DNA of 64,000 nucleotides. It comes from Podarcis liolepis. Taxonomy: Eukaryota. Positions 1-64,000 of this stretch are shown here, one piece after another (position 1 is the first letter of the stretch; each line of letters starts with the position of its first letter). The notes below the pieces were generated by a model that was given only the letters and a program-made list of their open reading frames with translations, did no database searches and was not told the DNA's origin. The DNA lies in assembly GCA_965112155.1 (NCBI GenBank), contig OZ218101.1; one strand, written 5' to 3'. The translations under genes were made by a program, and so were the position numbers.

Positions 1-148
1 CACCGCCAGCCTGGCAAGCGGTTTCCCTAGGAACGCATTAATTGATTTTCAATGCATTCCTATGGGAAACCGTGCTTCGCAAGACGAAAAACCCGCAAGA
101 AGAAAAAACTTGTGGAACGAATTAATTTCGTCTTACGAGGCACCACTG
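1..148. mobile_element. Tc1/mariner-type MITE, right end (truncated by window)
   Basis: Ends GAGGCACCACTG followed by TA; same terminus as the element at 13112-13447. Confidence 0.7.
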
Positions 149-624
149 TATTTGTATTTTCAAGGAGGAAACATCAGTGGTGCCTTATATCTGTTCTTTT
201 GTAGACCTTGTTTGTTGAATCCTTAGGGCCAAGCTAACAAGACATGAAAGATCTGAGCGGAACTCCCGCTATGTTTTTCTGTTCCTGAAAATAGCCAATG
301 GGAAGCCCAGATTGGATTGGAGCCAAATTACATCCACAGAAACAGCGTAAAGTCTGGGAGGGGGGCTTTAAATACAAAAGAGGGGAAAGTGGGTGCCTCA
401 CCTTGCATGAATACTTTCCACTGAGGCAGCAGCACCATTGGAACCACAAACAACTAGTACTGACATTTTTGAGACCATCTTTTTAAAAGTAATAAACCAC
501 AGAAGCTGCACATCTTTTAAAGATAAAATATTAGCTTCTATTTAACTATCAGGTATAACTCAAGTACAGTGGAGGGATGATTGAGGGGGGAAAGCAGGGG
601 AACAAAACAGAAAGGAAAACTTAC

Positions 625-3600
625 AACATTTGTGAAACTCAAATCAAGCTTCCAGATGGCTCCATTGGCATCCTAGAGAAGAAGAAAAACACACTTAGCT
701 TTTGGCTATTACTTCAAACTGTATTTACATCCCTCTCCGAAACACATTGGCTTGGGTTCAGAGAAATTTAGCTGCACTTTCCCAAGCAAATCAACAACTA
801 ACTTGTCCCACGTCACTGTTTTTAATTTTTTTGAAATCATACACAGCAGGCACAAGGAGGCCAGACTAGGGCAATGGTGCACGAGGGGCTTAGCCTTTTC
901 TCCCTGCCAACAACCATCAAGATTCACATCCCTGTAGTGACTATTCTTACATCCTAGTGGTGCCAATGCGAGGTTCCCCCTTAGGGTTAACAGGAACTGT
1001 ATGAAAGGAAGTGAGAACTGAACGCTCAGCCTTGCCCTTCCTCCAAGCTGCAAGGTCTGGAATAAGATTCATTCAAGCCCCTGGAGTTTTATTCCTTCCT
1101 TCCATTTTTATTTTTTTGTTTTGCCTGACAGTGGTACTTTCCTAGTTTGGTGGCTGGTTTTTTGCTTTAGCTTCAAATGTTACCATGACATCATTACATC
1201 CTACACATGAAAAAGGGTTGTGTGCACCACTGAATCAGGGCACACATTCTCTACTGACTAATGCGCACCCTAAAAGACAACAACAACACAATCCTATATA
1301 CCACATACAGATAGGTAGCCGTGTTGGTTTATTTTGACTATATACCACAGGGGAGGACTAAAACAATGCTTACCTGAGCATACCAAAATGGTTCTCCACG
1401 TTCATGAATTTTCACCATATAGTTCAGATTTACATTTTTGCCAACTAAAAGTTCGTTAATGTGTTCCACCTCCAGCAGTCCAGTGTCATCCACAATATCA
1501 GCTGTATCTATTGTTTCAAAATCCCAAACCTTCATGGAGTTTAGAAAAGAAAATATTATCTATGGTTGCCAAATGCCAGTACCAATGCATTAAATGTGAA
1601 AATTTGGCTAATATGAGCAAACCTAAGGGAAGGAGCAGTTCAAAAGGATTTTTCATTCACATGTAACTGATGGGAGGGGATAGTTTAAACCTGTCTCTCC
1701 CTACCGTGCTTCTTACAAAAAATGGCCTCTTGAAGATGCTATCTGGATTTCAAGGGAAGCCTCAGTTGATGTCACTGGTGTCAATTGATGTTTCCCTTCA
1801 AATGCAGAAAGCAGTTTCAGAGAGGCAACTTTTGTCAGGACTGTGACAGAGAGAAAGTTATTTCTGAGGCTGTGCGGGCTCTTCTGTTTACACAAGAAAC
1901 AACAGGCACATTAACCAACACATCTATTTGGGTTCTTTTCACTGTGCATTCTTTATTATGCATGCTCATGTCACTATTGGGGTAGTCATAGGTCATCCCG
2001 CATTCAAAGCTATTTGTGCCTGCAAAAGTTTCAGGGTAGCCATAACCACTTTAATTCCAAGCTATGCACTTCCTGCAACTTCCTATTTCACAACTGTCCT
2101 AGTGGGTTTCTTGTCTCACTTTTGTTGTGCTATTGCCTCTTTGACAGCCATCATGTGGTCCAACTTGGGAAGCATCACAGAATTGATCAAGAAGGGTAAA
2201 ACCATCATTAATGTGCTACTAATGTGTCAAGAACATGTTACAGAATACATGAATGGCATTTCTCAAATCCAAGGGTCAGCAAACGTTTTCAGCAGGGGGC
2301 CGGTCCACTGTACCTCAGATCTTGTGGGGGGCTGGATTATATTTTGAAGGGGGGGAAATGAACCAATTCCTATGCCCCACAAATAACCCAGAGATGCATT
2401 TTAAATAAAAGCACACATTCTACTCATGTAAAAACACCACACAGGCCCCACAAATAACCCAGAGATACATTTTAAATAAAAGGATGCATTCTACTCATGT
2501 AAAAACACGCTGATTCCCGGACCATCCGCGGGCTGGATTTAGAAGGCGATTGGGCCGGATCCGGCCCCTGGGCCTTAGTTTGCCTACCCATGCTCAAAGG
2601 TGTTGAACACATTACATGATGAATTATGCTGCCCTCTTTTCCCAAAGACAGGAAATGCAAACAGGTCTTTGTCAGTACACAAGTCTGCTCCAGGCCAAGA
2701 CAGGAAATAGATTGAGAAGGAGAGAGGTGACTAAAGGTCAAAGACCTGTCTGCACTTCCTGTCTTTGGGCACAGGAGGGCAAGCTTAACCTACCACTTGA
2801 GTAGGAATATCATTAGTAAAAACCAGTGGTCACTGTTAATAAAAAAGGTAAAGGACCCCTAGACGGTTAAGTCCAGTCAAAGGAGACTATGGGGTTGCAG
2901 CGCTCATCTTGCTTTCAGGCCAAGGAAGCCAGTGTTTGTCCACAGACAGCTTTCCGGGTCACGTGGTCAGCATGACTAAACCGCTTCTGGCACAACGGAA
3001 CACTGTGACGAAAGCCAGAGCGCACGGAAATGCCGTTTACCTTCCCGCCACAGTGGTACCTATTTATCTACTTGCACTGGCATGCTTTCAAACTACTAGG
3101 TTGGCAGGAGCTGGGACAGAGCAATGGGAGCTCACTCCATCGTGGGGATTCGAACCACTGACCTTCTGATCGGCAAGCCCAAGAGGCTCAGTGGTTTAGA
3201 TCACAGTGCCATCCGCATCCCACTGTTAATAGTTTGATACAAAGTGCAGAAGAGTAAACAGTACCATCAACCCATGAATAATCCTGGGTACACTCGAATA
3301 TTAAGTGTATAAAGAAGAAACATATTAAGAAAACACATACCCCCCCCAAAGAAAGACTTAGGAAAATACTCACCCTAATATATCCATCTGATCCAACAGT
3401 GACCACCTCTCCCTCATCCAGAACTAACTGATTAATTGGGCCGTTGTGGCAATTTTTACGGCCAGGCCGACAAAGTTCCACTTTTATGAGGCCCCCTTCC
3501 CAGAGCAACAAGTTGCCCCATTCTGACCCTGAAAGTACCTTACATGCAGACAAAACAAAATGCATTAGTATTCTGTCATATTGATGTATATCTGGAAAGG

Positions 3601-6600
3601 GATACAGGGAAGGACACATTACATTTGAAGTAAGTTACATCCCAAGTTTTCACAGAGAACAGATACATTTGCTAGGAAAACGGCAAATGAGGCATGTTTG
3701 TAAGACCAAGGCTGCAGGCACACCATACATTTGAAACATGCTTCCCTCTCAAAGAACCCCGGGAACTGTACTGGGAATTGTAGCTATGTGAAGGGTAAAC
3801 TACAGATCCCAGGTTTGTTTAGAGTTTTGGATTTGATATCCCGCCTTTCACTCCCTTTAAGGAGTCCCAAAGCGGCTAACATTCTCCTTTCCCTTCCTCC
3901 CCCACAACAAACACTCTGTGAGGTGAGTGGGGCTGAGAGACTTCAAAGAAGTGTGACTGGCCCAAGGTCACCCAGCAGCTGCATGTGGAGGAGCGGGGAC
4001 ACGAACCCGGTTCCCCAGATTACGTGACTACCGCTCTTAACCACTACACCACACTGGCTCTCTATTTTTTTAAGGTTGTTTTTTTTTTTGCAATGTTTTG
4101 GAACAATAAGTTCAATGATAATGTCCAACCATATGCTGCTTTCTAAGTGCTGCAATAGTATTTCTTTATTCTCTTTATCTTTGATTTATTTTGTTTACAG
4201 CTAAGTGGTTTGCCACAAACCATAAGAGGGCTGGGCACTGCATTATACAAGGATGTGCCTTTAAAAACAATTCAGAAATCTCAATTACTGCAACTATTGA
4301 TCGATATCAGTCTATGGGAACATATCCCACCAATTCTTAAAACATATCCACTGTTTACCAGCTGCTTTTTTTTTTAACTTCATTAAAAACAGAATAAGCT
4401 CCTGATCATATTTAGAAGCAGCAGACACTGGATAGGCTATGCCTTTCCGCACAGCAATGTCCTGTATATTTGGGTCAGGGCAAATGTGAATAGAGAACAA
4501 AGGAGCCCATTTTACCATACAGAAAAGTTTGAGTAGATAGAAATGTTTGTCACCTTCCCATCTGGCAGCTCCACATATCCTTCAATGTCTGTCAATGCTG
4601 TTTTTCCAAACCTACCCAGTGCTCCTTGTAGTTTCAGACCAGTGAAAGTAAGCGCCATCTTCCAAAACCTGGTCACATAAAAATCAAAGCTCTATTAGTG
4701 GTTTTGAAGGGTTCTTTTGGTCTTTAAACAGACTGTTATCAACCTTTCACGTGCACTAATTGGCTGCATTTTGATGCAAACCACCATTTAGTGCTATAAG
4801 AATGAGTCTGGGACAGGGATCAGCAAACTTTTTCAGCAGGGGGCCGGTCCACTGTCCCTCAGACCTTGTGGGGGGGGGTGGACTATATTTTTGGGGGGAA
4901 ATGAAAGAATTCCTATGCCCCACAAATAACCCAGAGATGCATTTTAAATAAAAGCACACATTCTACTCATTTAAAAACACCAGGCAGGCCCCACAAATAA
5001 CCCAGAGATGCATTTTAAATAAAATGGCACATTCTAGCCATATAAAAACACGCTGATTCCCGGACTGTCCACGGGCCGGATTTAGAAGGCGATTGGACCA
5101 GATCTGGCCCTGAGACCTTAGTTTGCCTACCCATGGTCTGGGAGGTCCTTGGGATTGCATACTCTCCCACTTTCCTCTTCTCCTCCAGCACAAATGCAAG
5201 GAGGAGCTCTCATTTCTGTTTCTAACTAATCACTGCTGTTACTTGTTTTGACTGAAATGAGGTTAGTGCTAATTACAATTCAGGGACGCAACCCAGGATT
5301 ATAAGCAATGAATGGTCTGAAGGTGGACTGTTTCTAAACCACAGGTAAGCCTAACTACTGATCTTCATTCAGATGGAATGAGCGACTGGTTAGTTGAAAA
5401 TGAACATGAAAGCTTGCAATCTCCTCCTTGCTCTTATGCCAGAGAGCAGGGTAAAGGGGAGAACGCAAACACCAAGGATCATGCATGTAAACCCTGAACC
5501 ACAGTTTGGAGTTATATGTGAACCAAACCAATTTGTCTGTGGGAATTATAGGCACAATCTATTGCAAATTTATGCAGCTTCAATTGAAATAGGTGGAAAT
5601 TAAGAAGTCTCAACTGTGTGATAGACTGCGCCTTATAACTATAGTACAGGTGGACTCTGACATATGTAATTTATTCACATAAGTGGATCTGGGCATTTAA
5701 TCAGTTTTTAATCCCAACATGTATCTTTATACACTTTGGTTTATTTTAGTTAGAAGAAGGATAATTCTGACATTGTCCAGAGCTCATTTTATTTGTGCTA
5801 TTGCCATCCATTGCCCAGCCACCCCATTTTGCCTCTAATGACACAGAATTAGGTGAGTTATTCCCTCTAACATCAGGAAACAGCTCAGTTTATTTTGTGG
5901 TCATCTGCTGCGTGCTTGCCTACTGTTCTGCTGCTTCAATTCTGGCAATGGGAAAGAGGATAAGAGTAAGGCTTCTCTGTCTCTCCACCTAGTGCTTCCA
6001 CAGCAGGAAGCCAGGCATGGGGAGCACCATGTAAGAGTAATGACAAAACTACACTTTCCAGTGCTCCTAGCTCACTGCGATAGCACCATCGAGCACCAGG
6101 AAAAGGGTGGTGCGCTCAAGGGCAGCCAATTACACAAGGAGCCCGTCGACATGGCTGCTTCTTTTCCTGCTTTCAGAAGATATTCTTGGCATTTCAATTG
6201 TCTGAAGATTATAAATAACTATATTACAGCATGAAACAAAAATTAGGACACTGCCAATCCAGTGCAGAAGGCTAGCTTGATTTTAAAATAAATAAATAAA
6301 ATGCATGTCGTACCCGCAATGTTTTGGGGCAGCTAGATAAAATGTGGACTTCACTGAGTAACAGGGATGTTTTAATACAGATAATTAAATTTTAATGAAA
6401 AGTTAAGGTAGGTGCAGCTTTCTAGTGTGATGCATTTACCGATGAAATATTCCTTTTAGTCATCATGCATGTATGCCTTTGTGGCATTCTAGTTCCTTGA
6501 GATAAAACTATGCTACTTGCTGGCTTACTTTATGTGACCTGAACCAGATGTGGTGAGTTGCTCTTCATTTTCTGGAGAAAAGGTCACTCTAAAAACATCT

Positions 6601-9600
6601 TGGGAAAATGCTTTCGATCTCAATACAATCTTTTCCTGCTTCCAATCCCAAACTGTTAACATATAGTCAGGGCTGCTCCCAACTGTGGCGATCAAAGTAC
6701 CCGAACGATTAAAGTCAGCAAATGCATATGCTTCTTCAGTTCCACCTGGAAATAAGGTGATATAACAGGTTTCTTAATGCAATATAAATGTTCAAGGAAA
6801 CATACCAATGTGCTAGCCAATCAACTAGCACATATTGTAATTTTTTTTTTTAAAGTATGGAACAGATTGCTTCTATTTTAAGTACATTTAAACAGTGCAA
6901 AGCAACCATAAAATAGAGAACAATGAAGACAGTCTGTATGAAGAGAGAAAAAACAAAGGCTTCAGGTGATAATCTACCCTTGAGCCTTCAGCTCTTGTAG
7001 AAATTCTGTCTCTGAGTCCCAGATACTAGTAAATACGTGTGTGTGTGTGCGCGCGCACACTAGTATCTGTGTGTGCGTGTGTGCGCGCGCATCATAAGCC
7101 TTTCCTTTCCCCCACAATGAGTAATTTCACAGTGCCAGGATACTGAAATCACATCAAATGTAAGAGATACCATTGAACTGATTTGTCAGCTTTATTTTTT
7201 TTTATTAAAAAACTCAACTCAAAAGCTATTGAACTGCATTTATGTTCCAGAGTGATAGCCACCTAATAAAAAATAAACCAATAATGAAGAATAGAATTCC
7301 TTTATCATCCTTCTTTCAATATTTGGCCATTTAGCCATGCATCCATTGCTTTTTCTCGAACATGAACACAGAAAAAGGGAACATGGCATATGACTCTGTA
7401 AATAATAATGCCAATTCTTCTTAATCACTTGCAGATATTTAAAAGAAAGAGAGTGACTACTTACAAATCTCCGTGTATTCATACAAGAAATATCAAAGGG
7501 AAAATTGCTTCTATTTCTGTGACCATTAATTCTTCAGCATGAATCTGAAATTGTGAGACGGTTTATGTTTTAACCTACCTCGTAATACTCTGTATGGCCT
7601 TAAGGAAGGGTATTCATAGATAATCATGTTTGGCTTCCATCCTTTTTCTCCTACTGCAAAGTAGGTTTTATTAGGATGTACCTAGTAGAAGCAAAGAACT
7701 TTTTCACTCTGCATTTATCCAGTAAAGTAATGATTTGCTAGTTTAGTTCATTTGACTTCTATCCTACATTTCAGTCCAGGACAGCCAATGAAGCGGCCTC
7801 CAGATACTGTTTGACTACAACTTCCATCTTTCATCACTGGCCATGTTAGCTGAGGCTGATGGCAGTTGTAGTTGACCATCATCTGGAGGCACTGCATGAA
7901 ACAAATATGGTTGCAGCTACCCTCTGGAAAATGACAGCATATCCTCAGCCCCCATACTGTGTTCCACCAAGACTGCAAGTCTTTCAAAGTCTAAGGACAG
8001 AGAGAGAGGTGCAATAGCTTGGGAAAACAGTGTCCACTTTGTTAGAGCTTTTCTTTAATCCAAGATACCTTGTTACTGCCTGCATAACATTTGAAACCAG
8101 CAGTAGCCTAAAATGAATGAATATCAATAGGACAGCCTAATAGGTATGCTGCTATTATAAAATATATATTTATCTCACACAGTACAAAATTAACTCAAGT
8201 CTTAGATAAGGGCAATAGCTAAACGCACTACCTAATGTGTGAAGAACCGGCCAAAATATTTCTCAGATTGAGAGATTCTCATAATCCAAGAGTCCTGTTT
8301 ATTTTGCTACCAAGGAAGATCTCAAGCAAAATACCTCACAAGATAAAACAAAAATGCCATACCGTGATTACTCCAATCCCTCCACCGCATGTGCTTCGGA
8401 GATATTTCTGAGATTTCATTAGCAAATTCAGCAATACGAGTTGGTTGCCAGCTATGTAGAGGAGAGTGTAACTATCCAACATCTGAATGTTTGCCCGTCT
8501 AGTGCAGTCATAGCCGAAAGAGTGACTGAAGAACACTCACTAAGGAAAAGTGATGCCATCACGGGGTTTATTTTGACCATGTAATAACACTACCACCAAT
8601 AAAAATCCAGAGGTCTCCTGAAAAGTGCAATGCACTGTATTGTAATTGTATTGGGAACACAATAGGGGCTTTTTATATAAATGAGAGAAAAGAGCTGAAG
8701 CTCTAGAAAAAATGTAGCCCACCCATCCTTTTAAAAATTTCAGGCTTAACCATATTGCCATTGTAGGTCCCTGCGGCCCTCAAGTACTGTGCAATTTCTA
8801 AATGTTTTCTATTAAAAAAAAGGCAAAAGATCCCTTACATAACTGAGAGAACAAACCACAGCAATAGTGCAGGCTTTGTTATTTTGCCAATCTGTTGGGA
8901 AATACTGGGGAGGATGTAAAATTTCTCACTAGTATGGCCTTATTATATTGTTACAGGCCACTCCAATCCCTGCCAAGCCATGCACGGGATTCCAGAGGTC
9001 TTGGCCCTCAACCAGGGTCTGTGCTCCTTTGGAAAACTGAAGAGATAGTGGAGGCTGTCGTAGCTTTAAGAAATATGATTTATTCTCATATTTACACCTG
9101 AGTTTAAATGGAGGTAGCCCAGATCTTACAGCATGGCCGTCTAAAGAGGGTCTTGTTCCCCACCCCACCCCAGCAGTGCAATGATGGAGACAGAGACCTA
9201 TCAGCCTGCCTTCAGTCAGTCAAGATGGATCTGTCTTTTCTCTCTCTCTCTTCCTAGCACACCTTGCTAAAAACAGTCTTTTCCTGTCACCTCACACCCA
9301 GTTAACCTGGCAACCTTTCAAATCTCCAGTCTCTGTTCACACCTCAGGGCAGGAGGAAAGGACTGTTCTCTTGCATTTGCCAATGACTCTCAATTGTTTC
9401 TTAATGGCCGCAGCTTGGCCAGGTTGTTTTTGTTTGTTTGTTTGTTTGTTTTGCATTGGCTAGCCCAGGAATTCCTCTGCAGCTTGTATTTCTCCCTTCA
9501 TATCCCAAATAATCAAAATCCTACCATTTATTAATTTATTAGCAAAAGTGGATACATGAGACTGAGCATGTCAAGCGGAATGCCAGAATCTGGAGTCACA

Positions 9601-10128
9601 AATGGGAGTGCACACAACTCCTCATAGTTATAGTAGAAGTTTTCAGAGATTTTCTTCTCTACCTTTACTTTCTTCTTCTTTACCGGTTCTGGAGGCTTTT
9701 CAAGTTGTATTGGCTCCACTTCCTCTTCCTCTTCTGGATTTCAAAAACATCAACAATAATTTTATACATGCACACACACACCACTTTTCAGTCTACAAAG
9801 GCTGAAAATAAGAAGAAAGGCATATAATTTTCAGACAGACAAGATAGTAGCATTTGTGGCCAATTATAAAGTGACGATTGTCACCTTTGGGCTGAAGGAC
9901 AGGACATTAAATAAATAAATAAATAAATAAATAAAACTCAGAGCTAGCATGGCCATTGTGGTCAGTTTTTAAACACAGAGTTTGAGCTGTCCTGTAAGCA
10001 ATATCTTGCAATCAAGAATTTCATCCTGCCCAAATCCCCAAAGTTAGTTCTATATTTAATCTGATCAACGCTGCATCTGATCACTCACACTGGCCAGAGT
10101 AGAAGGCATGGGGAGTGTGTCAATTTTT

Positions 10129-10168
<40 letters not shown>

Positions 10169-13100
10169 TTTCTTTCTTACTTTCCTTCTCTTTCTTTCTC
10201 TTTCTTTCAGCTGTGCTAGCTGCAGGCTAACACAACTGAGGAGCTCATGGATCAGGATCCTCAGAGCTGTGGACTCAGTGGACCTAAGGCCTTCAACCTC
10301 CTACCCAAAAACCATAATGCCCCATTTCAGACTCACCACTGGCTCCCACCAGTGGGAGAACTGGCACCAGCAGCCTTCCACTTGCTAGGGGAAAGCTTGG
10401 GACTCCATGGAAAAACCTATAATCACCATCAACACTTCTCTTTGCCAGTGGGGGCTGGTGAGAAGGCAACTAGGCGCCATCCTAATCCTACCCCATCCAT
10501 CAACATGGAGGCAGTAGGAATGCTCTGTCAAACCCAAAGATTGCTAGCAATACTTGCCTTCATCGCCATACCCTTCACTACCTTCTTCATCTTCAAAAAG
10601 CTTTTCTTCTTCCTGAATTACATGAGACGGGGTCCTTTCTGCACACAGAAAATTATGTTACTTTCCACTCTGCTTTATTTAAATACATATGCTATAATGT
10701 TTTCCCTGTTTCCCTAAAATCAAATAATTATCTGATATCAGAAGAGCCATCTGTATCATGGAGCAGAAGGTTAAATTACAAGATGCAATGAATGCTAACA
10801 CAGGTAAGTGCTAAAATAGTGACAAAACAAACTCCCAACAGGGGCTGCCCATAAAATGTGCCACACTGTGAAACCAAATGCTCTACCAGCTGAGCTGCTT
10901 TACTCAAGCAGCTGCTAGGTTTAGGACCTGGAGAATATAAACTTTTGTTTGGAGGAAATTCCTAAAAGAAGAAAAGTATAATTTTAAATTAGATAAATGA
11001 ATAGATAATTAACATACTGCATATATTCTGGTCATGCCCAATAAGAAGATATTTCTGGATAGCAGTATTAATGGAAACTGAGAGTATAACAGGTTATGCC
11101 TTAGCAGTAAACCCACTTTTAAGATACATAAAAGATACTGTCCTTTCAGAAGATGGAAAAATGATAAAGTACCTATTAACTGAAGTTTAGGTTGCATACA
11201 CACCATATGTTTAAGGCACATGAGCTCCACCAAATAATCAAGGCAATGGTAGTTTGTTAAGGGTGCTAGGAATTGTAGTGCAGGGCAGGATAAAACTACA
11301 GTTCCCAGGATTCTTTGGGGAAAGTCGTGGTTTTAAATGTATGGTGTATGCATAGCCTTAGTTACAACTGGAGGGAAACTGATGCTCCTACACTAGATGC
11401 ATGTTGGAACAAAAGATCTTAATTTCACATGCAACCTCATAGGGTCTGAATTAGAGGGAAAGGACCAGGAGCAAGACCTTAAGGTCATATTAGATAGCTC
11501 AATGAAGATGTCAACCCAGTGTGCAGAGGCCATAAAGAAGGCAAATTCCATCCTAGGGGTCATTAGGAAAGGAATTTAAAATGAAACTGCCAATATCATG
11601 AATGCTGCTATACATATTGATCAGGCTTCCTCAAACTTGGCCCTCCAGATGTTTTTGGCCTACAACTCCCATGATCCCTAGCTAGCAGGACCAGTGGTCA
11701 GGGATGATGGGAATAGTAGTCTCAAAACATCTGGAGAGCCAAGGCTGAGGAAGCCTGATATTGATGGTGCAACCACATCTGTACACAATGAGTACCATGT
11801 ACAGTTCTGCTTGCCTCATGTCAAAAAGGATATTGAAGAGCTGGAAAGGGTTTAGTATGCATGGCATGGAGAAAGTGAAGAAAGAAAAGCTTTTCTCCCT
11901 CTTTCATAACACTAGAACTCAGGGACATCCAGTGAAGCTGGATATTGGAAGATTTAGGACAGATAAAAGAAAGTACTTCAAGCAGCGCATTGTCAAATCA
12001 CTCCCCCAGGAGGCAGTGAAGGCCACCAACTTGGGTGGCTTTAAAAGAGGACTGGACGAATTCATGGAAGAGAGAGCTATTAAGGGCTACAAGCCATGAT
12101 AATGCTCTGCCTCCACAATTGGAGGCAGCAATGCTTCTGAGTACTAGTTGCTGGAAACCACAAGAGAGGAGAGTGCTGGTGTGCTCATGTTCTGCTCCCT
12201 GGTTCTCCACAGGCATCTGGTTGGCCACTGTGAAAACAGGTTGCTGAACCAGATGGGCCATTGGCCCAGTCCAGCAGGCTATTCTAATGTTCTTATGATG
12301 TTCATGATGGCTGGATTAGAAGAGTATGGGAAGTGGTCAAAATGGTGATACAGTGGTACCTCTGGTTAAGTACTTAATTCGTTCCGGAGGTCCCTTCTTA
12401 ACCTGAAACTGTTCTTATCCTGAAGCACCACTTTAGCTAATGGGGCCTCCTGCTGCTGCCGCGCCGCCGGAGCCCGATTTCTGTTCTCATCCTGAAGCAA
12501 AGTACTTAACCCAAAGAACTATTTCTGGGTTAGCGGAGTCTGTAACCTGAAGCGTATGTAACCCGAGGTACCACTGTATCGGCAAACATCAGTATAAGAG
12601 AAGAAAGACAATCAGATAACCAATTTATTGAAAGATACTGTAGCCCCTTTATTATACTGGTGCAATAAAACACAGGAAAATCCAGATCCATATAAACTGT
12701 AAAAGCACCATATATTAAAAAGCATGGGAGAGGGAAGAGACGTAAAACAGGTTATAGCATACAGTGGTACCTCAGGTTACATACGCTTCAGGTTACAGAC
12801 TCCGCTAACCCAGAAATATTACCTCAGGTTAAGAACTTTGCTTCAGGATGAGAACAGAAATTGTGCTCCGGCGGCGCGGCGGCAGCAGGAGGCCCCATTA
12901 GCTGAAGTGGTGCTTCAGGTTAAGAACAGTTTCAGGTTAAAAACGGACCTCCGGAACAAATTAAGTACTTAATCCGAGGTACCACTGTAACTTTATTTCT
13001 CACTGTAAAAAGATATATGTTGTATGATGCAATGTGTTTTGTAATATACTTTTTATTTGTTTATTGGTTAAATTTTGGGGCCCTCAGGGACTTGAGGGCT

Positions 13101-14651
13101 GATTCTAAATACAGTGGTGCCCCGCAAGACAAATGCCTCGCAAGATGAAAAACTCGCTAGACGAAAGGGTTTTGTGGTTTTTGAGCTGCTTCGCAAGACA
13201 AATTTCCCTATGGGCTTGCTTTGCAAGACGAAAATGTCTTGCAAGTTTGTTTCCTTTTTCTTAATACAGTTGCGACTTGACTTCGAGGAGCAACTCATAG
13301 AACGCGGTGTGGTAGCCTTTTTTGAGGTTTTTGGTGATTTTTGAAGCTTTTCCAAAACATTTCTGACACCGTGCTTCGCAAGACGAAAAATTCGCTAGAC
13401 GAAAAAACTCACGGAACAAATTAATTTCGTCTTGCGAGGCACCACTGTAATTATACAATATAAGGACAGATTCAAACTATTGATTTTTGTCCTTTGACAC
13501 CTAAACATTGAACAGTAAAATTACAGAACGACCCCCTGGAAATGTTTCTCTCCCAAACACAGAAATCACTACACATTCTTATCTAGCATAATTTGAATGT
13601 GCAAGCAATACTTACCATCAGCTACCTTCTTTGCTTTTTCCTTCTGTTCCTCTGAAGGTGACCCCTTTCCTTCTTCTGAATGTTCATTCTGGCCTGCAAA
13701 GCAAAATCATTAAGTATGGTGGATCTTTCAATTGGAAGTACAGTATTGATTGGGGCAAACTGAAATGTAAATTTCTCATGCAAGTTGGCAGAATCATGCC
13801 ATGCTTGCTTCATCTGTTGCAGCAGTTTTTATATTATTGCAGTTTTATAAGAGTATATATTTAAAGTAGATGAATAAATAAGCAAATTAAGTTAATTTGA
13901 ATATGCAGAAGATATAAAAAATATATCAGGAACAACAGAAAGAGGGGGAAGGAAGTCAAGTTTTGAAATGTTAAAATGATTGTAAAATTAGTGAAATGTG
14001 TAAACTTGAAAAGCATAAATAAAATTTAAAATAAAATAAATGTATTTTATTGGAGACTCCTATTCCGGTTTCTTCTTCTGTCCTGGACTTCTGCATTTTC
14101 TTACCTTACAGCCTGTAGAGGGGAAGAATATTTGAAAGTTCTCTAAAACAAGAACAGAACTGCTTCAAGCAGCAGCGTTTCTACATGAGAGGAAACTCGA
14201 AAGCTAACAGCTGCTGGCAATAATGGATTGAAACCAGAAAGCGGCGTGAGCAAGCTTTCCTGTAAATTCACCAGAACACTTCTTCAACCTGGATGATGCT
14301 TTGCAAAAACGAGGGGGGGGGATGAAGGGGCATATTGAAATTGCAGTCTGGTAACCCCCCCCCCCGCGCGCGCACCCCACACCCTTCGGTGTCCAGCTTG
14401 AAGAACCCTGGTGCCCTCGAAAGCTCGCGCACGACTTCGTGGCGCTTCAGTTTCGCCCTATAAAGGTATTTTCCCGACTGTTTCTTTAAAGTGTGCCATA
14501 CTAGTGGAGTGTTGCCAACGTTACTGAGAGCAAGGGGTAGTTTCGAGGGGAACCCCATGCTGGCAAGTCTGGGTAATGGCGGGAAATGGAGAGGGGAGGG
14601 AATGGGGGTACCTTTTGCGTCTTTCGCCTCCTGCTCCCCCTTCGGCTCCAT
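625..14651 (-). CDS. CFAP44: Cilia- and flagella-associated protein 44 (WDR52), 5' part (448 codons in window); gene continues beyond the left edge
   Basis: Exons (minus): 14612-14651, 13616-13693, 10558-10638, 9556-9733, 8363-8525, 7579-7681, 6529-6745, 4554-4668, 3374-3538, 1374-1529, 625-672. All phases join in frame (1344 nt). Translation contains [113 protein letters not shown] and [17 protein letters not shown], matching the CFAP44 N-terminal WD40 region as I recall it. The first three acidic exons are less certain. Confidence 0.93.
2270..2592. mobile_element. hAT-type MITE with internal tandem duplication
   Basis: Imperfect TIRs CAAGGGTCAGCAAAC / GTTTGCCTACCCATG; degenerate 8-bp TSD CTCAAATC/CTCAAAGG; near-identical to 4814-5135. 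Confidence 0.75.
2842..3221 (-). mobile_element. Sauria SINE, full length
   Basis: tRNA-like head (GGTTCGAATCCC) and BovB-like tail (TTTACCTTT) on the minus strand; TSD CACTGTTAATA at 2831-2841 and 3221-3231. Confidence 0.85.
3811..4062 (-). mobile_element. tRNA-derived squamate SINE
   Basis: Minus strand starts GAGAGCCAGTGTGGTGTAGTGGTTAAGAGC...GGGTTCGTGTCCCC (A/B boxes), followed by GGTGACCTTGGGCCAGTCAC. Confidence 0.65.
4814..5135. mobile_element. hAT-type MITE
   Basis: Perfect 8-bp TSD GTCTGGGA (4806-4813 and 5136-5143); same family as 2270-2592 and 19338-19594. Confidence 0.85.
10124..10208. repeat. (TTTC)n microsatellite
   Basis: Directly visible. Confidence 0.9.
11390..12300 (+). mobile_element. 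Degenerate CR1 LINE 3' fragment
   Basis: Broken ORFs [34 protein letters not shown] and [23 protein letters not shown]...[13 protein letters not shown] are CR1 ORF2 C-terminal motifs; tail ATTCTAATGTTCTTATG. Confidence 0.85.
11622..11757. mobile_element. Short palindromic hAT MITE nested in CR1
   Basis: TIR CAGGCTTCCTCA/TGAGGAAGCCTG; perfect 8-bp TSD ATATTGAT. Confidence 0.85.
12351..12576. mobile_element. Tc1/mariner-type MITE
   Basis: TA|CAGTGGTACCTC...GAGGTACCACTG|TA. Confidence 0.85.
12762..12987. mobile_element. Tc1/mariner-type MITE, inverted copy of 12351-12576
   Basis: Same TIRs and TA TSD; internal sequence is close to the reverse complement of the previous copy. Confidence 0.85.
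13112..13447. mobile_element. Tc1/mariner-type MITE (CAGTGGTGCC family)
   Basis: TA|CAGTGGTGCCCCGCAAGAC...GTCTTGCGAGGCACCACTG|TA. Confidence 0.85.
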
Positions 14652-14780
14652 GGCAGGTGTACGCCGGTTGCTAAGCAACCGAATGAAAGGCGCGCCAAGA
14701 TCCCTGGGAAGTTGAGTTCAAAACCTGCTTCGGCTCAGAGCGCCTGCGCAGCAGCAGCATAGTAAGAAGTAACATCGATG
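14220..14780. promoter_or_regulatory. CpG-island promoter of CFAP44
   Basis: High local CpG/GC density around the first coding exon. Confidence 0.7.
14665..14681. promoter_or_regulatory. RFX X-box (perfect palindrome CGGTTGCT-A-AGCAACCG) at the CFAP44 start
   Basis: Matches the X-box consensus GTTGC-N1-3-RGCAAC and lies 13 bp upstream of the predicted ATG of a ciliary gene. An NRF1-like GCGCCTGCGCA lies at about 14740-14750. Confidence 0.8.
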
Positions 14781-15699
14781 AGCAGCTTGCCCTTTTTCTC
14801 CCCTCTCCCGTCCGATTACTCTAATATAATAATATACGCTGCTGTGCACAATGGAGACAAAGCTACAAATATTTAAGGAATTCCAGGGGGAAGGAAATAT
14901 TTATTTACTTTAGTCATTGCCATTTGCAAATGTATATAACGGGTAACATCGGTTTCTCTCCGTGCGTGTGAAATCGGGGAGTCCTATTGAGTTCAATAGG
15001 CTGCCTCCCAAGTGTGCCCGCTTCATTTAAAATAATGAGGATCGCGCCTTTAATAACTGCATTAACAGGGCAAAGGGGTTTTTCTTCCTGGAAGTGGGGG
15101 GGGGGGGGAGAGAGAGAGCCTTCCTTGCTAACTTTTAATTGTTACAATGCCTGCCAACATTTTTCTGGCAGGTTTTCTGTCTGCCGAGCAGAAATTCTGC
15201 CGGTGTGGCTACAGCGAGGGGAAAAGACGGCACCTGCTGAATTTCCTCTGCGGGGATCTTCCAGGAGGAGCAGAGAAATATCCCTGTTGTGTGGTTGCCA
15301 AATGAGTGCCCGTCCACAGCTCTCCATTTTCTAATACCTATTTTGTTTTATTGGTGGGACGGCCACATTGATCCAGAGGAGCTAATATCTGCCGGATCCT
15401 ATATAGAATTAGGTTCCCTAAAATCTACATAGGATCGCACTGTTGCAACGCACTATGTGCCTGCTTAGATCTGTCCCCAATATAATTTAATAGTCTTTTA
15501 CGTTTTACTACATGTTTGGGGGGGTTATTGGTTCGTTTTGCTTTTGCTCTTGTTTTTATTACGTATTTTGTGTGTTTCTATTTCCTATTTCTAATGCTGT
15601 CAACCCCCCTGAGATCTTCGGATGAAGGGCGGAACACTAGTTTAATGAACGATAATAATAAAGATGGTGTTAACGACGCTTGAACAATGCAGCCCACTG

Positions 15700-16520
15700 A
15701 TTTTAATGAACTTGGGCGCACCTAAAGCTGTACAGGATCGGACTGCGCACACAGGCAAAACCGCCGGGGGGGGGCTCATTCATTCATTCATTAAAAAACT
15801 TGGGTGTTAAGGTAAGCCTTTCTGAACATAGAAGAACTTCCTTCAGAGATTAAACTGCCAGGGGTCATCTGGCTTGTACAAACGAAGTTTCTTCTTCGCT
15901 CTGAACTCGGAGAAATAAAAACGAGAGGAGAGGCCTGGCAGGTAGCGAGCCGGGAGGCGGGACCAGTCCTTCCTTGCAGGGGGAGAGGCGAAGCACCTGC
16001 CGGAATGCGCCTTAGGGCGCAGCTGGAGGAAATGGGAAAGCGCTCCAGCAACAGGTGCCGGGGGAGATCAAGCCGAGGGAGGAAGGGAGTTGCTTGCATC
16101 GGCTCGCTCCTTTCCAGATAATACTAACAATAACAATAATCGTAAAAGGCGAGGCTTCCCTTCTCAAGCGGGAAAGCAAGGCCAACACCTCCCTGAGTTA
16201 GGAGTAGAGGGTGAGGTTTGTTTGCGCAGAGGGATCCGGCCGGTGGGCGGAGGAGGCGGCGCCATGGCCTGGAGCTGGCGATGGCAACACCTAGGGCTCT
16301 TTCTCGGCCTCAGCTGGCTCCCGACAGGTGAGTCGTGGGGGGCGGCGAAGGGAAGCTGGAAGGGGGAAAGGAGCTGCCTCCCGATCTCCGTGATCTTTCG
16401 TCTTTTCCTTGCTGGCGGCGACTGGTTTTAGTAGGCGATTGTCTCCTAAAGTTTCCTCCCGCCCGATTCCTTCCTGCTCCTTCGCTTGTTTACAGTACTT
16501 TCCTCAAAGGCAGGTCTCCG
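15700..16520. promoter_or_regulatory. CpG-island promoter/exon 1 of ILDR1
   Basis: CpG-rich, GC box (GGGCGG near 16245), strong Kozak GCCATGG, several CACCTG/CAGGTG E-boxes. Confidence 0.7.
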
Positions 16521-16598
16521 GGCTAATCAGGCATGTTTTAAGTCTCTCCATATTGTTTTATCTTCTTGGTCCCAGGGAGGAGAAGTTGTAAAATTGCC

Positions 16599-16636
<38 letters not shown>

Positions 16637-19600
16637 GTCCTTGTCCTTTTAAAATCGTATTTGCTGTAGTTGTAAACTTACATACACACAGAGTGGATAC
16701 ATATGTAAAGAACTTTTGTCCTCCACAAAAATAAGTAAGAAAGGGTAGAAATCTATGTACTAGCTAGCATTTGGTGTCAACAGTTTAGCCACAATTCTAT
16801 TTACTGTACATATGTGTAAGCATGTGAAACGTTCACTGGTTTATCTCCCCATTGCCCTCCTAGATATTAGGTGCAGCATACTTTAAATAAGATGTTGATT
16901 ATTATCAATAGGACTGTAGCTCGGCTGCTTTGGAGGAAAATGCATGTACAGTGCAGTGTGTAATGGCAATGAATTAGACTAGATGGAAGTATGCCTTATT
17001 GGTTTCAGTAAGGTTTACTTCCTGGTAAGTATAATTAGAACTGCAATCTAAATATATTTCTCGTCTCTATAATTCGAATGTAAATTATATTTTTAAACAA
17101 GAGTCTTCACATTCTGTCCTGTATTAACAGTTCTCACTTGAACACACAAAATAGAAGTTACAGCCATGCAGCCAAATACGTTGAGCCCCGGTACTAGTTT
17201 AATTTATTCCCAAGTAAATACATTTAGGATTGCAGTAATGTCACAGCCACAAAAATAACCAGTATGTGCACTTCTTAAGCCCCTGGCCATTCATTCTTGT
17301 AAAGGCACTTCATTCCAACTAGGTGCTGTCAAGTGTGTTTGAGTAATTCTATCTAACACAGTGTTTATATTATGTTATCTCAAGTACTGTTGATATCTTT
17401 GGTATTGTTAATGCCTTGAATACTTTTCTGGTATTATCGTGTATACCTGTGATAGGGAAAACACAGGAGTCTGGCTAACCTAATGTGTATTTAAAAGCTG
17501 TTTAATAGTATTAAATAGTATAGCGATAGTATTATATTAAATTGTATTTGGCTATAATTGAGATATATTTTTTAAAGATTTAACAACAAGCCTTTCTCTC
17601 TTTTCCGCTTATTTCCTTCTTGGTTATGTTTTGTCTAATGCTGTATATTGTTTTCTTGATAACCTATTCTACATTTCATAGACAGTTAACTCTCCCAAAA
17701 ACATTTATGTTGATAGTGTGGAATTAATAGTATATATCATCATCATCATTTTTTATTTGTATACCGTCTTTCTATCTTACAATACTCAAGGTGGTTTACA
17801 AGCTGAAGAAACAAAAAATGTACAGTCTAATTCAATACAAAAATGTGATAAAACAAAACTTTAAAATAAACAACCTACATCAAAAAGTAACATTCAACAG
17901 TTAGAATCGTACAAAATAATAATATCAACATATGAAAGTTAAACAGAAATCCACTCAACAGTTACAATAAATAATTTCTAAACTATAATCAATAAAACAA
18001 TGGCAAGCCACAGTACATAAAATAATACAATACAAATTGAGAAGCAGAGATTAGAGGGTGGGGCAAGGCAGGTGGAAGGAGGCCTTGCCTGACGAAGTCT
18101 CCCCTCACAGTTCTTCCTCCAGGCACAGCTCCCTCATGAGTTTTTGTGGCAAAACCTATGCACAAGCCTGCAACCTCCCTATTGCATGAGTCAGAAAAAA
18201 ATATTTGTACTCTGTTAAATTCAAAGTGCTAGAGAAGTCTCAACCCTGATTTATCTATTACAATGGAATCATGTGTGTCAACTCACAAGTAAGAGCCATT
18301 AAATTCAATGAGTCTTGCTCCCAGTGATAGGATTTCAGCCCGACATATGAGTTGGGGCAGGATATTTTACACATATTTGATACACATATTAGCACAGTTG
18401 CTCGTGACATATTTTTATACACCTCTGCGAACCACTGCTCTGCATTTAGAGAAAAGGTCTTTTTGGAACACTGAAGACTGGAGTCAGGGGTGTGTGTTTA
18501 ATAGTATGTTTTAATTATTGTAACCCACCCTGGGACCTTAGAGTGAAGATTGGAGGAGGAAATTAATAGTAAAGCTCTGTTTTGCAAGGGCTAGCGTATA
18601 GGCCCCCAAACTAGCATGTTTTCAAAAATATACAGGTGCACATCATGTGTAACCTAGGGATATAGCCCAGGTAGTAGAATGCCCTTGCAAGATACAATGG
18701 TACCTCCGTTTTCGAACATTGATGAACAATTCGGTTTTCAAACGCCTTAAATCCGGAAGTAAATGCTTCAGTTTTTGAACACGCCTCGGAAGTCGAACAT
18801 GCCACGAGGCTTCTGCTGAGTGCAAGATCCTAAGGCCTAGCTGTTGGCTATTGAGTTTTTGGTTTTCAAACGTTTCAGAACTTGAACTGTCTTCCAGAAT
18901 GGATTATGTTCGAAAACCAAGGTACCATTGTACTTAGAAGCAAGCAATAGATACAAGGCCAGAGCTCTTGCAGAAAATGAGAGTTCTTGAAAAAGTTGAA
19001 CAAAAAGTAGTGAGGGCTGTTCCAAAGAAGAAGAGAGATTGGGGATTGTTAGTACCAGGGTAAAATCCAAAAAGGTGGTAGAAAAGGGAAAGTTTTCTTT
19101 GACATGGCAAACTGTACTGAGTGGACATGATGGAAATGGCATGTGAGAAAGGCATAAGAGGTGCAAGAAGGACACAGGGCTATAGCTCAGTGGTAAAATG
19201 TCACCTTGGCATTCCAAAGATCCCAGGTTCAAGCCTTGGCTTCTCCAGCTAGGGCTGGGAGAGACTCCTGCCTGAAACCCATGGGAAACCCCAGGAGAAA
19301 AGGCTTGCTTAGTTTAGGGTGCGTAAAACATCTAATGCATGGGTAGGCAAGCTAAGGCCCGGGGGCCAGATCTGGCCTAATCGCCTTATAAATCCGGCCC
19401 ACAGACGGTCTGGGAATCAGTGTGTTTTTACATGAGTAGAATATGTCCTTTTATTTAAAATGCATCTCTGGGTTATTTGTGGGGCGTAGGAATTCATTCA
19501 TCCCCCTCCCCCCCCAAAAAATATAGTCCGCCCCCCCCACAAGGTCTGAGGGACAGTGGACCGGCCCCCTGCTGAAAAAGTTTGCTGACCCCTGATCAAA

Positions 19601-22600
19601 TGGATTAGCAAACAAAGACTCACAAAAGGGTGTGCTGGTTTGGGTCGGGTCTTTGAATGGATTGTTTCCAGGTGAACAAAAGAAATGTGACCACCATTTC
19701 CTGCTTGGCGAAAGGAAAATGAGTTTCAGAGTAGAGTTGTAGCGCAGACTGAAGAGTTCTTTGTTAATTGTTTAATAGTATACTTCTCGTGGAGACTCTG
19801 AAGGCTTGCGTACGCTTCTGCTTGTCAAGTGCCCAGAAAGCATGAGTCCAAGCAGTTTTCTGTTTGCCCTGCTGCTTTCCTAGGGAAAACCCCACTGCTT
19901 AGCACTGAAACACAGCTATCTGCAGAAAACCAAATTGACCTTCACTCCAATTCAGCAGTAAAGAGCACGTTTTCCTAGGTGAAAGCGGGACTCTGGATTA
20001 GCCCTCACTCTCAGGGTTTTCAATAGCCAATGGATTGGCGATGTAACATTTCTTTGATTGAAATCACCCCATTATATGAGGGATCCTGGTGCTCCCTTTT
20101 AGTTTCACTGGAGGGTGTTGGTGGGATCTTTCGTGTACATTTTGTCCTAATTTGCTAGATCTTTTCAGGTTACTCTCCCAGGCAAAATTGAGACTTTTAA
20201 GGCACAGCGCTCATATAGTCACATCAAGTGTGACTGAAGCAATCAGTTTCCTGTAGGTTGGATATGGATCTTCTCTGTTATAGCAGGGAGTATAAAGTTC
20301 CAAACATAGAATTCCCACAGACTTGGCCAACCTGAAGAACTCACATTCCCCATTTGTGAAACTATTACGCCTCCCCTACCCTTATTGTGAGAGAATACAA
20401 GGCCTGCCCTCATCCCAACTTCTAAGACATCCTGAATAAAGCTGTCGTTTACACAGCTTCTTCCCTATGACATTTCTTCATCTATCTTACACTTGCTCCT
20501 GCTGCTGGTAAATTCAAAAGATTATGGCACTGCTGTCTTCCAAAGCCCTATCAGATCCAGAACTAGGAAGAAGTAAGTCCTGTGGGTACAGACCAGACGC
20601 AAACTGTAGAATATGTCTGCATAGTCACACAAGTAATGAACTAGTCCTTTGAAAAACTTTATGTAACTTGATTTTTGATTTATTTATTTTTTACTAAATC
20701 TCTGTATACTTAGTTTGCTGTCTGCATGGGTAGATTCCCCACCCCCGGGGCATAGGGGTGCTTTTTATGTGCTTACTGATAGCTGTTGTTCGTGTTCTTC
20801 ATTGCAGGTTGCTTCTCCATCCTGGTGACTGTGCCAGTTGCTGAGCGATACACAACTTTATTTGCCTCTGTGACCCTCAGGTGTGACTACAGTACCTCTG
20901 CCCCACTGCAGGATGTGCTAGTTACCTGGCGCTATAAGTCCTTTTGCAAGGATCCCATCCTTGACTACTACAGTGTTGGTGAGTGCCACTGATTCTTGCG
21001 GCCACCACCAAGGATTGCTCTCCACACACATGAGAAGAGGCAGGAAGGAGGGAGGGAGCCCCAGGGAAGACAGTTGTTTGACTTGTTGTTCTCCAGAGCC
21101 AAATAATGGGGAAGCTGATCTCTTCGGTCCAAAATGGATGGAGTGATAGATAGAAGATGCTGCTTTAGGAAATGACTGCTTGTGCTTTCACTTTTAAGAC
21201 ACTGTGTTATCTTTGGAATGCATGAGACCCTAGAGGGCTCTGTGATTTTAGGAAAGGGAGCCTTTCACTTTCAGTCATGCTCTCCTTTGGCTCTAGCACT
21301 TTCAATTCAAAAGGAAAAATCTGAAGTTTAAGACTAATTTCTCCTCTAATACTGAGCTCAACCAGAGAGTGCCGACAAATTCAGGAAGAGGATTGAGACT
21401 TGTGTTGCACTGCACTTTGGCCTGTAGTCTGACATGGATGAACCCCAGCCCACCTTCTAAGTTGGGGGGCAGGGAGGGAGTGTCTTTAACCTCACACCCT
21501 ATTTTCAGAGGCACCCTAGAGCCAATCTGGAACTTGTTGCGATATTGGAGAAGGGATTATATCTCACATTGAATGAGGAGCAAAGGTCCCTACAGTCAAA
21601 AATGCTGGCAGGCTATCAAGGCTAGCCAAAGGTTGTGAGCCTTTTACCCATCATCCTTCAGTCTGGATAGGCTTAGTGAGATGCTCAGAGTTCTTGCAAT
21701 TTGAACCATGAATTATAGCTTTCACTATTGTAAAATTAGATTAAAAGTATTGGGTTTCCAAAGCATTGTTTTAGTTATCTGTATGGTCTAATGTCCACCA
21801 TTTTTTTCTTCCCTCTTTGTGCCAAATCCTGGTAGCTTACCCTTGATTCAGACTGTGAATGATGGGCTTGCCAACTTTTTCAAATATATCCCAAAGTCTC
21901 ATCCCACATTGTTTCCCCATATGCCCAGCAAAGTTTGCAGTTCATATAGCATCAGAGCTTGCTGTCTCCGGAAGTTAATTGACTCTTTGGTAATTTCTCC
22001 TCTCTACCCCCATAATTTTTTTCTGTTGTTACCACTTATAAAGGGACAGGTGATAAACATAGTGTGACCTCTCCTCACTGGAATTTTAAGGAGCACTATT
22101 ATGAATTCAGTACTTTGGATTTAAATAAACTGGCATTCATTTTGTAATTCATCCCCTTTGTTTCTTGCAGCCTATCAAGCAGGCCTAGCTATTGGCCAGG
22201 ACCCTTCCAATGACTGCAATGACAATCAGCGAGAAATACGCATTGTTGCTCAGAGAAGAGGGCAAAATGAACCTGTGCTTGGTGTTGATTACAGACAGCG
22301 GAGGATAACCATTCAGAACAGTAAGACCATTTGAGCAGGGACTGGGAAACTGTGACCTGTAGAGGTCTCATTAGTGCTAAGGAAACACAGCCTTAAGCAG
22401 CACAAAGTAATTGTATCTTATGGAGGTATAAATGACTCGGAATGTAGTTTCAGCTCCCCAAAAGTCTGTTTGCACAATAATTTTTGCAATTCAGGAATGT
22501 GCTGTCATGGTATGAGAAGAATATCACCCAGTTGCCTACTTTCGCCATGCTGTGTTTTTTCTTCATAGAAGCAGATCTCCTGATCAATGAAGTGATGTGG

Positions 22601-25600
22601 TGGGACCATGGAGTCTACTACTGTAATGTTGAAGCTCCAGGAGATACAAGCGGTGACTCAGACATAGAGGTCAAGCTCATTGTTCTCAGTACGTAGCGCT
22701 GTTCTATTTTTTAAATTTTATTTTAGGGTGACCTTCTCTTCATTTTTTTTCTTACCATTTATGAAGTTTTAGAGAACAAAGCATGGAGAAAAATGAGCCA
22801 TGCTCTGATCCTAATGATGTTTACTTCCAGGGTTATCACTTATTTCAATCCACATATTAAAAGGGGAGAAGAAGACACCAGCAATTCCTGATCTTGTACA
22901 AACACAAGAGCCGTATCTCTTGCCTCTGGCCCTTCCGAGCACTGGCATTCAGTTCTCAAAAGGCTGCCCTCAAAAGGCTACCGCGAGATAGGAAGACATT
23001 ATTTCTGTATGCAACCACTCCAGCAAGGATCCTACTTGCAAAAATCTGGAAGGGAAATTACATTGGATGCTCGGGTCGCGAACGTGATCCGTGCGGGATG
23101 CATGTTTGTAACCCGTGTCTGCGCACGCGGGGGTTGCGATTTGGTGCTTCTGCGCATGCGCAAAGCACAATTTAGCACTTCTGTGCCTGCACGGCCACCG
23201 AAACTCTGTGTGAACGCCATGTCTGTTTTGGATGAGCTATCTTGTGAGGGAAGATTGCGGAAAGCTTCCTTTTTGGTGCAGGAAGCTCATCGTACAGGCA
23301 TCTAGTAACAAGAAAATCAAGGTGATGGGGGATGATAATAATGTCCTCTTTCCCCCACCAGACTGGCTGACTGTCGTCCTTATTGTCCTTGGTGGCCTCC
23401 TCCTCCTCATGCTGATAGGGGTGTGCTGGTGCCAGTGTTGCCCTCAGCATTGCTGCTGCCATGTGCGCTGTGCCTGCTGCCCAACTCGCTGCTGCTGCAA
23501 TGAGAAAGGTAAATCGGGAAGCAGGCTGTCTGCCCCTTGCATTTGTTCCCAGGGAAACAATAACAACAGAAGGTAAAGGGACCCCTGACCATTAGGTCCA
23601 GTCATGACCCATTCTGGGATTGCAGTGCTCATCTCGCTTTATTGGCCGAGGGAGACAGCTTCCGGGTCATGTGGCCAGCAGGACTAAGCCACTTCTAGTG
23701 AACCAGAGCAGCGCACGGAAACGCCATTTACCTTCCCGCTGGAGCGGTACCTATTTATCTACATGCACTTTGACGTGCTTTCGAACTGCTAGGTGGGCAG
23801 GAGCAGGGACCGAGCTCACCCCGTCGCAGGGATTCGAACCGCCGACCTTCTGATTGGCAAGTCCTAGGCTCTGTGGTTTAACCCACAGCGCCACCCACGA
23901 CAAAACAGGTGTATTAAATCCAAAGTTGTTTTCGTACACGCTTTAACAACAAGCAAGCCACTTGGACGTCCTCTGTGGGATTTGGGGTGGTCGTGGGGGG
24001 GAAATACTGCTCAGTTGGAAACCTGACTCTGCATGTTATCCAAAATGTACACAAATAGGAAGGCCTTCGTAGTTTCCTCCAAGTAGTTCACGGTCATGTT
24101 TTATCCTCACACCAAGCCTGTGAAGTAGATTAGAATAAGAGACCATGATTAGCCTAAGGTCACCCAGTGAGCTTCATGGCTGCGTCAGGTTTTGAACCCT
24201 CGTCTCCCAGGCCCCTGATATGAAATTCTAACCACTATGCCCCATCTCCATCCCTTTCTGCCATTTGCATTTACTCTTCCAGCAATGTATAAATGCTCTC
24301 TTCATGGAACATGCCAAAGTAGACTGTAATTTTATGTTAAGGGCATTATGTAGGACAGAGTTTGCTAAACTTTTGGGGCCCATGGACACATTTGTGAACC
24401 AGAGAAACAGTCATGAACACCTTGTGTATTTATTAAATTTATTTCCCACCTTTCAGCAGCACAACATGCACACATAAATATAATGCAAACTACTCTATTG
24501 GATACAATTGAATGCTCCTTTCGAGCCTAATTTCAGCGTGGGGGGGGGAGGGGAGTCTGTGTATTGTTTCATGTCACCCCAATCTTGGAGCGGTGCAAGA
24601 TTCCAGGGGTTCAAGGCATTCTAAATCAAGCAAGGAGAAACCTCCCTGTCACTAATTTTGGTTTCCAATATTGCTATTCTATAAAATGGAGAGAGAGAGC
24701 ATGATCTCCAGAATGCTTGAGTGCACCTGTATAACATCTATTGCTTTTTCTGTCCTCTAGTGCTGGAACGACATCAGTTTATGAAACAGGCTCAACAACT
24801 TTTCCCGTGGATGACACACCACTCCCAGTCATCTTCATATCAACTAAATCCATTGCTACAGAGAGGTAGGGCTGCGTCTACAAGTCCCAAGGGAGTGAAT
24901 ATATTACAGCAGTTTAATGACTTGGATGCTTGTGGTTTGGCTTGATGATGTTGCTTCTCTCAGAGGTGAAAGAGCATCAGAGGCTACCAACCCAGCTGCT
25001 CAGAGGGTCAGGGCTGATTTCATTCGTTACACTGGCAAGTCGAAGCATGTAATCTGGTATCCGTAAAGACTTGGCATCTTGTTTCCCATAGTGACAAACC
25101 AGTTGTTTTGGAGAAAGCCCAACAAATGTTTCTGGGAAATCCACAACCAGGGGGTGTAGAAGAGAAACCTCTCCCGTTGTTTTGGGGGGTGTTTCTTTTT
25201 TCGTCCATCTGCAAACCTTGAAGTTTCCCAGGCCTACCAGTTCCTCTCTTTTGTACACGAATGGAGCAGCCCTGGGCTCCATGGGGATCCACACTCACAG
25301 AATTAGATTTCTATTTGCATTTAAGAAAGATTGCCCCTCTGTTGATTTCTTTTTGTAATCCACTTTTAACACCATCTAAGCTATTCACCATAATTACATC
25401 TTGTAGCATAGTGAACTCCATAGATTAATTATGCCCTGTGTGGTGATGTACTTTATCTGTCTTGGATCTACTGTCATCCAATTTCATTGGGTGACACACA
25501 CACACACACACACACACCCCGAGAGAGCGAGAGAGAGAGAGCACTTTTCTACCCTAGGCAAAATTTTAGAAACTGAGTTGCTTTTGTTTTCTAAACAATT

Positions 25601-28600
25601 ACTGCTATTTATTAAATTTATATACAGCCCTTCACCCGAAGATCACAATGTAGCTTTTTCTCCTAAAGAAGGTCCTCTACTTGTTGATTCCTTTGCCTCC
25701 CATTTTTCTGCACTTTTCAAAGCTGTCTTTTTGGCAAAGGGGTGATCAAGGCAGGTACTTGCCAATAAGGTCACGCCCACTGTATATGCATTTGGAGCAG
25801 ACAAAGTTTAAACAAATTGATCTGCTGCTACTACATCTAGTTTGAGTCTCTGTCTTAATGCTAAATTGGAAGCCTTTACTTCTGGGCTAGCAAATCTGTC
25901 CGCCTGTCCCCCCCAAGATGCTGTTCTCCTCTAGCTCCCATCAGCCCAAGCCAGCATGGCCATTGGTTAGGGATGATTGAAGCTGTGGTCAAGCAACATC
26001 TCGGAGGGACACAATTTCCCAGTCCCTCTTGACCTGGCTTTCTCTCATGGCAGGTGTCTTTCTTCCCTCTATCCTCCTTCTGTTACCTAGATATGTCTCT
26101 GCAGAGCAGTCAGCCACGGATGCCTCCACTTACCCAGTTGCCCTCCAACAAGCTCTTGGAGCAGCTTGAGTCAGAGGTCAGGAACCTTGGCATTTCCCAG
26201 CCCATGATACCTCCGCACCGCGTTGAGAGCAGTCGTCACCCTAGCATCCTCTCCTCTCTGGGCTCAGAGATTGTGGAACGCAGAGTGATCCAACTGCCTC
26301 CCATCATTGAGCGCATCCCATCCTCCCGCAGAACTAGTGGTTCGTCACGACCACGGCGGTCGACATATGCCTCGCGACCCCGGAGCCAAGCGAGTGACGA
26401 CGAGAGGGAGAGGAGGAGGAGGCGCTTGTCTTTGGATGAAGATGACGATTCCTACTCCAGTTACGACCAGGAACTCCGGAACAGACCTAGAGACCGCATA
26501 GTCGAGAGGCAGAGGGCTGGCAGCCATTATGACAGGTCTCGGAGTTCTAGGCCAGACTTATCTCCCATTTTGCATGGTAGGAACAGTTCTGATTCGTATC
26601 CTGAGGAGGATAGAAGGGAGCGTTCCGCACGGCATCCCTCTGACAGAAGGTATTCAGGGCAGCGGGCTTATCGACCTCTCAGTCAGAGGAGCAGGGACTC
26701 TTATCGCCAGGGCCGCCGCCGCCATCGCAGCTGTTCTCCACCATCCCGCCGGGAGTCGTGGAGTTCATCTGATGAGTACGAGCGCTTCCAAGGGAACAGC
26801 AGGCGGCATCGCCAGCGCCGCTCTCCAGACTGGCCAGAGAAACCCCCTAGTTACCGCTCGGTAGAAATCATCCCAGCCAAAGGCGACAAAGCCAGAAGCC
26901 TTGCGGAGCAGCAATCGGTAAACTAAGTGTGACAAATGTTATCTTTCATAATCTCATGGGTTTGTAGCTTTGCTCCCTGCTACAGGCTACTCTCTGGCAG
27001 AGGCTGAAGACAGGAACCATACACAAAGGGATGCCTTGTGCATTTGCACAGGGCTGCTTTCTAAAACTTGTGCCCCTGTTCAAAGACACGTGAATAGGCT
27101 CAAGAGAAGCATGGTCAAGCTCATGGCTATTTCTGAGCAAGGCAAACCAGGCCCTGCTTGCCGCTAGCCTACAAACGCTGCTTCTGTCCTTGCCCCGACA
27201 AGGGCTCAACAAGTTACCAGGACTGGGGCATGGCAGTGAGTAAGGAAGGGAGATAATGGGGAGGTGCTCTGGGGTGGGGGCAGGGAAGCCATCAGGCTGA
27301 GAACAGAAGGTGACACATCTTTTAAGGCACTGGGGTGCTTTTTCCAGCTATTGGGTATGTGGGAGCATCCATTCTAGCCCAAGAGCAAATAATGAAACAA
27401 AGCACTCCAGCCAAGAAGCTTCAGATTCTCTTCTTGGCCAGCATGGTGTTGCTATTCTGGTCTGGAGCATGGTTTGAGTTCTGGTTTCTGGTTTGAGTTC
27501 CATGCCCCCACCAGGGGGGGGGGGTTGGACTTGCTGGCTTTTTATTATTTTTCCAACCTGGCTGCCACTTCTGCATTGCCTTCTTCTTCTGCTGCCCCAA
27601 CCCTCCCTGGTAAGTTGCTGAGCCGTTTGCTTTTAAGGCAAACGGTAGGGAAGCCTTGCGCGTCTTTAGAAAGGAAGCTCTCAGTGGTGTTTGTCTGCAG
27701 CATGCTAGTGAATCAAACATTGATATGGCCCGGTCCAGTTGATGAGAGTCAAAACTGCATGTGACTTGTCTCATGTAGTTCTCCTCCTAAGAGAAAGGTA
27801 GTGGTAGTTGCGGTTTTCACAAGTAGCAAGCAAGTGGGCAGGGGTAGGTGAAAATCTGGATTAGAAAACTGTAGCATTAGGGTCAGACCTGGTTCAGATA
27901 CCTTTGCACTGCTGGTCTGATCCGAGTCAAGGGCTCCACATTAGCGTTTTCAACTGAACCTTTTTGTGCATTTCAAATTATACATGCAGGCAGTCCAAAG
28001 GTTTAAAGCCCGCACCTCCCACTCTAAGACCCTGATCTGGATCAAGCCCCCACAACAACTTATTTGTAAAAAAAAAAAACCGTGCACACTCCAAAAACAA
28101 GCAAAATACCTTGCACACAGAGGTGGAGCTGTGAGACTAATATCATGTGCAGCTTGGCCTTAAAGCACCCAGCTGCAGTGGCACTTCGTTTCCCAGCTGA
28201 AGGAGGAGAAGACACCTGCCGTGAGACGAGAGGGGCAGGAATGGTATATTCCAGCTTGATTCACCAATATGTGATAGTCATTAATATCCAAAGTTGCATT
28301 GCTGTGAACCACCCTTATGTATTGCATCCATCTCCAACCAGAGGGAGCCTCGTGAGTGCTATCGGCCCCAAATAGCTTGTACAAAGGTTCAAAATTTTGG
28401 AGCTAATTACCAGTAACAACATCCATCGTTCAGATGAGCATCATTCAGATCAAGTAGCCTCAAATGAGACTGTGGTTGGGTTAGCCCAGTAGGGAAAGTA
28501 TTGCTGTTTAAAAGCCTGGGAGGGAGGGTGAGAGGGTGAGAATGAATTATCAGTGACCTGTTGCGCTGTCCCCCATTATGGCTGCTTACCAGCTGTTTAC

Positions 28601-28664
28601 TAGCTTTCTTTTTCTCTTCTAGGAAAAAGGCAGTTCTCGCAGCGGAAGAAGCGTTGTAATTTAG
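16264..28664 (+). CDS. ILDR1: Immunoglobulin-like domain-containing receptor 1 (angulin-2), 541 aa
   Basis: Exons 16264-16327, 20808-20978, 22171-22320, 22569-22688, 23362-23508, 24761-24865, 26091-26917, 28623-28664; all GT-AG and in frame. Signal peptide MAWSW..., Ig-V domain ([25 protein letters not shown]...WWDHGVYYC), TM helix, Cys-rich [12 protein letters not shown], Arg/Ser-rich tail and C-terminus SGRSVVI* are all typical of ILDR1. Confidence 0.95.
18695..18930. mobile_element. Tc1/mariner-type MITE
   Basis: TA|CAATGGTACCT...AGGTACCATTG|TA. Confidence 0.8.
19338..19594. mobile_element. hAT-type MITE (opposite orientation, no internal duplication)
   Basis: TSD ATCTAATG/ATCAAATG; reverse complement of the 4814-5135 family. 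Confidence 0.8.
22975..23058 (+). mobile_element. Small L1/Tx1 ORF2 C-terminal fragment
   Basis: Translates [22 protein letters not shown], resembling the L1-clade ORF2 'ARxxIAxxWK' motif. Confidence 0.55.
23570..23897 (-). mobile_element. Sauria SINE in ILDR1 intron 5
   Basis: High similarity to 2842-3221 and to the reverse complement of 59000-59361. Confidence 0.85.
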
Positions 28665-31239
28665 TCTTTTCTTCCTGCTATTGTAAAAAAAAAGTCTGCA
28701 AATCAAAACAGTCATTAGCTGTTCAGTGTAGCAGCCAACGAGAGGAATCTGTTTCATCTCAACCACCTTCAGCCTGGATTTCCTCATCTTGGACACTTTG
28801 ATTTCCAATGCAGTGGTTCATGAAAAAGCATCGTTTTGCTGATAAAGCAAGAATGAGATGGAACTGCTTTTCAACAACATCTAGTTCCCGACATCCCTGC
28901 TCTAGGGTTTGCTAGACGGTTGGCTTTTAAAAACACGCTTTGTACAGGAATAATTTGTACAAGATTAATTGCTTTATTTTTGTACAAATATTGCAACTGC
29001 ATACCCAGTACACCTAAGGTTAATACATGTTGAAATTAACTGATTGCCAATTGCCTGACTCAGAGCCTGACGAAAGTAGCCTTGGATTGCATCAGACTTT
29101 GCAATTTGATATTTACATGAACCGGTTACTGAATGAACTGTACAAGGCAGCTCAGTTGCTGAGCACTGTGAGCAAACAGAAATTAACCAAGATAAACATT
29201 CTGAGGATTTGGTATTGTAATTCAGGTGACTCATAACTTACGTGCATTTAACTTAAGCACATTCAGCTTTACACGGTTGGCAATTAATAATAATAATAAT
29301 AACAATAACAACAACAACAAAAAGGGGGACGGGCGTCCAGGAAAAAAGACTTTGGCAATCCCACCTGGAATTGAACCCAACGCATTTTGGCAATATGTGA
29401 TTTTAGCTTTACACGCTATCCCTGGAACATAACCCCCGTGTAAGTTGATCACCAGGCCTGTACATTGATCACCAGACCTAAGGCCTGGTTCATAGATGCA
29501 CTTTCATCACTTGATGGCCAACAGATGAACAGACTCACATTGACTTGTGTTCAAGGAGACTTGTGTGAGCCATGAGACATTTTTGATGGCACAAGGCAGC
29601 CCTGCCAAGTTCTTAGGATTTTCTTGTCCTGCTGCAGGCCCCCGTTCCCCCATCTCACAGCATGCTAAACTAGCAATCTTCCACCCTCTCTGGAGTGGCT
29701 TAGGGAGGGAGATGTAGAGGGGGAGCCAAGAGAGCTCCATTGTACCAGTGGCATCCCACTATTTCTCCTCTGGATCCATCCCATTGAGTTTGGCTTAAGG
29801 AAAAATGATAAGTTCTGTTCTAGAGCCAGACTGCAGTGTTGGACCTAATACCATGGAGACCCAGGTTCAAATTTCTACTTGGCCCCAACACCTAAACCAC
29901 CTTTGGCCACTCACTTCCTCTCAGACTAACCTTTCTCACAGAGACAGAAGGGATATTATAAAGTATGCTGCTCTGAGCTCCTTAGACGAAAGATGGGATA
30001 CTAAAATACATGTGGTATCATTCAACAACACAGGTTATATGACATGGGGAACAGGCTCAAATCAAAGTAGATAAATGTGATGTTTTATTAAAAAAGACTT
30101 CCTAAGGAACCCTTTGTAGAAGCTTCCTCTTTTCAGATGATGTATAGCAGAATGAAAGGTGCCTATAGCAGATATTTGCAGATACCAGATCGCACCCAAA
30201 TGGAGACTGAAGGTTATCCATTGCGTAATCATTTGATTTTTTTAATCACAGACAATAAATGTGCACCCAGATAACTGGTGTGCCACGAAGTGTAAAAAGT
30301 AGCTAACAAAAATGTTCTGTTTATCATTTAACTTCTGTAAAGTACATTTACCTGTTTTCTGAAATGTAATTGCATCTTCTACACTGTACTAAATGTGAAA
30401 TAGATTGTTAGAGACTATCAATTATATGTAGATTTAACAAGAGAAAACCTAGTCAGTGATTGGTGCAATGTCTGTATTTTCATTTCCTTTCCTGTTTTTA
30501 AAAATATATCCTGGTGGGGTTTTTTTTGGGGGGGGGGGTTGGAGTTGGGGGATTATTACACGATAGTTTTTTCTTTCTTTTTTATCACTTGAGCCAGTGA
30601 TATGTCACCTCATGATATGTCTGGGCTTCTAGGAAGAAGGAACCAGAAGTCCACAAGGCCCAGTGCTAGCACCTGGCAACTTGAAGCAGTTGTTGGGACC
30701 CCAGTGGCTGACAGGCCTCCCCCATGCCTGCTATTTGCGTCTCTGAGCCACCATTTCAATTTTTATATTTTTAAGAAACAAAATTTGAATTCCATTTAAA
30801 AGCTTGGGTGTTACTGATTTTTAAATGTCAAATAACAGCAAAAACTGCAAAAACAAATAAACAACAACCAAAAGGAATACAGGGTATTGACAAAAGAAAT
30901 AAAAAATCAGTTAAAGTGTTTTACAGCAAATATAAATTCATAGGGGCTGCCCCGCTTTTCACTGCACTTGCCATCCTCACATACCCCTTTGCCAACCGCC
31001 CTTCCCTCACACCTGATCAACCCTTTCCCTTTACATTTTACCCATCCCCTCACCTATTCCCCACAACTTGACCTAGCTCCTTCCCCAAGCCCCACTTGCT
31101 TTTAAAGGAGGCGAAAGTAGCGTGCTGCAAAATGTATTTGGAGGGCTCCGTCAGGCCCCCAAACTTGGAGTTAACGACCCCTAGAGTAAAGGGTTAACTA
31201 AAAAGGTTTACCATGTGATTCATTGGGACCCCACACTTC

Positions 31240-31368
31240 CGAACCTATCTATTGCAAAAGAGCAGATGTGGAGCAAGCAGAGACCTATGACCCCTTAAAT
31301 GCATCTATATGAGACCAGTGAGTCTGCTTTGCTTTCAGAGGTGACATCAGCCGCTGCCAGTAAGAAAG
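31240..31368 (+). promoter_or_regulatory. Putative APOV1 core promoter and non-coding exon 1
   Basis: C/EBP-like ATTGCAAAAG (31251-31260), nuclear-receptor DR1 AGACCT-A-TGACCC (31281-31293), TATA-like CTATAT (about 31305), then donor AAG|GTAAGT at 31369. Confidence 0.55.
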
Positions 31369-31527
31369 GTAAGTGAAAAAAGACCTATCTGTGTGTATAA
31401 TGCAGATCAGTTAGGGGAGATATTGAACATGATACATTTCAAGAAATTTGAATGTGGAGTGCACCATCTTGTACTGTTTTTTATTCAACAATATGTCTTG
31501 GGTGGGCTGTGGGGATATTCTCCAGTA

Positions 31528-31768
31528 CAGGGGAACCTCAGTTTTTGAACGTGTCCGCTGCCGAATGTTTCGGAAGCCAAACGCTGAAAATCCAGAAGTG
31601 AATGCTTGTGTTTTCAAACACGCCTTGGAAGTCAGACGGCTTTGGAGGTGCGTTTCTCAATTTTCACCATAGACTTTGCCGCAAGCCCTTTGATCCTCAG
31701 TTTTTGAACGTTTCGGAAGTCGAATGGTCTTCCGGAACCGATTACTTTCAGAAACCGAGGTTCCACTG
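31528..31768. mobile_element. Tc1/mariner-type MITE in APOV1 intron 1
   Basis: TA|CAGGGGAACCTC...GAGGTTCCACTG|TA; internal similarity to 18695-18930. Confidence 0.75.
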
Positions 31769-32171
31769 TATTTGTTACAACTTTTGTGCTAGTACAGTAC
31801 ATACAGTAAGTATATACTTGTTGGCCACTGATTTGCGATTTTGTTAGGCAGGTGATTTTATTACTGATTTCAGGCTGTTTGTCACCATGTGTTTTTTTTT
31901 CCTTTTTAAAAAATGATGGTGGTATAGAAAAATAATAACATAAATAATAAGAACTTGCACAAACAGATCCTGTGAACGGCTGCCGCAGAAGGGAAAAAGC
32001 AAATAGAAATTTGTAGCTGATTTCAGCAGTGCTATGTGTATTTGGTTATTGGTCTCTATTCAAGTGTGGCAGTAGTGTTGCATTTTCCTTAGAAAATACT
32101 GACAGAGTGCTTTCTTTGCAGCACTCTGTACAACTGTAGCATCAGAGTCTTCTGAAACAGTGATCTGGATC

Positions 32172-34578
32172 ATGCTTCAGTATAAAGCTTGGACTGTCAC
32201 TCTGATCCTTCTCCTTGCAAATACCCTTACTGGTAAGATCTAAAGTGCTTTGATCTGGCTTCAGATATGCTTTGCTTGCTGAATATAGGTTCCTGCTATC
32301 ACCATACCCGGTTATACTGTTGAACTAAACAGGAGTCAAAAAATCATTGGGAAAGGGGGGGATAATCTAGAGTTCTTAGTGTATTCTACAGCTCAAAGTC
32401 AAATAATTGCAACTCCAAATACTCCACTGTCCTTAGACATTGGAGAGAGTATTTATTATTAAATCTGTCAAATGATTAATTACTTTAAAAATGTAGTTAT
32501 TCATCCAGTAGGCTGATTCATTTAGGTACTGAAAGGGCCATGTTGCACTTCTTTCCATCAGATATTGTGCATTAGATGAATGCTGTATCTTGCCATCCTA
32601 TACAAGATGAAACCCTAGTTCCAGGGTTTTGCTTATGTGGAGGTTTTCTCATAGACTGACAGACACGCCCAGTTGATTGGGGCAACTGGTTTGAGTACAA
32701 TCTTTAACTCACAGCTAATAAATTAAAGCTCATGGCTTTAAATTCTCACCCCCACCCTTTGCTCAGAAACAAATTCTGCATAATAGCAGATTCAGAAATG
32801 TCGTAGTACAAGGGATCTATCATTCCTCCTGCCTATGCTATTTACAGATCTTGACAATGCTGTGTAAACATGTCTGTGTACACACACACACACATACCCA
32901 ATATATGTGCCTTGCTTCTGAAGTTCTTAGGCAATACCTGTATCCAGCTGGACACTAAATTACAGAAGAGAATTTAAATTCATTTTCCCCTCCCCTCCCC
33001 TCCCCTCCCCTCCCCTCTCTAGAAGTTGATGCTAAAGCCATCTCAAAGAGGCATGTCCGTAATGATTGGATGGTCATACCTGACGCAATTGCATTTTATG
33101 TGTTTGATGCTGTGAACAAAGTGTCTCCTAAAACTGCTGAGTCCTTGTATGGTGCTTTCCAGAATCCAATCATTCTTGAGACAAGGTATGTATGGTGATG
33201 ATGGCACATTTTTGTCATTGGTGGTGGTGGTTCAGTTGTGGAGGTTCAAGCTACAGGAACAAGATTATAGAAATAAACCAGCTTTACAGAGAAAATATGT
33301 ACTTGGGATATATGTCTCCGCCACTAAAGTGTGGACAACGTGTGTTTGTACTGGACTGGTTTACAAAAAAATGCTATATGTGTGAACTTTTCTCTTTCAG
33401 CATTGTACTGCTTTTGGCTAAGAGTATTGGCAAACTCCAGTGGGTGGTATAATTGGTAGCATATTGGCAGAGATGGGATTCACCCGCTGTGTGTTTTGCC
33501 CAACCTGGGAGGCCAGGTACAACCTAGAACCTGCAAAGCACTTGAAAGTAGGGATGGGGGACAAATTCAATTCATTTTAAATTTAAAGCCAAACCTATCA
33601 AATCCACACTTTCCAGAACAGTGCAGTATGCAAACCTTCAAAATTCCCATTTTGCCATTCTCCAACCAACCAGTGCCTACAAAAATGCATATCTCAGGGG
33701 AAAGTGTGCATAAGAATGAAGGTATTAGTGAAAATAACATACCAAAAAATGTGTTATATTAGGGGAAATTGCTTCCAAAAATGTGTGCATTAGTCAAAAC
33801 TACACATAAAAAATGTATGTGTTGGGCTAAATTTTCACTAAATTGCCGGTGAATTTTCATTAGTTATTTTTTTTAAAAAAATGCTGCAGAAATGTGGAGA
33901 ACTGAATTTAAGATTGGAAAAATGAGAAGTTGAGACAACTGCAGTTAGCAGGTCCTTCCATCCATACCAGAATGGGTTTCATATGAATGCCTGCTACCTT
34001 CTCCCACCCCCACCCCATCTTAAGGCTGCTACCAGATGCAGACAAGGATGGCTCAAACAAGAGCCTCCTCCATTGCATTTTTTTCCAGCCTGGTGAAGAG
34101 TTATAGTGAACATAAAAGCTTATTGTGGCATTCTGGTTGGCTTAATAAAGGATAAGAGCTGTAGAATTTCCTGGGAGCTCTGAAGAACATGGATGGCCCT
34201 CTATAAACCGAATGAAGGAGCAATATATTTTGGGAGGGTTCAGGTTGTGAAGCTTCCACCCATGTCCAGCCTATATACGTGTGAGCCATAAGCCCTGCAT
34301 CGCAAAAATGCCACAAGCCTCCAGTGTCTTCCTCCCAAAGGAAACAGATTTAGGGTACGCGGTGAATCCCTGGAGTTCTCAACACTCAGAAAAACGAAGG
34401 AAGCATAAAAATACTGTGTATGAAATGTCGTCTAGCATCTCATCATTACAGGTTTCTATTTCCTTGCAGGAACTTCTTGATAAAGACAACAACTGAAATC
34501 AATCGAGCATTTCAACAACTGCTGGAGAATATACGTGGTTTATGGACAAAGGAAGAAGCAGAACCAGCACAGCACTAG
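32172..34578 (+). CDS. APOV1: Apovitellenin-1 / apoVLDL-II precursor, 110 aa
   Basis: Coding exons 32172-32232, 33023-33185, 34470-34578 give MLQYKAWTVTLILLLANTLTEVDAKAISKRHVRNDWMVIPDAIAFYVFDAVNKVSPKTAESLYGAFQNPIILETRNFLIKTTTEINRAFQQLLENIRGLWTKEEAEPAQH*. It shares MxQY, DWxVIPDA, AVNKVSP and RNFLI with avian apovitellenin-1. A probable non-coding exon 1 ends at 31368 (AAG|GTAAGT) and exon 2 begins at 32122, matching the 4-exon avian layout. Confidence 0.9.
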
Positions 34579-34655
34579 GACCTAAACGAATCTGTGGAGT
34601 GGCCTCTTCCTTGTATTCATCAGTGGATCATAATGTGCAGAGGGTTATCTTGGTA

Positions 34656-35150
34656 TAGTTTTTAGTATTATTATTATTTCATTTTATAATGTATATAAAA
34701 CAGACAACAATTATAACAACCGACAAAAAATTAAAGATGAAAAACAAAACTATAAAATAGGCATATGGAATGAGTAATTGGACATGAGTTAAATTAACAA
34801 AGTCCAAGTAAAGACTATCAAATTTACCAGATCATTAAGTTCAGTTTCAGATTTGCCAGGCTTGTGATGAAGGTTATCTTGAAAACGATGGCTCCACTGT
34901 ATATGTCATAAAGGAATGCCAAATCATATAAAAAGTTTCTGGAGGTTCTAGCACTCATCGAAATCTCCAATTATGCTTGATTTTCTCCTTTATAGCTATA
35001 TTCTAGAGTGAATGGTACCAAGCGTCTAGTGTAAGATTTTGGGCTGTTTTCCACTGAATTGCAATTATTGTTTGTGCTGCCAAGATCTTATATAAGACCA
35101 GTTCTTTTGGCGATATATTTACATTGGTATCATCAAAAAATATTCAGTCA
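34656..35150 (-). mobile_element. L1-clade LINE 3' fragment, antisense to APOV1
   Basis: Minus strand reads ILAAQTIIAIQWKTAQNLTLDAWYHSL*NIAIKEKI...FYMIWHSFMTY (ORF2 C-terminus), followed by a 3'UTR and an A-rich tail toward 34656. Confidence 0.7.
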
Positions 35151-35769
35151 CATGATTTCCAGTGCCTCACAAAGCATCACAAGTCATGTCCAAGGCTTTG
35201 TGGGGCCTTGGAGGTGGAGTCTGAGGTCTCACAGGGCCTTGGACATGACTTCCGTGGTTCCTAGGCACCGCTGCAGAGCTCACAAGGTGATGTCATGGCT
35301 CAATGTGAGGTCAGTATGTCACATTATGTTGTAGACCGCTAGGCACCCATAATCTGGGGCCCAAATTGGCACCCTGGATCCAACAGAAGTCAAGCATGGC
35401 TCTCTCTCTCTTCCCAGCCTGCTTCCAACTTCTAACTTTTAGCTCACATAACCCAACTCTCACTCCTAGCCTTTGTCTTTCCAAATACCAGCAAGTTGGG
35501 GGAGAGGGTCCCACCCATTTGTTATCTCGCATAGAGCCACTTCCTTTGTTACCTTAATGACCCATACTTCAACAATTACCTCATCAGGAAGTTAGCCTGG
35601 CTTTTCCAGGAATTGAAATTGGATCCAGGAATTTGAAAGGCGCTCAAGCATACAGCCTATGTCTCCTAAACTCAGAACAGTACAATTTAGAAACAAATTC
35701 ATTTCCCTCTCTACCTGTTGTGTTTAATAAATTGTATTAAGGGTCTCAGAGCTTGTGTTTTTACATGTT

Positions 35770-36300
35770 CTTTTATAATAAAACTATAAATTTGATGGAA
35801 ATAAATCCAGTTTGTGTTAAGATTTGACGAAGTTAATTTTATTTGGTTACTGGCTACAGGCTATAGATAATTGGTATAGAAATCTCGTAATGTGTATACA
35901 AGATTTGCAGTATTCAAATTGCTTATCTCTCCCTTGCTGGAAAAAAATATCTGGGTGAGTTGATATTGGAATTAATGGAAAAACAATAGGTGCAAATTTA
36001 GGTTGCCATGTTTTCAATATCTGAATAGTACAATTAGTAAATGGATTTGGTATAGAGTTCATTAGATCTGGTTTAAGATTCTCCTAGCAAGAGATGTTTA
36101 GAGAGTTTGATTTCCCAGTGTTTATTCGCTTTGATTATATATAATAACCGTATCAGTTGAAATGCAGAGTAGTAGAAATATAAATTAGGTATACCCCATC
36201 CATCGAACTGAGCTCTGCGAAATAAAAAGTATTGACTTAGTCTAGGTTTTTTTCTTTTGCAAAATAAAATTATTATTTTAAGTTGGTATGTTTTCTCATG
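35770..36300 (-). mobile_element. L1-clade LINE ORF2 internal fragment
   Basis: KKPRLSQYFLFRRAQFDGWGIPNLYFYYSAFQL matches the post-RT 'KPRI...GGLGLPNL..YY.A' motif of L1-clade ORF2. Confidence 0.7.
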
Positions 36301-38921
36301 CTGCCACCAGAGGGAGAGAGTAGCCATTCTTCAGCAATGACAGGTTATGAAGTCTTTCCACAAGTCAAGGATCACTTCATGAATCATTGCAAGTAGCACA
36401 GCATATGTGTAGCTCCAAACTCTTTGGAAGAAGAGTGTGCTTTTAAAAATTAAGTAAATAAATTGAATGCCTCCACATAATAAAATGTTACAGATGACTC
36501 ACAATTATTAGGAGCCACTAGATTCAGCAGACAATTTAGCAGTTTCCAGCATCTCCTGCAACAGCTTCCTTTGTGAAATGTGCTGCATGGCTGTAGAAAA
36601 ACCAAATTAATAATGGATACAATGTCACTTACATCTGTATACAGGGACCTATATTTTGGTCCTGTGGAGCAAACCCTCTTCTGGATATAGCCCACAAATC
36701 AGTCAGAAATGTGACTGAAAAATTGCCTTGGGGAACTCTTTTCAGTGAAACATTTCTTTGAGATTTCCTTAAACTATAAAATGACTTTGCCTCAGGTGTG
36801 CTTTTTTTGGTACTTGAAGGATTAGTGCACAGCATTTTTGTTAGTTTAAAATCTGTGGTGGATTCACCTTATAATCCATTTGCATGAGTCACACCATATT
36901 TCTTCGACAGTAAAGGGAAAAGGACAGTTTTGGGTAACTCCTTCTGGTGTATTGTCATCAGTACAACTACTGTATGAAACAAGTGAATTTTACATTCAGC
37001 AGGTTAAGCCAATTCAGTACTGGAAAGTTTTGGATATATTATTTTGCAAGATGGATGCAAATGCTGGTCTGCGGCGGTCTTTGTGTGAGGAAACTGCATG
37101 TGGAAAGAGAGATTCACTGTTCTGATCCTTTTCAGATCCCAGGAAATTCTCACCATTATGAATGTTAACCGCACTATCTAGATCCATTTGCTTCATCAAG
37201 TACATCTTCATCAAGTACACCACTGGTACAAGTTTTGCTCACTTCATAGAGGGATCTTCCTTCCTTTCTGTGTGTTGATATGTATTGCTTTGGTACGGGA
37301 CTTCTGGGGAAGTATAGGAATGGTGCCATACATCAGGAAAGGAGTTCTATGACAGTTAGCAAGCCCCCTCCACTTTTCAATTTTCACTCTCCTGAAAATT
37401 AAGCTGAAATATGCCCCACCTATTGCCACCTGTAAATGAGGTTGTGAAATAGGGAAGGTTTGGCTCAGTCCTAGTATTACCCTGGGCATCAAAAGAGTTT
37501 GAAGAATGTAGAGACACTCAGCAAATCTGCCAGGTCACTGCCAGAAACAGTTTTCTAGAACAGCGGTAGTGTCCACTGGGCCAGTTTCTTCAATGACAGG
37601 TGACTCTAGACCAGCAGATGCATTCCTAATCTCACATTTGCCTGTGAAATGTTAGAGTAATACAGCAACACTGCCATCTTTGAATCTTGAAAGTTTTGCA
37701 GCAGCACAAATGACCGTAGCAATATTATTTTAAAATACTACTTTTCAGTGTACTGTTCACATGTAGTTCACTTGTCATGATGAAAAGGAAAATATTGCAC
37801 AAGAGGCTTCTCACTAAAAAAAATTCCTTTGAAAACAATTACAGATAAAACCCAACATTTTTTCTGCCCCCCCCCCCTTTTTGCTTTGGGAAAGGGGTGT
37901 TTTTCCAGTGTTTATTATTATGTGGCATCACTAACCTGCATCATGTAAGCATTAGGAATTGGATCACTGCATACCTCACCCATTACATTGCCTCTTAAGA
38001 AAAGGTCATTCTCTAGTATTATTTGCAGTGTGGCAGTCAAAACACTCCACAAACAGGAATTGTCTATACGGTGTACACGCTTCCTTCAGAATATTGTACA
38101 GAAGTAACTACCTTGATTTAATCTGTCTTAGTCTTAAGAAGGACTGAATTATGATACACCGTAAAGTATAAGAAGACAGATTTCACAAATGGAGTAAGTA
38201 GTTTAGGGGGAAATACTGCACTGTATATACTGTATGTACTTTTAAAAACTTGTCTGTAGATTGGCATTTGCTATTTTAGACTTCGGATTTTCCGCTAATG
38301 TCCTTATTAAACGGCAAACTACCGGTATGTTTCTTGGTGATATACCAAACTCTGGCTGCCCTGTGGCTACAACATTCGCGTTCACACATATGCAAATTTG
38401 CCCATAAATAGAATCCGATTTAGCAGGCTTCAGTTTGTGGTAGAAGACGTTCACCACATTCAAAAGGCAAAACATCAGTTACTTCCACTCTGACAGCAAC
38501 ATTGAGAGTATTAATCTGTTTGTTTCACCAAGTTGTTTTCCTTAGTAACATATTTGACAGTTTAAATAAATGTGTGTAAAGCCACAATCACTTGCCAGAA
38601 AGTAAGTACCCTTGTTCTTAATTGCTCACAATATTTGTGTATGTGTGTGCTGGAATTCTTTCTCAGCAATTAGTCTGAGCAATATCATTATCAAGATGAA
38701 GAAAAGTGACACGTCTAGCATGTTTTCACAACCATACATTAACCAAGAGCAACCATACATGGCATAAACATCAGGGAAGAACTTCGTCAGTTTGGGAACC
38801 CATGATCTACATGTATTTTGCCATCACTTATCTCTACCCTGTTTTACCCTACAAAGGAATGCTTAACAAGCTAGAGGTTAAAATATAGGAAGCTACTTTA
38901 TACCACATCAAATCATTAGTC

Positions 38922-39051
38922 CAGGCTTCCTCAACCTCAGCCCTCCAGATGTTTATGGCCTACAACTCCCATGACCCCTAGCTAGCAGGACCAGTGGTCA
39001 GGGATGCTGGGAATTGTAGCCCATCTGGAGGGGCGAGGTTGAGGAAGCCTG
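38922..39051. mobile_element. Short palindromic hAT MITE (family of 11622-11757) nested in an older repeat
   Basis: Same TIR CAGGCTTCCTCA and the same core CCCTAGCTAGCAGGACCAGTGGTCAGGGATG. Confidence 0.8.
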
Positions 39052-42000
39052 GACTAATGGTCATTCTCCTGGACTAATCTAGCCCAGTATTTACACTAAC
39101 TGGTAGCAATACTCCCAAGGTTTCAGAGAAGAATCTTCATCAGCCCTACTATGGATTCCAAGGATTGAACCCAGGAAGCCATTTCCCACAGAAAATATGT
39201 ATCCTATCACTGAGCCACAGTCTTTCCTTTATTTAAAATATTATGTCTCATCTCTTAATCATAAGGATTCCTGAGGCAGCAAACTGGATAAAGCCACCAC
39301 ATTAAAATCACTAAAAAAAAATGTAAGCAGATTAAAATACCCCCAAAAATTAAACAATAGCTGTAGCACCAAACTGTATTAAAGCCTGGATGGGGGTAGA
39401 AGGAGAAGCATCTTTAGTTTATTTCTAAAATCAATAGGGAGTCTGGTAAGAGGCGGATTTAGGGGAGTGCGGCCAGTTCGTTCACACTGGGCACTGAGCC
39501 GCAACAAAGACTTAGAACAGAAGGTGAGAGTCGGGGGTGAGCACTGAATTTTGGCGTCACAGAGGGTGCCACTGAAATTTGAAAGCCCAAAGTCTGCCAC
39601 TGATCTGGTAGAACATTCCAGAGGCCAGTTTCAGAGGCAAGGGGCCACAATAGACAAGGCACTGTTACTAGTTGCTGCACACCTCACCTCAGAAGGTAAG
39701 ATCTAGATACAAATTCAAATTCGAGTCTTCTGAATGCCTACGGTATGTAGCAAAAACTGCATCATCCACAAAGAAGGGATGTATCTGCAGACACGGATTA
39801 CTCTTAGGTATGGGGGGGGATTAAAAGGAAGGAACCCCCAATCAGGTCTATCAAAATTCAATGGCACAGAATGTTGAGAAGAGTAACAGGGTAAAAACCT
39901 GGGTGGGAAAGATGTCTCCTAATGTCAGTTGCTGAGAATCACAGTTGGTGGGGTATGGTTGAACCCAGGTCTTTCTTGTGGTCTTGCCTCATTGACATCT
40001 GTTTGGACAGTCTAACAACACGATACTGCACTAGAGGGGCCCAATCTATGTTCTTAGTAAGGAGTGGCTAGAGCAGAACACACAGAGATGAAGAGCCATA
40101 TCATTCGTAGGTGATTTCCTGGTTCACACCGTGAAGTACTGTATGTTCTCAGTAGAGAAATTAAAGAACTGAATGTGGCTGGGATTGGTCACAAATGTAT
40201 CTACCCTACACACATGAACCCCAAATACAGAGGGAAAGAAGAAAACCGGCCAATGAGGACTGAGAATGTTCAGTGCAAATGGAATATTGACTGGTTTGGG
40301 AGAGGAGGAAAATCAGGCTGTGTATACATTACCATTTATTCCACTCCAGTGCATGCCCACTGCTGGTGTTTGAAGAGGGCTGCACATGATGTAGGCCACA
40401 ATCCATATGTATCCTGCAATTTATTAAGAAATACTGCTGTTTGATATACTTTCTCTCAATCCAGTATCTATCTGATTTGAGAACAGAAGCTATGATTAAG
40501 CTGTGGTTTGTATGTTTTAGACAGCCGTTGCACATGCTCAGATGAGAGCTTCAGTGAATAGTAGTTTGATGTGGGGAAACAATCTGGTAATGGGCACCAG
40601 CTGATGTTTGTTGAAGGAAATTGTAAATCTATGAGGGATAAACTACAGTGCCCCAGAATTCTTTGAGGGAAACAATGTGCTTTAAAGATACAGTGTGTGC
40701 ACAACCTTGTTGGTAGCATAATTTAATAGTAGTTTTCATCCAGATCCAACCAATTTTCTATGCAGGAAGCACTGCTTGAGGAAAAATCTGGCACAATTAT
40801 GTATGGTGATTTTTTTCACTGTCTCCTATGGGAAAGCTGGGTCTGCCAGTTAATGTTGCCTGTGTTCCAGATACTGGTGCTGCTTATTCAGTGTTTGTAC
40901 AGAGATCTGTAAAAGACGTGACCATAGAAAAATCCAAAGGTCTGTTTGTACTTGCCATGGACAGAGATACAGGTATGCAGAATGCTTGACCAGGTCAAGT
41001 TGCTTTGATGGCTTGAGTTAAGCTGACAGAAAGAAATGGACCCATGCCAACTTGTATAGAATTTTTTACTTGTTTGTTTAGCTTTCTTTCTGTCGGCCTC
41101 TGGTGAAAGGGTACATGATGCAGGCACCATGCAGAAGCTAAGCAAGTTTGGGTCTGGTCAGTGGTGCTCTGCAGTCCCCAAGTATACTGCCAACCTTAAG
41201 TTTCATGATGGAAGAAAAGTGTGAGGTAAAAATGTACTAAATACATCCACGCCGGAGATTTAAAGTAGCTTAACCATCAACTCTTTTTCCCAGGGCACTC
41301 TGGGAATTATTGTTCTGTGGGGATGATAGGAGGGGTCTCATAATGATTCTCAGCACCCTTGACATATTACAGCTCCCAGGATTCTTTGGGGGGAACCCTG
41401 ACAGCTAAGGTGGCATAAAAGCACTTTACATGTATAGTGAGGATAAGCCCACATGCAATGCTTACCTGGGCTCTTGATTTAAAAAATAAATAAATCTTGC
41501 TTTTGAATAATGAATAACTGTGAGAACAAACCTATCGTGCAATGAGCGTTTCCTTAACCGGTAGAGAGATGAGTCAGTTTCTACACAGAGTTGTTAGAGA
41601 CAGCTCACTGCTTGGTAGCAACTGACTCAAATCAAGCAAACATTTTCCCACTACCCTTACGAACGTGCTGAAAACTCAGTATAAGTCAGTATACAGCAGC
41701 TTGGGGGAAGCCCAAAAGAGTTTCACTGACTTTTTAACCCCACACTTTTGTCCACATAAAAATGTGTAAGGCATTCCCACTGCCTAGAGCAGTAATTTAT
41801 TTTCACATTACCGTATGAAAGGTCTATTGGATTGTGCAGAATAAGAATAGCTAAGGAGATGAAGACTGAACACTTACCCCTCAGGTTACTCCTGAAGGTA
41901 GGTAATTTCACTGGGGTGGGTCGCTCTTTAGAAGTTAATGTGTGTTTTTGTTGGGGAGGGCTCCTGATCATTCTGTTATGTGGGGGCCCTGTCCTTCTGG

Positions 42001-43224
42001 AAAAAAGAATGCTGATGACAACTAAATGGGGTGATATATTAGAGGTTTATAAAATGAACCCCCCACCCCACCCCACAAACAGCCCATTGGCTAAGTGTGC
42101 TCTGTGGCCATAGAATGTTGACTGACTGTTGTTGTGCCAAGTGCCAAGATCTACTTGTTTGTGTTATTGGTCCTCCCCACAATTATCAACAGCAACAAAA
42201 CAGTTTGCCTAGCAGAGTGCCAGCCTGAAGAATTCATTTAAAACCACTGATCAAGTTTCATTTCTAACCTAAAAAACAACAACAAAAAGCTATTCAGTTT
42301 CACAGCTTGGTTTTACTTTATCTCAGCCTATGCCACATAATCTGTAATCTTATGTCATCAACATAAATAAGCATTATTTCCTGCCTGGTGAAATGTTTGG
42401 GGGGGGGGAGCGTATTTGGTCTGAACACTTAAGGCTCCCATACCAAGTATATTTACTTGCGAATAAGTCCCACTGATGGAAATAGGATTTAGGAAGTATG
42501 ATTGGGACTGGAGTTTGTTAGAAGTCACCTTGTGTACACCTTCAAATTTCTTAACAGAGTTGTGATATTGAAAATTGGAAGTGTGTTATGTACAGAATAA
42601 CCCCAAAGCACTAGAGAGGCATGACATTAAACTAAAAAAGGAATTGTTGCGCTAAATAATTTCTTCTATCATGGGGGTTTTAATGTCACCCATCACTAAC
42701 TTTGCTACATGCCCTCATCAAGTACTTTTTCCTAACTGGAGAGTGTCCATATAAACGGTCTCTTGCTTGCCTAGTGGCGGGGGGGGGGGGAGAGAAAAAA
42801 CCCTCTAAATTTTGCACAGATAGAATGTAGCCTATACAAAGGTAAAGGGCACTCAATCATTACACCACTCACTTTTGCCGCTACCTCTGACAACCGGTGG
42901 CATCACCCCGACCTCAAGGTTGCCCATAATGGGATGCAGGTATCAAATTGTTTGCACTAATGCTTGATAGGAACAAGTATAAATTGTTCATACTAAAACC
43001 AGGTGTGATCCAGATCTGTCTCCATACTTAAGTGAAATACATGAGTTCCTTCATAGGTGGAAAACAGAAATAAAGGAAAATTGGGTGCTCCTTACATTAA
43101 CAGAGGTAGAAGTTAATTTGAGGTGGTGTGCTAGGTAAGAAATTAGTAGAAGCCAAATTGGTTAGCAGTTGGAGGCACTGGTCTCACTGAAAAAAGTCTA
43201 ATCTTTGGGTGGTATGCTGTCGTC

Positions 43225-43371
43225 CAGTGGCGTAGCGTGGGGGGTGCAGGGGGGGCCGGCGGCACCGGGCGCAACATCTGGGGGTTAGGGTTAGGGGGCG
43301 CAAATCCATGGGTTAGGGGGCGCAAATTACTTGCCTTGCCCCGGGTGCTGACAACCCACACTACGCCACTA
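43225..43371. mobile_element. hAT-type MITE
   Basis: TIR CAGTGGCGTAG/CTACGCCACTA; 8-bp TSD CTGTCGTC/CTGTCGTT. Confidence 0.8.
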
Positions 43372-43996
43372 CTGTCGTTTTGCAGCTTGTGGAGGTTTGA
43401 ACCCCTATTTCTCAGTTCCAAATACAGCATTCTGTCTCCTACACAACACTGGCAAGGTCTAGTAAATCTGTGTAAAAAATTATGAGCTAGAACTCTGTAT
43501 TATGAACCACACATTCAGCAAGTTGAAGATACAGAATGTCTTAAAGGGGGATAAATAATGCCATTTGAAGTAGGTGTGAGTGTGTGTTAAAATAGAAAGG
43601 ATATTTTAATTTAGTTTAACTTGGATTATTTTTCATCATAATCATAATAATATTTTTAGAAATCTTCTACCAAGCAAATGCAGTGTTTCAGTTATATTTT
43701 ATTTTAAGAGAAGAAAAGTAAATTCACAGAGTGATCAAATGAAATCAACATGCACACTTTTTTTAAGTTCATATACTTAATTGTTTATTCTTCTTAGTGA
43801 AAAGAAAAATGCTTGTTAAAAAAACCAAACACTTTTAAAATTTACATTTGTAAAAAAAATCATCACACTGATTTCCAAAGCTAATGTACAAATTTCTAAA
43901 ACATGTTCACCTTTCCTAAAGTTTCAAAAATTAAAACTGCTGTTGAAGGGAGGCAGTGTTTAGTCTCTGAGAGGCAGATACGGTAAATTAAACAAC

Positions 43997-44063
43997 GTGG
44001 TGCCTGGCATGCTCTGGTCCATAGGGTCACGAAGAGTCGGACACGACTAAACAACAATAACAA
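43997..44063 (+). mobile_element. BovB/RTE LINE 3' tail
   Basis: GCCTGGCATGCTCTGGTCCATAGGGTCACGAAGAGTCGGACACGACTAAAC followed by (CAA)n-like tail. Confidence 0.7.
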
Positions 44064-45074
44064 GTTCTTGTTCTGATGGTAAGTTGAATGAAAAAACATT
44101 AAAGAAACTCAATACTTAAAATCAGTGGTGAGCATAGGCGTCTTTTATTCTAGAAATCAGTTATCCTCAATCATGAGTCATGCATGAGATCAAGAGAAAT
44201 ATCTAGTACTGATCTCCCAGCAACTGATCTAAGTCAACAGATTATAATTGTCTGAAGAGTTCTTTTTTGTGCTGAATAATTTTTATTCTTCCTGTGAAAT
44301 TTTAACTTTCCAATACTTATTGTACCATTTTACACAAATGAGATTTACAAAAGGAAAAAATATTTTATGTATATATTTCTGTATGTATATAATTTTATGT
44401 ATATAATTCTTTCAAAACCCCCTCTAAAATTATTATAACAGCATTATTTAAGGTTGTCATCCTATATAGTCTTATCACGGCACAGTGCAACTTACATTTT
44501 CAAGTATACATAGGATTGTGTTAAACTAAAATAGTTTTTACATGTAATAGTGCAGACACTGAGAGTTGAAAATGCAGATAAACAAAAAAAGTATAGATTT
44601 TAAAAGAATCCTGAACAATTCAGTATTATAGCATTTAACAAGAAAAGATGCAGAATATAACAAAAAAATGCATTCTAAACTAATTTTTCTATGTTAATAA
44701 GATTTTATTAAAGAGGCACATATGAGTTGGTTTGGTTGCTCTGAGTTTGTAATATTGTACTTCTTATGGAACAGCAGAATATTGACCTAAAGTTTTCCAC
44801 GGTTTGTTTCTTATTGGTTGGTAAGCCTCTTGGTGTAATTGCCTAATAACCTTCAAGTCTGCTAATATTACAGACTATATTCCAATTGAACTTTGTAATT
44901 GGCTACATGGTTTAAGATAAGAAACATGCCATTTTATGAAATACAATCATATTACAGTCAATTAACTTTTTTGATTTGTTCTAATCTTTTCATTTTCTTA
45001 CATTTCCATTACCTCCTTCTCTTGATCTTACTCTTGACATGGAGGCACTCGATCTTTCAGAATTATGACTCTTG

Positions 45075-46157
45075 TCAGAATGATACTGACCTCCTTCTCT
45101 TCCTAGAAACATCTTCCCTGTGGGCAAACACAGTCAAGGAGTAGCTAAGGCGAGTGTCCGAGCTATCAGAACTGGTTCCAAAGTTGTTGGCCTTTGTGCA
45201 CGGAGTTATACATTGCATCATTGCCCTACGGATGTAGTCATCAAAGAAGTAGTAGATGAAAGGGTTTGTGCAGCTGTTGGCAAACGCAAATGGGCCACTC
45301 AGTTCCATACCGATATGGGCAACTTTGTAGGGAAGGCAGAAAGGTGGCTTCAGTTCCTGGATTGCAGACATCAGAGCTAGAAACTTAAAAATGTTGAAAG
45401 GAGCCCAAGATAAAACAAAAATGATCACTACAGTGAAGACAATTTTGATGGATTTCTTCAGCTTTTTATCATGTTTTCCAGATTTCTGATAATGCACACA
45501 GAGTTTCTTGGTGATGGAGCAATAAAAAGTCAAGATGATGAACAGAGGAACAAAGAACGCCAAAATTAGAAGCAGCAGCGACCCAATCCGGTGAGTGGAT
45601 GTGATTTCCTTGTCCACACAATATGTGCTGTTGTCATATCTCCTCAGCTCTCTGGACAGAAGGGTTGGCAACCCAAGTAGGCAGGACAGAATCCAGGCAC
45701 AAGTGCAAAGGATGATGGAATACAGCTTTGTTCTGATCCTCCTAGCCACTGATGGGTACATGATTGCCAGGTACCGATCGCTACTCATGCAAGTGAGGAG
45801 AAAGACGGTGCAGTACATGTTGACTGAGATGGTGTAGGAGCTGCCTTTGCAGAGAAAAGAGCCAGATCTCCAAAGTCCCGAGGTCCTCTCTTTGTCTACC
45901 CAAAAGGGTAATGTGATAAGGAATATAAAATCAGACACTGCCAAGTTGACAATGAAGATATCAATTAGCCTCTGAACCCGTCGTTTGAAGATTAGCGCTC
46001 CTATTAGAAGGGCATTGCCAACAATCCCCACCAGGAATACAATGGTATAGAGAGCAGGCAGGAAAATGTGTTTGTAAGGCAATTCCACAGCTGAGCAGTT
46101 ATCTTCAGGAGAATCTGTGTAGAAATAGTAATCATAGCTAGAAGTTGATTTCTCCAT
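45075..46157 (-). CDS. GPR15: G protein-coupled receptor 15, single exon, 360 aa
   Basis: Seven-TM class A GPCR: Tyr-rich N-terminus (SYDYYFYTDS), GN in TM1, LAVSD, DRY, SWAPF, NSCTNPFIY and C-terminus RRRSVSF*. Lies head-to-head with CLDND1, as in mammals. Confidence 0.95.
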   Translation of the reverse strand: MEKSTSSYDYYFYTDSPEDNCSAVELPYKHIFLPALYTIVFLVGIVGNALLIGALIFKRRVQRLIDIFIVNLAVSDFIFLITLPFWVDKERTSGLWRSGSFLCKGSSYTISVNMYCTVFLLTCMSSDRYLAIMYPSVARRIRTKLYSIILCTCAWILSCLLGLPTLLSRELRRYDNSTYCVDKEITSTHRIGSLLLLILAFFVPLFIILTFYCSITKKLCVHYQKSGKHDKKLKKSIKIVFTVVIIFVLSWAPFNIFKFLALMSAIQELKPPFCLPYKVAHIGMELSGPFAFANSCTNPFIYYFFDDYIRRAMMQCITPCTKANNFGTSSDSSDTRLSYSLTVFAHREDVSRKRRRSVSF

Positions 46158-47114
46158 CTCAAAAATGATTTGTGCGAAGAAGCTTTCAGCACTTTTATGT
46201 TCTTTTTGGCACTACAGATGACAGTTCTCGTCTTTTTTCCTTTCAGTTTCTTCCAGATGATCAGAAAAATCTGACGTACAACATATCAATCTCTGACTAG
46301 GCATTTAAATGTCTAGCACAGAATGGGAGGGCCTGGTTTGATTTGACCAACCAGCATGCATATACAGGCAGCTTTGATCGTAAAATATGGTAGGGTGGGT
46401 TTCCTTGAAATTTTAGGAAGTGGGGAGGGGAGAGGTTTAAGTTTCTTCGTAAATACAATTTATTAGTTGAGGTTTTTGAGGTTATAGATGGTTAGCAGAA
46501 GTAAGAAAGTGGTGAATTCAGTTCGTCAGGGTGGGTTGTTATTTAAATAACCGTTAGCTTGTCTAATCTGTGTTTCTAAACTTGGGAGGGTTCCACTCCC
46601 GCAAGCTTTACCAATTGACATGTTGCTGTTATTTGTAGAATGAATGTCCAACGCCTTCTCAATTCTGACAGCAGCAAAATCTTGCGAACAAAGATGTGCT
46701 TTAAAACTTCTACCTGACCTTTAATGTCAGATTTTATTCTATATTGCTCTTAAAAACAGTATCTTGCTCTTATATCTTTTCTGAAGCATTTAAATACTCT
46801 TTTCTTCACTTCAAGTTTTGGTCCACCCTGTTAGTTGCAGCACGAGAAAAAATATATATCAGGGTCACAGGTGAAGGAAAATGAATTTATGGGATGGTAG
46901 AGCTTTGCCCCACAGATTAAGACTTCTCATTGAGAAACAGAAGGATATTTTGCATTCATGCTACAATCATAAACAGATTTTATTTGAAAAAAGTCCTGTT
47001 CATTTTTGTGGCTTTAACAAAAGGATGCTTAGGATTGCAACCTTGTTTTAAACTCTGTTTAATTTGTATGTGAACTGTCTTTTCTTTGAGTAACCATAGA
47101 GGGAGAGACTATGG

Positions 47115-47489
47115 CAGTGGTTCTCAAAGGGTGTGGTGTGCCACAATTGGGTGGCAGAAGAGGATAGCAAATGTGGCAGGAAAATTCAAGGACAATTAAA
47201 AAAAAAACATTTAAGCATTTCAGTGCAGTATACTATCAATGGGGGGGGGGGGGTATACAACCAGAAACAGTATCCAATGCCTTTCTTCAGGAGCACTGGT
47301 TATTCTTCTACAATTCTCCATGACATATTGTTGTGAACAGAGATTTTCACAGAGCTTTTTTGTTGACAGAGCTATATCTAGGCCCCTTGCACCCTTGGCA
47401 AGGAAGTATATCGGCACCTGCTCCCCATTTGCACAAGCAAATTTTTTTTCTGAAAGTGTGGCCCAGAGAAAAACAATTGAGAACCACTG
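47115..47489. mobile_element. Old hAT-like non-autonomous element
   Basis: TIR CAGTGGTTCTCAA / TTGAGAACCACTG; TSD degenerate. Confidence 0.6.
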
Positions 47490-48459
47490 GGCTACTTCTC
47501 TACAGAGCCATCTATGCCTTTACTTGAACTAAGCTTCATAACAACTGGGGACACATACGTATTGTAATTTGTTACTCCAAGAATGCTACTTTATTGAACC
47601 TATCTAAAAGTTCTAGACAGATTCCCAAGAAAATTGTAAATAAAATTGTGCCAAGGTAAAACCTGTTATGCCACATCTCATCTTGCATTATCAGGGAGAT
47701 GTCATCTCTATTCCTGTCATGCAAGACTAGCTAGATTATGGTAAGCATATGAGTACTCAGTGAAAGCCCATCAAATTCCAAAACATCATAAGAAGATAAA
47801 CCCTAGCAACCTGGTATGTGTCATTTCTCTCACACACTGAGTTCTCTGAGAGCTGAAGAAAGAACCAGCAATCAGTAGTAGAACACAGCTTTGGTGAGTA
47901 TGGTAATCCTCTATGTGTATACTGAGGTCTATGGGCCTTGCTCTTAGGTAGGGATGAATGAATCTGTCAATTTTGGTTTTCTTTTTCTCATTTTTACTGC
48001 CTTAATTTCAGCTCCACACATTTTCACACTAGTTTGCAAAAAAAAAAAGTCCATCAGCATTTTAATGTGAATTTATCCAAATGCAGTACTATATTCTATT
48101 ACATTATAAACTTGATAGGCACGAGCTTCAGGGGTGCGGTAAGTAACAACAATTTTAAAGCATTCTATAAACATATTTTATAAGTGCAATAAAGTGACGT
48201 TTTTTACATGCCAGGACAGTTGCCACCTTAAAAACACACACACACAACACTGGCAGAGTTCCTATGCCAGGAGTTCAACAGGTGAACATGTTTCCAAAGG
48301 GATGAGAGATGCTTGTGTTTTGGTGAAACTCCAAAATACCTTACGCCCTTAAGGTTGCAGCCCTTACCTGGGAGAAAGCCCCCTTTGATTTAATTTACGT
48401 TACTTCTGATAAGTACAGAAAGGCTATCACTATATATAAGGCACTGGAACCATGGCAGG

Positions 48460-48960
48460 AAGAGCGCGGCGGCAACTGAACGCTGAACCGAATTAAGAAC
48501 TGAAAGCAGTTTGTCCATTGAGAAGCAACCTCCCCGCATTCCAGCGCCTTTGGTCAGCGAGACTACAATACCCAGGATGCAAATGGAAAGCGCCTCTCCT
48601 CAAGATCTCGGGCCAACAAACAAAGCGCCTCCCACCTTGGTTTCTTAGCGGAGCGCCGCCGTCGATGCGGCCAGAACTACATTCCCCAGGGTGCCTGGCG
48701 GTCGGGGGCGGATGAGCGTCTCCGAGAGAGGAGGAGGAGGAGGAGGGAGGAGGAAAAGACCCCTCCCCCGTCCCCAGGCTAAGCGTCGGCCGAGGGTGGG
48801 TGGTGGAAGCGGCGCCGTGGAGTCGGGAGGAGGATGGGAGGTGAGTATGGACGGGCCCGGCTCCCTTCCTCACCCGGAATTCATGAGTGGGATAGTACTG
48901 GGGTTGGGGGGTGTCCGGAAAGAGTCCATGGAGGTGCGGGAGACCCGTGGCTTATATTTT
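48460..48960 (+). promoter_or_regulatory. CpG-island promoter/exon 1 of CLDND1
   Basis: CpG-rich, GC box GGGGCGG near 48705, ZNF143-like ACTACAATACCCAG and ACTACATTCCCCAG motifs, splice donor at 48841. Confidence 0.7.
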
Positions 48961-49062
48961 GATGGACATCTCCAAGAAGCAGGAAAGCCCACCAAACACA
49001 CCCTGCCCGCAACGCTGGCAGGTTCAGCCCTGCAGTTCGACAGAGTCTGCAGGCACCTGTCC

Positions 49063-49109
49063 ATTATTATTATTATTATTATTATTACTACTACTACTAC
49101 TACTACTAC
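49063..49109. repeat. Compound (ATT)n(ACT)n microsatellite
   Basis: Directly visible. Confidence 0.9.
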
Positions 49110-51634
49110 TGATAGTGATGAGAATGTAGTAATAATCACCCCCACCACACACACCCCTAGTTACACACTCCCTGGTATGCGCATCTTGCCTCCAAGGTGC
49201 AGTGCAGTCCCGCTTTACTCACTAGGACTCACTCCCATTTTAGCGTGCATCAGACTGCAGCTGTGGAGTTATATATATAACATGAGGATGGAGGAGGGGA
49301 AACAGAGAAAGGTGTGTGCCTGCGGGCCTTTCACCCCCCCCCCTTTCCCTCCAGCCCGCCCATGAAAAAGGGATTAGGCTTCTGCTTTGGGAAATCTCTC
49401 TTGTTGTGAGCGTATATGTGTCTACCTGGGCGAACGTTTCATTTCACCCCGGTATTGTAGCCTGAGATGATGCTCTCGCTGGTGGTCGTGATCCCTCTTG
49501 GTACTATAATTGAGGAAAACAACAAAATCGGATATGAATGGGCTTTGTGTTCCTCCCCACTGACAATCTGTGCCCTCGGATGCTGGTATCTATCAAAGGA
49601 AGTGTTGTTTCCACTACCCTTGTAAAACTCTGGAGCTAACAATGGGATCATCCTAACAGAATTAGCCAGTGGATAGGACCAGTCGCCTGACCCATTTTTG
49701 AGCCAAAGATGTGGCAAGATAAAAGTGCTGTGTTACAAATGGTCTGGTTTCTAATTATTTTCTAATTTATTTTTTAAAAATCATTGTTTCCATATTTCCT
49801 CTTTATACATCTTTACTAGTAAGAATTGAGAAAGGTTTTGGTTAAACCTCAGTGTGAGAATGTATACCCTGACATCTTATTTAAATACAAAGTGATCTTA
49901 TCCCCGGCAACTCCTAAATTTAAGATAGGCAGACTTCATAAGCCAATCTTGTCTCTTGGTGGAAATCCATAGTACATATCCTATGCTTGTGACATGCTCA
50001 GCTTTAGAAATACTACTAGACTGTCCTAGGTTTGGGTGTTGCCTGCCCAATTTGTTTTGTTTATCCCCAATCAAGATTGTTGAGTAGCTTGTGTTAAAGA
50101 CAAAATGTGATTGACTTGCACCAACCTCAGTTTGCTTCTTTCTTATCCAAATAAAACAAAAAGCCGCCTTTAACAACTTAACTACCCTGAGGACACTGTT
50201 GTGAAAATAATACTTGTTAAAGCTGCTGAGCTACTCTTCAGTCCTGATTTCTGTAGGAACACTGAAGTATTCACCTTTCAGCAGAGGAAATCTCCACACC
50301 ACAATATTTTTCTTGGTGAGATAGAAGGAACGTTTCAAACAATCAAAATTCCTTATTTGGCATTAAGATTTATTCAAATGAATGGGGTTCATTTCCAAGT
50401 AAACATGTATTGAGTTGGGCTGCCTGTTGAAAATATGTTCTATTTGAGATTTATTCTGTTTGTGCACATGGGGATATTATCTGAACATGAATCATGTGGA
50501 GGAAGTACTTTGAAAACTTAGGGTACATACATAAGTTTTTACAGTGGTGAATGTGACCATTTCTGCCCAAAAACACAATGTTGCTCTTGTTGGAATACAG
50601 TATATGTGTACTGCTGATTCATGTGCCACTTTTGCCACATACCGTAATTGGGGCCTGTTTTGAACCCATTACAGTTCAAAACAATTTTATCTACTGTGAT
50701 TTAATTAAATATGCCCATTTGACTGACACTGGGTGAATGCCAGTTAGTAGTATAATTGCTCAACTTTGATTTTCCTCTATCAACATCGTCTTAATGACAA
50801 TCTCTATCTAGATTGAATAAACTTTCCAATAAACAGCATGATTGACTTCAGCCTGGTAGCACAGGTTTGTGGCAATTAAGTTTTATTCATGGCTTTGAGT
50901 CTGTGGCTGGTGGTCCTTAGGTATCCCAATATCTTTGATTTAATCTTTTTAACTTTCTGCCTAAGCCACTGGGGAGCTTATTTTTTTGACTCTCTACTTT
51001 TTGAGCTCGGATTATCTCTGCTACTAGTTTCATCTAAATGGTAACATTTTTGTTTCTTTTCTTTTCTTCTCTTCCTGTTAGTGTTTTGTCATTCAGTTTT
51101 TACTATCTTCTAAATATAAAGTGCCTTTTGCAAACCTTATTATTTATGGGTGTTCTAACTGTGACTTCCCATTCTTTCTCCTTTTTCTGTACACCAACTT
51201 CTTCTGTATTAATACGGTAAGCTCTGGCTGCCTCCAGCCTTCATCTGTGTGCTCATATCTTCTTAACCACCTGCTGCTTTGCGCAAATGCTTCTTTCTTG
51301 AGCACTCCCTTTAATTGTCTTCATAAGCTCCAGACCATGCTCCAGGCTTTCACTTGGTTCTCACTCTTACTTTCTTCTAAAGAACACATTGCAAACTAAG
51401 ATAATCCATAAAATAGCCACGCTCCTGAGTCATCTTGCTGTCCTGTTTATACTGTGATTGTTTGTAAGTTCTTTGCTACTGGTAATACTGTGGGTGAGTT
51501 CAGATGCAGCAAAACCATGGCATTAAGAGAATGTCTCTCATCAATCCTTGGGACTCTTATGCTCCCTCTTCCAGTGCAATTGCAAGGAGATTGGAAGCAT
51601 CTACTTCCATTTTATTTTAGCTACAGTTTAGCTG

Positions 51635-51884
51635 CAGTCGTACCTTGGTTGTTGAACACCATGGTACTGTGCTCGTACGTTTCGGCTCCCAAATGATCGA
51701 AACCCGGAAATGAGTGTTCCAGTTTTTGAACTTTTTTTGGAAGCCAAACTTCCGATGTAGCTTCTGCTATTGTTTCCGGCGCGCCTGCGCAATCAGAAGC
51801 CAACCGGAAGCCTTGGTTTCCAAATGTTTCGGAAGTCCAATGGACTTCTGGAACACATTCTGTTCAAAAAGCAAGGTACAACTG
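51635..51884. mobile_element. Tc1/mariner-type MITE in CLDND1 intron 1
   Basis: CAGTCGTACCTTG...CAAGGTACAACTG|TA. Confidence 0.7.
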
Positions 51885-53373
51885 TATTTGGAACAGGCCA
51901 GCTTCATAAACTGTGATTTGAAGTTGCTTTGTTTCTGCTACAGTTTGTGAAGGGACTGGACAGCACAAGAAGCTGTGTTTAAACTAAAACAGAAGCTGAA
52001 GCTTCTGTACTTAACTCCTCCTCATGACAAGGCCAAAGGGAGGGAGCTTAGGAGTCTGAGACCCCCTGATGCATTCTCTTAATACAAAAATGAATGCTAA
52101 AATACGTTTGAATAAAAACTAAGGAAACAACTGTGACCGAGGAAATTGCAACACTGACATCTTTGAAAGGAAGTTTAGATACTTGAGCAAAATGAGTAAA
52201 TTTAATAGTGTGTGTTTTTACAGAGACACTCCACATTTTTGTGTGTTCTATGTCCATATGAGCTGTGAGCATGGACATTACTGGTTCAAATCTCACCTGC
52301 CAAAAAGACAGTAGGTAGCTTTTGCAAGCCTTTGTTTATTCCCCTCATCTACAAATTAGGGAGATAATACTGTCATAAGGAGGTAATGGAATTGTGTTCA
52401 GCCTTCTGAAGTACTACACAAATGTTATATTGTATTATTTTGTTGGTTTCCACTTCCATATTTCAATAAATAATTATCATATCCTCAGTTTATCATGGTC
52501 ACAGCCACCAACTGGAATGCGACGTATTTCATTGTACAATATTTTTAAAGTTGTTATTTTACTATTAAAGTCGGTCTTATGAAGCTTTACAGGGAAGAAC
52601 AGAAAATGTAACTGATTACATGTATAGACCAGTCTGCTTGCATCTTCCTCTGTCTTAGGATGGGTGGCTTAACGGATGGGTCTGTTTAGAAAATCACTTG
52701 TATACTTGTATTGACTGCTTTTTCTACATGCATGTTCTTCCAAATCTCTTAAGCCCTGCCTCCATTTCCATACATCAAGTTCAAGATGCACAACATAATA
52801 TTATAGGAGTAACAGTTTGCAGCTCAGTGGTACCTGATTTGAGCAGACAGAATTAATATGCAATAATGTACGTGTGTGTGTGTTTATTTTAATGATTTTC
52901 ACCTTACTCACGAGACTCCAAGGCCACCAGAATGGCTTGCAAAGATCAATGATAAAAGAGTCTTTCAGGTTTATAATCTGAAACATGACACAAAAGGAAA
53001 AAGAATAGAAAGGGAGGAGGAAAAAGCCAGACTCTTTTTTTGTTTGTTTTGGGAGTCTTTGGTTTTGGGTGTCCCTGAGTTCTTGTAGTGATCATCTGGA
53101 ATGGAACCATGCTAATCATTTTGCTTTCTGGTTCAGTCCTTTTTTATGTTCAACCCAGCTACAGTTCAATGAGTAGAATTTTACAGGAGAGGATGTTCTG
53201 AAGTTGCTTTAATTGCTAAATTGAACAGATGTTGCAAGTAAGCAATGAAACGAACAGCTGGCGTACGCATGTGAAAGAGGTTGGCTAGAGCCAGAAAAAC
53301 ACGTGTCTTCCTAACTCAGTTAAATTTCATGTTTGGAAACTTTCTGCTTTTTACTCTTTTCGATTGCAGTTGA

Positions 53374-55977
<2,604 letters not shown>

Positions 55978-56757
55978 CGGGATATTTTCATTGCTTCCCA
56001 TGTCTGTCTTTTCCCCGTTTTAATACTTCGTTTTTGCCCCCCTTACCCCCTGGCTCTTCCTTTTTATTTTATTTTAATTTTGTTCCACAAAATGCATGAA
56101 GTGAAATGGCCTGGGGGGTTTTAAAATTAAAAGACCTTAGAGGCCAATTACCAGGAATAGCACTTTCTTGCCAGAAATCTGCAGGGTTTTAACAAGTTTC
56201 TTATCTGTTTGCGTTTGTTTTTTAACTATAAATTTTATGACATGTCTTTGTTATTCCCAGTGCAGTACATTTTTTCACATCTAAACCTGATATTCAAAAA
56301 CAATTAACAGGGTAGTGTAAGTAGGAGAAGGAAGATTTTAATGACACTAATTTTGGCAGTACTGTATGTGTGTTATGATCCACTAGGAAATAAACCAGTG
56401 CAACCTCTTTCATAAATGTAGCAATAGAACTTTGTTCTAGATTGTGATATACTCTTTCCCCTCTCACTCTTACGCCCACCGCTGTATCCCTTTCAACCTT
56501 TTTGGCTTGATTGTTGTAAAAAGGTTGGTAGCCATGAGCTAAATTAAGTGAAATGATGTCAACATTTGTTTTTTCCATTTACCCTCCTCTCTCCTTGTAG
56601 TAGGAGCTTCTATTACAAGGTGTACCTTCTAATTTGACTAATGTAAGCGTGTATATAAATCTGAATTTTAAAACCCTTTATTTATGCAATGCAATTCCTT
56701 ATTGGATTTTTGTATAAGTATTATTCATGTCGCCTAAACTAAAACTTTTGTTTAAAA

Positions 56758-56763
56758 AATAAA
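56758..56763 (+). terminator. Probable CLDND1 polyadenylation signal
   Basis: AATAAA about 780 nt after the stop codon, at the end of an AU-rich 3'UTR. Confidence 0.55.
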
Positions 56764-58999
56764 TCTGAGCAAAGCTCGTGGAATTTTACTGGATTTGTAT
56801 GCAGCCGGTGAGACAGAAAAATGCATGGAGTACAACTGAAGCTCAGTTTCCACTAAGAGAATCTTGACATGGACTTCTGTCCAAATTTCTATTTTTATGC
56901 ATGTTTAAAAACATTATGGGATGGGGAGTAAGGATATGTGGAAGGGAAGAGGAAAAGTTTGTTGGTCTCATTTCAAACTGATACCAATATTAAACAGATG
57001 TGGTACACATTTTTTAAGGGAGCCGCACAGTGGTTCTAACTCAAATTTGTCCAATTGTGTGTTGTGGTCCTTGCAAATAAATAGGTAATAATTAGATCCG
57101 CTGGGAAGAAACAGTGGGCCAACCTTGTAGGTCCAATCTAGATTATGCTATTTGTTTGTACGCAGAATACATTTCTCTATGTATGCATCAAGGGATTTTT
57201 AAAGATAACCTTTACAAAACATTGGGGAGTGAAAGGGACCTATGGAATTACACCTGTGACATGAATGGTGGTAGGGATACTGGCCAGTAGGCTTCTATGA
57301 CATTCCCACTGGCACCTTTCAGATTACGCTTGACTTGGCAGTAATAGCACAGGGAAGAGGGTTTGGGGGATAGCATTGCAATCTTGAGGACTGGGGGAAT
57401 GTGCTATTCCCACAATGAACAGAGAAGTAACACTTGAGCCATGGGAATCTAGATTGCCCACAACATACGAGTAACCAAAGAACTTGCATGTTTATGTGAT
57501 CAGACAAGTATTCCATGAGGCTCAAAACTGGCTTGTCTTAAAAACCAACATGCGTGCAGCTAGCTTGCAACTTATGCTTATTTTACTTATGTGATCACAG
57601 CTTTGCACAGGTGGGAGGAAATAAGTAAGTAAATGGAGAGAGTCATCCTCCCCACCTGCTCAAAGCTGCAATCACGGGTTTGGGAAGGCAGTGCAAGGGC
57701 TCTGGCAACATCCTGGAGCCCTCAAGCCTCCTTCCTGTAGCTGGACAAAAACTTACCAGGCTTTGGGAAGGAGGTTGGAGGACTCTGGGTTGCTGCCAAA
57801 GCCCTCCCACCACCTACCCAAAGCAGAGCAAGCAGCCCTTCACTTTGCAGGAGACTCGGCTTCAGGGGTTCCTGGTTTTACGTCTTTTTGCGAATATTCT
57901 TGGACTCCTGGAACCTAGCCTTTATGAGTTGCCTATGTTGGGCAAATGCTGTGTTTCTCTACCTTATTGAATGAATCATTTGAATTGCTTTACATATCTA
58001 TTTCAATAGAACACGGAGAACAGGAATGGCAGCTTGTTCAACAAAAGAAGTCACCCCAGAAATGTATCACTTCATAAGTCTGCATTTCATTTCCTAGTCT
58101 TTGCATTGTTAACATGCAGCTTAAATGGATACTGCAAGTCCTCAGCCATCAACCCTACGCTTTCCGTGTGATATGAGAATCTTGTCTCTGCCCTGTGTTC
58201 ATACTTTCTCATATAGCCAAGGAAAGGAACCTGCACAATCTCTGTTTGCCCAACGTGATATTTTAGTAGCCCCCTGTGCAGCACACACACACACAAAACA
58301 CTTTTCAAAAAAGGGAGGGGGGTTCAAAATTGGTTTGTAACATGGTGTGTAGGACTTGTGGTTCAAAGAAAATATGTAAAATTTATACCAGGCATCCCTA
58401 AGCCTTTGAATTCACTAAAATGGCCCTTTGAAGCCCACACTTGAACAGGAAATATTTCTGAGCAGTCACATTTGATAATGTTAACCTACCCCTCACCCCT
58501 TCAGCTGAGCCCAGTACTTGATCTTCCCAACAAACTACCCAAAGCCTTGTCACCTCTTGAGAGTCATAAGAATTATATATTTAAAAAATCAGCATTACAA
58601 AACAGAACAGGAGTCAGTTTTGAGGAGACCGTCAACATATTTATGGAAAAGTTTGTGAAAGCCTAAGGGCCGGATACTTCTTTATTTCATTTTAATGGCA
58701 GATCAGTTCCTCTGGAGCAGCATGTGTCTGAAACTAGAGGACCTCGCCATCTAATTGTGTGCTGCCTTTCCATAGTTGACCATGCTCAAGGCAGTTTACA
58801 ACATGAAAATAGTTGCATAATTACAGAAATATAACAAATGTCGCAAGCAATAAATAAGAGAATATAATAAATAGGCAACAATATTTTGGTATTTTACCAA
58901 ATAAAGAAAAGTTCAAGATAATAAACTTAAGTCTTGGAAGGCTTCTAGGATGGCTGACTGATAATGATAATAAAATGCTGATGCCTATGAAGAAGCACT

Positions 59000-59361
59000 T
59001 GGGATGTGGGTGGCACTGTGGGTAAAACCTCAGTGCCTAGGACTTGCCGATCGCATGGTCGGTGGTTCGAATCCCCGCGGCGGGGTGAGCTCCCGTTGTT
59101 CGGTCCCAGCTCCTGCCCACCTAGCAGTTCAAAAGCACCCCCAAGTGCAAGTAGATAAATAGGTACCGCTTTATAGCGGGAAGGTAATGGTGTTTCCGTG
59201 CGCTGCGCTGGTGCTGGCTCGCCAGAGCAGCTTCGTCACGCTGGCCACGTGACCCGGAAGTGTCCTCGGACAGCGCTGGCTCCCGGCCTCTTAAGCAAGA
59301 TGAGCACGCAACCCCAGAGTCGGACACGACTGGCCCGTACGGGCAGGGGTACCTTTACCTT
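59000..59361 (+). mobile_element. Sauria SINE, full length, young
   Basis: CpG-rich; tail ACCTTTACCTTT; 12-bp TSD TATGAAGAAGCA (58986-58997 and 59362-59373). Confidence 0.9.
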
Positions 59362-62231
59362 TATGAAGAAGCAAGGTGTCAAGCCAGGACAATGTCAAGC
59401 ACATTGAAAACCGCATGATCCAATCACAAACATATACTCTTGATCTTTGGAAAGCCAGGATGGGTGGGGATGGCTTGAGGTAAAAAGTGAAACATTGCTG
59501 CTATTATAATGACTTAATCTGTGTTGTAAGCAGCAAAACACTGAGAAGGGTGTGTATGTTGTGGTTGCTGTTTCAGTATTGGAAATTGGCCTCAAGCGGT
59601 AGAAACAGTGCATAATTTATTGGTTTCAATCCAGCTAAAATTAGTTGTGACTAATGGTGCACTTCCACGCATGCTTACTTAGAAGTCCTATTGTGTTAAA
59701 TGGAGCCTGGGCAACAGGCTGCTATGGGAAGATGTGCCCTTTCGGATATTTGGATCCCAATACCTATTCAAGTGCTCCCTGATAGAAGATCTAAGTCCGA
59801 GAGTGTATTTCATAGCCCAAACTGATGCTGCACCCATGGAAAGCATACAATTCCCTCTTTAATATTGGATTTAATTTTAGAGGCTGATACAACTGACTGT
59901 AAATGAAATAGTACTATTTGATGATAAATATAGAAGGTCTGACTAAAGCAGTATGGGCCTTACTTCTGTGAAGACCATTTTTCATTCCCATCTGTTTTAT
60001 TCATTTATTCTCTTATTTTATCACTTCTTTCCTATGGTGAAAGACTGTTGAAGATACCTGAATTTAGTTTTATGAGGGGAGTGACTGAAAAGAGATTATA
60101 CCTTAATTGCTGTAAACTGAGTTGCTCTAATACAGTAGTTGTTTTGGTTTTTTTAAGATACCCTCATTCTGTCACCCCTGTATCTCACACATGGTACCTC
60201 TAGCTAGTACTTTATCTGTCCTCTTAATGCAGCTGATGAAGTAATCTGTTTCCACCCAAATCCCCTGTCACGAAATGGTTGCTTGTCTTTAGATATTGCA
60301 ACTGTCATCTTCCTGCACAAATACTGCTACTCTTTTGTGTTATGAAGCATGTTATTGGAGACTGGAGAGACCTAAGATGATATCCACCCTTAGCTATGCT
60401 CTAAATAGACCCACTAAAACCAGTGGGTCTACTCTTAGAATCATAGAATTGTAGGGACCACCAACTCCCTACAATGCAGGAATCTTTTGCCCAACATTGG
60501 GCTTGAACACATGGCCCTGATATTAAATGCTCAATGTGCTTTAAAAGTATAGTGTTTACGCAGGCTTAGTTGAATATCGCTCCTACTGTTTATCCCAATT
60601 TTGTTCAAATGATGTTACTGATTATATCGTTTGTGAAGAGGAGAGGGCTGGTTCACGGCTCTGTTGTTTTTTTAATGTACGTATAGAAACCACCAGAAAA
60701 CATCTGCAGGGGTTGTACATCAGCTACAAACATAAAAGGAAGTCGTTAAGTGAGTAATATTTAAACACAACACCTTTCTTTGTTGACAGAAAGCCTGCCT
60801 TGAGCTCTTTGAAGGGCTCAGTGGAAGTGGAAAAAAAGATGGAAGATGCATCTCTATCTTGCTTCTAGAGTTGTATCTGAGCTGAAAGGCCTTTTGATAG
60901 AAATTCCATTCGTTCTGTAGTTTTGGAAATATTGCGGTCTATTTTGTAGACCATACGTAAGTCTCACTATGTAATGTTTGATATATATACAGTTTTTAGC
61001 AAGAGTGTTCAAGTGTTCACAACATTTATATAATGCACCAGATAAAACATTAAAAACTGAGGGCTGCATCCAACTTTAGCCCCACCTACACCAAACATTT
61101 AAAGAACTATTCTACCACTGTGAACCGTCATGGCTTTCCCCAAAGAATCCTGGGGTCTGTATTTTGTTCAAGGTGCTAAGAGTTGTTAGGAGATTCATGT
61201 TTCCCCTCACAGAGCTACAATTGCCAGTGTTCCCAGAAAAGATGAATTGTTTGTTAAACCATTCTTTCAAGATCACCCTAATGTCATTTTATTTGTACTC
61301 CAGCAAGAGGCTTCATTTCACTATAAAGGTCTCTTGTTGTGTGTAGTCCTTTCTGTTTCCAGTCTTTGCATTGTGTTTCTCTAGTACTGCTATAGAAATT
61401 CTGTTGTGTTACAGCAAATTTGAGATCCCAATCCTCTCATATGTGCTGAAACACTGCTAAAGAATCCTGTGTCCTAAACATGTGGTGGAATGTCACATTT
61501 TCTGCTAGTTCTTAATCCTCTGGTTATATAAATATTGCAATTGCATATGTATTGCATGAGTTTCAGTTTCCCCAAGTATGTTTATCTCATCTTAAAAAAA
61601 CCAAAAATCCTGGAATGGAGAGAGTTCATGTCTCCCTCAACATTTCCAATGCTTCCAAAAGTTATCAAGGAAGGAAAGAGAGATATAAGAGAAGTAGAAT
61701 TGTAGAAGTAGAAGTAAAAATCCAACCTCTGGTCTGTGCTACACTCTTTATTGCTGTTTTCCACTAGGTGGAAGCAGTGGTTCCCTGTCTGAAACCAATG
61801 GGCTAGAATATTTCAGCGCTTCTCCAAAATAACTTTAGCAACATTATAAACGTTGGCCTAACTACATAAGACGTGGGATGGAGGCTGTTGGCAACTGAGG
61901 GATATTGTTTTGTTTTTTTAAGAGGTTTGTCACAGTAGGCTAAGACTAGTCTTCACAGAATTCAATTTCATCAGTGTTGTTTACTCCCGTGGCTCTGTTG
62001 GTATATGAGTTTCAGACAAGGAAAACACTATGGCCCCTGAAACTAGAGATGAGGAATTTGTGGCCTTCCAGGTTATGCTAGACTCCAGCTCCTATGAGCC
62101 CCAGCTAGCATGGGCAATGATAATGGGAACTGTAGTCAACAACATATTGAGGGCCACAGGTTGCAAATGCCTGTCTTAAGACCTGCACTGTTTGAAATTA
62201 AAGGTTTAGTTGACACCTAAATATATTAGCT

Positions 62232-62435
62232 AAACGGCATTTCCATGCGCGCTGGCACTCGTCACAGTGTCCCGTTGCGCCAGAAGCGGTTTAGTCATGC
62301 TGGCCACATGACCCGGAAAGCTGTCTGTGGACAAACATTGGCTCCCTCGACCTGAAGGGAGATGGGCGCCACACCCCATAGTCACCTTTGACTGGACTTA
62401 ACCATCCAGGAGTCCTTTACCTTTACTTTTACCTT
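62232..62435 (+). mobile_element. Sauria SINE, 5'-truncated
   Basis: Reverse complement of the 3' half of 2842-3221; tail TTTACCTTTACTTTTACCTT. Confidence 0.8.
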
Positions 62436-64000
62436 AGTAGCTTAAGTATTTATAATTAAAGAATCCTGGCTTTTTAAAAGTACCTAGGACTCAGCTATAC
62501 AGCTGCAAATAAAACGTTTTAGTGTGTTTTAAGTGCAATACACAATGTGACACTAGATGGCGATGGTTTATGGAAAATTTGATGTATTTTTAAAAACGCT
62601 TTTTAAAAAAGCATTTTCAGAATGCTTTTTATATGTGTGTAGATTCCGCCCTCGTTTCACTTATGCGTTGTTTGGCAGCTGGAAAGCTGCCCTTTCTCCT
62701 GCCCACCTCTGTCTCCCTTGTAATTGAGAGAATGACTATTATTCTTTCACTGCTGTCCTGTGAAGGCTGTGCTGGTGAAGAGACAGCGAAGCTTTGACAG
62801 ACTGTGGTAAGGTGAGTAGCAGGAGTTATTGTGGCATGGAAAATACTGGTTTAGGTCACTTCCAGCCAGGCAACCTGCTTATTGAGCATTCACCCTGATT
62901 CGTTTGCACAAGGTTTGTGTGGAGGTTACATGACGTCATTTATTTATTGAGCATTCACTGTGGTTTGTTTGTGCGGTGGTTCTACCACATCACATCAAGC
63001 ATTTCTATTGCATTTTTCCATCACTTTTGTTTCAGCAAAAAGGCCAATCTTTTTTTATTGTGCTAATCTACTTTAACTGTGCAACCTGAATTTGTTGGAA
63101 TGCGACTGATTCCCACTTGCAAAATAGCAACAATCTGGAAGCACCCTGTGTGCTGTTTATATTGAAACTCTTTGGAGTTTACTTTCTTTCAGCAGCCAAA
63201 TCCTGGAAGGACAACACTCCATGAATATTCTGCTTTCTTGGTAATTTTTTCTAAGAAAGAGAGCTCATTTTCTTTTGGAGATGGAGAAGTTAGGGCTGAA
63301 GTGTTCTAATCTGGCTGCGGCTTTTTGTTTCTAAAGTGATGATAATCCAAGTACGTGTGATTAAAATATTGGAAGGGGAAGAAAAAATGTAAGTATTTGA
63401 GTCTTATATTTTTGGTAACAGGATATCTGATCCACAATTTCTTCAGTACACTTCTATAGTAAAATGCCATTGTCCGCTTTTCCTTTATTTAGGAAAGTGG
63501 AGGAACCCACAGCAGAGATGCAAGGCAAAACTAATTCACCCCATCTTGCATGGGAAATTGAGCGGTTGTATGGAGCTCTTTCTGCCACTCCATCACTCAG
63601 ACTGGAACTGACTGCTCCTCGCCCCACCCGGCTTGGCATACTCCATCCATTTCAATTGCATTTTTCCCTGGTTTTCCCTGTTCCAGCTTCCTTCTCTTCC
63701 CTGGGTTCCTCCCACACTGCAGGTCATTGCAAGCCTTTCAATCCACTCCCCTTTTCTCCTCCTTCCCTCTTTCACACAGACAGACAAACAAACAAACAAA
63801 CAAACACATGATGTACATATAATTGCCAGAGGGATAGTCTAAAGAACAAGTAAGTGCATGAAATTAGTCTGGGGACCACGAGTTCCTATCTGCCTTCCAG
63901 GCAGAATTGTACAACACGCATAGAGAGAGAGAGAGAGAGCGCATGACATATATAACTCAATGGAGCTGTGCAACACCCCACCCCACCCCCAAACTTCTCT

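Follow-up and report, generated by a model that had tools for sequence, protein, structure and literature searches.

The 64,000-nucleotide stretch of DNA analysed here (the window) carries an intact apovitellenin-1/apoVLDL-II orthologue in a Podarcis-like lacertid, an ordinary gene that is already annotated in congeners. Our main reading, to which we give a probability of roughly 0.8, is a single-copy, intact and spliced orthologue in the usual cysteine-free form, likely working as in birds; its functional part is argued by analogy.

Exon structure and transcript support

All motifs named in the initial annotation were found in frame on the + strand where it had placed them. When splice combinations were compared, the exon set 32172-32232 + 33023-33185 + 34470-34578 yielded a product of 110 residues with no cysteine and the C-terminus LWTKEEAEPAQH. 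The three coding exons are joined by GT..AG introns, and the reading frame runs through them without a stop codon or frameshift (Table 1). The gene had been described as intact, and the uninterrupted frame, the GT-AG introns and the spliced contigs described below agree with that description. It had also been noted that the gene was missed by the open reading frame track, which is so but trivial, because exons 3 and 4 lie in open frames of only 79 and 70 codons.

Table 1. Features of the apovitellenin-1 gene and its neighbours, in window positions.
Feature	Positions	Strand	Remarks
ILDR/LSR-family exons	23214-23573, 26033-26923	+	PF05624, E 2e-25; Cys-rich juxtamembrane part, Arg/Ser-rich tail
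Exon 1, 5' UTR	31231..31368	+	joint 31368/32122 GT..AG in 3 of 4 RNA-like runs; donor GTAAGT
Intron 1, within 5' UTR	31369..32121	+	753 nt
Exon 2	32122..32232	+	50 nt UTR; ATG at 32172; codons 1-20; predicted signal peptide; phase-1 end
Intron 2	32233..33022	+	790 nt; contig pieces agree with acceptor 33023
Exon 3	33023..33185	+	residues 21-75: basic N-terminal segment, predicted helices 38-54 and 56-66; PF05418 match
Intron 3	33186..34469	+	1284 nt; joint in 4 of 4 RNA-like runs
Exon 4, coding part	34470..34578	+	residues 76-110: predicted amphipathic helix, Trp100, 10-residue Lys/Glu tail, TAG stop
3' UTR	34579..36000	+	at least 1.4 kb in two runs (contigs reach end of aligned stretch)
GPR15, intronless open frame	45078-46211	-	378 codons stop to stop; E 1e-135 to solved GPR15
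Claudin-like exons, likely CLDND1	53374-53727, 55693-55974	+	

Transcripts were assessed using contigs of four RNA-like runs, which represent four studies and two related organisms, over positions 31000-36000. These four belong to a set of 14 RNA-like runs (five studies) that match part of the stretch; the RNA nature of the runs is a guess, which the GT..AG joints favour. None of the runs listed as matching is on record as RNA, and the records name neither tissue nor sex. The joint 33185/34470 is present in contigs of all four. The joint table has no entry for 32232/33023, since the simple repeat beside it (32868-33024) was left out; in three of the four runs exon 2 adjoins exon 3 within single contigs, leaving 2, 2 and 4 unplaced letters, exactly as predicted by acceptor 33023. 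Both pairs of splice sites proposed initially, 32232/33023 and 33185/34470, are thus borne out, by contigs of three and four of the four runs respectively. Since the intron at 31369-32121 is spliced out in three of the four runs, the gene has an extra non-coding first exon that the initial annotation did not list. Its start is uncertain, with contigs extending to 31219, 31231 or about 31339, and contigs cannot define starts. A DNA-like run continues without splicing across the exon borders, and the 15 of its 133 rows listed contain none of the three joints. The last exon extends beyond 36000 in two of the RNA-like runs. Downstream of the stop codon, AATAAA words occur at 35726, 35777, 35800, 36221 and 36263.

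Raw-read cover of the exons was below 1x in two bulk RNA runs (about 12% read), and for the coding exons it was zero in one single-cell run. Low cover in three raw-read runs is what a relic, or a chance exon set without a protein product, would predict. That explanation is refuted by splicing and conservation, given a frame free of stops and frameshifts, canonical splice sites, spliced contigs, 97% identity to the proteins of congeners and conserved neighbouring genes, and we regard it as scarcely credible.

Several features of the transcribed region deserve mention in their own right. A tandem acceptor (TAG/AAG, 33020-33025) permits a 109-residue form that lacks one Glu, and it seems conserved because turtle records labelled 'isoform X2' are without the same residue. 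An in-frame upstream ATG at 31299-31301, just upstream of the TATA-like TATATGA at 31306, would yield a 150-residue form; an older Podarcis muralis model had that same length of 150 residues and has now been replaced by a 110-residue model. High-copy dispersed repeats occupy parts of intron 1 (about 31550-31760) and intron 3 (about 33550-33930), where the summed contig depth of the DNA-like run is in the thousands.

Family membership and copy number

The initial annotation had identified the product as apovitellenin-1/apoVLDL-II and had proposed a family search of the spliced protein as a check. This search returned the Apo-VLDL-II family (PF05418) for both of the larger coding exons: exon 3 matched profile positions 1-50 (E 1.8e-21, 76.8 bits) and exon 4 matched positions 52-80 (E 4.9e-05, 24.1 bits), each separately passing the curated cut-off of 23.4 bits. 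A 97% identical relative, P0001, matched the profile over 1-80 of 80 with 115.7 bits, and its mature domain begins at residue 25. Together with the identity of 107 of 110 residues to the annotated apovitellenin-1-like protein of Podarcis lilfordi (CAI5773014.1), the PF05418 scores above cut-off establish the identification. The other close relatives are P. muralis XP_028582413.2 (106/110 identical), P. raffonei (105/110), Zootoca vivipara (100-101 of 110) and Lacerta agilis (96/107). All five proteins lack cysteine and have the same tail; that of L. agilis has 107 residues and the others 110. These lacertid relatives differ by 3 to 11 substitutions, none of which alters the overall picture.

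Genome searches with exon 3 and with the family, in which the best candidates were scored, identified a single locus, the one described here, and among those candidates there was no paralogue or retrocopy in the lizard's own genome. A profile search gave 205 matches; the 120 listed include turtles, lizards, snakes, an amphisbaenian, the tuatara, an alligator, newts, frogs and many birds, and nearly all of them are already named apovitellenin-1 or APOV1. A HMMER scan of representatives gave 28 matches, and the ten identified belong to salamanders, frogs and a caecilian. The named matches listed for the profile search and the HMMER scan include neither mammals nor fish. A tree of 56 hand-picked rows places the gene in the lacertid clade with support of 100/98.

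The neighbouring genes agree with those of a bird. In PMC8912253 the turkey gene order is given as CLDND1, GPR15, LOC100550884, ILDR1, with one gene, LOC100550884, at the position of apovitellenin and with the same ILDR-family, GPR15 and claudin-like neighbours as in the window. By synteny with turkey, the ILDR/LSR-family gene at 23-27 kb would be ILDR1. In humans ILDR1 lies far from GPR15/CLDND1, and the apovitellenin locus may therefore fall on a break in mammalian synteny, coincident with loss of the gene.

The cysteine-free chain is the family norm

The lizard protein is 45% identical over 103 residues to chicken apoVLDL-II (APOV1, PF05418), and the two have the motifs DW-x-IPD, VNKVSP and RNFL in common. 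They differ in the N-terminal segment, which reads KAISKRHV (the non-bird type) in the lizard and KSIIDRE in chicken, in net charge (+1 against +3) and at the position of the chicken cysteine, which is Trp100 in the lizard.

Cysteine was counted in 145 of 158 proteins, after 13 isoform duplicates and mis-spliced or extended models had been left out. The mature chain contains cysteine in none of 31 squamates, 26 turtles, one tuatara, one alligator and four amphibians (0/63 non-birds overall), and in 8 of 82 birds. Where chicken has its cysteine, 73 of the 82 birds have Trp, three have Cys, four have a gap and two have another residue. The three birds with Cys at this column are chicken, an owlet-nightjar and a mousebird, and among nine galliforms chicken alone has a cysteine. 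There is an exception to the rule among 11 further, more distant sequences, nine of them named amphibian: four have one cysteine, at other positions.

The absence of cysteine from the 110-residue product had been correctly recognised, and no covalent dimer is therefore possible. It had been presented as a squamate peculiarity; on this count the claim fails, since the mature chain is cysteine-free in 63 of 63 non-birds and in 74 of 82 birds, and the proposed novelty falls because chicken had been taken as the norm. With cysteine at the chicken column in only 3 of 82 birds and none of 63 non-birds, the interchain disulphide does not define the family. The cysteine-less state is the family norm and chicken is the exception. 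This state is compatible with function, as is known from quail: the title of a 1996 study states that the disulphide dimer is not essential for lipoprotein lipase inhibition by quail apoVLDL-II (PMC1217528). The Japanese quail protein (APOV1_COTJA) is likewise naturally free of cysteine; it has a short bird-type tail, unlike that of the lizard, and function was measured in quail, whereas the lizard protein is known from its sequence. On the quail precedent, self-association without a disulphide is probably not decisive for function.

The C-terminal tail

The bird tail (YTKVLGY type) has seven residues and the lizard tail has ten. At least two Asp/Glu residues follow the conserved Trp in all seven lacertids, 20 of 25 other squamates, all 26 turtles, the tuatara and all four amphibians, and in neither the single alligator nor any of the 82 birds. 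Turtle tails end in KKKEEAPAQQ, that of the tuatara in KKKEEVPTQQ and that of this lizard in TKEEAEPAQH. On these alignments the Lys/Glu tail with a PAQQ/PAQH end, common to turtles and tuatara, is of the ancestral type, and the bird YTKVLGY tail is derived. With a net charge of -2, lacertid tails have the most acidic of the group medians compared; those of turtles and birds carry +1, and those of other squamates are neutral (0). The description of the tail as divergent and acidic therefore holds in part: it is slightly more acidic in lacertids (net -2), but its type is common to turtles, the tuatara and most squamates.

These comparisons correct the polarity of the textbook picture, in that the disulphide and the short tail of chicken, usually treated as typical, are states derived in birds or in chicken itself.

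Egg-laying and live birth

The initial annotation had linked the gene to transitions between oviparity and viviparity. The live-bearing Zootoca vivipara, Thamnophis, Notechis, Crotalus, Candoia and Hemicordylus all have an annotated, intact orthologue. In a crude protein-level tree of 56 rows, end branches range from 0.02 to 0.24 in live-bearing species and from 0 to 0.44 in egg-layers. With the gene intact in live-bearing species and their branches without a pattern, we find no support for the link. Placentotrophic skinks, where loss of the gene would be most likely, are absent among the matches listed.

A squamate-specific, cysteine-less and acidic-tailed variant that bears on these transitions is consequently very improbable. 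The protein does lack cysteine and its tail has a net charge of -2, but both the cysteine-less state and the tail type are widespread beyond squamates, which refutes the proposal on both points. Its evolutionary part is opposed by the intact orthologues of live-bearing species, whose end branches lie within the egg-layer range, and the main text of a 141-genome viviparity preprint (10.1101/2025.09.26.678543) does not contain 'apov'. Our analysis confirms an annotation already public for congeners, at a locus that is not special.

Lacertid-specific substitutions and regulation

Twelve lacertid positions depart from the residue held by at least 75% of the other non-bird members. All 82 birds and 55 of the 57 other non-birds have R at position 34, where the seven lacertids have N, H or Y; E90Q and K95N are further clear changes. 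All seven lacertids have lost the RRD motif, which 23 of the 25 other squamates, 25 of the 26 turtles and 81 of the 82 birds retain. Its loss is evidently tolerated, because Candoia, Laticauda and one turtle also lack it. From residue 25 onwards the net charge is about 0 in lacertids, +2 in other squamates, +4 in turtles and +3 in birds. To judge from the sequences, these charge and residue changes could matter for lipase or heparan binding. Residues 25-35 read KAISKRHVRRD in non-bird members and differently in birds, and it is the second Arg that lacertids have lost; the KRHVRR-D of non-bird members looks like the site at which a propeptide of the proalbumin type is cleaved.

Within 2978-50545 there was no oestrogen response element with at most one mismatch. 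Matches with two mismatches numbered 16, against 23 expected by chance, and none fell in the 8.8 kb upstream of exon 1; a DR1 scan gave 4 matches against 6.3 expected. Because the scans are at or below chance, the DR1-like site at 31281 and the C/EBP-like TTGCAAAA at 31252 do not count as evidence.

The absence of an oestrogen response element near the promoter, the loss of RRD in seven of seven lacertids and their lower net charge would all fit a shift of role, in which the lacertid protein is a general, sex-independent exchangeable apolipoprotein of liver or gut lipoproteins, less strongly controlled by oestrogen and less inhibitory to lipase. The occurrence of part of the stretch in RNA-like runs of five studies (14 runs, 4 compared) points the same way. 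Such elements are, however, often degenerate or distant, and exon cover is very uneven among runs. Such unevenness fits restricted expression, even if contig depth is no basis for ranking it. The stem branches of the 56-row tree also argue against a shift, the lacertid stem (0.25) being no longer than that of snakes (0.26) and shorter than that of birds (0.47), the longest reptile stem. We consider a shifted role unlikely and treat the lacertid peculiarities (RRD loss, charge, no nearby oestrogen element) as leads rather than findings. If lizards do use the gene without oestrogen control or lipase inhibition, this would bear on the evolution of yolk lipid supply.

Predicted structure and similarity to other apolipoproteins

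An AlphaFold model was built from a 110-row alignment headed by P0001 (mean pLDDT 71.9, pTM 0.38). It contains a hydrophobic signal-type helix at 2-21, a disordered basic segment and helices at 38-54, 56-66 and 69-104, the last with a hydrophobic moment of 0.62-0.65. Residues 1-24 are predicted to be a cleaved signal peptide, and the modelled all-helical chain fits a lipid-surface protein without a fixed tertiary fold. Structural comparisons gave generic results: by sequence no solved relative was found below E 0.29, Foldseek gave no match at E 0.001, and the best VIA-align hit (Z 5.9) reflects generic helices only.

Outside the family, the neighbouring clusters in a language-model comparison were ApoC-II (0.87), ApoC-IV (0.84), ApoA-II (0.81) and ApoC-I (0.75), values below 0.9 that serve as leads. 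These are also small secreted amphipathic helical proteins. The lizard gene shares its four-exon layout with theirs: one intron interrupts the 5' UTR, one lies close to where the signal peptide ends and one falls within the mature part. ApoC-II activates lipoprotein lipase, whereas apoVLDL-II inhibits it. The four families are absent among the best 25 of the 34 Pfam families matched by 110 members at E of at most 1, and an ApoC-II profile found no match in the lizard's own genome, where the control was silent too.

A more speculative proposal, marginally less probable than the shifted role discussed above, has the lacertid protein diverging from that of birds: with the RRD motif lost, three to four positive charges fewer and no oestrogen element near the promoter, it may be processed or regulated in another way and act as a sex-independent lipase modulator, and the family itself may be a distant relation of ApoC-II that became an inhibitor.

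Proposed function and distribution of the family

We favour the reading of an ordinary orthologue that works as in birds. In PMC3898076 and PMC6839265, hen apoVLDL-II is described as induced by oestrogen in the liver, carried on yolk-bound VLDL and inhibitory to lipoprotein lipase. By extension from birds, the lizard protein would be made in the liver of egg-forming females upon oestrogen induction. It would be secreted after the predicted cleavage of its signal peptide, and the modelled amphipathic helix 69-104 would rest on the lipoprotein surface. Bound to yolk-directed VLDL, again as in birds, it would hold off lipoprotein lipase and be delivered to the yolk.

Within the library searched, a literature search for apoVLDL-II, apovitellenin or APOV1 in lizards, squamates, reptiles and turtles returned no reptile paper, its matches being on poultry or eggs to judge from their listings. 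The term 'apov' is likewise absent from the main texts of PMC8081666, PMC13387830, PMC5174741 and PMC8892231, whose supplements may use a LOC number. The gene spans amphibians, from caecilians on, and all reptile groups, while the literature found describes birds only. Amphibians appear to have extra copies, with two each in Spea and Xenopus laevis and adjacent locus tags in Pleurodeles. In the axolotl, the first 100 residues of a 386-residue 'MAP1B-like' protein match the family profile (E 6e-06) and are followed by a long acidic repeat region.
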